A stretch of 62,265 nt of DNA, counting the filler. It is 20 parts of 20 records of this genome, joined end to end, with 100 filler letters (N's around TTAATTAATTAA, not from the genome) between each part and the next. Parts side by side here need not be neighbours in the genome. Positions count along the whole stretch, not along the records: positions 46,222 to 49,058 come from SRR36015645_44700; 19 more parts are not named here. One strand, written 5' to 3'. This document shows, piece by piece, positions 1 through 62,265 of the stretch. The stretch's first letter is position 1, and the number at the start of each line of letters is the position of its first letter. The notes beneath the pieces were generated by a model. The model was not told the origin of the DNA, did no database searches, and saw nothing but the letters and a program-made list of their open reading frames with translations. Both the position numbers and the translations under genes were made by a program.

Positions 1-3000
1 TGCCTTTGTGTAGGATTTCCACCACTCCCATTTGCCATGTCAGTCTGTTTCTATCATTTGCAACTAGCACAACTTCACCCTTCTGTAAAGGGTTCGGGGA
101 ATTTCGCCAAACTTCACCATGCGTTCCTAAAACCTGATATAAATAGTCTCGCACCCACAGATCTTTGAGGCTACTCAACCATTCTTTCCGTTTGTTGAAC
201 TCGTCGGTGATTTTAACCCTCCGATCCTCTTCCCGTTGTGATTCCATAGGTCCTGCAGTGAATCCTTTGCCCATCAACAGGAAATCCTCAGGTGTGAGAG
301 GTAAGGGTAATCCTTCCGGATCGGCACTTTCCCACTGGTATGTGATCGGTCGCTTGTTCACAACTGATTCCACTTCTGCTAGAGCTGTTTCCGTCTGTTC
401 CCAGGTAAGCAGACTTTTCCCTAGTGTCCTTTTTAGGAGTCCCTTTACGGTCTGAATTAACCGTTCCCAGATTCCTCCCCACCATGGGGCACGTTCTACA
501 ATGAACTCCCAGTTGATGTCTAGTCCACAACGTCTGATTCTTTTCGCTAGAGCAACAAAGTTTCCCCCATGATCACTTACGATCTTCTTTGGGTGACCTC
601 TTCTAGCCATGAATCTCTGTAAAGATGCCATGAGGATTTCTTCAGACAATCCGGAGACCAACTCTAAGTGAACTGCGCGGATTGAGAAACATGTGTAGAG
701 TACGAACCACACCTTGGACATATCTTTCAAGTATAGTGGCCCTCCTAGGTCCACTCCTGTCGTTTGGAATGCTGGTGTGAACGTTATTCTATCTTTGGGA
801 AATGGCGGTGTCTGTTCTGATGCTGAAACGGCCATAAATCTTCGGCATCTTCTACAGCTTCGGATGATTGAAGACACTGACTTCTTCGCTCTCACTATCC
901 AATATCCTTTATTCCGTAGCTCTTGTAGTACAGTAGATACTCCTCCATGAGATAGTCCTTCATGCACATACATTATAAATTGGTCGACTATTCCACATCG
1001 ATTCAGAATTATTGGATGCAGTATCCTTTCTGATACATTCAGCTGCTGGAGTCTACCTCCTACTACGATTTGCCCACCGTTATTTAACTGTGGTTGCAAA
1101 CCGGCAATTGAAGACTTTCTTGATATGGGAATATTTCTAGTAAGTGCCTTTAATTCATCTGGATGATTATGCTCTTGGACCAATTTAAATAGCTTTAGTC
1201 TTGCTGTCTCTTCTTCCGCAGGTGTAATGTCTCCCTTGTATTTGTTCTTCCACCGAAGAATCCAACAAATACGTCGTAACGTAATCATCCATCGTGACGA
1301 TCTTTGAGGATTGATGAGCTCGTCCGATATTGGCTTGCACTGATGCATCATACATGCCATTGTACTTGTCGGCGACTCGACTTCTGGTTTTTCAACCCCT
1401 ATTGGTGATTGAAACCCTTCTTGTTGCTGGCCTATAAGACCCTCGAGTGTTGCATGGGGTAGCAATTTAGTCTCAGGAGAGCGCGGCCAATCCTGTTCAG
1501 TTCCACACAACCACGATGGTCCATTCCACCACAACTGGCAATCTTGCAAATCTTTCGCATGTCTGCCTCGTGTTGGTATGTCTGCTGGATTTTCGGCGGT
1601 AGGTATCCATGACCAATTAGACGTGATCCCCAGGATCTCCTCCACTCTATTGGAAACAAAAATACCGTCCACTCCTGGACCTTGCTCAATCCATCCTAAT
1701 ACTGTCATCGAATCAATCCACATGTATATCTCTTCAATTACAATTGTGTCTGCCAACTCCTCCATAATGGATTTTGAGAGTCGTGCACCTATCAATGCAC
1801 CCATGAGTTCCAATCTGGGAATGGACATTTTCTTCATTGGACATAATCTACTTTTAGAAGTCAACAAAGATACGTGTGTGTTCTCTTCGGTCTGCACTCT
1901 CAAATAGGCTACTGCTGCATAGAGTCTTTCAGAGGCGTCTGTGAATACATGCAGTGTGTTCGATGTACCTTCTCCACTCATTTGAGTATGTGTCCAGCGG
2001 TTAATGCTAAGAGCTCTTCCCTCGTTGATATTTTCTAGTATGTCCTCTAGTGCCTTAACTTTGTCTGTAGGCATATGGTCGTCCCACCCAATATCTGCTA
2101 TCCAAAGATCCTGTACAAATATCTTTAGTGGTGCAATAATAGGACTGACCAAACCTAACGGATCATACACTTTGGCCAGCAATGATACTGCTTCTCTTTT
2201 AGTTTTCGTCTTGGATTCGAGTTCCATATTGGCCAATGGCAACAACTTGTCGCAGTCCATGTCCCATGTGATACCTAACACCTTGGTCTGACTTCCAGTA
2301 GCCTCACCAAAAGTGTCTTGTATGTATCGTGAGTTAGACTTTATCTTCCGCATGTTGAAACCTGCTTTCGCCAATAGACTTATGGATTGTTTACAGAAGA
2401 ATTCTGCCATCTCCACATTGTCAAAAGAATTCACCAAATCATCCACATAGATGTTCCTCAACATTTTCTTAGCCGACTGACCCAGCTCTTTTTCCAAGTG
2501 AATCTTGAGAGTGACTAACAGCATATATGGCGACGGTTTAGCTCCAAATATCACTCTAGTCAGACGATAAATCTTGATCTTGCCATCTGGATCCTTCCAC
2601 AAGAAACAGCAGGCATTCCTATCCTCCTCCCTTAGGAAGATTTGTAGAAATGCTTTCTCCAAGTCTCCTAACAGTACTATGAAACCAAGGCGAAATCTTA
2701 ATATGATTCCCCAAGACAATGGCAGTATGTTTGGCCCATTCTCAAGACAGTCGTTGAGAGAATAGCCTCCTTTGGATTTTGCAGCTGCGTCCATTACAAC
2801 TCTCAATTTAGTTGTGTCAGATGTCAGTTTTACAATTCCTCTGTGAGGCAAGTATGATATTGGCTGCGCATCTAAAGGTAGCTCTTCAATGAATCCGTCT
2901 CTTATCTGGGACTGTATATAGTTGTTGTAAGCTTCATATTCCTCCTTGGTTTGTTTGGCTAACAACTTTTCGAGTCGCACTTCACTGACTTCTTTGTTCA

Positions 3001-3253
3001 GCGCAAGTCGTTTTTTCATATTTGGCTTCCATGGCCAACCCATGACGTAATGACCATCTTTAGTTTGAGAGACAGTTTTCCGGATTTCTTGCTCAATGTC
3101 ATTGTCAACTAGCTCTTTTTCAGTAATTCCCAGATGTTCGAGACTCCAGAATTCTCTGACTCGTTCTTCTATTGATAAGAAACATTTCACGTACCCAACT
3201 GTCTGTATACTTTGGAGAGATTCCGCACCACCATGAATGATCCATCCAAATAT
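1..3253 (-). mobile_element. pol: BEL/Pao LTR retrotransposon pol fragment (end of protease region, RT, RNase H, integrase), open at both ends
   Basis: Not in the ORF track, consistent with a frame that runs off the window without a stop. Spot translation of the minus strand from 3253 gives IFGWIIHGG, FWSLEHLGI, YLPHRGI, CLENGPN, GDLEKAFLQI, YVDD, YDPLG, HVFTDASE, IPRLELMGA, NPADIPTRG, SDHGGNF and PWWGGIWER, which are typical BEL/Pao pol motifs. Confidence 0.92.
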
Positions 3254-3255
3254 GG

Positions 3256-3355
3256 NNNNNNNNNNNNNNNNNNNNNNNNNNNNNNNNNNNNNNNNNNNNT
3301 TAATTAATTAANNNNNNNNNNNNNNNNNNNNNNNNNNNNNNNNNNNNNNNNNNNN
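3256..3355. other. Artificial linker N44-TTAATTAATTAA-N44 (first of 19)
   Basis: The same 100-nt spacer starts at 3256, 6737, 10908, 16888, 20327, 23250, 26579, 29373, 31794, 34869, 37969, 40519, 43828, 46122, 49059, 51793, 54286, 56431 and 59731. TTAATTAATTAA places stops in all six frames. Confidence 0.99.
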
Positions 3356-3356
3356 C

Positions 3357-6300
3357 TTGAAGAGTAAATGTCCCACTATTATTGCAATGCAAGAAGTCCA
3401 CCTTTTATCCAAATATGAGGAAAATTTGCTCTTCAAGCACTGGAACAGGGATTTTGCTTTTTTCAGCAATGTAGATGAAAATCCAACTCAGTCAGCAGGT
3501 GTAGCAGTAATATTTAATCCATCTAACTGCGACTTGGAAATTATAAGTGAAGAGCATATAGTCAATGGCAGATGCCTCTTGGTAACATTCAAATTAAACA
3601 AAACCGTGTACACTATTATAAACATCTACGCACCCAACCACCAAAATGACAGACAATCATTTTATACACACATTGCAAGCAAACTATCAGAACATGGCAA
3701 GATCCAAGGCATGCCAATTGTTGTTGGCGACTTTAACATGGTAGAAGCGGAACAGGATAGCAAGGCAATTAACAATAACTACAGTACAGCAGGAGCAAAC
3801 GAGTTCAAACAGTTGAAAGAAACTCTCCAGCTATATGATGTTTTCCGAGCCCTAAACCCACACAAGCAGGAATTCACATGGAGAGACACCAGGGGAAGGG
3901 CTTCTAGATTAGATAGAATTTATGTAGACAAGTGCCTTCTCAGGTTTGTGATAAGCTTTGCTCGAAGCCCTACAGCCTTAAGCGATCACGACTGTTGCAT
4001 TATTCGGTTCAACGACACTTTCTTTGAAGGGCATCAGAAAAGCATTTGGAAATGCAACACGTCAGTACTACGCCACCCCGAGCTGAAACAACGGATTCAA
4101 AATTGTATTACTAAATGGAGGGAGAAAAAAGCCGAAACCAACGATCCATTGCGATGGTGGGATACCCTTAAAATAAGAATAAAGAAAATTATCATCAAAT
4201 ATTGCATTGAAAAGGCCAAAGAAAGCAATGAACACGCAATTGATTTAGAAGCACAACTAAAACAGCAAACAGATGAACTGGATATAAATTACAGTACTCA
4301 ACTTCAAACAGAAATCAACAACATCAAAGTACAAATCAACGAGATAACAGATAAAAAGTTACATGGTAACAAGATTAGGGCTAAAGCTGCTTATGTGGAG
4401 GACGGCGAGACATCGGCGCAGTATTTCTCAAAACTAGAGAGGAAGAAACAACTTAAAAAATACATTCACGCAGTTTACAACGCAGAAGATGTTCTCGTAG
4501 AATCGCCAAAAGAAGTGGAAGATGCAGTGTACGCATTTTACCAGAAACTTTACAGAAGTGAACAAACGGATGCTGATGTGCAGGATAACTTCCTAGGCAC
4601 TATAAGAAATAAGCTATCAGAAACAGACAGGGAATTATGTGAAGGATACCTAAGAAAAGAAGAGTTATATACCTCATTGAAGGCGATGTCAAATGGTAAA
4701 TCTCCAGGAGAGGATGGATTGCCTAAGGAAGTATACATGGAATACTGGGCATGGTTGGGCGACGACCTAACGGAGATGTTGAATAACGCTTTTCTCATGG
4801 GAAAACTTCCAGATTCACTACTAATGGCTATCCTAACACTACTCTACAAAAAAGGCGATCACAGAATCATAGGGAATTACAGACCCATATCATTACTTAA
4901 CACTGATTATAAGATACTCACCAAAACTCTGGCAAACAGACTACGACAGGTAATTCAAAGTTTGATACACCATAACCAGACGTGTGGAATTCCAGACAGA
5001 AATATCAATCACAACCTCTGGCTAATCCAAGGCATAGTGGAGCACTGCGAGGAGAGTGATACTGGATCAGCCATCGTCTGCATTGACAATGAAAAGGCCT
5101 TTGACAGGGTTGAACACTCCTGGCTGAGAAGAGTGTTGCGCAGGTATGGCTTTGGAGAAATGTTTCTGCAATGGATTGATATCATCTATTCCAACATGCA
5201 ATCAAAAATTCTCATCAATGGAAATATATCGAAGACACTAACTGTGGAGCGTTCTCTCAGACAGGGATGTTCACTCTCGATGATGCTCTACATATTAGCA
5301 GCAGAACCCCTTGACAATACAATCAGAGATGATAAAAACATCAGAGGGATTATTCTACCAAATGAGCAAGAAGTTAAGATCTCCTGTTATGCAGACGACA
5401 AAACGGCGCTAATATCGGATAAAAGATCACTCCATGCCTTGACAGATCACTTGCAAAAATTTCAGATGGCATCAGGAGCAAAACAGAACCAGGATAAAAC
5501 GGAAATGCTACTGATGGGATCATGGAGAAACAACGACTTGGAATTCCCTGAGGATTTTGTAAGAGAGAAAGTCAAGGTATTGGGAGTGGTCTTCGGCAAC
5601 TGTAACAATGAACGAGAAAATTGGAACCCGATCGTGGAAAAGATCACCAAAACAGTCAATAGCTGGTCCAACAGAGATCTTTCATTTGACGGTAGGAAAA
5701 CGCTATTGAATGTGTACGCACTCAGCAAGGTCTGGTATATGGCAAGGGTCTTCCAACCTACTGAGCGAACCATCAAAGCTCTTAACACAGTGTACTTCAA
5801 ATTCCAGTGGAAGATTCCTGTTGAACCAGTGAGTAGAGCTGTCCTGTACTTACCTAAGAGACTAGGAGGACAAGACGTTATCAACATCAGAGCGCGATGT
5901 AATGCACTACTAGTGCAAAGAGTGAGTGCTATGTTGAAGTCGACACTGGAGTGGAGAAGCTATGCAGTATACCAAATAGGCATATCGCTTAGAAACGTAG
6001 AACCTAGTTTCTCTACCAATGCACTGAGACACGTTGATATCCCTTACGGAATCCACCGGGAAATTCTGACAACCGTCAGGCAACTTCATCTAATACGGCC
6101 CGATATGAACTGGAGAACATCAAAGCTCAAAGACATATACAATATTCTCAACGTGTCCAATATCAGACCAGATGTCATGAGAAGACTCAACAACATCGAA
6201 TGGCCCGATGTGTGGGAGAGTGTCCACTGCAAATTTGTGGAAGCTAAGCAAAGAGCACTTTCCTACCTGATTGCACTCAACCGACTCAACACTGGAGACA

Positions 6301-6736
6301 GGCGTGAACGTCATGGAATAAGAAGAAATATGCACGGACAACGATATGACAACCGATGTAGATTTTGCGAGGGACATATCGAAACCGTCCAACATGTCTT
6401 TGTATACTGCTCAGTGCTGAATGGAATAAGGGAGGTGCTGCAGACGAATTTGAACACAGTGAGTGGGTCCCACGTAGCAGTTGATGAGCACTTGATTGTA
6501 TACCAACTAGTTCCTGCCAACCCACAAAAATCGCAGGTAAACGTTCAAAGGTACCTTATAGCTGCGTACAAAGAAGTTATATGGAACTTTAGGAACAAGC
6601 TGGAAAAAAGAGAAATTGGGGCAAGAAATATTAACAACGTGGTGCGGGAAGAACTAACAAAGAGAATCAAGGCTCGGATAGAAGTTGATAAAGCAAGAAT
6701 GAATGGGTTCACCTTCCAAAGAACGTGGATGCATTT
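3357..6736 (+). CDS. Non-LTR retrotransposon ORF2, Tx1/L1-like (APE endonuclease, RT, C-terminal CCHC zinc finger); truncated at both ends
   Basis: APE motifs MQEVH, NIYAPN, GDFN, SRLDRIY and SDH. RT motifs KSPGEDG, NYRPISLLNTDYK, DNEKAFDRV, RQGCSLS and YADD. Zinc finger CRFC...ETVQHVFVYC. Confidence 0.95.
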
Positions 6737-6837
6737 NNNNNNNNNNNNNNNNNNNNNNNNNNNNNNNNNNNNNNNNNNNNTTAATTAATTAANNNNNNNN
6801 NNNNNNNNNNNNNNNNNNNNNNNNNNNNNNNNNNNNT

Positions 6838-7668
6838 ACGCCTGCTACGGGAATAAATACGACGCCCATAAGCCTGAAAAGCAAATATCTTCGACAGGCT
6901 AAGAAAGTGCGTAAAATGATAAACAGTGCATCAAGCACAGATAGCCAGCATTCAGTTGAGATGGCAGAAACATCAAGTAGCGAAATTTTAGACATGCATG
7001 ACGTCGTGATAGATCATGAAGCAATGCACCCAGAAAATAACATTGACATGGGTGTACAAGAAAGTGCAAAAAGGCAAAAGGAGTTTAGTCAACCAAATGC
7101 AGGTGAAAAGACGACCGGCGCATGTAGTCTTACACCGGACACACAACAGAATGGAGATAGTAAGGATACATTGGAGGGAAAAGAACACATCGTGCGTCAG
7201 GACACTCCCTGTGGGGAAACTGCATATGCTGGATCCAGTCCGGCAGCCAGTACAAACATCGATGCAGATCGTGAGATATTTTCGACGCCGTCTGCCACTG
7301 TAGACAATACTTTGGAAAACGCGGAGGAAGCGGACACGGTCAGTACGCAAGATATCATTCTATCGACGGATGAACTAAGTAGATCCGAACAGCCACTGAC
7401 AAATGAGAGTTTGAGACTGCTTTTGCAGGCTACAAAATGCAAAAGACAAAATGAATGTCTCCGAATAGCTACATCGTATACTAAAGATATCACCGGCCTA
7501 CTTGATCAACTGGAACTGTTTGAAAGCCATGGGGGAATAAAGTTACTTTCGGCCACGATAAACTCACCAAAATACAATGCGATCAAAAAAACAAGGATGC
7601 AAATGAGTAGCTTGAAAAAGCGTCTTAAAGAGGCCCTTCACTCGGAAAACGCTGTGCTGGGCAACTGA
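6838..7668 (+). CDS. C-terminal part of Tx1-like ORF1 (5' truncated)
   Basis: The frame is open from the fragment edge and lies directly upstream of an APE-RT ORF. It shares KYLRQAKK.RKMI, DTVSTQDI.LSTD and TKCKRQNECLRIAT with the ORF1 at 38277-40518. Confidence 0.85.
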   Translation, partial: TPATGINTTPISLKSKYLRQAKKVRKMINSASSTDSQHSVEMAETSSSEILDMHDVVIDHEAMHPENNIDMGVQESAKRQKEFSQPNAGEKTTGACSLTPDTQQNGDSKDTLEGKEHIVRQDTPCGETAYAGSSPAASTNIDADREIFSTPSATVDNTLENAEEADTVSTQDIILSTDELSRSEQPLTNESLRLLLQATKCKRQNECLRIATSYTKDITGLLDQLELFESHGGIKLLSATINSPKYNAIKKTRMQMSSLKKRLKEALHSENAVLGN

Positions 7669-7746
7669 TATAGACCAGTTCACTATAAACCTTTCCTGGG
7701 TATTCAATGGCAGCTGCACCACAAACCTTAATCTACAAACTCAATC

Positions 7747-10700
7747 ATGTGGACTGCCTCAAGCATTAACATACGTGGAATCAACAGCAAAGTCAAAGCT
7801 CAGCAATTTCTATGTTACGCTGATATACACAAACCCGACCTCATATTCATACAGGAAACTAATATTGATAATGCATCGTATGACAAGTTTTTCTGGAATG
7901 GCCAAGTGTACACGGCTCAGTTTTTTTCACTACCTCATCGTTTTGCCGGCGTTGGCTATGCAATTCGAAACAGTAGTAACATAAACATATTATCTCATGA
8001 TGAACTAATACCAGGCTACCTCCTTCATGTCAAATTTGAAAAAAGTAACGAAACATACGACGCCTTTAATATACTCATTCCTCAACGAGATGATGAAGCA
8101 CTGCAAGTCATCAATGTACTGAACCAAACCTTAGAGGATATAGATAATGAAAATATATTACTGATGGGAGACTGGAATGTCACTTTAAATCCTACCCTAG
8201 ATAGACACAACAATTGCAATGAGCGCCGAAAATCACTGAAAGATGCGCTGCAGACATTGGCGGCAGAGTTTGGCCTAATAGACATTTGGAGGACAATGCA
8301 CAGACACGTCAAACAATACACTTGGACCGCCTCCAGAAGGGACCAAATACAACAGGCTAGACTTGATAGAATATATGTTACTAGGCAGCTGCGGCAACAG
8401 ATTGTTAAATCATCTATTGACGCATGTACACTATCTGATCACAATTCAGTCTCAATAACATTCCACAACAATCTTCAGAAACATGGAAAGCAATCTTGGA
8501 AATTTAACAATAGCTTGCTAGAGAACAACACGTACTGTCAAATAGTAAATGCTTTTACCCAGGAATGGGACCTTCAAAAAGTAAACTACTCAGATTCTAT
8601 TGATAAATGGTGGGATTCCTATAAGACGCAAATAAAAGCGCTATCGATTAAATTCGGTGTTGATAAAGCAAGGGAGGAAAGAGAGGAGTTGCGAAACCTA
8701 CAAGATGAGGTTAACTCAGACCAGGCTACGGGGAGCACACCAGAGGAATTAAATGAAAAGAAAACAATCCTAAACAATCTTCTCAAGAAGAAGGCATGTG
8801 GTGCAATCACCAGGAGCAAATATAAAGATATTTATGAATCTGATGGCCCCACAAAATACTTCTTTAATATTGGTAAAGAAAAAGCAGCATCAAACAGTAT
8901 AAAATCTTTAAGATTATCCGACACTCATGTCACTGACAATCCAGATGAAATACGGCAGGCCGTAATAAACTTTTATTCCAATCTCTACTCAGATGAGGAA
9001 GTCTCTGAGGAAGCCATAAACGAAATATTACAGGATTTGCCAAGCATAACAGAAGAGGAGCGGGATAGGTTAGAGCAACCTTTCACAAAACATGAGCTAG
9101 ACAAAGCATTAAAAAGTTTTAAGAAAGGTAAAAGTCCTGGCTTAGATGGTTTGACAGTTGAGTGGTATGGCGCCTTCTGGGGTGCTGTAGCAAACAACAT
9201 ACTTGAGCTCTTTCTGTTTATGATAAATAACGAAAAACTGCCGATTTCATTACGAATAGCTATAATTTGCCTGATTTTGAAAAAAATGTGTGACCATACA
9301 GAGTTGAAAAATTATAGGCCTATATCTCTTTTAAATACCGATTACAAAATCTTCACACGTGTGCTTGCCAACAGGTTAAAACCAGTCATGGGCGGTATTG
9401 TACATCAGGACCAAACGTGCTGTATACAAGATAGGAAAATACACGATAATATTAATTTGCTAAGAGATATTATTTTTTACTCGAATAAAACTGATCTGGA
9501 GCTCCTTCTCCTGTCAATAGATCAACAAAAAGCTTTCGACCGTGTAAATCATAAATACATGATTAGAACTTTGGAGAAGTTTGGGTTTGGACCATATTTC
9601 ATAAAATGTATAAAGTTACTATATAATGGCACCCTAAGCTACATTAAGCTTCACGAAGGACTAGTTGGTCCAGTGCGCTTTAATAGAGGGATCAGGCAAG
9701 GAGATTCGCTAAGTATGTTACTATATGTCATAACGATAGAGCCATATCTCGTATTACTTAGAAGAATTCTGCATAATCATGGACTTCAGATACCAGGAAC
9801 CAACAAAAGAATATGTCTCACAGCATATGCAGATGATATTACCCTTATTTTAGAAACAGACTACGCCTTCGACGCTCTGCTATCAGCCTATTCACTTTAC
9901 TCACTAGCATCCGGTGCATTACTCAACAATAAGAAAACTAAAGGCTTATGGCTCGGACAGTGGAAAGGAAGAGTAGACAAACCAAATGAGTTCAAGTGGA
10001 CGTCAGAAGGAATGGAATTTCTGGGGGTCTACTTGGGAAATTCCCAACAAGCAGAGGCAAACAACTTCGATGAAATGAGCGAGAAAATCGAACAAAAGCT
10101 AACTAAGTGGCTTAACATTGGCAAGCCCTTGTCGTATAGGGGGAGAGCTTTAATTGCCAACTCACTAGCAGCTTCAAAGATATGGCACCGGGCCATTAGC
10201 ATGCCTATTCCAGAACAGTTAATAGCACAGTGGCAAACGCAGATAGTGAAATTTGTCTGGAACGGAAAACATTGGCTTACTCCGGCTACTTTATATCAGA
10301 GGAATGATAATGGTGGGCAGTCCTTGTGCAATATCAAGACGAGAATAGATGCCTTTCGTGTTAGCCATATTAAACGGTTTGTAAACAAATTTGATCACCC
10401 CAGCTATGATATGATGTCATTTTTTCTGCGATGCTATGGAAACCTGAATTATGCTGTAGAAATCTTTAAAACAGAAATCGATTTCACACTGTGTGATCAG
10501 CTTCCGTTGTTTTATAGAGAGTTACTGCGAGCTTGGGTCAATTTGGATCTCAATAGAAATTTCTTCCCAACGAACTACACCGACATGATGGGAGAACCCT
10601 TATTCAATAACAACCTCTTTGTTGACATTAACATGAATCCACTTAGCTGCAGGCAAATGACAAGAAATGGCTTTACAAGGATATATGACATTATGTATCA

Positions 10701-10907
10701 GGATGGCCAACGGTTAAAGAGGGCTGATGAGCTTGTGGATATAACCCAGCCACCATTTATCCAAAGGCAAACAAAAATCGAATATGGGAATATATTAAGG
10801 AGTATACAACAAAGCCTGCAGCGGAATAGAGAAAGGAATATCACTCGGCCTGTCGACGAGGCAAGAAGTACATGTGATGAGTTTGTAAATGAACAAAGCA
10901 GCGTAAC
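7747..10907 (+). CDS. Non-LTR retrotransposon ORF2, Tx1/L1-like (APE + RT), 3' truncated
   Basis: SINIRG, IQET, GDWN, ARLDRIY, SDH, KSPGLDG, NYRPISLLNTDYK, DQQKAFDRV, RQGDSLS, YADD. Confidence 0.95.
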
Positions 10908-11168
10908 NNNNNNNNNNNNNNNNNNNNNNNNNNNNNNNNNNNNNNNNNNNNTTAATTAATTAANNNNNNNNNNNNNNNNNNNNNNNNNNNNNNNNNNNNN
11001 NNNNNNNAAACTATTGTGACCCATACTAGTCTGTTCACTGCATGGTGTTTGGTTGACTAACTATATCTTCTTGAGAAAAAGCTTAGTAAGTATTTTTTAT
11101 TATATATAATATCACTGAGCACTCTGTTGATAAATATTACACAATTTCAGCCGTATATTTATTACATT

Positions 11169-13514
11169 ATGGGTAAAGGTAAGCCAAACTATTATTATGT
11201 GACAAAGGGACGAGAACTTGGAATTTTTTTGAATAGTGAGTGGCAACGAGTAGTGTGTAGTGTACAACACACAGACAATTGTTACCAAGGTATGGATACC
11301 ATTGCAGAGTGTGTTCAAATTCTGTTGAATGCAGGAATAAACCCGCTGCAATGCTACCACCATGTAGATATAAGACATGATATTGAATCATGCCTGAACA
11401 CTAACACTCGGCCAAGTAGGAAGCGATCACACACCCAGCGATATAAAGATTTTCTGACTGAGACATGCCACTCAGATGTTGATAACAGTCCAATAGAAGA
11501 AGTCATCACTGAAGTGCTGGATAGTAATTCCAATGCACCAGAAATAGCCAATGATAGCAGCCCAATAAAGGAAAACATAGCCCAAGATGAGGAAGACATA
11601 GCACAAGATGACAATGAAAAATATACATACGTTAAAGAAACGGAAAATGAAAACAACGAGTTTGAAATGGGTGATGCTAAAAGTTTCATCGAAGGTTTAT
11701 TGGAAGCTTGTTACCCTGAACAAGTACTTGCTGAAATCTCAGCACACTCCACAACAATGAGGATGCCACTAGCAGAACTGTCTACATACTCTTCGACTGG
11801 TACCTCAACGAGTACGCCCTCTGCTACAACCGCATCTAATATGTTTTCTGAAGGTGACTTCTCAGCAATGGACAACTTTTCACAGCAGGTAAGCCCTAAA
11901 GGTGGCATCCCTGTGATGGACAGCTATTCAGATGATGCAACAAGCCCAAGAAAGAAGGTATCTCCAAATAAGAAACATAATAGCATTGTTATCCCCACCA
12001 TGGAAAAGGATAACATTAGTATTGTATATGTTCCACAGGAAGTAACAACGTACCCTAAACAGATAGCCTCATCAAACGAGCAACTCAACAACATGGCCCA
12101 GGAAGCAACAACATACCATAAACAGCCAACCTCATCAAACGAGCAACTCAATAACTTGACTACTCCTACAGAGAAAACCGACAACAATGTAAATATACCG
12201 CAAGAAATAACGACCCACCTCAAACAAGTAGCCTGTCCAAATGAAGAATCTGCCAGCAACGCTATCTCTACCAGTGGAAACAACAACAATAACAGTAGTA
12301 AATCCCGGGATAAAAAGAAAAAGAAGGATAGTGACACATATGCCGAATGTGCGACTTGCAAAAGACAAGTGGCGGAAATAAAAAAGTTAAAAATAACAGT
12401 CGAATCGCAAAAAACCGAAATCATTTCACAAAGAGAGCTCAACTGCAGGCAAACTCAGGAAATAACTGAGATGAAAGACCGGCAGTACAAAACAGATGAA
12501 AAGTTTGATTCCATTATGGACAAAATCACGACTCTAGAAGAAATGATGCGTTCACTGATATTTTCTACTGCCCCTGGAAGCATTACTACCATACGTAATG
12601 GGAACAAACATACTACAATGCAGACTCCGGCACTCATGGAAAGTCCAACAACAATCACCCAGAACAACCCATATGAGGTCCTTGCGGAAACCAACAACAC
12701 AAACCTTGCACCGGTATCAGATCATGACACCATTGAGCCAGACCTACCAGCTGCAACACATGTGCAACATGAAAAAAATGACAGTGATCTCAGATGTTCT
12801 GACACCATGCCCGATTTGCAAGAAAACACAACACCAGAAGAGAATGGAAATGGAGATTCTCGCAAAGACAAAGTGCCTGAAGATCAAACTACACGTCAAA
12901 ATAAACGATTAAGAGTGAGAGTTTTTGGCAACTCGATTGTACGTGACTTAGGGTTTAAGGCTGATGAAGAAGTTTACCCTACCACATATCCATTCCCTGG
13001 TGCAAAGGCCCAACATATGAATCTAGAAGGATTTGCTGATGACAACGACGAAACTGATGCAGTACTGCTGCAAACTTTTGGAAATAACCTGTCCGGAAAT
13101 GAAAGAAACTCTGTTGAAGAAACTAAGATAATTATAGACACAATGATTGTAGATACCCAAAGGATATTTCCAACAGCAAAGATACTCCTGTGCAGCATCC
13201 CACCAAGATTAAAAAACAGATTTTTCAACAAAGATAGAAAAGAAATCAATAGTTACCTAGACTGCAAAGCGAAAACCAATGACAGGTTGTGCTTTGTAAA
13301 CAATGAACCCCTATTCAGCAAATTTGATGGTGGTCGAGAAACTCCCAAATTTGACGATGATGAATGGATTGATAAAGACATGTACCAGGGAAAGTCAAGA
13401 GTGCACTTGAGTGGAAAAGGTAAGAAGAAACTTTCTGACAACATGCGGACACATGCCATTGAAGTCAGCAATAGGCTAAATTTTCACAATCAACATATAT
13501 ATGCTCACGGGTAA
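11169..13514 (+). CDS. Non-LTR retrotransposon ORF1: RNase H1 hybrid-binding-like N-terminus, low-complexity linker, coiled coil, SGNH esterase-like C-terminus
   Basis: The first ATG is at 11169 (MGKGKPNYYYVTKGRELGIF). A CATC motif precedes a heptad-rich helix. SGNH-like blocks are VRVFGNSIVR, QTFGNN and SRVHLS. The ORF sits immediately upstream of an APE-RT ORF. Confidence 0.8.
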   Translation: MGKGKPNYYYVTKGRELGIFLNSEWQRVVCSVQHTDNCYQGMDTIAECVQILLNAGINPLQCYHHVDIRHDIESCLNTNTRPSRKRSHTQRYKDFLTETCHSDVDNSPIEEVITEVLDSNSNAPEIANDSSPIKENIAQDEEDIAQDDNEKYTYVKETENENNEFEMGDAKSFIEGLLEACYPEQVLAEISAHSTTMRMPLAELSTYSSTGTSTSTPSATTASNMFSEGDFSAMDNFSQQVSPKGGIPVMDSYSDDATSPRKKVSPNKKHNSIVIPTMEKDNISIVYVPQEVTTYPKQIASSNEQLNNMAQEATTYHKQPTSSNEQLNNLTTPTEKTDNNVNIPQEITTHLKQVACPNEESASNAISTSGNNNNNSSKSRDKKKKKDSDTYAECATCKRQVAEIKKLKITVESQKTEIISQRELNCRQTQEITEMKDRQYKTDEKFDSIMDKITTLEEMMRSLIFSTAPGSITTIRNGNKHTTMQTPALMESPTTITQNNPYEVLAETNNTNLAPVSDHDTIEPDLPAATHVQHEKNDSDLRCSDTMPDLQENTTPEENGNGDSRKDKVPEDQTTRQNKRLRVRVFGNSIVRDLGFKADEEVYPTTYPFPGAKAQHMNLEGFADDNDETDAVLLQTFGNNLSGNERNSVEETKIIIDTMIVDTQRIFPTAKILLCSIPPRLKNRFFNKDRKEINSYLDCKAKTNDRLCFVNNEPLFSKFDGGRETPKFDDDEWIDKDMYQGKSRVHLSGKGKKKLSDNMRTHAIEVSNRLNFHNQHIYAHG
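12036..12250 (+). repeat. Coding tandem repeat in ORF1 (63-bp period; two close copies plus a diverged third)
   Basis: QEVTTYPKQIASSNEQLNN at 12036, QEATTYHKQPTSSNEQLNN at 12099 and QEITTHLKQVACPNEE at about 12201. Confidence 0.85.
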
Positions 13515-16500
13515 ATAAGCCTACCGGGATATGTATAACCTCATGGAATGTAAATGGCCTAAAAAATAAATTGAAGGACAGTGTTTTTTTTATCCCACAT
13601 CAATAATTACGATATTGTTTTTCTATGCGAAACATGGATGGAACCTTCTTTCCATCTAGACATTGCAAATTTTGAATGCTTCTGCATAGGGAGGGAAAAC
13701 AAGCATAAGAAGGCTATACGATACTCTGGTGGGCTTGCGTTATTAATAAAAAATGATATTACAAGAAAAGTAAAAATTTTACAACATGCAGAGCACAGAA
13801 TTTGGTGTGAAATTAGTTTAAGTGCATGTGACAAACTCTTCATATGTTTTGTGTATATTCCACCCACCAATTCTTATATATATAATGGAAATCTTACAGC
13901 AGAAAGAATATTTGACGATATCCAAGAAGACATTGCACATTTTTTGACACTTGGAAAAATTATGATCTGTGGGGATTTCAACGGAAGAATAGGAGAAGAC
14001 CCAGACTACTCTGAAGATATTCTAGACTGCAATGGTAATGATCATGGAAATGACATGGCACATACAAATTTACTGCAAGATATTATTAGGCCACAAGACA
14101 TTTCTCCTCCGGAAGCTTTCCTACAGCGGCAATCTATGGACAAGGTGGTTAATAAGCAGGGCAAGCTAATACTAGAACTTTGTAAGAACACTGGTTTAAA
14201 AGTCATGAACGGCAGATTACATCAGGACAAGCACATTGGTAATTACACATTTCTAACATCAAATGGAAAAAGCGTAATTGATTATCTCTTATGCCATTAT
14301 AGTACATCTCAGGTAATTTCGAACTTCCAAATTGGAGACCTACTCATGGGTAGTGATCATAGACAAATTATTTTCAAGATAACAACAGAAACAGATGACA
14401 ATAATAATACAATTAACTCACACAACCTGCTGGATGGCGAAGTATATAAATATGTGTGGGACACCACAAAAGTAGAGGAATTCATCAAGAATTTATATGA
14501 TGAGAAGTCGCTCCTTCGCCGATACAGGTTTGAAGAAGAAATAACTAACAATAATCCTGATGTCAATCAAGTCTGGCAGCTTTTGTCTTATTACATTACG
14601 GGTGCAGCAGATGACACATTCAAGAAGAAAAAGCGATACCCATTAATGCAGAAAAAAATAAACTCAAATTTCAATAGCCAGCCCTGGTACAATAATGATT
14701 GCAAACAGGCTAAAATTCATGCATCATCTCTTCTAAAACAATGTCAGCACTCGAACCAGATTTCAGACGAATATAAAAAAGCCAAAAAAGATTATAATAG
14801 TCTATGTCAGAAACTAAAGCGACAACATTCATACAACTCTGTTTGTGATCTACAAAACGCTATAGAAAATACTCCTGGATTATTGTGGAAGAAACTAAAA
14901 TCATATGCCACTAAGAAAACAGAATCTACAAGTATTAATGCTGACATATTTTACCAATACTATTCATCACTAGAAAATGGAGGTAATATTCGTAGTTATT
15001 TTGACAAAGACTTTGAATCAGCAATTCACAAATTTATGAACAAATATGATTATGACAAACCACTGTTATTAATAAATGATATTTACAATGACATCTTAAA
15101 TGCACCTATCTCTTTAGAAGAGATCGATAAGTCAATTTTGAAAATTAGAACTAACAAAGCAGTTGGAACTGATGGTGTTCCGTCGGAGTTCTTTAAATTT
15201 ACCACTCCCACTTTTAACAAACCCCTCTGTTTGTTGTTTAACCATATTTTTGAAAATGGTGAATATCCTGATACGTGGGGTGAGGGGATAGTAAATCCTG
15301 TATATAAGAGTGGCACTAAAAACTATTGTGAAAATTACAGAAAATTGACAATACTAAATTCCATCACTAAAATTTTTGACAATATCATCAATAACAGGTG
15401 GAATTACTTAAATGTTGTCACGCAGAGAGAAGATCCATTTCAAGGGGGCTTTAAAAGTGGCAGTAGGACAACAGACAATGTATTTATACTTAATTCCATT
15501 ATAGAAAAACACAATGTTCTAAATCAAAGACTCTATGTTTGCTTTATTGACTTTAGCAAAGCCTTTGACACTATAAACAGAACATTTCTACTATACAAAC
15601 TAATTAATGCAGGGATAGAAGGAAAATTTCTTCGAATCATCAAATCAATGTTTTCTAAAACAAAAAGCTGTGTTAACGCCAATGGCAAATTCTCTAAGTT
15701 TATATATGATACAATAGGAGTGCAGCAGGGAGGAATAATTAGTTCTACATCCTTTAAAGAATTTCTCCGGGACTTAAGAAATTACTTACAAGAGGAGTAT
15801 GGAGTATATATGGAAGACTCTATCTTCACATACCTTCTATGGGCTGACGATCTAGTTATTTTTTCGACCTCACCCACTATCTTGCAAAAACTTCTTGATG
15901 GTCTTGATAAGTTTTGTCGACAATGGCAAATGATAGTTAACTTAACTAAAACTAAAATTTTATGTTACAATGAATGTAAAACTAGACATGCTATTTTTTA
16001 TTTTAATAACAACATTGTTGATATGGATGACAAGTACAAATATCTGGGAACAATAATTAATGTTGGGAAATGTCAAGCCAAACAATGTTTTGACCATGTA
16101 AGAGAGCAAGCAAACAAGGCATGCTTTGCGATGAGATATTACACAGAAAATATTGACAAACTAACTCCCCAAGTAAATATGTTTCTGTTCGACTCAATTA
16201 TATTACCAATACTGGAGTATAATGCAGAGATTTGGTATCATCAGGATAAAAGCAACGTCATTGAAGGAATGCATCTAAAGTTTATGAAGAAGATATTGGG
16301 TATCAAAATGCAGACTTCAACTATGGCTGTATATGGAGAACTGCAGCGATTCCCGCTAATTATAAGGCAACAAACAAAAGCGATCAAGTATTGGATAAGA
16401 TTAGTAAAATGTAACCATGAATCTCCGTTATATAAATCGTATTTAGCATTGAAGCATCTGGACAGTCTAGGCTTTACGACATGGGCAACGAACATAAAAA

Positions 16501-16887
16501 ATTTATTGTGTGAAAATGGTCTCAATGATGCTTGGACTAGTCAAGATCCCAGTTCAGTAGACACTAGTAAAATGAAACAGCAGTTACAAAATAATTTTAT
16601 AGCACAATGGGGAAACAGCATACATAATCAGCCAAAATTGAGAACCTACATACTGTACAAATACAGGTTTGTTTTTGAAATGTACCTCCAAATACCCATG
16701 TGCAGCAAATACAGAGAAAGTTTATGTAGATTCAGGACTGGAGCTCACAAACTGGCGATAGAAACAGGAAGGCACTGTACTCCATCAATTCCAGTTGAAA
16801 GACGGGTATGTTTACTTTGCAAGACTGGAGAAGTGGAAGATGAAATTCATTTTGTCTGTCAGTGTAGCCTTTATCAAAAAGAGAGAA
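13475..16887 (+). CDS. Non-LTR retrotransposon ORF2 (APE + RT + C-terminal CCHC), RTEX-like. It has no ATG start and a +1 break at the T8 run 13584-13591.
   Basis: ITSWNVNGL lies in the frame open from 13475. The main frame (13581 onward) has LCETW, GDFN, SVIDY, SDH, NYRKLT, FIDFSKAFD, QQGGIISS, WADD and C-terminal GRH...RRVCLLC...EDEIHFVCQC. The clade is inferred from the esterase ORF1 and this C-terminal pattern. Confidence 0.88.
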
Positions 16888-16987
16888 NNNNNNNNNNNNN
16901 NNNNNNNNNNNNNNNNNNNNNNNNNNNNNNNTTAATTAATTAANNNNNNNNNNNNNNNNNNNNNNNNNNNNNNNNNNNNNNNNNNNN

Positions 16988-19900
16988 GTATGCTTTACAC
17001 CACTGTGAATGGTTTCCTTGTGTGCATTCAGAATGACCAAATCGGTGTAAGGATTATTTTTTGGTAACAGTATTGGGAACTTCATGTACTCTGGTAATTC
17101 CGAATTTTCTAATCTACCCTTGCAACGAATTAGACCATCACCATCAATGTATAATTTAAGCTGTTGAATCAATCCATTTTTCTTCTCTTTCTGCAGTGAA
17201 ACTACAACATCATGCAATGCCTTTATTTGGACTTCTTGATCCCATTTTTGTTGTGCGTTGAATAGTTCCATTGATGTCAAATGTTTCTGTTCTGGTTTTC
17301 GTCCCTTTAAAGCATTGATGAAACGAAAACACCACGCCGTTATCCTAATCATTGTACTCAATTTAGAATAATCTTTAGGATTGAGACCAAACACATAAGA
17401 TTCATTAGTTGTATTCTGATGAGTGTGCGTTAATAACTGTGTTTTAGTGTTCTCTTCATTGTCTTGAAATTCAGGGGTGATTTCTTCATTATCCTCATTT
17501 GAAGTAATTTTCTCTACTTCCGGTGATATATTTGGTCCATACCACCATATGTCAGAATTTTGTAAATCAGGTATTGTTTTCCCTCTAGTCAGGAAATCCG
17601 CTGGGTTATTCTTCGAAGACACACGGAAGAATTCTATGGTATTATCGGCTCGAACTTCTTTTAAGCGATTGTTGACAAAAACGTCCTTGCATTTTCCATT
17701 TTTTATCCAACTCAATACACAATTCGAATCAGACCATACTATTCTTCTGGATATTGTTACTATATTTCGTAATTCTGACTCAACAAATTTCAATAGCCTT
17801 ACTCCAATAATTACTGCCATCAATTCCAATCGGGGAATAGATAGTGCTTTAATTGGCGCCAGCCTAGCTTTAGCGAAAATCAAGTTTGATTGCTGGACAC
17901 CTTCCTTGTCATAAAGTAAGTAAGTGCAAGCACCGTATGCTATCTGCGAAGCATCACAAAACGTGTACAACTCAATGTGTGAGCTTCTTTCTAGTTGAAT
18001 ATGACGAGGGATCTTTACCTGTGAAATGTTACATAGGTCAGTAACTAACTGTTGCCATTCTTCTGTTACCTGATCTGGTAGCTGAGCATCCCAATCAAAA
18101 CCACCTTTCCATATTCTTTGAATCAATGCTTTGGCTTTGATAATCACTGGTGAGAAGTATCCTAAAGGATCAAATATCTGTGAAACCTGCTGTAAAATTT
18201 CTCTTTTCGTTGATGCTTCACCACTAATACCATTGCTCCCTCCGATGTGTAATGTATCGTCTGTTAAATTCCATTGAATACCGAGGACTTTAGTGTATTT
18301 TGTGTCTCCAATATCCTTATCAGACACGTGTTCCATGAATTCAGTAGAATTTGAAGACCACTGTCTTAAATTCATGCTCGCTCCTTGAAGTATCTCTTTA
18401 GCCTCCGTATAATAATCAACTGCTTCCTCTACTGTATCTTTACCAGAAAAGATATTATCCACGTAGATGTTATCAAGTATTTCTTTCGATGTCTTGGAGC
18501 CTTCATCTGTCAAATGCTTTTTTATTGTTCCTCCGAGCATAAAGGCACTTGATATTATTCCAAAAGGAACTCTTCGGAAACGGTATATTTCTACGTTGCC
18601 AGGCGACACCCCACTTTTATGATCTTTCAACCACAAAAAACGTGTCACATCTTTGTCGGGCTCTTGTAATCCTACTTGTAGATAAGCCTTTTCAATATCG
18701 CTAATAAGAGCGATAAGAAATAACCTAAATCGCATCAGTATACCACATAAATCTTTCATAAAAACAGGTCCTTTGTATAGACAATCATTCAAACTGTTCA
18801 ACTCATTACTGGCTTTTGATGAAGCATCATTGACTACGCGTAGTTTGGTAGTTGCACTGTCGGTTTTAATTACTGCATGATGCGGCAAGTAATGCTTCTT
18901 GTAATTTGTCTTCTCATCATCTCTTTTATCGACTCTTTCAATTATTCCGAGATTTAGTTGTTCCTTTATAACTTTGTCATACTTGTCTATCGCATCAGGA
19001 GTTCGCTCTAGCTTCTTCACTGTTGATTTTAGCCTACCCATAGCTAAACCATAGTTCTCAGGTAAATCCATATCTTCATCTTTCCATGGCCATTTAACTT
19101 CATATCTTCCATTAACGAATCGTACCGAATTCTTAAAGTTTTCCCACACTATATCATCTGTTGTTTGCTCTGTTTCACATTTTGTACCAATCTCTTCAAT
19201 ATTCCAAAACTGTTCAATCTTTGAATGCATATCAAAGTACTTGTCCCCTTCGTTCAAAACAATTAAAGATGTTTCGGTGTTTATTGAATTATCCAGTGAA
19301 ATGTCACAGTTTATTCGACCTGTTGGTATCCATCCCAACTTGGTGGAAATGACGACCAACTTTTCACTTAACTGAATTCTCTCAGTATTAACAAATTCAT
19401 AATAGTAATCATTTCCTATTAACATTTGTAACTGTATTTTCTCGTTGGATTTGTTTGGTGGATATGCCAACTTTAACATTAGGAGATTATATTTCTGCAA
19501 ATCGATCGGTATTTTTTGAACTGTACTTGTTATTGTCGGAATAACTGATACATGCATTTCTTTTAAGGATCCATCTGTCAGCTCTACATAAAGTTTGACT
19601 ATTGGGATCTTTCGTTTATTTGCTTGACTTGACCCAAAACAAGCTAAGGACAGTGTCTCATAAGCCACCGGCTTTAAGTTCAAATTCTTCATCACCTGTT
19701 CAGATACGTATGTTCTTTGACTACCTGTGTCAAAAATCACGTTCGTTTTCATGCCAATATGATTTGTGTTTTGATTTTTAATAATTGTTTGTGCAATTGG
19801 CATTATCACATGCGAACTTATGGAATCATGCGATCGATCAGTGTTAGCTGTTAACTGCATAGCATTTTCCGATTCTGTATTATCAAATGTAATCAGCTGG

Positions 19901-20326
19901 GCCTCTCTTTCACGGGCGCTATTACGATTCTCTTGCCTATAGCATAGACTGCTGTGATGATTATTTTTACAGTAATAACATGGTTTTGGGTTGGGGCAAG
20001 ACATGGCCATGTGTTCTCTGAGGCATATATAACACTTGGTTTTAAGTTTTTCTTTACGATCAGAAACAGTTGCATATGTTCTGCATTGATCTGAGAAATG
20101 AGTCCCAGAGCAATATGCACATTTGGCATTTTGAACTTTACTACTATTAGTAAGTAAACTTCCTACTGTTGACGATTGTGTATTTTGATTATCTCTAGGG
20201 AATCTTTGTTTCCTATCTGAGAACATGGAGGATGGTGCTGAATTCTTTTCTCCTAACTCTCGAGCTAATATTTCTTCTTTAAGTAATTGTCGTAAAACAG
20301 ACAGCTTCCAATCATTTACTCCATTC
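16988..20326 (-). mobile_element. BEL/Pao LTR retrotransposon gag-pol fragment (three zinc knuckles, protease, RT, RNase H, start of integrase)
   Basis: Knuckles CAYC..H...C, CYIC..H...C and CYYC..HH..LC. Protease FDTGSQRTY. RT/RNase H motifs YLPHH, SDIEKAYLQV, YVDN, FDPLG, FCDAS, IPRLEL and NPADFLTRG. Confidence 0.95.
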
Positions 20327-20428
20327 NNNNNNNNNNNNNNNNNNNNNNNNNNNNNNNNNNNNNNNNNNNNTTAATTAATTAANNNNNNNNNNNNNNNNNN
20401 NNNNNNNNNNNNNNNNNNNNNNNNNNAA

Positions 20429-23037
20429 ATAGACCAATTTCTACACAGTAAATTCGCACTTGAATCACGAAAGGTTGCCAGTCCAGCAGAAACCAGCGCA
20501 GCAGCAACTGTTGAAGTATTGGTTGTGGTACCCGGGCCGAGTACTGCCACTCAAGTACAATCTCCAAAAAAGTTGAAAAGTGACTGTGCCAAATGTCGAA
20601 TTAGAAGGCATAAAATAAAGACACTTGTAAAGGATTACCGGGAAAAGGTAAAAGAAATTAGAACGCTGAAACAAACAACCAGTGGCAGTGCAAAACAAGT
20701 CAGACGATTGAAACAAGCGTTGGAACGAAAGGTATCCATTGAACAGAGCCTGCGGGAAGAAAGGAAGATGCTCAAGTTCGAAGGCCTCGAAAAGGCAAAG
20801 GAAAATCAGACGTTGCGAGATAAACTTGAACAACTGCAACCAGATATAACGAAGGAACAAATTTCAAAAGCTACAAAAGCTAAGAAGAACATTAAAGCGT
20901 ACAATAAGAAACGGCAACTGCAACGCAAAACAATTTTTTTTGCCTTACGACAGCAAACCAGAGCACTTCGACACGAGAACAAAACATTACAACAGGCGAA
21001 CGATGATCTAGTTTCTCAGCTCCAAGATCTACAGTCGAGCCAACAAAGAACTGGCATTGTTTTTACGAAGTCGGATAAAAAGTCATACAGTGTGGCATAC
21101 AGAAAAGCAGCATACCAATGCCTAGTACACCAAGTACCCGTTGAAACAACCAGTGTGGTGATGGATGCTATAGCGAAAGAACTGTTCGGTGCCGAATTGA
21201 GTGATACGGCTGATAAAACACGCATAGCACACTTTGCTTATGAGCTGGGAGTTTTGAGCGACATCCAGGTTGGGGAAGCACTTCAAGAATATGACAATAT
21301 AACACTTTCATGGGATGCAACATCGATAGACAGCGATCACATTAACGAGGTACACATCATTCTACCCAAAGAAATTCCAGAGCCTTTGGTTGTACAAGTT
21401 GATGAACTATCTGGTGGTACAGCTAAAGATTATTCCAATCACATCAAAGACTGCATTACTGATATTTGCACTACATATTCACTGTATCAAAATCTCGACC
21501 TCTTCCAGTACAGGTTAACCGTACTGAGCCATTTAAAGAACACTTTAACAGATAGGGTAGTAGTCAACCACTGTGTAGTCACAGCACTCGAAGAAGACCT
21601 CGACTTATCGCTGCTTGAACTCAACTGCAATGTCCACCCCTTAGATGGAATAGCCGGCAAATGTCGCGAAACTCTGAAGTCTTTGGATAAGCAACACAAC
21701 ATTACAAGTGAAACATTCGGCAGGGACAGTAAAGCAGTAAATTTAATTTATGGCATTACAAAAATGAGGTACAAGCAGGGCAAGGGTGATCCTGGAGGAT
21801 TCAAACTATTTTTGAGGGAACATAGTGTGAAACCAGGTTATTTTGTCCGGTACGTTGGTAATAGGTTTCACGTCCTCTTCCATCTCGCTGGCGTGATTTT
21901 TCTCATGCGCACAAAATTAGCGGACTATCTCCAGAACAGATGCAACTGTAGGACATCTTTTAGAACGGCCCTGCTTAATGACTTGGCAAACACAAAGATC
22001 GTTATTCAGCTGCAAGCACTAGGGCTCCTGGGAAAATACCTTACTCAACCATGGATGAAAATTTTCTACGCCAACGCTGCCAACAAAACTAATTTAGAAA
22101 TGAATGCGACCCTCACCGACTGCGTCAGTAATTTAAAGACAGCAGCAACGAATCCTGCATCAATTTTCGCCACGCAGACCGATGCATTTGGCAATGCTAT
22201 GCATAGTGACACAGATGTTGTCAGCTTTCATCTGCAGACGGAAGCTGTAAATGAAGAGCAAACCGAATATTTTGCGGAGGTGTTTTCGTCACTTACACAA
22301 AGTGTAGTTGTTGTGCTCGAAAGGCAGTTAGCACCTTACCTGGAAGGACGTCTGTCCCGTCCTACTGAAGAAATGCTTCTGCAAACCAAGTCTGCTCCGC
22401 TTCACAATATCTTCGCAGAACAGACGCTCGGCGTAACGGATCACCACTTCCGAAGAGCCCCAAATGCTACTGTAGGGTTTATTGACGGCAAAGTGCGTGC
22501 GACAAAAAACCATACAATGTCTTGGCTGAATGCTAAGCCAATCGAAGAACAAGAAAAACTCGTAAAATTTGCAGTTGGCCGTGCAGCTAAGGTACGTGCT
22601 GTTAAAAAGCAGCGTGCCAGCGACGTAGCAGAACGGTTCGCTGAACGACAAAGAGAAAAACAACAAAAACGGGACAAAACTGACAGAAACAGGGTTGAAC
22701 GAAAATTAAAACAGATCCTATGTGGCTCACAACAATTTGACGTTGGTCAATTTTCGGATATGTCTGCTGATGATTTGGAAAAATTATCTTCTCTGCTACA
22801 AAACCCGGAATCTGTAGTTGGTACTTACTTGGAGCACACTTGGTATGAAGGAGGAAATAATGTTGTGTACTGTGGTAAAGCGTTAAATGTTAAATCGAAA
22901 AAGGGAGCGATGGTAATACAGTTGCTTACTGGAAGCCACACGAATTCGAAGACGATGCTTCAGACTCTAGCGTGGACTTCAGCCAGTTGCTGACAGATTT
23001 TATTCTCGGCGATCTGGTGTTCAGCAGTACTCAATAG
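20429..23037 (+). mobile_element. DDE transposase-like ORF (hAT-like CxxH group), 5' truncated, with a probable 1-nt frameshift near 22894-22918 and a Tudor-like tail
   Basis: N-terminal coiled coil. Candidate catalytic motifs are LSWDATS (D1), LTDRVVVN (D2), LNCNVHPLD (CxxH), GNRF and HNIFAEQTLG (E). The main frame stops at 22993, while the -1 frame continues TVAYWK...LLTDFILGDLVF to TAG at 23035-23037. Confidence 0.65.
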
Positions 23038-23349
23038 TGGGACATACCCAGCACTTGGACAGACGAAATGATATCGAAGCTGCCTTGAAGGTATGAATCT
23101 GTTAGTCTTGTTGTAATATATGGTTCTGTATTGAATTCATGTTTATTCTCATTGTATTCCTCAGAGCGAGACCTTTCTTTTGATATGTCACACGATAGGG
23201 TTTCGTAAAATATAATAATAATAATATAATAATTATAGTATATATATATNNNNNNNNNNNNNNNNNNNNNNNNNNNNNNNNNNNNNNNNNNNNTTAATTA
23301 ATTAANNNNNNNNNNNNNNNNNNNNNNNNNNNNNNNNNNNNNNNNNNNN

Positions 23350-24069
23350 AGCATTCAGATCCCCGACCAAAATTATATTGAGACCAGTCAACTTCGCGTT
23401 TTCGACCTCGGTGTTTAAGTTGTTCCAGAAAAGGGGGTCAAAATAAGGGTAACACGCTGGCCTGTAACAACAGCAAAAAAGTATAGTATTAAACTTATTC
23501 TTAACTTCTAGCCAAATCGATTCTGTTAAATTCGTTTCGATATCTGATCGACGTCTAGCACTGAGAGTATTACGCACATAAACGGCGACCCCACCCGAGG
23601 CCCTATTGGCGTTTTGACGATCACGGCGGAAGATATCTTGGTAACCTTCTAAAGAAATTTCGTCAGATGATATACTAGCTTGTAGCATCGTTTCTGTGAC
23701 AGCAACTATATCGTAGTGTTTCGCAAACAAGGCGAATTCAGTAAATTTATTTTTGACCTGCTTATTTTGCGGGAAAAGACTGCGCATGTTTACATGGGTA
23801 AAAGAAAGGTTCGATTTCACATATGGTGTGGCCTGGTTTTCCTTTGGCCTACCTCTACCGCCTCGAGGCCCTGGATTCACATGGACTTGCATGGACAAGA
23901 TAATTAGTATTGCAACTGTCGTAAGGAAAAAGTGCATATTAATAAACAAGCCAAATAATATTAAGCCGAAAAACAGAAAACTGGAGCGGTTTTGTGCACT
24001 GGTGACTAAATAGACCCTAGAGTTAAATGTACCAATTGCCACCCGATACTGCGCTAATGAAACTCCCAT
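23350..24069 (-). CDS. Start of CR1/L2-group ORF2: hydrophobic leader, 2A-like motif, APE endonuclease (3' truncated)
   Basis: MGVSLAQYRVAIGTFN leader, hydrophobic stretch and QVHVNPGP, then HVNMRSL, AVTET, RRDR...GGVAVYV, CYRP and GDLN. Confidence 0.88.
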
Positions 24070-25349
24070 TTAACAATATACCTTAACGTTCACGAGAAGG
24101 TAGGGGAAGATCGGGCGGCTTAGTACTCTGATAAATATACTTATACTGCATGCATTAGACTGAGGATAGAACATGAAGGGCAGTGTACGTTTACGCCTAC
24201 CAGTGGAATAGTGATGACCTTGATCAATGTTAGTAGCAAAAGTATACACACAAAAATAAAAAATTAAATAAGAAAAATCGAAACTGCGACATGCGCGGCG
24301 ACACATATAAATGTAAATAAAGATAAAAATAAAAAAGGTACTAATCCACTTAAAACTGAATTTAAATATGATACAATGTAGTACAATGTAGAAAATGGTA
24401 ACAAATGACGTTATTGGCAAACTGAGTTAAAAACTTAACTTGATTACTCTATCACTATAGGTTACATGCACATAGAATTTACGGTGTGTCGTTGACTATA
24501 AATAATTTGAAAAACACTGGATAGCTCAGAAAATCAATGAGAAATAATTAAATTGAATGTTGCGCGCAGTATTAAGATGATCAAAATGTGTTTGGCTCTA
24601 AAATAAAATTATTCTAAGGGTAAATACTAAACGCTGTAATCATTATTCATTGCATCGAAAATATAATTATACATGTTAGCCTATACATGAACCCCATCTG
24701 ATTGGCTTGCATCGTAATATTTGGCTATGTATAACAACAAAAAATCATCCATACTTGCATAATAATAATGAAAGCAAGTGCAAAATAGCATGCCAAACCT
24801 GATATAGCCTAATAACACAACTTTGGAATAAACTAAAAATATACTTCACTTCAATGGTCACGTACATGTACCTGTACCGTAAATTATAAATTCTACAAAT
24901 AAAACGTAAAAAGATGGCAGCATATTCACACTACAAAAATATTCCTTTCTCGTCAGCAATATAGCACGTACATGTACGTCTAGGCCTAAATGGAATCATG
25001 CAAATGCTTGTCAAGTGGTAGGCCAGAACCAACATGTGTACCGGAAGGTTTACTGGCTTAGTGTATAGGTAGCAATCAAAGACCACGGTTACAATCCAGT
25101 AGTTTACTGTTTCCTGCCAAATATTTAAGTATGTTCTATTACTGGCATACGAAATGTGTGTTGAACAGTAGAAATAAGCATGTTACACTTCAGATTTCCA
25201 AACAAAATTTCAAAAATGATATCGCTTTACGATTATTTTAGAAAACTCTGATATACTTTAGCATTTAGCTGTAGAACACAATATAGGCCTATATACAAGT
25301 AAATCTCAGGTAGCTTTGAACAACCTACATTTGTTTAACTGCACTAATA

Positions 25350-26327
25350 TCATTTTTTGCTATTATGCTGCTTGGGCACAGTGACTTGCTGCGGCCCATC
25401 ACCATTATGCTCGTTATTTTGTTGGCTAGATTGTCCACGTTCAATTCGGGCAACAACATCAGACAGGTCTGACTCGCCATTAAGCAAAAAACGTTTTCCG
25501 TTGTTGTCCCTGATAAACAGTCTCCCGTCACGTGACCAAGCGGCCTGTAACACATTTCGTTTGATGAAACCCCGTGCCTTCGATAGCAAGACAGCTCTTC
25601 TCGATGTTAAATCTTCTGATATAGCAAGTGGGGGCAAGCTATCCCGATCCGAGTGGGGCCTACTACCAGCACGCAACTTGCTTCTTGCACTCATGACCAT
25701 CTGGCGTGTGCGGTAAGAAGCAAAACGACAGATGATCGCCCGGGGTCGGTTTCTGGATGATGGAGCACCTACACTCGGCTTACCGACTCGATGGCTTCGT
25801 TGTATATCGGACAACTGTAGTGGGACATCCAGTTTGTCCCGGCAGATTTTCAGCACAATCGAGTCGGTATCCTCCCCAGATGTCTCGGGGTGGTTCCACA
25901 CTCTCACACTCCATCGTCTCCCGTACTGTTCGAGCTCATCGATACTATTTTCCACTCGGACAACGCGTGTTTTGAGCTCAGCTATCTCTGTATCTTTTCG
26001 CTGTAACTCAGAGTCGTATTTTGCAGTCACACCAGCAACTGCAGTTTGGACCTCTTTTTTGATAGCTTTGCTCAGGCAACGGTTTACGTTTTCTGCGATA
26101 ATTGGTGCAAGGAACACGCCGATGTCGGGATGCTTCAGAGCCTCTTTGACAGCCGAGAGCAGTTCAGATTCACTAACGGCGTCATCAAAAACTGACTCGA
26201 CGTCAGATTCGGACTGGCCGGCAGTGTCAACGTTATCGCCATCGCCGGTACCGTGCTTTGGCATCTTTGAGTCCGGACTTATCTCGCCACTACTCAGCGG
26301 CCGCTTGTTAGTACTCCCTGAGTCCAT
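25350..26327 (-). CDS. Non-LTR ORF1 of L1 ORF1p/Transposase_22 type (coiled coil, RRM, CTD)
   Basis: LEQYGRRWSVRVW, DIQRSHRVGK, RAIICRF, ISEDLT and AAWSRDGRLFI. It lies upstream of the APE ORF on the same strand. Confidence 0.88.
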   Translation of the reverse strand: MDSGSTNKRPLSSGEISPDSKMPKHGTGDGDNVDTAGQSESDVESVFDDAVSESELLSAVKEALKHPDIGVFLAPIIAENVNRCLSKAIKKEVQTAVAGVTAKYDSELQRKDTEIAELKTRVVRVENSIDELEQYGRRWSVRVWNHPETSGEDTDSIVLKICRDKLDVPLQLSDIQRSHRVGKPSVGAPSSRNRPRAIICRFASYRTRQMVMSARSKLRAGSRPHSDRDSLPPLAISEDLTSRRAVLLSKARGFIKRNVLQAAWSRDGRLFIRDNNGKRFLLNGESDLSDVVARIERGQSSQQNNEHNGDGPQQVTVPKQHNSKK

Positions 26328-27211
26328 ACCAGCACTCGACTTCCCCTAACTGCACTAAGAAAATTCACCAACCCGAGTGTTTACACGGCTAGACAGGAGT
26401 GGAGCTCATTTGCATACGATGCACTAACAATGTACCAACAGAGACAAGCATTGTTGTGTTCGGTGTAATGTAGCTACATGTTAACTGTGGTGGAAATTTT
26501 CTAAGTGTATTTTCAAGGTCATCCATTTGGCGATGAAATGTTGGCAAATTTCCGAAAAATGACCTGAAACGGCAAAACNNNNNNNNNNNNNNNNNNNNNN
26601 NNNNNNNNNNNNNNNNNNNNNNTTAATTAATTAANNNNNNNNNNNNNNNNNNNNNNNNNNNNNNNNNNNNNNNNNNNNGGATCCAGGACAGTGCACGTTT
26701 TTGACTGTGTAATACGCCTGCAGTTCAATAACAAGCTTTTTTGACTGTATAAAATTTCCATTGTCCAAGTGTCGAATTTGCATACGAGACCACCAACGCT
26801 ACGTCTCCATGCGAATTTTTTTCAAACCGTAAACGGACTGGAAGTACAGCACTATAAGAGAATATTAAAAACTTGAACAGTTTTATGTCTGAGTGACTGT
26901 CTTAAAGTGGATTCGAAGCGCATAGAGCCACTTTATCTGCGTGATTATCGTTTGACGAGACAATTGAATGACTCGATCGCACACTTTTAATCAGTGTCTA
27001 TCGCAAGCACTAGGCCTAGAAATGCGCAATTAATCTAGCCTACCGTGACCCAGCTCCAGTTGTGGAATGCCGCCTACACACATGAACATGTCGATCCCAC
27101 ATGACTGTGCCGGTATGTAAAGCGGCCTAGGCCACATCCGTCGCGTGAGCCTGCATTGTCATCAAATTGTCCCGGTAGCCTACAAGTATCTCCCGTGTAA
27201 ATTTGGTCAAA

Positions 27212-28234
27212 ATGGCAGAGGATCCAGCCAATAGAATCAAACGGCCGTTGTCGTCCACCTCTAGCATAGACTCGACAGGTGATAAAAACTTGTCAAAACT
27301 ACAGAAAAGGGGTTCGGTTAGTGACAGTGAATTAGACGATGTTTTTGACACCCAGAAATGTGTAAAGCAGGTTCTGGAGGCACTTTCAGATAATGCGGTT
27401 GCAGAGAAAATATATGGAAAACTGTTCGAAAAACTGGCCGACCGAATGGAGGCAAAACTTGAAGACGTTATTGGTAATAAAATCGACCAGTTTATTACAG
27501 AGCGCGGTGCTCAGGTAATCGAGAAAGCGGTAAAAGAACAAACGTCTGCTATAGTGAAGGAAATCAACACGATGAATGGTATCGTTAATGCTCAATGGGA
27601 CCGTATTAAAGAACTGGAGAGAAAAACTGCGGAGCAGGAGAAGTGCCTCCAAGAACGAGTTGACGAAAACGAAAAACTCGAAAATTATAATCGCCGCTGG
27701 AACTTGCGCTTTAGTGGTATACCTGTGGAAGATAATGCTAGCGAGAGACAGGGATCTGATGACGTGGTCATAAAATTCTGCCGCGAGAAACTAAACGTGA
27801 CCATTACTAAAGGTGATATCGACCGAAGTCACCGTGTGGGCAAGGCCACGCCCAGGGACATCATCTGTCGCTTCACGAACTATCGGGCCAGAAACCTTGT
27901 TTACTCATCCCGGTTCAACATTAACCGTATTAGACCGAATAACAAAAAGCTGTATATAAACGAGGACATTACTATGTACAGAAGAAATATAATGAAGAAA
28001 GCTCGTGAGCTGGTCCGTGGAAAGAAACTGGGAAAAGCATGGACACGCGACGGGGAAATGTTTGTGCAAGAAACTGGAACTGACAAAAATGACCAAGTGC
28101 GACCAAAAATTCACAGAATTTACAAAGACGCTGACCTTGAAAAATTCCTCAAGGTCAAATTAAACGAACTAGTTGGTCGAAATGATGATTCCAGTGAAGT
28201 TACTTATGCAAAAGCTGCAGCAAAAAAGAAGTAA
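27212..28234 (+). CDS. Non-LTR ORF1 of L1 ORF1p/Transposase_22 type
   Basis: LENYNRRWNLRFSGI, DIDRSHRVGK, RDIICRF, YINEDIT and KAWTRDGEMFV. It is homologous to 25350-26327, and both start with KRPLSS. Confidence 0.88.
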   Translation: MAEDPANRIKRPLSSTSSIDSTGDKNLSKLQKRGSVSDSELDDVFDTQKCVKQVLEALSDNAVAEKIYGKLFEKLADRMEAKLEDVIGNKIDQFITERGAQVIEKAVKEQTSAIVKEINTMNGIVNAQWDRIKELERKTAEQEKCLQERVDENEKLENYNRRWNLRFSGIPVEDNASERQGSDDVVIKFCREKLNVTITKGDIDRSHRVGKATPRDIICRFTNYRARNLVYSSRFNINRIRPNNKKLYINEDITMYRRNIMKKARELVRGKKLGKAWTRDGEMFVQETGTDKNDQVRPKIHRIYKDADLEKFLKVKLNELVGRNDDSSEVTYAKAAAKKK

Positions 28235-28829
28235 TTTTTTGTGCAAATGTGATGAATAGTGAAATAATTACTATCACCTATGCTTAATATATTTTTGCGC
28301 ATATTCAGTGTACAATACCAATATGATATCTTAGAACTTACCATTTGTACAGGCAAAAACTTAGGGAAGACGTTTTTGCAGTAAACAGTACAGTGCCTAT
28401 CGTAAGGCAAATCTCCACGCTACATCTTAAAAAAAATTCAGCTGTCTAACAGCATGTATAAATGTACACGAATGTGTGGGTGCCCACATATACCAAGTAA
28501 CTAATAAGATGTCAGTGGCACTCAAATTATTATTAGATAGGCTAATGTTAATGGGCTACTTAGATGCATCTTTATAATATACCTGGATAAAAACGTCTTT
28601 CCGTAAATCCAGTTCATTTAAAATGATGTAATATAAAACTTAGTCAAATTAACAATACTGTGTGTACAGTGCTGTGCGGATTGCTGTGACCGACCCCCAA
28701 GTGCAGCATTGCAAAGTGCTCCTTTTGGGGCTCTGGCCATGGTAATTTGCACTGCACTGTTACAATAAGTCCTATAACGCTTTTGGCCATACAATGTCAC
28801 GAGTATATAGTTATACAGTACACTGTCAT

Positions 28830-28867
28830 TAGGGTGGTTCATGAAAGTATTTTTATGAACCACCCTA
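28830..28867. mobile_element. 38-bp palindromic mini-element (hAT-like MITE remnant) with perfect 8-bp target-site duplication
   Basis: ACTGTCAT|TAGGGTGGTTCATGAAAGTATTTTTATGAACCACCCTA|ACTGTCAT. The TSDs are at 28822-28829 and 28868-28875. Confidence 0.8.
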
Positions 28868-28954
28868 ACTGTCATACATGTATTCAGGGTGACTTGTGAC
28901 ATATTTTTTACAATTTCAAACTCTTGGTATTAGGCCTATAGTTCATTGTTGTAT

Positions 28955-29057
28955 TAGGGTGGAGTGCGAAGGTTTTTTTTTCGACAGTCAGTTTCTGATG
29001 GTTGTTGTAACTATTAGAGATTGATTGTTGAAGAAAGGTTTTTTTCACTCCACCCTG
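28955..29057 (+). mobile_element. 103-bp foldback element (hAT-like MITE) with TAGGGTGG...CCACCCTG termini
   Basis: Ungapped 50-position stem with a 3-nt loop. The flanks TTGTTGTAT and TTGTGTAT resemble a degenerate 8-bp TSD, and the neighbouring repeat copy has a single TTGTGTAT at about 29151. Confidence 0.72.
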
Positions 29058-29472
29058 TTGTGTATAGTACACCGCCATACATGTATTTATATAGGGTGAC
29101 TTGTGACATTTTTTACAATTTCCTATTCTTGGTATTAGGCCTATAGTTTATTGTGTATAGTATACATATAGTTCTTCGTACATGTACATTACGAGCTTTT
29201 TACTTTCTTACAACCAGTTCTTATATATTCAGCCGGCACTGGCTGTATATTATGCTCAGACATCCAAACTGGAGCTGGCTCTTTTCGACAAACTGCATAC
29301 TTATTTTATTTCAAACTATTTTGTTCACTTATGTTGTTTTTTACGATGCGCCTCCATTTATTGTTAGTAGTANNNNNNNNNNNNNNNNNNNNNNNNNNNN
29401 NNNNNNNNNNNNNNNNTTAATTAATTAANNNNNNNNNNNNNNNNNNNNNNNNNNNNNNNNNNNNNNNNNNNN

Positions 29473-31065
29473 AATCTGTGTGGCATACAAGCCAATGGAG
29501 ATCCCAAGAACAACAAGAAGGTGTCACTTGGAACTGTAGATGCCCATAATCTAATTTCTCCTCCATCTGCATACACCTCTGAGTATCCCCATCTCCTGCA
29601 AGGCGTGGTGAATCTTTCCAATTCCAATTTCCCTGTTGACGACATCACAAAATCTTGTTATGACTGGACGACGGCCATCATAAAAAATGGACGACCATAT
29701 GTAGCAGTTGGCGAAATAGAACTAGCCATCTGGTCCAAATGGTTTGACATTTGCTCCACGATGCGGGAGTCAGACCCTGTACCGAAACTGAAGTGCGAAT
29801 CCAAAAAGGGATCTTTCCATGTCAATGATTATGAATGGGGTCTATCAGAAGAACAAGTCCAAAAGTTCATTAACACAGTAGATCAATTCCACAAGGTGTT
29901 TGTAATACGGTATGGTGGGAATGAATTGACACCTTACATGATGAAGGTAATTGATTTTGCACCTATTCTCCTGAAGTCACTACCAATGCCAAGTCTGATG
30001 CGTTTCGACTCGGAAGGAGGTGAGCATCTACACTATGTCCACTCCAAGCACTTCCATTTCCATACACAACGTGGAGGAGCTGGTAAAACTGTAGAACCCT
30101 TCTTGTCGATATTCTTCTACCACTTTTTGAAGACTTACTTTAGATTCAAAGATTTGGCTCGCAGTGACAATGTCGATGAAAAGGAGGCTGGTTTGAAAGG
30201 TTTAGAGTACATCAGAAATGAAGAAATGAGCAAGAAACCCGAAAATGTATTCGAATTTGAAGAAATTAGCACTCCATCACCAACGGAACACCGTCTACCA
30301 ACCATATCACGCCAATACAAATTCAGATACCACATTTTTGGCACAGTGCCAGCCAACATCAAGAAGTTGTATCAAACAGTTGAAAACTTACATGACGCTT
30401 TGCGAGCTGCTGGAGGCAAAAACATAAAAAATCTGCCGTCAGACAATCACGTAACATCCCATGCGTATGTAATAACTACACAGGCACATTGCTCTAGCGG
30501 TAAAAAGGCGCAATTTCTTATCGAGGCCTGCCGCTTTAATTGGACAATAGTCGGTTACGAATTTGCCTTGAATATCATCAGTGGCGGGCAAGTGGAACAT
30601 GTTCCATACATACTGGATACGGAGACACTTGTAACCAACAACCCAATAGCGTCACAAAAACACTCGGCGTATAGACAACTAAATTACACTTCACCTGGTA
30701 CAAGGCGACCTTTTAATGAAATTCGTCGTCAAAGAAATAAAATACGGAAGCACGAAGAAAAAGAGAACCTTCCAATAAATGCGAAGAAAGTTGCTAAAAA
30801 GGGAGGAATCCGAACATCCGCCTTCAGTGTTTTTGTCTCGCACAACTATAAAAGGCATAGGAGAACACCCGGTCAACGAATCACTACAAATGTAATGCAA
30901 GAATTGAGTCAAGCGTGGCGAAGATTGTCCAAGACTGAGATGGGAGTATTTAAACAGGAGGCGTTGGAAAAAAGGACAAAAATAAAAGCAAGATTAAGTA
31001 CAAGTAGTAGCAGAGGGCAGGCTTGCAATTATCAGGACACGAGCATGCCAGGTGTTGTGCTGTAG
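29473..31065 (+). CDS. C-terminal part of a putative RAG1/Transib-like transposase fused to BRCT-like and HMG-box domains (5' truncated)
   Basis: The frame is open from the fragment edge. LTPYMMKVIDFAPILL...RFDSEGGEHLH resembles RAG1 ITNYFHKTLAHVPEII...AWASEGNESGN. BRCT-like pattern: FRYHIFG...LRAAGGK...AYVIT...WTIVGYEF. HMG-box pattern: TSAFSVFV...VMQELSQAWRRLSKTEMGVFKQEA. Confidence 0.62.
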   Translation, partial: NLCGIQANGDPKNNKKVSLGTVDAHNLISPPSAYTSEYPHLLQGVVNLSNSNFPVDDITKSCYDWTTAIIKNGRPYVAVGEIELAIWSKWFDICSTMRESDPVPKLKCESKKGSFHVNDYEWGLSEEQVQKFINTVDQFHKVFVIRYGGNELTPYMMKVIDFAPILLKSLPMPSLMRFDSEGGEHLHYVHSKHFHFHTQRGGAGKTVEPFLSIFFYHFLKTYFRFKDLARSDNVDEKEAGLKGLEYIRNEEMSKKPENVFEFEEISTPSPTEHRLPTISRQYKFRYHIFGTVPANIKKLYQTVENLHDALRAAGGKNIKNLPSDNHVTSHAYVITTQAHCSSGKKAQFLIEACRFNWTIVGYEFALNIISGGQVEHVPYILDTETLVTNNPIASQKHSAYRQLNYTSPGTRRPFNEIRRQRNKIRKHEEKENLPINAKKVAKKGGIRTSAFSVFVSHNYKRHRRTPGQRITTNVMQELSQAWRRLSKTEMGVFKQEALEKRTKIKARLSTSSSRGQACNYQDTSMPGVVL

Positions 31066-31893
31066 CCAGGAAAAGAAGCCAAAGGAAAACATGGCACCGC
31101 AAAAGAGCCAGGTGTTGTACTGTTGATGTTGTTGTGTTTGTTGTTTTTCTCAGTGCATGTATGGATATGAATGACTGTTATATGCATTCATTGATGAATG
31201 ATGTAAATAATATTTTTCTGCGAAACCTGCGATCAGTACCGGTATAGGGCCTACATTTTGTATTTGTGTATAGTTATATGATTATGGTGATACCCATGAA
31301 CGTTAGCGTAACATTTTCGATAACAAAAGTATCGCAATGTAAAATATTTAACGACATTTAACGACATGTAGAAGCAAATGATTTGTTTTTGTCTTTTAAA
31401 TTTCGTAGTCACGTCTATTTATGTCAACCATTCTCAAAACATTTATGCTTGTACCCAGTGACGGTTTACTGTAAGGTGGGAACTGGTATTAGCCACAATT
31501 TTATTTGTTTCGGATATTTTACCTAGTTTATACTATTATGCCATAATTATGCGGAAGTGGGCAAATCCTGAGATTATTTGAGTAAAAAATATAGCAGCAA
31601 ATTACTACTTTGATAAACCATATTTACCCATCTAGTACTAATTTTGTACGGTTTGCAGTTAAACCCTTATTATCAAATATAGGCCTACTTGTTTAAATTT
31701 TTTCAAAAACATTAATTAAAATTGTTTTTTGTTGCATGATTGAATAAATAAGCTAACTGTTTTGTAATAATTGTCAAGGAGTTTTCAGCATTGNNNNNNN
31801 NNNNNNNNNNNNNNNNNNNNNNNNNNNNNNNNNNNNNTTAATTAATTAANNNNNNNNNNNNNNNNNNNNNNNNNNNNNNNNNNNNNNNNNNNN

Positions 31894-34866
31894 ACTTCTC
31901 GAATCCAAAATATACGCGGTTGAAGTTTTACTGTTCTTGCAGATGGTTTGCAAAACCATCCGTTCATCATCAATGAACACTGTATTTACAAATGTATCCA
32001 TACCATCCAAGATTTCCTTGGATGTGTCAGTGCCGGGTTTCCTCTTCGATTTCTTGTTCTCTTTTATCCTTTTCATGACATCGCCAAAATCATATACACC
32101 TACGGTTTTTCCAGCCCGATAAACGATGTTTTCAGTATTCCTTGTTCTAATTCCCAAACTGTTATTTACATAGGACGGAAAAGCATCGTTGGAATTGGTA
32201 AGGATAGGTTGAGCGAATCCAGAGTTTAACCGATTCACTACAAATAATTGCCAGGAAGCATTTTCCCACTGTGCACTGATAGTTTTCATCACAAATATTG
32301 ATTCCGTGTCTTGATTGAAGTCGGATGACAGAGGTTTAGTTCCAGTTGCAACCGGATCTTCTTCTTCTTCATCATTCTCCCACAGATGAACTGAGATCAT
32401 GTTGGACTCGTCTACAGTTTGATACATCACGGTGTCAATGTCTTCATCAACAAATTCTGCCCGAAGACATTTGGAAGGCGCCGAAATGCTAATGGAACTC
32501 ACTTTTGTCATTTCAGGATCAGAAATCTCGTGTATGTCAAAGGTGTTGTCGGTGGGATTGCTGATAATCACATGCTGGCCATCTTTCGAAAAATTAACAC
32601 TATGAATGACACCAGATGTTTTAGGCAAAGCTGAGAGAAGGTTTCCACTTTCAGTGTCGTAAACATGAACAGTTGACTCTGTACATGTGATGTCGAATGC
32701 ATTCACTTGATCGAACTGAATGTCCGAGCTGCAAAGAGCGAATGCTATTTTAGAACGGCACACAGCACTGCTTGTTGGAAATAAAGCAACTTCACTGAAC
32801 TTTAACCCAGACGGTGAAATTTTCCTGGTTGAAAGAGATATTACTCTTGATACAGTTCCGAAGAAAAGTTCATCGCCTGAGGATGAATAATGGAGTTGCG
32901 CGAAATTCTGAAGATAATTCCAAGCGTTACAGGGTGCTACGAGATCACCACTGATGTCAATGGTAGATATGACTTCACCACTTTCAACACTGATGATGTA
33001 CACAAAGCCCACTCCTGTTGGTGCTTCGCCCATATTTATTCCGTCAGACAACGTGTAAGTCAGACAAGCTATTGTCTTTCCTTCTGGAGAAGCATCCACG
33101 GCCCAAATATTTTCCGAAAACACGTGCGTAAGCTTGGTGGGCACGTCCTCAAACGGTTGCTTCAGAATCTTTATCAGCTGCTTGTCAGGGTTGCTCTCAA
33201 ACCATTTAGTAGCCTGGTCTGAGATCTCTTTGTAAGTACTGTGATTTCCGAAGTTTAAGGCTTCCTGATAGACTAAATCAGGATACATTTGCAGGCTCAT
33301 TCCTCGATCAGCAACAAACCGTCGGTACGCATTTAAAAGGGATTTATGCTGCGGCTGCTTCACGAAATGATCAACGGCACAGACTTTATATTCGTTCTCC
33401 CCTGTGGTTGATTCAGAAATGTGGCAATGCACATAGTCTTTAGCTAGGGAATCCGCAATGGTTACCTTTTGTAGATTTAGTTTAGCTTGAACGTATTTTA
33501 AGCTGCAAATTGAGCTGACAAGATCTTTCTCTTTGTCTTCACTGTGCTCCTGTTCCAGACAGTGATACACTCCATGCATCAGCGCGTATTCCAGTACAGG
33601 TTGCGGAAAGACTTTCTCGTTGGTAAAGTCTATGACTTCCATACACATTTTAGCCAAAACAAGCTGTCCTTCTATAATATTAACTCTATCCTCGTTTTCT
33701 GGATCTATCAGCCAATCTTTCACGGACTTGTGCGGAAACTGTACCTTCATGTTCCGCATTGACACAAACTGCGAGATTTTTGTGAATATATCCTTTTCCT
33801 TTTCACCTCCAATCAGCTCTTTCAAGACGTAGCGCAGGATTTCAATATGAAGTGGTTCTTGTGCTGCACAAATGGTGGCCAGAATATTGTTACACAGGAC
33901 TGTGTCTCCAACGTAAGACTTAAAGCGATCAAAGTCGCGCTTGTAAACCTCAGCCACCTTGGTAGGAGTTGTGTTCAGGAGATCTTCCACCGAATACATA
34001 CCACTCTTTAAAGCTTCTACAATACACGAAGCGTACAAAAATGTTGGCTTAACTTGACATATTTTATCCACCAACACCTTCCAGTTGTCGCACTGATTTT
34101 CGAGACTACTTTCCAAGAACAGACGAACATCTTCGTCGTTGTTAGATATCGAATCTTGAAACATGATTTGTTCGTTTGATAAGTCAAGCACATTAATGAT
34201 ATCTTTCGCGGGTCGAGTGGTGACGAATAAGTACATCCACTTTGGAGCATAGTCGTGGAACTTGTTTATGAAGGAAGCGATCTTGTGGCGCTGGTCGTCT
34301 GAGCAGTCGTCAAGAGCGTCAATCACGAGCAACATTTTCTTAGGATATTTGTTGAGTTCTTCCAAGTGATCGGAAAGAAGATTCTTCCTCAGCGGTTCGA
34401 AGTCTTCGGCACTCAGTCGCCGGAAGAAACTGGCGGAATTTTTCTCGCAGATAATTTCTAGGTACTTATCGATGATGTCGCTGAGATTGTAAGCCAACGT
34501 CATGATGAAGTAGCGAATATCGTTACGCGTGCTGTCGTTGTACTCGAAAAAGAATGGCGACAGCAGGTGAGAGGAGTATCGGAAGCAGATTTCTTTGGCG
34601 ATGGCCGTTTTTCCTGTGCCTCCCTCTGACGATAAGATAAACACGCGTTTTGACTCGTTGCTTTCTTCGTAGAACCAGTGGTCGAACTGCTTGAAGAATG
34701 TCTGTCGTGATTTGGCATCCATGGCGGCTTCATTGAATTCGTGAGCGATATGGAAGTCCTTGAGTTTCTTCTTGATGTTCTCCATTCCCTTCTCTCCCCA
34801 TCGACTGTCCATTCTCTTCAGTTGTACCATCACTTCGTTTATGAGAGTCTTGATTTCCACGCCGTG
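31894..34866 (-). CDS. STAND (NACHT-like) NTPase followed by a degenerate WD40/beta-propeller region; intronless, truncated at both ends
   Basis: RQTFFKQFDHWF before Walker A SEGGTGKT; FIMTLAYNL; Walker B LLVIDALDD; LFVTTRP; FLYA; AQEPL; winged-helix HKSVKDWL; YALMHGVYH. Propeller-like blades follow: AVDASPEGKTI, VHVYDTESG and VNFSKDGQHV. Confidence 0.8.
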
Positions 34867-34968
34867 AANNNNNNNNNNNNNNNNNNNNNNNNNNNNNNNN
34901 NNNNNNNNNNNNTTAATTAATTAANNNNNNNNNNNNNNNNNNNNNNNNNNNNNNNNNNNNNNNNNNNN

Positions 34969-37968
34969 GAACGATCAAGAAATACCAATAATCGGGTGGA
35001 TAGCATTAAAACTGTCTGCAAGGGGCACCGCCCTGTCCGATGCACACTTTCTGGTTGTAAAAGAAGGTACAACCACGTCCCGTAAACATCCGGTGCTTAT
35101 TGGATGTAACTTACTGAAGCAGTTTGCAGTTGAGCCGACCATAGATCCTTCCCCGCTCCACGAACAGCGCTGGTCTACCGCTCTGGCATGGCAAAATTTG
35201 ACCGACTCTGCTTCTGCACATCCTGTCACAGGTTCAGTTGAACCGGAAACCGTTCCTGTTCAACCTCTTGCCACTCGTAATGTGTCCATTGCGGACGTAC
35301 GAACAGGCAGACACCCGACCATATTATGGCCAGGTACACCAGCATGCAAGGTGCGAGGCAAAATCCGTGCACACCCCTCAATGTTTAGAGACGAATTCAT
35401 CTGTCTTGAACCGGCGACGATTCAGGCTAAAGTCTACCATGCGGACTTTGAAGCGCAAAGTGAGGTGAAAGGGGAGTGTCAGGCATTTGACGCAGTGGAT
35501 GCCCATTCAAATGGCACTCACATAGACGTATGGCTGTCTAACACGACCAAGAACATTGTGGTTTTACCTCCTTACACCAAATTGGGCTCTGTGTCTAGCA
35601 TTTATGCTAAACATGAAGTGCATTTGGGTGAAACAACCGAAGGCCTGACCATTGATATTGAGGAGACCTTGTCTGATGGAGGATACCGCCTATCTTCTCC
35701 AGTTGCCTCTACTGAGGCTGAAAGGGGTTCCCCCTTGACTCCAGAATCTTCGGATTCTCAGTTGCCCCCTGGCGTAGATTTATCTGGTGCCGTAATCGAG
35801 GGCTACAGTTGGGAAGAACTTCCCAGTGTGCTTAAGGAACCGATTTTGCAGCTTTTTAGAAAACACGATAGTGTGTTTTCAAAGGGCGAGTTTGACATTG
35901 GAACCTGCACTAAGATACCACATCGTATTCGTCTGAAAGACGATGACCCCATCAACTTACCATACCGTCACCTACACCCCAAGGCCTACCAAGAGGTCAA
36001 AGACCACATCCAGAGCCTGTTAGACGTGGGAGTGATCCGTAAGAGCGTAAGCCCGTACGCCTCTCCCATAGTAGTGGTGTATAAACGGGATGGTCGTATA
36101 CGTCTCTGTCTTGACTATAGGCGTCTTAACCAAAAGACAATTCAGGACGCATTCCCATTGCCTAGGATTGAGGCATGTTTAGATGCTCTCAAAGGAGCCA
36201 AATACTTTGCCACGATCGACCTCTCGCATGGTTATAACCAAATAGCCATGGACCCAGGTTCAATACCCTGTACCGCTTTTCGCACGCCCTTCGGCTTATA
36301 TGAGTGGGTACGTATGCCCATGGGCCTATCTACCGCTAGCCAGACGTTCTCCAGAACAATGGAAGACTGTCTGGGCTCTCTGAATATGGAGAAGTTGATA
36401 CTCTATTTAGACGATATCTTGATTTTCGACTCAGAATTAGGAAATTACTTAGATACCCTGGATCAAGTTTTCACCAAACTTCATCAATACGGTCTGAAGG
36501 TCAAGGGGAAGAAATGCGAGTTTTTCCGCAATCGAGTGCAATTTTTGGGATATGTTGTAAGTGAAGAAGGTATCGAGGTGAGTCCGGAGAAGATAGAAAA
36601 GATCACTACTTGGCCAGTGCCCACCAACGCTGATGAACTTCGTTCATTCTTAGGTTTGGCTTCCTATCTTCGCCGTTTCATCCAGAACTTCTCCCAGATA
36701 GCAGGACCCCTCATAGCGCTCCTTCCACCTACCGTAAGGAAAAAGGGGACTAAATTTCAACGTACGCCATTTGTCTGGAATCAAAAAGCAGACCAAGCCT
36801 TCTCACAGCTCAAAGTTGCCTTGACATCACCACCCGTACTAGCATATCCGGACTTTGATAAACCATTTGTTCTCGAGACTGATGCGTCCCTCAAAGGACT
36901 TGGAGCATGCCTTCTACAGTATGACGACGAAGCACGCTTACATCCTGTCGCTTATGCCAGTCGTACACTGAGAGGCGCCGAGCAGAATTACCCGAACTTC
37001 AGCTCCTTCAAGCTTGAGTTTTTAGCGTTAAAGTGGGCCATCACAGAGAAATTCCGGGATTATCTAGTGGGACAAAAGTTCACCGTATACACTGATAATA
37101 ACCCGTTGGTTCACCTCAACAATGCTAAATTGGGAGCGTGTGAGCAACGTTGGTTATCCAGTTTGTCACCATTCCAGTTTCAGATCAAATATAAGCGCGG
37201 AGCGTTGAACCGTGTCGCAGATAGTCTCAGTAGAAGGGGAGAAGATGGGATCAGTGAGGTACAGGTTGCCGAGATTCTTCATTCTCTTGCACCAGCACAC
37301 CCAATACCCCTGGATTTACTGATCTGCGAAACGGAACAAGTTGAGGTACAGTCTTCTGCTGCACAAGCATATCCCCCTCCATTGGATGCCACACGTGTAA
37401 CAGCTGCCTGGTCTCGGGAAGACATCATTGAAAAGCAATGCAACGATCCTGATCTCAACGTAATACGCTCGCTTGTAAGGGAAGGCACCAGAATACCATC
37501 ACGTGAACACTCACCCGGGGTAAAGAAATTGCTGCAAAAATGGCATCACTTATATCTTGATAACAATGTGCTCTGTAAAACTATGCAAGATCGTCTAGGC
37601 CGCAAAGTAAAACAAATAGTTGTACCCGAATGTTTGCAGAACACCATTCTCCGAGAAATCCATGATCAATGGGGCCATCAAGGGCAAAAGAGGACATATG
37701 AGCTACTGGTTCACAGATTCTATTGGCATGGCATGGAAGCGGATACCACTCGGTACGTTCAAACATGTTACCAGTGCACCTTATCTAAGCCACCTAACTT
37801 CCACCAGCAGTATCCCTACAGGCACATCAGGGCTTCAAGACCGCTCGAAATGTTATGTACGGATTTTCTCAAGTTGGACAAAGGTAAAGGTAATCTGGAA
37901 AATGTGTTGGTACTGACTGATGTATACACCAAGTACACGCAAGCCATAGCCACCAAGGACCAAACAGC
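34969..37968 (+). mobile_element. pol: Ty3/Gypsy pol fragment (protease end, RT, RNase H, integrase zinc finger and start of core)
   Basis: LIGCNLL, SPYASPIVVV, RLCLDYRRLN, RMPMGL, YLDD, ETDAS, LEFLAL, TDNNPL, HDQWGHQG...CYQC. Confidence 0.95.
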
Positions 37969-38276
37969 NNNNNNNNNNNNNNNNNNNNNNNNNNNNNNNN
38001 NNNNNNNNNNNNTTAATTAATTAANNNNNNNNNNNNNNNNNNNNNNNNNNNNNNNNNNNNNNNNNNNNCGTGGCTGTTTATCGCTCTGTGTCAAAAAGTT
38101 TAAATTTCACGTTTTCTGTGTGTCTGTTTATGTATTTGTGTGCAAGTGTGGTTCAGTTATTCAAATAAGGTTTGGAGCAGTGAATAGGATCAACCCAACT
38201 ATCTGGTAAGGTTTAATTAGTGAGATCCGAGGGCAATTGCCTTTGCGATCTCTGGTGATCCCACTTATACCCAAAT

Positions 38277-40518
38277 ATGGCAGATAGCGTACAGGCACTC
38301 ACGGCTGTGCCTGATTGTACACATACAAACCAACATGTACCTGTCAGCTCTCAACAGGTAGGGTGTAGGCCTAAAGATCGATCTATTGTTAGTGATAATA
38401 TAGATAAGTCAGCTGTAGAAAAAATAAATGGAATTAACAAAACGTATGAACATGGGGTTACAGGTAATGGAAATGTACAATGTTTAGATAATAGTAATTT
38501 TCCATGCATCCCAAGTACATGTAGTTCACATTCAAGTGCAACAGTTGCCGAAGGCGGTGTATCGGATGCCAGAAATTTGCATACTACCATGGGAGAGCCG
38601 TGTCAAAGCGAGAACATTCAGCCCCAGGCAAATGCAAATATCATTGGCACAGTAAGTGGAGGGTTATCACAGTCTGACAACTCCACTCACAAAGATTTGC
38701 ATAGTAATGTAGGTGTTGTGAATGCAAATGCAGGAGCCTCAAATACTGAACAAACAAAACAGAACAAGGAAAATGCAAAAACGCGAAATACAGTGGCAAC
38801 AAACAGCTATGCATCAATTCTTAAGAAGCCAGAGGAATTCTACCATCACAGTGACAGAAATAAGGCAATATGTATAAACCTGAATTCAGAAGAAGAAAAA
38901 GTAACTCCCTTGGCCGCGTATATCAACTCTATCTCCGATTTAACTGGCGCAGATAAAATAACCCACACGGCAAAGCGAGGTGGTAAACTTTTTGTCTATT
39001 TCTCAGCAGTAGACCAAGTTGATATGCTGGCTGCAACTGGTATAAGCATAAACGGGCGTTTTAAGGAGGTATACAGAGCGCAGTCCATATATTCAAGCGT
39101 TGTCATTTCAGATGTATTCCCGGACATTCCTAATTTTGCGATAATCGATGCTTTTAGCGGCCTTGACATAAACATTCATAAAATCACCCCAGTCTCATGT
39201 GGTTTCAAAGACCCAAAACTGAGTCACATCATGAGCTTCCGGCGGGAGATCAAATTTTCGGTAAAAAACAGTAATATGATATCAGCTATTCCTCATGAAA
39301 TGTTTCTCGAGTACGGTGAGAACAAAACTCATAAAGTATACATCTCCGAACCCGGAAATCCGCTGTGTTTTTACTGTAATACATATGGACATATCCAGGT
39401 CCACTGTCCTTCAAAAGCTAAAAAACACGGAAAGCGAAATCCAGAAAACCTGACATACCCAAGGCTTAGGCCAATGCAGGCAGAAACTAACAGACAACAG
39501 CCAGATAGTGGGAGAAAAATGTCAGAAGAACAGATGGCAACCTTACAAGATGTACGTAGTACTTTGGATAAAATTCAGCAGCTGAAAAAACAACCTCTCC
39601 AAAGAAAAAGTCCATCCTCAACAGCTGATATAGAGGAGGGAAACATTTCTAGCGAGGTGCAGAGTCAAAATGAAACAAACATACCAGAAAAAGAAAATAC
39701 AAAAGGAAGAAATGCTGTCCCATTACAAACTCACATTAGTGGTGAGTTACCTGGAAAGAAAGATACCACAGAGGGGTTCACAAAGGTAGGCAAAAAGAAG
39801 CGTAAAAAATCTGACAGTCCAAACGAAAATGCAATTACAATAACTCCAAAAAGATACACTACAGAAATAGCTAACCGGTATGACATCCTACAGGAAGAGG
39901 AAGATAAAAATCCTACCGGTACTACAGATACAGGAAGAGAATGCACACAAAATGACGTGAAACAAAAATATTTAAGGCAAGCTAAGAAAATACGAAAAAT
40001 GATAAGTAGTTCATCAAGTGCTGATAGCCAACTTAGCGAGACGGCAGATACGTCTAGCAATGAAATATTGGAAATGCAAGATATTATCACAGCACAAGAT
40101 AAAGAAGTGACGGCAGATAATACCGTGCATGTAGATGATCTTGGCGATATAGCCACAGTAGATCCAAAGGGGATTAAGCCGGCAAATGTTAGACAACACA
40201 AACATGGAAAAGACAATCAGCAGAGTGTGGAATCGAAACATGCAAATAAACAGATAAGCACCACTAATAAAATTGGTGAAGATGACGGTGAAGAACTTTT
40301 TTCGACTCCATCGGGTAGTATGGGCCTGAGTATAAATATGGATACACAGGAAATAGAAAATACAGACGAATCAGACACTGTTAGCACGCAAGATATAATG
40401 CTATCGACGGATGACTCAAGTAAATGCGAACGACCACTAGCAAATGATCGCTTACGCATGCTTCTTCAGGATACAAAGTGCAAGAGACAAAACGAGTGTT
40501 TAAGGATAGCTACAACGT
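38277..40518 (+). CDS. Tx1-like non-LTR ORF1 (gag-like, RRM region plus CCHC knuckle), 3' truncated
   Basis: SYASILKK, VVISDVFPDIPN, LSHIMSFRRE and CFYCNTYGHIQVHC. The C-terminus is homologous to the ORF1 at 6838-7668, which precedes a Tx1-type ORF2. Confidence 0.85.
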
Positions 40519-40618
40519 NNNNNNNNNNNNNNNNNNNNNNNNNNNNNNNNNNNNNNNNNNNNTTAATTAATTAANNNNNNNNNNNNNNNNNNNNNNNNNN
40601 NNNNNNNNNNNNNNNNNN

Positions 40619-43600
40619 GTCTGGCACGTGCTGCACTTTGCCACAAATTCCTCAATGTCCTTATTTATCCCTGGCCAAAATACACATGTTCTGGCACGCG
40701 CTCGGCACTTTTCGATCCCGAAGTGACCAGCATGTATTTTACACAACATGTCGGTGCGGAGGCTTCTCGGTACCATGATACGATCACCTTTGAAAATCAG
40801 CCCGTTCGCATTCGCTAACTCATCACGATAGTTCCAGTGTTCGAGGACGTTAGGCGGACAGTTTTTTCGCTCGGTCGGCCATCCTGACTGGATAACAGTT
40901 TTTAGTGACTGCATCGCAGAGTCATTTTTAGTATGCTCTCGCAGTTCGTCGAGTTTCGGATCACTAAACGGTAGCGTAGCCATCAAGTGATGTACCGCGA
41001 TGTCGGGTCTGTCGGTGAACTCATCCTTCGTCGGCTGTGCATTCGCGACAAGGTTGCGGCTCAAACAATCTGCGATCGGAATGTTCTTACCAGGAATGTA
41101 TCTGATCTCGATATCGTACCGGTATCGCTGTAATTCGATCATCATGGACTGTAGACGTTTTGGAGCCTGTGCCAGAGGTTTTCGCATAATGGATTCAAGC
41201 GGTTTGTGGTCCGTTTCCACAATAGTCTTTCTGCCGTACAGGTACTGGCGGAAACGTTCACATCCGTGGACGATCGCTAGCATCTCACGCTCGATTGGTG
41301 CCCAGTTTTTCTTAGACTCGTCGAGTGCTCGCGACGCATATTCGATAGGCCTCTCATCTTGAAGTAACGCAGCTCCAGTTGCTTTCTCCGAAGCATCGAC
41401 TTGCAAAACAAGATCCTTGTTTGGGTCGTAGAATGCGAGAACTGGAGTTTTCGTGATTATCGCTTTGATTTCAGAAAACGTACGTTCTTGTTGCTCATCC
41501 CAAACAAACACACTGTCTTTTTTCAGTAGATCGCGAAGAGGTGCCGTTAGTTCGCTCAAGTTTGGCGTAAATTTTGCCAAATAATTCACCATGCCGAGAA
41601 TCGATTGCAGCTCGACTTTGTTCGCTGGCGATGCCATGTTGACGATGGCCTCAATTTTGCCTGGATCCGCTTTAACGCCGTCAGCGGATATCACATGTCC
41701 ATAGTACTTCAGCTCGGGAATGTTGAACTTACATTTGCTCAAATTATACCGTTGCCCGTTTTGTCGTGCTCGCTCGAAAGTGCTGCGTAAACGGACTAAA
41801 TGTTCTTCTGGCGTCGGGCCGGCAATAAGAACATCGTCGCTGATACCTTTTACGCCTGGTATCCCTTCATATGTCTCGTCAATGCGACGCTGAAATTCAT
41901 CTTGTGCACAGTTGATTCCGAACGGCATTCTGAGATAACGAAATCGTCCGAATGGCGTATTGAACGTAGTGAGGTAGGATGACGTATCCGAAAGTTTCAT
42001 TTGCCAGTATCCTTTATGAGCGTCTACCTTGCTGAACGTAGTTGAACCACCTAGTTCGTACGTTACATCACCGAGTGTCGGCATTGGGTAGTACGGACGC
42101 TTTATCGCTTTGTTCAGATCTCGTGGATCGAGACACACGCGAATGTCACTATTGCGATTCTGAACAACGACCATGCTGTTTACCCAATCGGTTGGCGCTG
42201 TTACTCGCGCGATGATGCCGGCTTTTTCCATGCGTTCCAGCTCGGCTTTCACCTTATCACGGATCGCGTACGGAAGACGGCGCGGCGGGTGAACAACGGG
42301 TGTTGCTTCATCATTCAGCTTGATGACGTACTCGCCTGGAAATTCGCCAATACCTTCGAACAGATCCTTATAATCGTCGAGTAACTTTTTCAGCTCGGTA
42401 TCGTTTCGACTTTCGACTGAATATGTCAGCTTGACAAGGTTTAGATCGATACAGCCTTGCAAACCGAGAATGGCAGGAGCGTTTTCGTCGCATACATAAA
42501 ATGTCATGTCTCGAGCCGTGTCATTGCGCGAACATGGTAAATCGCAAACACCAACAGTTTTTAACACTTGGCCTCCGTATCCGTGTAGTTGCTGGTCAGT
42601 TTCTTGCAACATGGCGTTAGGAAGTTTGTCGAAAACTGATTTTGGCAAAATGTTTACTTGCGCACCTGTATCTAGTTTTATCCTGATTGGAACACTAGCG
42701 CAGTCAATGGTCGCAAAAGCTTGATCGTGACGTTCTTTTGAATTTATCGAGTCAATAAAGAACTGATCATAGTCTGTCGGTACCTGTTCTGCAGCGTGAA
42801 CCACTTTCTTGTTCGAACGGCAAACTGAAGCGAAATGGTTCATCTTTTTGCACGCGTTACATGTGCGGCCGGCAGCTGGACAATCCTTTTTGTTCGCATG
42901 GTATGCATAGCCACAGTTTGTACACGTACGTTGTGATCTCGGCTGCTGCGGTTTTTTCGATTGTTCATTGAACACAGGTTTAACATACTGTTTGCGTTGA
43001 CGTGTTGACTTTTTAACCGTCTGCACACTTTGTGGCTGCGAATCGCTTTGCATCGATTTTAGCTGACGCTGTGCGCTTTCATGCTGACGGGCAATGTCAA
43101 TAGCAGTTTGTAAATCGAGCGATGCTCCCCTGTTAATGAACCGTTCTCGAACTTTCTGCGAGTTTGTACCATAGACAATACGGTCACGTAGCATTTCATC
43201 GACCATGTTGGTTGGAAAACCACAGTCCTTCACGAGGACTTTTATGTCCGTAACAAAGTCATCAACTGATTCGTGCGCACCTTGCATACGGTTGTAGAAT
43301 TTGTAACGGGCGAATAGGGTATTCGATTTCGGCGTTACATATTGACGGAACTTTGATATGACGGTGCTCAGACTGTCACTGGCTTCTGCTGGGATCGCCG
43401 GAACCGCTGGCAAACCGTCATGTGCCGCGACTGCGTCACTGCCCTGGGCAAATATAAAAGTTGAGAAAATGTCTCGCCCTTTTTCTCCAACCCAGAGTAG
43501 AAAATAGCTCACTTTCTGTTTCTCTACTTTGTCAGCAAGTGGACCAGAAAACATGAGCTCTGCATGTTGCACAAATTTGTCAAATGTTTCTGGCAACGCT

Positions 43601-43647
43601 GGCGTGTCCCAGTTCATAGATGGTTGTGTTAAGCCTATACCTTCCAT
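40619..43647 (-). mobile_element. Ty3/Gypsy (Mag-like) single-ORF gag-pol, 3' truncated in the integrase zinc finger
   Basis: Gag LRDRIVYG with two knuckles (CTNCGYAYH...C, CNACKKMNHFASVC). Protease LDTGAQVN. RT RVCLDPRDLN, RMPFGI and ISDD. RNase H QVDAS and ETDHKPL. Integrase HAGHFG...CSTC. Confidence 0.95.
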
Positions 43648-43798
43648 GATTGTTCATTAATGTCCAGGCGTTACGTTAAGCATGACGATCTTGTGCTCGT
43701 GAGGAGTGCGGGTGACATGAAGCTGTCCCTCATGAATGTTAGTTACGATATTTGACGACGATTTCGCCTATAACCAGCGCATTATGAGCTACTCCTGT

Positions 43799-43810
43799 CT
43801 TCTGACACCA
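43799..43810 (-). promoter_or_regulatory. Primer-binding site TGGTGTCAGAAG directly after a CA-ending 5' LTR end; complementary to a tRNA-Leu 3' end
   Basis: The minus strand reads ...ACACATCA|TGGTGTCAGAAG. This is the complement of the eukaryotic tRNA-Leu 3' end ...CTTCTGACACCA and lies about 150 nt upstream of the gag ATG. Confidence 0.8.
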
Positions 43811-43927
43811 TGATGTGTTATTAAAATNNNNNNNNNNNNNNNNNNNNNNNNNNNNNNNNNNNNNNNNNNNNTTAATTAATTAANNNNNNNNNNNNNNNNN
43901 NNNNNNNNNNNNNNNNNNNNNNNNNNN

Positions 43928-46121
43928 CCAGCCTCACACATGCCGCTTAGCTGCTTGCTGCAGTGATAGTACTGAGCCTTGTCAGCTGCCGTCCAGACCC
44001 ATTGGTTGACACTGCTGTGACGTAGAGTCTTGCCTATCAGTCCTCCACTTGTCTTAGTATCTCTGTTAATGGTTACCTCTATAGTTTGATCATGTGCAAT
44101 TCTGCTGAATGCATTGTCTTCTGTACGCTGAACTGAGAAGTTGCCTGCTAGAAATTCTGCATCAGCATCTGGATGTGTTTCAGGCAGACGCTTCATCTGC
44201 ATTATGTAGACTGGCAAGTAACGAATGTAGTTAGTACGGTCATAGGCTACAATCCACGGAAGCATTTCCTGCAGGCATTGCAAGTGCATGAGCCAATTCC
44301 CTGTTCTGGTTGAGCGAATGAAGTTGAGCAGCAGTTCGACCATATCAATGAACTCTGACCAAAATTGCGCATTTGGACCACATGACATGGTAAAGCGGAC
44401 AAACTCCTCCTTGAAGCTTGCGAATTCTTCAGAATTAATCAGCTCCTCAGAGGTGGCTCGTGAAAGGTCTTGCCGAAATTGTGATACACGTCCCACTATC
44501 TCCAAGAATGCTGGTAAGCTCTCGCCATCTCTCCACCTCAGATACGCATCCCAACGTAGGCGCCACATAGCTTCAAATACCGTCTTCAGAGCATTGATGG
44601 CACGATTGTAGTGACGGCCATTAAGAACTTGATCAACGCTGCCTTCAGCTACAATACCAGCTTCTACAAAAATGTCACGCAAACCTGCGCTCCCATAACG
44701 ACAGCCAATCACATCAATGAGTTTAAGACCAGTGTGAAATGCTCCCAGTCGTAAAACAATACGCTCAAAGTCACCTTTAAGTCTCGGATTGTTAACTACC
44801 TCTACTGCTTTGGCATATACAGCCTGATCTCCTGTGACTATCACAGATTGTTTGTGTATATCATCTAGAACTGATGCTCCATAGTCTACAGTATCAACCA
44901 CTTCGACTGCATTGGAGAGAGCTGTAAAAACAGTGGCAAGTTCATTAGGTGACTCGTTGATTACTGGCATATACCCAACACTATGCGGAAGACTAACATC
45001 ATCACTGCCCTGTAGTAGCTGGTTAGTACGGCTCCATCCGGGCACCAACTGTGAATACTCTGCATCAGGAGTTGACAAGTCAGGTGTCAGTCGTGCCAGC
45101 AGCCAGGCAGTATCCTGGTCATGTGTATGCTCAAGTGACATAGTAGCAGTTGTTATGAAAAAAGCTGCGTCTTTTACGTGTTCCGGACCACAACGTGAGG
45201 CATAAGGGTAATGGCGAAGACTTTTTTCGACAAATGGCAGAGATCTTTGTTTTTTCACATTCCGAGTCGTCATTTCAATTATTTGACCGCGATTGCTTAA
45301 ACTAGGATTTGCAGTATGTACTTTTGACTGTATGATTATTCCGTTTGTGCAATGAGTTGTGCCGTGCCCCGATGGGGTTTCCTCGCAAAAGTCATTATTG
45401 TCAAAAACAAAAGACACTGGTGCGTGTTTGACAATATTAGCAGGAAGCCTCTCATCTCCTTCCTTCTGCCGTAAATCACCAACAGCTGCTTCTATCTCCT
45501 GTAGTTTACTTAATGAAACTGTATAACCATATCCATTGAGCATTGTCACAAGGTCTGTTCTTCCAGTGACTTTACGGACTGCCATAGCAAGTGAAACGTG
45601 TTTAGGTGTCAGCACCCGGCCCTTCCTGACAGCATATAGGATATCCTGACATATCGCTAAAACTCTTGTCTGCTTGGATGCATCTACATCCGTTTGCTGC
45701 TCTGTATACTGTCCATCACCTGACAGTATCCATGATATCAAATTGAAGAGTATTGGGGGCGTCATTGACATTGCCTTGGAAAATGTACAACACTCTGGGG
45801 TTGGTGGATAATCCATGTTGGCTATATCCTGTAGCTGTTGGTGAATATGTAAAGCAATCATGTATGCGTCATGCATTTTGGACTGTTCATCACAAATCGC
45901 TGAAGTGAGTTCATTTTCTATTTGTTCTTCCTGAAGTGCTACTTTCACAACTTTATAATCATGGACTAACGCCCCGACATCCAAGCCATTTGCGAAGAGA
46001 AGCTGGGGAGCATTCTTTTGGGGTGGGTTATGGAAAACAAGTTAATCCCCGAAGTGTGTAACAAGCTTTTCTTTTAGATGCTTAATCAAGGTTGAATGTA
46101 GTTGTGGATCAATATGATATT
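43928..46121 (-). mobile_element. Academ-like DNA transposon transposase fragment with an in-frame stop at 46042-46044
   Basis: TPKHVSL, FDNNDF.EET.SG.GTTH, GDQAVYAKA, LRLGAFH, HYNRA, YDRTNY.RYL and DQTIE.TINRD.K..GG form the pattern I associate with Academ transposases. Upstream, the same frame reads LKEKLVTHFGD*LVFH. Confidence 0.65.
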
Positions 46122-46301
46122 NNNNNNNNNNNNNNNNNNNNNNNNNNNNNNNNNNNNNNNNNNNNTTAATTAATTAANNNNNNNNNNNNNNNNNNNNNNN
46201 NNNNNNNNNNNNNNNNNNNNNTGGGTGGGATGTATCCTGCTCTTATAAAAAAGTGTATTGATATAAAGCACGGTTTCGGAAATTTTATAGGCATGTAAAT
46301 T

Positions 46302-46985
46302 ATGTCAAGGATTCTCCGTACACGAGTGTCTGTGGACTACAAAACTTTACATAATGGAACTAAAGATGTCTGTCCTGAGCTAAAACAACCGTCTTCGTTA
46401 AAGTGTAAATCATGGCCTAAAAACAAATTATGGAACTGTGAAGTGGTTGACAGGAAAGTTTGTGATGGCAAAGAACAGGTATTGGTGCATTACGTTGGAT
46501 ATTCCAATATATATGACGAGTGGAAACCGTGTCAAGAGATTGTGTGCCGCCCACCATATGTGATGCAAAAAGATGCAAGGGCATTATTTTTGAACCAAAG
46601 CCTAATTAAAATTCAAGAACAATTGTGTGGAGCACGAGGAAGATCCTCACTGAAACAAATTCAGATTCCTGTTCAGATGGATACATACGTAGAAACATTT
46701 GGACAGCTTGCACGTACTCAAGATGTATTTGCTGTGCAATCTTTGGCGGATTTGAGTTGTTTGAACGATATGTTAGTGGAGGACTGGCATTCGAGAGTCC
46801 TAAACAAAAATTTTGATTATGCAGAAATAGTCCCAAACACATTTCAGTTTTGTTTGAAGGAGCGCCGTTGTTTGGAGACCTACGATAAGAGTGGACAAAA
46901 ACAATTAATCCATCGTGGATTCTATTGTTTTTTCAAATTTGTTACGCAATGTGGAAATGGGAGAAATTATATCGAAAACCATTAA
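46302..46985 (+). CDS. 227-aa protein with a chromo-barrel (Tudor-knot-like) domain plus an unknown C-terminal domain
   Basis: WNCEVVDRK...VLVHYVGYSNIYDEWK matches the MRG15/MSL3/Tip60 pattern Y.VHY.G.N...DEW. It is a complete ORF with TATA-like words at about 46244 and 46263. Confidence 0.75.
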   Translation: MSRILRTRVSVDYKTLHNGTKDVCPELKQPSSLKCKSWPKNKLWNCEVVDRKVCDGKEQVLVHYVGYSNIYDEWKPCQEIVCRPPYVMQKDARALFLNQSLIKIQEQLCGARGRSSLKQIQIPVQMDTYVETFGQLARTQDVFAVQSLADLSCLNDMLVEDWHSRVLNKNFDYAEIVPNTFQFCLKERRCLETYDKSGQKQLIHRGFYCFFKFVTQCGNGRNYIENH

Positions 46986-47151
46986 AATAATTATGGAAAC
47001 AAACTTGTAAATACATGTATAGCTAGGCGTATATTGGCCTATAGAGACTGTTAGACTTAAAATGTATGTTACTCACATATAATTCACAATGGACTCAGAC
47101 GTACGTCTGTTGGTAACTGTATATAGCTAGAGGCCTACAATTATATTTAAA

Positions 47152-49058
47152 ATGGCATTTCACACGCTTACATGTAACTGTAAAAAGTTGTTGCTATTGG
47201 CATTGGACGAACTTGAGGACAAAGAGAAAATAACTCACAAATGCAGACAATTAACCCAACCAGATATAATAAAAATTGTTGAAAACTTGTGCGGCAACAA
47301 CAGAATAAACATTGTAGACGTTGATCTTGAAAAATCGGCCGACTCGTTAAAAAGAAAAATTGTTAGTATTTTAAAAGACTTTGTAAAGTATAGAAGTAAA
47401 GGTGGAGCAAATAAAGAACGCTTTCTTAATAAACTGAGTGGTGAAACATACCAAGTTCGGATATATGGTCGGCCATCGCCAGTTAAACGTAGGCTAGATG
47501 AAATAATAAATGACTTGGAAGAACAATGTTCGTCATTGAATAAAAAGTTGCGCACTGCACAGTCCTGTACTGACAAAATCAAAACTAAATATAAGAACTT
47601 GTTGTTATCGAAAAATGGCAGAGGGAAGCAAAAAACAATGACAAGCCCTCGGAAGTTAAGTAAACGTACAAGGCAACGACAGAAGAGAAAGTTAATTGAA
47701 ATGTGTGAAAACTTTGTAGAACTAGCTGCAAAAGAAGTAAACATAGACAAAAAAACTGTTCTCGAAGTGATGAACAAAGTAATATCAGTCGAATCAGAAA
47801 AGAACAATCCCATACTAGATAATACACTAGACGAAATTGATATGTTGTTGTATGTGAAAGAGACATTTAACATCTCAAACAATGCTTTTCACGAACTAGC
47901 AATGTTATGTAAAACTTTACCTCGTTCACATCAGTTGAAGAAAAGAATGAAAGCATTGAACGAAACCTACAATGTGTACTCAATGCCCGAAAACATTATC
48001 GGCGCACAGCAATCAATAAAAGACCGCTTAGAATACAGAGTAAAGATATTGATAGACAATAAAAATGGTACTGAGACTTTCGAGGAGACGAAAACTATTC
48101 GTGTTAAACTATCGGGGGATGGTACAAAAATTGGCAAAAGAAATCATGTTATAAACTTTTCCTTTAGCTTGATTGATGAGCCTTTTAGTGCCAGTGTACG
48201 TGGTAGTCACGTGATAGCAGTGTTCAAGTGTCCTGAACGATATTTAGACTTAAAAGTAGCTCTTAGTGATGTGACACGTGAAGTCAATGAATTGAAAAGT
48301 ATTTCGATATATGACCAGGAATACAAAATAGAATACTTTCTCGGAGGAGACATGAAATTTTTAAATGTAGTAATGGGCATAGATGCATGTAACAGTAATT
48401 ATAGCTGCCTGTGGTGTAAGTGTCATAAGTCAGACAGATGTGATGCGGCTAAAATCTGGTCTATGACTGACACTAATTTCGGTGCCCGCACTGTGGAAGA
48501 AATTGCAACTTTTTCTAAGTTGCCACAAAAATCACAGAAATACAATTGCTCTCACGTGCCTATTTTTGACATACCTGTATACAATGTTGTTCCAGATACA
48601 TTACACTTGTATTTAAGAATCGCTGATCAACTTGTAAAGCAGCTCATTCAAGAAATTGAACGCAGTGACAAAATAAATAAGAAACAAGGTAAAAATACCC
48701 TAATGACCAAGTTCGAGGAGTTTGTACACAGTTTGGGCATAGAATGGGCATTTTTCTGTGACAAAACGTCAAACCTGCTACAGTTTCGTGATTTTACTGG
48801 ACCAGAGCACTTTAAAATTGCTGCCAATATAAAACTTGAAGACTTTCTCCGACCAACACTTGATGTAGCAAACATCAAAAAAATATGGAAAAATTTTCAT
48901 GACTTGATGATTTTGCTTCGTGATAATAATCGTGATTTTGACGAGGAAGCAGTACGTAAGGTAGAGCAGGAGAGCACCAACTTTATAGTGTTGTTTAAAA
49001 GACTCTACATGACCAAAGATATTACTCCATATATGCATGTGCTTGTGTGTCATATTCC
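47152..49058 (+). CDS. RAG1/Transib-like DDE transposase, 3' truncated before the catalytic Glu
   Basis: The motifs are collinear with RAG1: VKLSGDG (cf. VKESCDG, D600), GGDMKFLNVVMG...YSCLWC (cf. GYDEKLVREVEG...YICTLC, D708), PDTLH (cf. IDALH) and ITPYMHVLVCHI (cf. ITNYFHKTLAHV). Confidence 0.75.
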
Positions 49059-49158
49059 NNNNNNNNNNNNNNNNNNNNNNNNNNNNNNNNNNNNNNNNNN
49101 NNTTAATTAATTAANNNNNNNNNNNNNNNNNNNNNNNNNNNNNNNNNNNNNNNNNNNN

Positions 49159-49168
49159 CCCCCTTCCT
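49159..49168 (-). promoter_or_regulatory. Probable polypurine tract of the Gypsy element
   Basis: The minus strand reads AGGAAGGGGG at the fragment end, about 50 nt after the integrase stop codon. Confidence 0.55.
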
Positions 49169-49219
49169 AGCACATGTTTACATGTGCGAAAAATAGTATC
49201 GTTATGCTTGCTTGGTGTT

Positions 49220-51790
49220 CTACACTGCTTTTTTCAGGTTTTGTATATGCCACGCTTTCACCTTTTTTCCTTGTTGTATTTTGTACACTAATTCCGATAC
49301 CTTTGACTTGATTCTGAAAGGACCTTGCCATCTAGGTGCTAGTTTAGGTGAAAAGTTCTTCAGACTTGATGATTTGTAAAAAGTTTTGATGTATACTTCA
49401 TCTCCCATATTGAAAGTTGTGTGTTTTCTTTTCTTGTCATACGCTATTTTATTCTTCCTTGACATTGCCTTTAGATGGTTTTTTGTTTCTTCACACAATT
49501 TTGGAAGGTCTTCTACTTTCTCTTCTCTTGTCTTATCATCTCCTGGACCTTTTGTTCGTCGTCCGAACATTAGTTTCACTGGCTCACATTTAGTTGATTC
49601 ATGAACCGCTGTATTGTGGGCAAATTGCTGTTCCGCAATATGAACATCCCACGATCTATGATCTGCTCCTACGGAACTAGTGATCATTGCTCGCAAATCT
49701 CTGTTTAGACGTTCCACCCAATTAGCCTGTGGGTGATATGGCGATAAAAACATCTGCTTTACTCCCCATTTTTCACAAATGGCTTTTACCATCTTCGAAC
49801 GAAAATTTGTGGCGTTATCACTTAATATCTTTCTTGGAGCCCCAAATTTACAGAAAATTTCTCTTGTCAAGATCAAAGCTATCTCCTTGCCGGTGGATGA
49901 TTTCATTGGAAATAGTTGTGCGTATTTAGAAAAATAATCTTCCAATACCAGTAGGAACCTGTTTCCAGCATGACTTGTTGGGTAGGGGCCTAGAAAATCA
50001 TATGCTATCATATCCCATACTCCTTCTGGTTCGTATGTCCCCATCTTCCCTGGCATCTTCGTATATCTTGGTTTTGTTTGCTGACATGTCTGGCATGCCC
50101 GAACGTAATCTCTGATGTAACGATTTATTCCTGTGAACCAGAAATGACTTTTCACCCTAAGTATGGTTTTTTTCCTTCCTAAATGGCCTGCGGTATGTAG
50201 ATTGTGCTTGCTGTACAACACTGCCTTCCTTAATGATTGTGGTACGACCACTAATGTTAATCCATTATGTTTGATGCATAACAATTTATTCACAATGCAG
50301 TAACTGTCTCTAGTTCTCCAAACTCTTCTGCCATATTTCTCCTCCGTCGCTTCTGTGTCCTGTAAGCACTTTGTTACCGGACCTGTAAATGTGTCTTCCT
50401 CTTGTTCTTTTACAAAATCCTCTACTGATATGGTGGTCAAGTCGTCAATTATGTGTTTTTCTCCCTCCTGTTTTCCTTTACAATTACCACAGAGAAAATC
50501 CCCCATCTCTTCTGCTTCTGCATTTGATAACCCAATACACTTGGAGTGGTACCATCCATCGCACCCATCGCATTGTATCCAGTTTTGTACATCATCTTTA
50601 TCATTCTCTACCTTACACGGTAATGCCGCACATTCATCATCATACACTTGTAAAGCATTTACTCGTCTGTTTTCCAAATATTGTGTGTTCCTTGACAGGG
50701 CGTCGGCTACCGTGTTGAGTTTTCCTGGATAATAGTGAACTGTAAAATCAAAATCTTGCACCCTTAAGATCCATCTTGCTTGCCTCGCTGAAATTCTAGT
50801 TTTTGTAAATAGGTGACATAATGCTTGATGATCTGTGAAAACCTCATTTGAATGTCCTTCCAGAAAATTTCTCCATTTTTCCAGCGACCATATAATGGCT
50901 AAACACTCCCTTTCCGTGGCGCTGTAGTTTCGTTCTGCTCCATTTAATGACCGGCTCCCAAACTCCACAATTCTAAGTGTCTTTTCTTGCCCTTGTGTAA
51001 GGATAGCCCCTAACCCTATTTCACTTGCATCTGTGTATATCCTGAATGGTTTGTTGTGATCTGGGTATCCCAGTACCTCTGGGCTGAGCAAAGCCATCTT
51101 TAGCTTCGTAAAACTGTCCTGGCATTCTTCCGACCATTTCCATCGGACTCCTTTTCTTTTCAGATTGTGCAGCGGTCCCGAAATAGTTGCCAGATCCGGA
51201 ATAAACTTGCCAAACCAATTGATCATTCCCATGAACCGCTCCAGCTCTTTGATGTTCCGTGGTCTTGGAAACTCCTGGATTGTTTGTACCTTTCTTGGAT
51301 CTACTTCAATTCCATTGCTTGTAATGATATGACCCAGATATTTTATCTTTGAAAAGCAAAAGTGGCTCTTCTTTGGTGATACCGTCAGATTTGCTTTACG
51401 TAATAATGCCAATACTGTCTCTACATGCATTAAATGTTCATTGATAGATTTTGAAAATACCACAATGTCATCTAAGTAGACGTAACAAAACTTGCCTATG
51501 ACCGGCTGTAGAACTATTTCCATTAATCTAAAAAAACTCGCGGGGCCATTGGCAAGACCCAGTGGTAATACCGAGTATTCAAATAAACCTTCATTACAGA
51601 TAAACGCTGTTTTTTCTGCATCTTTATCCTCTATCTCCATTTGGTGATAGCCGAACTTCATGTCCAAACAAGAAAAAACTACCACCCCATAAAATGATCC
51701 AACTATGCTGTCAATCGTCCTTATTGGGTATGCATCCTTCTTCGTTATTTTGTTTAATTTTCTGTAGTCTACAGTTTTCCTAAACGTATC
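49220..51790 (-). mobile_element. pol: Ty3/Gypsy pol (RT, RNase H, inserted PHD finger, complete integrase), 5' truncated
   Basis: VDYRKLN, LPLGL, YLDD, YTDAS and TDHQAL. PHD C..C...WIQCDGCDGWYHSKC...FLCGNC. Integrase H..GH...CQTC, DFLGP, SDNA, YHPQAN..ER.N and WQGPF. Confidence 0.95.
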
Positions 51791-51892
51791 CCNNNNNNNN
51801 NNNNNNNNNNNNNNNNNNNNNNNNNNNNNNNNNNNNTTAATTAATTAANNNNNNNNNNNNNNNNNNNNNNNNNNNNNNNNNNNNNNNNNNNN

Positions 51893-54285
51893 ACAGATCC
51901 ATTACTCATGGGGTGGTAAATACATGAGAAGGTCGGCTTTACCTGAAATTGCACGCAAAAATATCTATAAACTTTTGATATAAACTCCTTGGCATTGTCC
52001 GAATGTGTCCTTTTTGGAGGTCCATATCGTGAAAACCATGCGCTAAAGAGAGCTTTGGCAATTGTATTTGCGTCTTTTGATTTAAGGGGTACTGATTCAG
52101 CATATTTTGTTAAATTGTCTATAATATTTAAAAGGTATACATAACCATCTTCGTCCTTGACCATTTCTAGGATGTCGAATTGTACTAGATCATTAGCATT
52201 ATCTGGTATTGGCAGGGGGTGTAGATATGCATTTTTGACATTGTAAAGTCTTTTATTTTTCTGACAAACATGGCATGTCTTAATCCAGTTTTTAATGTCT
52301 GAATAAAGTGATTTCCAAAAATATTTAGATAAAATTGCATAATATGTTTTTGTGGTACCTGCATGAGATAAAATTTTATTATGGTATGTATCTAGAATAT
52401 GAGACTTCATTTTAGTAGGGACAACTAATTGAAAAGCCTCAGCATCTATTGGACGCACGGTTTTCGGTATGGTACATATTCGATAAAGAACTGACTCATC
52501 TAAAATACACATTTGAGCTTCAAATTTAACAAAATTTTGCATTTTAGTATCTACAGGTATTTCATTGTTTTCCAAATATTTAATAATAAGTTGAAGTTCT
52601 GTATCTTCTAATTGTTGAGAACGTATTTCTAAAAAATCAGGTTCTGTAAACTGTGTTAAGGTTCCGTTTTGGAGAACAAAAACATTAGCTTCTTTTTCCC
52701 CATCTTCTTCCTGTGAGAAGATAGGAAAAATCTGTGTGTCTATAAGTTCATCCATTTCTGTAGTTTCTAGCATGTCATACTCTCTGCGGGAGAGACTATC
52801 TGTATTGGTGTTAGAGATTCCTGATTTGTGAACAACTTTAAATGTAAATTGATTCAGATAGACACCAAATCGTGCTAATCTTCCGCTCAAATGTGACAAA
52901 TTACGTAAGGCTGAAAGAGATGCATTATCAGTGACTAGTGTAAATGGTCTATCTGCTACATATATATAACAACTTTTAATTGCTTCTACTACTGCTAAGA
53001 ACTCGCGATCGACTGCACTATAACGGCGTTGACACAAATTTAATGATTTTCCCCCATAAAGTACGGGATGTTCCTTGTTATCAGGGTAGACATTTGAAAG
53101 TACAAATCCGATTGCCGTGTCACTGGCGTCTGTGGCTAGGAGAAATGGTAAATCAAAACGTGGCAATGACAATATTGGGCTAGTTACTAGAAGATGTTTA
53201 ATATTACCAAACGTCTTTTCGCACTGCTCTGTCCACTCAAATTTTTCACCTTTACGTAGCAATTTGGTCAAGGGTTGTATCATGACTGAATAGCCATTCA
53301 TGAACATTCTATAATAATTAGAAAGTCCTAAAAAGGCTCTTAAAGTTTTGAGGTTTGTTGGCCTTGGGTATGAAAGAACGCAAGAAACTTTTTCTGGGTT
53401 TGGTGTAATTCCATTTCTGGAAAAGATGAGTCCCAGAAAAAGTATTTTGTTTTTAATGAAATAGCATTTCGTAGGTTTTATCGTTATGCCATGCTCAATA
53501 AGTCTTTGGAACACGTGTTCCAAGGCTAAAAGATGATCTTGGAGAGAGGATGAAAAAACTACTAAATCGTCCATGTAACTTAATACCGATTCAAATTGTA
53601 ATGGTCCCAAAAGATTAGTAATTATCTGGTTAAACATACTTGGCGCATTGCGAATACCTTGACATAAACGAAGATGGCAAAAGGTTCCTCTATGAGTGGA
53701 GAAAGCAGTTTTTTGTCCGACTGTCTGAGAAACTGGAATTTGAGTAAATCCGCTATGAAGGTCAATACATGAAAAAAATGTCGCCTTGTGTTCCCCCAAA
53801 CAATCAATAATTTCTGGTATTCTAATGAGAGGACATGACAGGGGTTTAGTTACAACATTTAGTCGTCGATAGTCACATACAATACGATAATTTTTAGGAT
53901 CGGTGAGGTCACTATCCTTGTTGACATGTTTCTTAACTAATAAAATAGGTGATGCCCAGCACGAGTTAGTTTGGTATATTAGTCCACCCTCAATCATGTC
54001 ATTAAGTAATGAGTCAATGATTTTCCTCTTTTCTGGAGATACTCTATATGAGCTAGTATATATGGGGGCCGCTTCCCCTGTGTCACAGACACTGTCATCT
54101 GCTACAATTGTACACTTTCCCAGATCAAGGGTTCCTAATGAGAACACCTTGCGGTATTTTCCGAGTAAAATATACAATTGCTGCTTGTCTAGTATTGTCA
54201 AAGTTGTGTCAGTGTCTTCTAGTGATATTTTGAGTTCTTTTAAGGCTATGTCAATATAAAAACGGTCCTCTTCATTACAATTGTG
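51893..54285 (-). mobile_element. pol: Ty3/Gypsy pol fragment (RT, RNase H, integrase)
   Basis: WASPILLV, CDYRRLN, YMDD, ATDAS, TDNASL, H....HAG...CHVC, SDNAKEF, YHPMSNG. Confidence 0.95.
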
Positions 54286-54385
54286 NNNNNNNNNNNNNNN
54301 NNNNNNNNNNNNNNNNNNNNNNNNNNNNNTTAATTAATTAANNNNNNNNNNNNNNNNNNNNNNNNNNNNNNNNNNNNNNNNNNNN

Positions 54386-56430
54386 TTCACATGCTCTCGA
54401 ATGATCTTTTGCTTATGCGGACTGTATGAATAGAAGCGCCCTGTTATTCCTGTATCATCAGTGATCTTAAAAATAACCTTCGGCTCGATGTTCTTCGAAC
54501 CCGTTAGCTGCTTAATGTCATTTGCAATGACATCTTCAAATTCATCCAGCAACTGCATCACTGCATCAAACTCATCATCATTCAAGCATGCCTTATCAAT
54601 CCTTACTTCATCACCAGGTCTCATGAAGTATTCACGCTTTTCTTTATTTTTCTTGTGTGCTTGACGTAAGTCTGACATACTCAATGGATCACTAGCTTCT
54701 GATGAAGACATTGTCTCATCAGTCAGTGATGTCCTTTCGCTAGCTTTCAACATGTCATCATGCTCATGCCTATTGCTCTTTACACATGCTCTCTTGGATT
54801 TTTCATCCGCATGGGGGCCATAACACAACTCACACACATTAGATGCACTTTGTACAAATCGATCATAGAACAATCTGAACCCATCTGCATCATGCTCATC
54901 ATCCGTGCAAGTGTTCCACTTTCTTGCCCCTGCATTAGCATACTTATGCACCAGCCAATTTTTCACATCAATTAGACTAGTACGATCTACAGGTGGTATC
55001 AACAATAAGCTTTTGACAACCTCATCAACTAGCACACTATATAACACTGTGAGTTTCTCACTCGGACTCAGATTGCGTTGTTGACACTTTTCTTCAAACG
55101 TCATCAACCAATCCACAATGTTCATACCGGTCACGTTTGGGTCAAACACAGATATTTTGAGCTCTTGTTGCATGTGCTGCAACAAATTTACAACATACGT
55201 GTCAGCAACGATATCATCCTCATCACACAATTCCACTGACACATCATCATTCACATTCAAACTGTTTATTGCCTCAACTAATCCATCATCCTCCTCTTTA
55301 GACACTCTCACAATCACGGGAGTTTTCGAATCAGGATCATAGACAGTGAATGCTGTGCACATCAAAATATCGGACTGACTAACTGTGTTAATCGTAGCTA
55401 CTGGGGTCTGGGCCTCTAATGTAATAGCCTTACTGGTATTGTTTACTACACCATAACCTATTTGGCCATTCCCCTGCAATGTATTCAGAACCTCTTGCCC
55501 ATCCAAGTTGTACTTTTTGTGCAAGTTTACTGATGGTAGTAATAATACATCTTTGTTAGTCAGCGTTAAGTTATCTTCACAAGTCAGTATTACCCTTGTC
55601 TCACTGTAAGGTGGACATATAGTGCGTTGAACTAGACGCGCTACACATACACTAGCATTATTATCAGTACATAGGGTCATAGTTACACGTCTGTCACCCA
55701 CATTTTGATCATTAGGTGGCACTTTAAAAGACAACGTGTTACTGTAATAATCTATTTTACATGCATTTTTGTACAGAAAATCTACACCTAATATACCAGC
55801 ATACCTGAAGTTCTTGATCACAATGAGATTTTGTTCCATTACATGTGTCTTGCCGTTTACCATGAAAGCAATAGGCACATTTACAGAACCTATAGGATGC
55901 AGTGTGTTTCCTGTTACTCCAGAAATACACCTTACATTGTCTACTGGTTTAAGCTCATATTCTTTAGGCTTCAGGGCTTTCCTGTAAACATTCTCACTTA
56001 TGCATGATATACTTGATCCACAATCTACTAAAAGTTTTATATTTACATCATGTAATTTTGCAACTGCATACCCTAAACAATAAAATCGTTCTACATTAGA
56101 AGGAATAGTAGCATTTATCTGACATGAATCATTTTTACAACAGTTAGTGAAATTTTTATGCATATCACCGGTCATTTCCTCAGTAATATCTGTCACTGTA
56201 GGCCCATAAACACTTGTATCATTATCGAAAGAGAGCACCGTACTAGGCCTATCAACCATTTCACTTTGACTTTTTCCAACTGGCAATAATGGATCATGTT
56301 CTTTACAATTTGTTACGATTTTATCAGTTTCATTTGGTATACATTTATTTACAATAGGTACATTTTTACAGCTAACTGAAGCTTGTTTTACTGCCTCATT
56401 TTCATTTGACAATATGAGTCATTGTGACTG
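54386..56430 (-). mobile_element. Ty3/Gypsy polyprotein fragment: aspartic protease, beta-rich spacer, Gag capsid-like segment, start of RT
   Basis: Protease LLVDCGSSISCI and ILGVDFL. Pre-RT LLDEFEDVI...YSYSPHKQKIIREHV. Between them lies the helical FDP...IVDWLMTFE...WLVHKY segment. Confidence 0.75.
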
Positions 56431-56650
56431 NNNNNNNNNNNNNNNNNNNNNNNNNNNNNNNNNNNNNNNNNNNNTTAATTAATTAANNNNNNNNNNNNNN
56501 NNNNNNNNNNNNNNNNNNNNNNNNNNNNNNTGCTTTTTTGGAAAATTCTTCAAACTTTTGACCACTACTGTGCAAGAGGCACATCACAGGTTCTTCAGTA
56601 GCTTAACTGGTTATTTCGCACATTAAAACTTCTTTTCTCTGCCTGTTATA

Positions 56651-59600
56651 TTACAAAACTTCGTTGTACACCACATTTCTCGTGAAGGTGCCTCTTTTGC
56701 CAGCGATCTTGCCACTTTCTGCAAGCACCTTGATCCGTTCCATAGACCCCACTCGTGACATTGCCACATACAGTTGTCCATGTGTGAATACACTGTGTGG
56801 CAAATAGATCCCAACGCAGTCCATGGTTTGTGATTGTGACTTGTTAATTGTCATACAAAAACACGTTTTCACGGGAAATTGTCTTCTTTTAAGCTCAAAT
56901 GGCATCCCGGAATCTGTGGATGTCAGTGTGATTCTGGGTATGAGCACCCGCATCCCAACGTGTGATCCAGATATAATCTCTGCATCGATTACTCTGTTGT
57001 CAAAACCACGACAAATTAATCGGGTGCCATTACAGAGGCCCATTCGACGGTTCAAGTTTCGCAGCAGAATTATTGAAGCGTTAACTTTTAGCCGGAGGAC
57101 GTGTGGTGGTAGCCCAGAGAGATTCAGTGTGTTCAGGAATTCAACTGGGTATACTGCAGATGTTTCTTCGTCAACAATTGAGTCAGTGCTGTAGCGGAAC
57201 CCTTCTAAACCAACCAATTTATCAAGAATCAACTTGTTTATAAAATCGGCGTCATCGTGCTTCGGTGCAAGTAGAACCCGGTTAACATTTGCTTTTATGT
57301 TGTTTACATTGACAAAGACACTGTTTATCAGATCGTCCACTGTGTTCACGCATATATCATCAGGGAGCCGTATGTAGTCATTTACTTCACCGTCACTTTC
57401 CACTGGTTCCAATCCGTCCCCAACGCGAAGGAGATATTCGGTGAACCTTGTTGCCTCCTCTCGATTACCTTTGCATACTTGGTGCACGCGCATATTTTCC
57501 AACAACTTCAAAATGTGCACTTTTGTCCATAAGCTCCATCTTTTTACCGTCATTGAAACTATCTTCGCACGCTCACCATGCCTCACTACCGGCAGTACTT
57601 GCCGGAAATCGCCAGAAAAAACAACCACTTTTCCAGCAAAGGGTTTATCTATGTGTGTTATGTCTCTTAATGTACGATCCACACACGAAACCTGGTGCTT
57701 GTTTGCCATGCTAATTTCATCCCAAACAATTAGAGATGCTTGACGCAAGAGCTGTGCCAAGCCACTTTGTGCTGAAATATTGCACACAGATTCGCCATCG
57801 AGGTTTGCGATAGGAATTTTAAACCTGCTATGCGCTGTTCTTCCACCGTGTAACAGTAGAGCGGCTATTCCTGAAGTTGCAACAGCTATGGCAATTTTCC
57901 CCGCATGGCGTGTTTTGTCCAGTACTGTATTTAGGAGGAACGTCTTGCCTGTGCCACCTGGTGCATCAATGAAATACATTGCATCCATGCCAGACTCCAC
58001 TTTATCAATTATGATGTCATATGCCTCCCTTTGAAGGCCATTAAGCGAGGAGATTTGAGATGATAAATGGCTTTCGTTTATGGGGTAAGCCATTTCTTCT
58101 ATGATTTCACTGATGTTTGCTGTATTCAAGTCAGCTGTTGGAATTGGCATATTGGGAAAATCTTCCAACGCTTTTCCCGAGTCTTTCAGCGTGTCTTGGA
58201 TGCAGAGCAATGCTTTATTTGTTATGGTTTGATCAACAGTTGCACTGGAGTTGTATTTGCGGTAAATATGAAGAATGTCATCGCACAAATCACCCTTAAA
58301 ATCTTCGAATAAGATTTCTGGAGATAATGGATTTCCAAAAAGGAGAATGACTGCAAATAAATCACGCAGTTGTTTGCCTGTGTGCATGCTTGATGCTTCA
58401 AGCATACACTCTCTCCATTCGCTGTCATCTTCCACAATACCCAGAGCAACTGCTGCTTCCCTGTATGTGCTGTGTAGATTACCTTCTATGGTCCGCAGGT
58501 CACTATAGCTCTGTGCTCCTGGAATATGGTGAAGCATCATTCTAAGGTAAAATCGTTCACCTTCACTTGGTTGCACCATGTAGATGCGGCCAATAGTGCT
58601 TGTCTTTCCCCTTTCCCTCATCTTCCAGGACTTTCTTATATTGTTCCATGTATAACACGTTGGATATTGGTGATATAGCAAATGGCGCCCATCAGGTGAC
58701 ACAGTATTTGAGCGAAACCAAGCTGTCAATGTTGTGTCAGATGGACCTTCTCTGACAACCTCTTCTATGTTGTCATCGTCAGCAAAGTATGTGAGTTGTT
58801 GGCACGGCAGATGTACCTGTAGCCTCACAACATTCGGATACTCTGAATGTAGCTGGAATGAAAACATTCTCCAGATGGCTTCTGGGGCCGAAACATAGCG
58901 TGCATCCAGATATCGTTGCACTTCGTCAACAGACTGCCTTTGTGTATCAGCAGGACCCAAGGTAACCATTATACGATCGTGGCCCTTATAGACATACTTG
59001 TACATGTATTTCACAGCAGTTATGGATGTACATATTTCAACATTTATGTGCGCATTATACTTCTTTGTTAAGTATGGGTTATACGGCACAACCCAGCGGT
59101 TGTCAAGCTGTAAAGTCGATCCTCCTCGCTGTACACGAATGGTCCTGCTATTGTCACGCCGGCGATAAAGCGGATACCCATCATCATTGCTAGTCGTCGC
59201 AGTTGCAAAGTCACGTGGATATCTTTTAGAACAATTGCCATCTACCATGCATGGCGAAGCCGGATTCTGCGATCCACAGGGTCCGTGCATCATGCATTTT
59301 GATACAGTATTGTGCAGTGTTGGTTCTGAGACGCTATCGGGAATTTCCGCAGATACTATTGCATCATAATCATCAGGTGACCGTGGCTTGCTCTCATTAT
59401 CCAGAATGAGTAAGATATGTGCATGCGGCAAACCTCTCTTCTGGAATTCTACTACATGCACATGCCCAATGACTTTGCCAAAAACGAAGTTGGTATATAG
59501 ATCCTTAGTTAATTGCTTAAGCTTTAATTTGAACACTCGTACGCACAGATCAGGTCGTGTTGCCGGTGTCTGTTTAGGCAATAGGGCATCTATAATTTCT

Positions 59601-59728
59601 GGCCATTTGGGATTACACGTGAACGTTACAAATAGGTCCGGTTTTCCTAATTCTCTAACAATAGCCATTGAGTCCTGAAAAAGCTGATGCATGTGACGTG
59701 GGCCGCCAGTAAATGATGAGGCTAAAAC
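56651..59728 (-). mobile_element. Helitron Rep/Helicase (HUH endonuclease + Pif1-family SF1 helicase), 5' truncated
   Basis: SSFTGGPR, PDLFVTFTCNPKW, VEFQKRGLPHAHILL (HUH) and YMYKYVYKG. Helicase motifs DAPGGTGKT, WDEISM, GDFRQVLPV, RRQFPV, TINKSQ and HGQLYVAMSRV. Confidence 0.97.
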
Positions 59729-59831
59729 TANNNNNNNNNNNNNNNNNNNNNNNNNNNNNNNNNNNNNNNNNNNNTTAATTAATTAANNNNNNNNNNNNNN
59801 NNNNNNNNNNNNNNNNNNNNNNNNNNNNNNA

Positions 59832-62265
59832 CGTATGGCCACTCTCGATGGGATTCAGGGTGAAATTGAATTGTTAACGGATGATGATAAGCTAGAAGCG
59901 GACATAGAGACCGCTGCTACTTATAGAGCTCTTTGTGATGCAGTACGGGTGAAGGCTGCAGAATGGCTCGCTGAGCATCTCACTGTTCCCAGTCATGTTA
60001 GCAACCCTGATCATCCTAATAGTAGTATTCATGGTAGTGACCCTGGTACATCATCTCATGCTGGTCGTCTGCACACAGTTAAGTTGCCGCGATTAGAATT
60101 GCCCAAGTACAGTGGTAAAGTGACTGAATGGCAGACCTTTTGGGAACGGTTCAAAGCCGTTGTAGATGAATCAGAGTTGCCCACTATCACTAAATTCTCG
60201 TATTTGCAGTCGCTTGTGGTAGGGGAGGCTAAGTCGGCTATTGAAGGCATTGCTTTAACTGCCGCCAATTATCGTTCAGCATGCCAAATTTTGCAGGAAA
60301 GGTTTGGTAGGCGTGAAACAGTGATACAGGCCCATATCCAGGCACTGTTATCGGTATCCATTTCTAACTTTGTCGGTTCGCCAACGAGTTGCCTTAGAAA
60401 GCTCGAAGAAGAGCTGTTGATTCATATTAGAGGTCTTGAGTCGCTAGATGTAAAGGGTGACACTTATGGTATAATTTTGACACCTGTCCTCCTGTCTAGG
60501 CTGCCCTCTGATATTCGGTTGGAATGGGCACGGTCCTGTACTGGCAAGGAAAGTAATCTTGCCGGACTGCTATCTTTCTTGAAAAGGGAAGTTGAACTTC
60601 GAGAACGGTCCGAAGCTGTTAAGGAAGTTATGTCCCTAGATGGTGAAAACTTGCAGTCCTCTAAATCCTCTGCTAAGCAAAGCTCGATTGCAAAGGAAAA
60701 ACGGCGAACATCGACAGCAGCATCCCTGCAAGCTTCCTCTGATACTTTTGATGCTCCCTCTAACGCTTGTATTTTTTGTGGTAGATCAAACCATGCACCG
60801 AAGAATTGCTGGAGCTGTAATAAAATGACGTTAGATGAACGCCATGCTAAGGTTAAGGCATCCCGTGTTTGTTTTGTCTGTTTGCGGTTGGGACACATGG
60901 CTAGAACTTGCAAATGTAGTTGTTCTGTGTGTAACGGTAAGCATCACAAGCTATTGTGTAGAAAGGCTCCTGCAGTGTCAAGTGGTTGGCCTAGATCGGC
61001 AGATCATTCTTCTAGTGAACCCTCTGTTGTTGGGCCCTCTGGTAAGTCTGCTCCAGTTGTAGAGGAAGACAAGTTAACTGCTCACATTTCTCTCACTTCC
61101 ACTACCCGTAGTGAGGGTCAGTCTGTATTAATGAAAATTGCTAAGGTGTCTGTTCAGGGAAGAAATGGTTTGGTTGATGCTTACCTGTTTTTCGATGAGG
61201 GATCTGATAGGTCGTACATTTCGAAGTCGCTTGCAAATCGTATCAGACCCAAATGGCTTTCTTCAACCAATTTGTCATACTCAGTTTTTGGTGGAAGGAA
61301 GGTGAAAGGTCAGGCACATAACATATTCGAAGTGCAGACTAAGTGTTCCCTGGAAAATAGTGATGACGGTTTTGTCACCTTTGCAGTGACAGAAGTTCCG
61401 AAAATTACTTCGAACCTTTCTCTGATAAATATTGACAAATCTGCGGTCGATAAATTGTCTGGTCTTGTTTTGGCTAATAGTTACGATAGGAATGAACAAG
61501 TTCCCATTGATTTGTTGATAGGCCTTGATAATAAGTGGGCTCTTCAGAAGGAAGGCAGAATTAGATTGTCAGATCAAGCAGTCGCTGAAGAGACAGTCTT
61601 CGGTTGGATTTTGTCCGGTAAGGTGACTTGCAAGGCTCCTTATAGTAGTCGTGACACTTTTTCTCACACTTTCCTGTGTATCCAGGATCCACCCATATCG
61701 GAAGCTGGGTTGCGCACTTTTTGGGAACTTGAAACTATCGGCATTGATCCCAAGGAAAAGCCAGTTGCTGATCCTGTCTGGGAATCTTTTGAGAAAACGG
61801 TCGAGTTTCGAGATAGTAGGTATACTGTGTCCCTCCCTTGGAAATCTGGGCCCGATAAGCCAGTTCTTTTGTGTAACAAAAGCCTTGCTTTGAGCAGACT
61901 CCACAGTCTCACTCGTAAGTTAGCTAGGGATCCGGACCTTAAGCTAAAGTATGACCTAGCGTTGTCTAACATGGAGGAGATGGGTGTTATAGAGGAAGTC
62001 AAGCCGGATAGTTGTGACTCTGACAACCCCATGTTCTATCTTCCGAATAGGCCTGTGATAAAAGCAGATAGTAGTACAACTCAGGTCAGACCAGTGTTCG
62101 ATGCCTCAGCACTAGGCCCTAATGGAGTGTCTCTTAATGATTGTTTAGAGGCTGGTCCTTGCCTATTGACTGGGTTAGTAGAGATCCTGTTACGCTTTAG
62201 AAGGTGGCTAATAGCTCTAACGGCAGATATTTCGAAGGCTTTCTTGCAGCTTTGCTTGTTCGAAA
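59832..62265 (+). mobile_element. BEL/Pao gag-pol fragment (Gag, three zinc knuckles, protease, start of RT), open at both ends
   Basis: Not in the ORF track, consistent with a frame that runs off the window. Spot translation from 59832 gives VKLPRLELPKYSG...WQTFWERF, KFSYLQS, CIFC..H...C, CFVC...H....C, CSVC..HH..LC, FDEGSDRSYI, TVFGWIL, FWELETIGI, RPVFDAS and ADISKAFLQ. Confidence 0.92.

Follow-up and report, generated by a model that had tools for sequence, protein, structure and literature searches.

A candidate two-gene DNA transposon with a predicted RAG1-fold transposase and a small Royal-family partner protein

Described elements related to RAG1 and Transib

One unsettled question about how V(D)J recombination arose is how RAG1 became dependent on RAG2, and the RAG2 PHD finger lies outside the RAG2 core. 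En/Spm needs two element-encoded proteins, a point of likeness with the element described here. Chromatin-tethered integration is known from the chromodomain of chromoviral integrases and from the PWWP domain of LEDGF with lentiviral integrase. The present element resembles these systems in that a Royal-family reader is coupled to a DDE enzyme and possibly chooses chromatin, but the reader there is fused or host-made whereas here it is encoded by a separate gene of a DNA transposon.

The available sections of PMC7204232 describe RAGL elements with 5'-CAC termini and a 5-bp duplication, and state both models for the partner gene, namely that Transib lost one or that RAGL gained one (Martin et al. 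2020). Transib is a single-gene element with a CACAATG-like heptamer and 5-bp duplications (excerpts of PMC1131882 and PMC7204232), although according to a 2026 preprint Transib elements can differ in their duplications and termini (5 bp, 3 bp or TA). Chapaev is recognized by CAC..GTG termini and a 3-4-bp duplication (PMC4079192). The CMC-Transib ('CMCT') group is defined in excerpted text of PMC12730594 by C(2)C and H(4)H motifs, and its termini are given there as 5'-CA..TG-3'.

The contig described here is best explained, with a probability of about 80%, as part of a cut-and-paste DNA transposon, broken off at the 3' end, whose two genes encode a transposase and an accessory protein. Slightly firmer is the reading at the family level: it is very probable that a genuine two-gene family of RAG1-fold transposons exists and that the window holds a member of it. 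An earlier note on this DNA had proposed a RAG1-like transposon with a partner gene, and the proposal is supported by the RAG1 fold, by the co-occurrence of the two genes and by their containment within termini in relatives. Such a transposon may have recruited its partner independently.

The contig and its transposase

The window (the whole stretch of DNA that was analysed, 62,265 nt) consists of 20 short contigs with spacers of the form N44-TTAATTAATTAA-N44 between them. The two-gene finding is confined to one contig (positions 46222-49058, 2837 bp), and all features given below lie on its plus strand. The first 80 nt (46222-46301), in which no terminus was identified, lead to ORF1 (46302-46985 including the stop codon), which encodes an intact partner protein of 227 aa and has an in-frame TAA two codons ahead of its ATG. 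A 166-nt spacer (46986-47151) separates ORF1 from the transposase reading frame on the same strand (47152-49058), and these contig coordinates confirm the arrangement first noticed, an ORF followed by a 166-nt gap and a co-oriented transposase in one fragment. The transposase is called 3'-truncated because its frame runs off the end of the contig (49058) before any stop codon; the contig encodes 635 aa of it, and full-length homologues have 725-795 aa (about 750). Among the public sequencing runs listed for the contig there is no RNA run, and one DNA run holds an identical 197-nt piece, which lies inside ORF1 only.

The spacer contains a CACAATG heptamer (47085-47091) and a perfect 14-nt palindrome (47096-47109). 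The heptamer was considered as a Transib end and rejected, as the window holds 10 copies against 14.8 expected by chance. A repeat search of the contig (46222-49058) found no repeat resembling a terminus.

The four RAG1-collinear motifs that had been claimed for the transposase are all present: SGDG (residues 321-324), GGDMK (398-402) with CLWC (419-422), PDTLH (481-485) and TPYMH....H (625-634). In an alignment of 26 homologues there is no variation at D323, D400, C419, C422 or H485, and at least 90% of the sequences keep H629 and H634. An alignment of 75 sequences again has D323, D400, C419 and C422 invariant, with H485, H629 and H634 conserved in at least 90%. The codons lie at 48118-48120 (D323), 48349-48351 (D400), 48406-48408 (C419), 48415-48417 (C422), 49036-49038 (H629) and 49051-49053 (H634). 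The family profile aligns GGDxKF..CxWC and TPYMHxxxxH..E with the corresponding segments of RAG1 (PDB RAG1, E 4.8e-8). Judged from these sequence comparisons, the motifs are not a product of chance.

The catalytic core (residues 222-635; 47815-49058) was delimited from an AlphaFold2 model, Foldseek, VIA-align and the profile. The contig end cuts it just past HxxxxH, and the contig contains neither the third catalytic residue (E) nor the C-terminal zinc knuckle. In full-length homologues the catalytic E is conserved in at least 90%, lies 20 residues past HxxxxH and is aligned by the profile with the E of RAG1.

The AlphaFold2 model of the transposase has a pLDDT of 87.5. With this model Foldseek returned RAG1 (E 2.3e-13), BbRAG1L (2.7e-9) and HzTransib (9.3e-7); all matches listed down to rank 49 are one of these three, and the next is Hermes (1.6e-2). 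By VIA-align, residues 224-635 of the model superpose on mouse RAG1 459-943 (Z 23.5, rmsd 4.0, 387 aligned), with lower scores for amphioxus RAG1L (BbRAG1L, 19.4), HzTransib (18.6), the P element (9.9) and Hermes (6.5). The modelled core is thus predicted to have the RAG1 fold, a likeness shared with RAGL/ProtoRAG and with Transib; Transib also has the same succession of D, D, C(2)C, H(4)H and E and is similar in size. The features of the CMC-Transib group (a DDE core, the C(2)C and H(4)H zinc motifs and likeness to the solved RAG1, RAG1L and Transib cores) are all found here, and a RAG1 match does not part the Transib branch from the CMC branch because only RAG1, RAG1L and Transib relatives have been solved, according to the available text of PMC12730594.

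The region ahead of the core (residues 1-221; 47152-47814) is helical or coiled coil in the secondary structure of the AlphaFold2 model and is without a RAG1 counterpart. Structural alignment to RAG1, RAG1L or Transib starts at model residues 218-228 in 33 of the 35 matches listed; the other two start at 159-165 with rmsd 8.8-14.5. The 26- and 75-sequence alignments have no invariant or nearly invariant Cys or His ahead of residue 247, and a Pfam scan of 26 transposases gave no RING or zinc-finger family other than the C-terminal knuckles among the 25 of 80 families listed. Unlike RAGL/ProtoRAG, the transposase here is therefore without an N-terminal zinc-finger/RING region. It also differs from Chapaev in having no N-terminal Chapa zinc finger, as judged by the missing conserved Cys/His cluster.

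A Royal-family barrel and a conserved C-terminal domain in the partner

The partner protein begins with a barrel of the Royal family (chromo-barrel/MBT/Tudor-like) at residues about 36-83 (46407-46550), which was delimited by Pfam, PDB and profile searches. It contains VLVHYVGYSNIYDEW (residues 60-74) and aromatic residues at W44, Y64, Y67, Y71 and W74, which presumably match the methyl-lysine cage residues of MBT and chromo barrels. With ORF1 as a single sequence, Pfam gives Chromo (residues 48-83, E 1.2e-3, 19.1 bits, under the cut-off of 25.1) and Tudor-knot (36-80, E 3.1e-3, also under its cut-off), and the PDB matches are the chromo barrels of ARID4A and MOF. A profile of the partner family reaches the MBT repeats of L3MBTL3 (E 1.1e-8), MRG15 (1.6e-4) and ARID4A (2.8e-4), and the aromatics of hYvGys..yDEW in the barrel align to HFDGW..YDYW of MBT. 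In the sequence alignment the presumed cage positions are Y, F, W or H in 11 of 13 partners. The nearest ESM Atlas clusters are MRG/MSL3 chromodomains (0.85 for ORF1 and 0.78 for P0210), and both scores are below 0.9 and serve as leads only.

Across the 13 partners the Pfam families at E of 1 or less are MBT, Tudor-knot, SAWADEE, Chromo, MSL3_chromo-like, DUF4166, DUF2067 and SMN_Tudor, with no Kelch or PHD match. The partner thus differs from that of RAGL/ProtoRAG, which is a kelch propeller with or without a PHD finger, and the PDB profile matches are likewise all to Royal-family domains. The chromo barrel named by the earlier note stands as a Royal-family barrel by profile, but its nearest members are MBT, chromo-barrel and Tudor domains and not a classical chromodomain.

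The rest of the protein (residues about 95-227; 46584-46982) is a conserved C-terminal domain that is common to all 13 aligned partners, which are 200-284 aa long. L108, T180 and F213 are invariant, and I104, G134, W162, R165, N168, D172 and F211 are conserved in at least 90%. This domain of about 130 aa had been called uncharacterised, which agrees with PDB and Pfam searches in which all partner matches fall in the barrel and none in the C-terminal domain. It is not a repeat of the N-terminal barrel (hhalign probability 0.1%). Most lineages have the barrel; the partners of L012 and L013 are without it and keep the C-terminal domain. A single-sequence AlphaFold2 model of ORF1 had a pLDDT of 35.6 and was unusable, and complex prediction for the intact L021 pair scored 0.00, with alignments unused and the partner fold uncertain, a score that speaks neither for nor against a complex.

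By the proposed mechanism, the transposase would excise and integrate the element by DDE chemistry of the RAG/Transib type and the partner would work together with it. Its C-terminal domain would make the contact, either to the transposase or to the ends of the element, and through its barrel it would recognize a methyl-lysine mark and so tether transposition to certain chromatin or license it there. The role of the partner would then parallel that of the RAG2 core with its dispensable PHD finger; as in RAGL/ProtoRAG, the partner may carry a chromatin-reader module that is missing in some lineages. Chromatin reading and binding are suggested by the sequence of the partner, and that it acts specifically as a chromatin-reading cofactor is possible, at odds somewhat short of even.

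On another reading the partner would be no chromatin reader but an adaptor for end binding or for import, as are TnpA of En/Spm and the Myb-like protein of PIF/Harbinger. Its C-terminal domain would then attach to the transposase or to subterminal DNA, and the ligand of the barrel would be nucleic acid. It is the C-terminal domain and not the barrel that is conserved in 13 of 13 partners, L013 is a mobile element without a barrel, and among the best Pfam matches of the barrel is Tudor-knot, a family that Pfam annotates as an RNA-binding knot of a chromodomain. En/Spm is moreover placed in the same CMCT group in the excerpted text of PMC12730594. Nevertheless, the presumed cage aromatics are kept in most partners and no DNA-binding family appears among the partner matches in PDB profile and Pfam searches; the adaptor role is somewhat unlikely.

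Linkage, termini and mobility in related elements

Homologues of ORF1 were recovered by tblastn against related loci (up to E 5e-19, residues 22-223) and by phmmer (1e-18), and the partner-family profile found 18 homologues; a word-index search with ORF1 alone gave no match. Of the 79 related metagenome loci, 53 carry an ORF1 homologue beside their transposase. When the count is restricted to loci that extend 1100 nt or more downstream of the transposase, the share is 48 of 56, and among sequence clusters with such room it is 13 of 19; in the other 8 loci and 6 clusters a profile search found no partner either. Failure of the two homologues to co-occur, which the earlier note had named as evidence against a unit, is thus not what these loci present. 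The pairing is kept in many related elements of marine animals. The transposase lineage is large (2372 cluster representatives), and the window transposase is nested within the partner-bearing clade (22 rows, SH-aLRT 100 in a quick tree). A search of viral contigs found no relative.

In 52 of the 53 partner-bearing loci the partner lies just downstream of the transposase on the opposite strand (convergent, tail to tail), so the co-oriented layout proposed as the plan of the unit does not hold for the relatives. The suggestion that the two ORFs are spliced into one protein is rejected at the family level because in the relatives the partner is read from the opposite strand, between a start and a stop codon of its own. 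Pfam detected no chromo or Royal domain in ten longer transposase homologues, and therefore no fused form was seen.

Transposase and partner co-diverge (Mantel r 0.84 for 10 elements, a value that none of 5000 permutations reached). The dN/dS of the partner is 0.10 and 0.18, and that of the transposase over the same pair is 0.107; the partner is under purifying selection. These values bear on a further reading, in which the partner is a counter-silencing factor that competes with host Royal-domain repressors (MBT/HP1-like) or shields the chromatin of the element, outside the transposition reaction. In profile comparisons the barrel scores best against the MBT repeats of L3MBTL proteins, and fungal CMCT members repeatedly carry genes for TET/JBP dioxygenases, which act on epigenetic marks (available text of PMC12730594), whereas the accessory gene here encodes a Royal-domain protein. 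However, both the tight co-divergence and selection as strong as that on the transposase fit a co-worker of the transposase at least as well, and a counter-silencing role is very unlikely.

Two multi-copy families of relatives (3807 and 3795 bp) have copies that are 95-99.9% identical in different flanks, with inverted termini of 12-15 nt and both ORFs intact inside. These 3.8-kb families were recently mobile and apparently still are. The possibility that the chromo ORF lies outside the element is answered by these relatives, in which the partner is inside the termini; the termini of the window copy lie off the contig. The partner ATG of relatives is 93-105 nt from the nearer terminus and the ORF1 ATG is 80 nt from the contig start, and therefore a terminus would fall just beyond the contig. 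An inverted-repeat search of L004 found no convincing termini. Because the mobile group-A element L013, and L012, have partners without a barrel, the barrel is not required for mobility there.

The termini of the relatives are 5'-CAT...ATG-3', with ends CATGTCAAAAA and CATATCAAAACC ... GATATG. A 1-nt flank duplication accompanies 14 of 17 insertions of the two families (0 of 20000 shuffles reach that), and none of the 17 has matching 5-nt flanks. These ends are of the CA..TG type described for Chapaev/CMC and CMCT in the available part of PMC12730594, but the 1-nt duplication is outside the range of 2-5 bp stated there for CMCT. Relative to RAGL, the termini are CAT and not CAC and there is no 5-bp target duplication; relative to Chapaev, both the CAC..GTG ends and the 3-4-bp duplication are missing; relative to Transib, there are two genes inside the termini, CAT ends and a 1-nt duplication. 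Likeness to RAGL/ProtoRAG extends to a smaller second gene downstream of the transposase, convergent and within inverted repeats, in the relatives (upstream and co-oriented in the window copy). The element shows none of the tested hallmarks of Transib or Chapaev and, of those of RAGL, only the convergent partner; it is set apart on the basis of published descriptions and PDB comparisons.

The upstream, same-strand partner of the window copy, which argues against this copy as a typical unit, could mean that its adjacency is secondary: ORF1 would be part of another copy next to this one, inverted or truncated, or the contig would be chimeric. The co-oriented pair would then not work as a unit, while the pairing holds for the family. 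The only other case with an upstream partner, L061, is a composite in which an inverted truncated copy abuts a second copy. The contig is short and cut on both sides, and the single public run with an identical piece covers only 197 nt within ORF1. Set against these points and the convergence of 52 of 53 relatives, both ORFs are intact, the 166-nt spacer is too small for the remnant of a second transposase, and it has no terminus-like repeat, its CACAATG being at chance level. Secondary adjacency in this one copy is a serious possibility but the less probable one.

Under the reading of a two-gene transposon family, a large family that joins a RAG1-fold transposase to a different convergent partner is an independent natural case of the design of RAG1 and RAG2. 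It allows one to ask whether a partner is a general need of the RAG1 fold, what the partner contacts and whether chromatin reading recurs. The CAT termini and 1-nt duplication broaden the known end and target geometry in the group, and the intact, near-identical copies of the L021 and L013 types are material for direct assays. A wider proposal is that the convergent design of a RAG1-fold transposase and a small chromatin-reading partner is older or more general than RAG1-RAG2. A large invertebrate sister lineage would then use a Royal-domain partner of new fold as a true counterpart of RAG2, and a two-gene state with swappable partners would be ancestral to RAG and Transib. If so, the partner would be required for DNA cleavage or would license it, and integration in this lineage would involve a 1-nt stagger, a value not within the range known for the group. 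This proposal as a whole is unlikely.

In the literature search, whose scope lay outside Repbase, Dfam and supplements, no earlier account was found of a Transib-like element with a second gene for a chromo, Tudor or MBT protein, and the family may already have a Repbase or Dfam name. For the name 'Lanisha' the search found two sources, a moss genome paper and Kojima 2025.

Fold and sequence family of the transposase

The transposase frame of the window opens at 47152 and stays open up to the contig end. Alone, the 635-aa protein has no sequence relative in the PDB and gives just three weak Pfam matches at E up to 1, far under cut-offs. A word-indexed search returned 64 matches, the best full-length relatives having 725-795 aa, and an exhaustive search (E up to 1e-3) recovered 2372 cluster representatives. 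Four relatives carry echinoderm names (Holothuria, Lytechinus, Anneissia and Apostichopus). D323, D400, C419, C422 and H485 are invariant across 26 aligned transposases; H629, H634 and, 20 residues beyond, a Q..E..N motif reach at least 90% conservation. By the same homology, the window copy lacks only the last ~110 residues, and with them its third catalytic residue and CCHC-like C-terminal knuckle.

Profiles reach RAG1: the 26-sequence profile matches RAG1 chains in the PDB at E 5.7e-5, and a 75-sequence profile matches RAG1 at E 4.8e-8 and amphioxus RAG1L at E 1.4e-4. The segments GGDxKF..CxWC and TPYMHxxxxH..E pair with RAG1 segments that we take to hold D708, C727/C730, H937/H942 and E962. 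Pfam RAG1 is touched by one of the 26 members (E 2.7e-4). An AlphaFold2 model of the window transposase, built with an alignment, has a pLDDT of 87.5. Among the Foldseek matches listed, to rank 49, all are RAG1 (best 2.3e-13), BbRAG1L (2.7e-9) or HzTransib (9.3e-7); the first match outside these is Hermes (1.6e-2). In VIA-align, model residues 224-635 superpose on mouse RAG1 459-943 (Z 23.5, rmsd 4.0, 387 aligned), with Z scores of 19.4 for BbRAG1L, 18.6 for HzTransib, 9.9 for the P element and 6.5 for Hermes. Residues 1-221 are modelled as helices without a RAG1 counterpart. On these matches of a confident model, the RAG1 fold of this DDE transposase counts as established.

As described in the sections of Kojima 2025 (PMC12730594) used here, C(2)C and H(3-4)H are common to all members of the CMC-Transib group (CMCT; CMC is En/Spm-Mirage-Chapaev), and the solved structures in the group are RAG1, RAG1L and Transib only, so that a fold match alone cannot separate the Transib branch from the CMC branch. 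Many full-length homologues in the transposase alignment A1 (P0002, P0003, P0016-P0021, P0028 and others) begin with a hydrophobic, signal-peptide-like N-terminus that is absent from the window copy. Such a start is odd for a nuclear enzyme and may be a gene-model artefact or real.

A convergent partner gene in related elements

The earlier note had proposed that a chromo-barrel ORF and a RAG1/Transib-like transposase (46302-49058) form a two-gene unit. The small frame, ORF1 (46302-46985, 227 aa, with an in-frame stop two codons 5' of its ATG), finds zero homologues as a single query. When 79 metagenome loci with transposase relatives were queried with ORF1 and with two of the relatives found first, a partner homologue was found in 52 (tblastn, E down to 5e-19), and a profile search added one locus (L001). 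Homologues of both ORFs thus co-occur in 53 of 79 related loci, and in 52 of these 53 the partner lies directly downstream on the opposite strand. Where 1100 nt or more of sequence is available downstream, 48 of 56 loci carry the partner; of 26 clusters at ≥80% nucleotide identity, 19 have this much room and 13 of those carry it. Despite room, no partner was found even by profile in L044, L049, L060, L066, L068, L069, L077 and L079.

In a maximum-likelihood tree built by quick search from 31 transposases (midpoint root for drawing only; L066 and L069 omitted because their reading frames are too broken), one 22-row clade with SH-aLRT 100 unites the window transposase with every one of the 12 loci that carry a partner and with the four echinoderm proteins. 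Of the four loci lacking a partner, three belong to the other, 9-row clade; the remaining one, L077, is on a long branch. Members of the second clade (L044, L068, L079, P0059, P0124, P0162 and P0172) have 780-850 aa, and no partner gene was found at its loci with room (L044, L068 and L079). At the C-terminus of some members, a weak motif resembling SAP or Ish1 takes the place of the CCHC knuckle (SAP match E 1.6e-4 in L044, 7.5e-4 in P0170 and 1.7e-3 in P0145).

One assembly contains two families of near-identical element copies, each in differing flanks. Copies of the group A element (L013 9105-12911, 3807 bp) are 99.0-99.9% identical and those of group B (L021 8819-12613, 3795 bp) 95-99.6%. 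Similarity ends at short inverted termini, 5'-CATGTCAAAAA... in group A and 5'-CATATCAAAACC...GGTTTTGATATG-3' in group B. These termini enclose an intact transposase of 673 or 651 aa; some 145 nt beyond its stop codon comes the convergent partner, also intact (229 or 256 aa). The partner is therefore internal to the element in both groups. In one copy of group B (L035 12548-13109), the 3' terminal repeat is interrupted by about 560 bp, possibly a small non-autonomous element.

The partner is also co-inherited with the transposase: pairwise identities of the two proteins across 10 elements give a Mantel r of 0.84, with 0 of 5000 permutations as high. Both genes are under selection. By our own Nei-Gojobori script, dN/dS is 0.10 (dS 1.30) for the L028-L076 partners, 0.18 (dS 0.51) for the L031-L072 partners and 0.107 (dS 1.11) for the L028-L076 transposases; the remaining three partner pairs and one of three transposase pairs are saturated and give no estimate. 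We put the probability that these elements are a two-gene family, with a RAG1-fold transposase and a partner, at about 0.85. Literature searches turned up no described element of the Transib or RAG1 type that is paired with a chromo, Tudor or MBT protein; the family may already be named in Repbase, Dfam or paper supplements.

Element ends and possible roles of the partner

Elements of both groups end in CAT...ATG. Among 17 insertions, two of which have one left flank in common, none has matching flanks of 4-8 nt, and exactly one nucleotide adjoining each end matches in 14 (shuffled mean 5.7; 0 of 20000 shuffles reach 14). Under the CMCT rule as given in part of PMC12730594 (5'-CA..TG-3' ends, duplications of 2-5 bp), the ends conform whereas the 1-nt duplication falls outside. 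According to the passages cited, Transib elements are single-gene, with 5-bp duplications and a heptamer resembling CACAATG (PMC1131882, PMC7204232), in contrast to the two genes, CAT...ATG ends and 1-nt duplication here; RAG-like transposons (RAGL) show 5'-CAC ends, 5-bp duplications and a RAG2L of kelch type (PMC7204232); and Chapaev is marked by CAC..GTG ends, 3-4-bp duplications and a Chapa zinc finger at the N-terminus (PMC4079192, PMC4411706, 10.64898/2026.01.24.700457). The design resembles that of RAGL, a RAG1-fold transposase with a convergent partner. On the tests run, the element does not qualify as RAGL, Transib or Chapaev. A 2026 preprint, in the part used here, argues that termini and target duplications are labile within Transib; these features therefore argue against filing the element under a named lineage and are no proof of a new superfamily.

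Of 13 aligned partners, 11 have an N-terminal barrel (LY.vE...KiHYvGYs..yDEWrp), which is absent from those of L012 and L013, and all 13 share a domain at the C-terminus, some 130 aa long (IK..L..GRK.dP...W..R..N.NGDFaYV..GT..F...F.FVrGdG). The family profile matches L3MBTL3 MBT repeats (1.1e-8), L3MBTL1 MBT (about 1e-6), MRG15 (1.6e-4), ARID4A (2.8e-4), MOF, PHF20 and SAWADEE in the PDB, every match being confined to the barrel. Its aromatic positions align with HFDGW..YDYW, presumably the methyl-lysine cage. Pfam returns MBT in five partners, Tudor-knot in four, SAWADEE in three and Chromo in two, all below or near cut-off. The C-terminal domain has no match in PDB or Pfam, and comparison with the N-terminal barrel rules it out as a second barrel. 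None of the 18 database homologues is named beyond "hypothetical protein".

From its fold, the transposase would move the element by cut-and-paste with RAG/Transib-type chemistry. Conservation suggests that the C-terminal domain of the partner supplies a core function, perhaps touching the transposase or the element ends. By homology, the barrel may read methylated lysine and so tie or license transposition to certain chromatin, a chromatin-reader mechanism to which we give somewhat less than even odds. At least one mobile lineage, L013, does without the barrel, which would in this respect parallel the PHD finger of RAG2, a module outside the RAG2 core. Alternatively, the partner could act as an adaptor for end binding or import, like those of Harbinger or En/Spm. 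It could also be a counter-silencing factor, a role in line with the TET/JBP genes that fungal CMCT elements carry, according to the section cited of PMC12730594.

Layout of the window copy and its neighbours

The window consists of 20 contigs of 2-6 kb each with N44-TTAATTAATTAA-N44 spacers between them and is not a single locus; neighbouring fragments thus provide no genomic context for each other. The fragment of interest (46222-49058, 2837 bp, GC about 0.34-0.36) is one contig, and every motif that the earlier note had listed is present where it was placed. The two ORFs of the proposed unit are co-oriented and separated by a 166-nt spacer. This order and strand are atypical: a partner upstream on the same strand is the exception among relatives. 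The sole other locus with an "upstream" partner, L061 (1-2420), is composite. Its partner (85-540, +) is part of an inverted copy, of which the transposase C-terminus survives (737-1043, -); at about 1035 another transposase copy (+) begins. Two-gene elements therefore insert beside or inside each other. The window's spacer leaves no room for a remnant of this kind. The repeat search found no terminus-like repeat in the fragment. The element ends are off the contig, and the window layout may be a lineage-specific inversion, a two-copy junction or an assembly chimera.

That both ORFs are intact fits a young copy. CACAATG at 47085, in the spacer, was considered as a Transib-like end and rejected, its frequency being at chance level. 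A perfect 14-nt palindrome, CAGACGTACGTCTG (47096-47109), lies 43 nt 5' of the transposase start codon and is followed by TATATAG (47120-47126); together they may form a regulatory site. The ORF1 segment 46479-46675 recurs identically in a 197-nt contig from one public run, whose label is marine sediment metagenome. This was the sole match found among public runs, and no RNA run turned up.

The adjoining fragments are unrelated mobile elements and hence uninformative on the two-gene unit. The preceding one (43928-45876, -) has a reading frame some 650 aa long that runs on into the spacer and shows an SGDG-like motif and zero Pfam families at E up to 1e-3; it may encode another unclassified transposase. 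The next (49220-51661, -) encodes a Ty3/gypsy-type Pol with RT, RNase H and integrase. A PHD finger lies between its RNase H and integrase (Pfam E 5e-7, above cut-off), making it a further mobile element with a possible chromatin-reader module.
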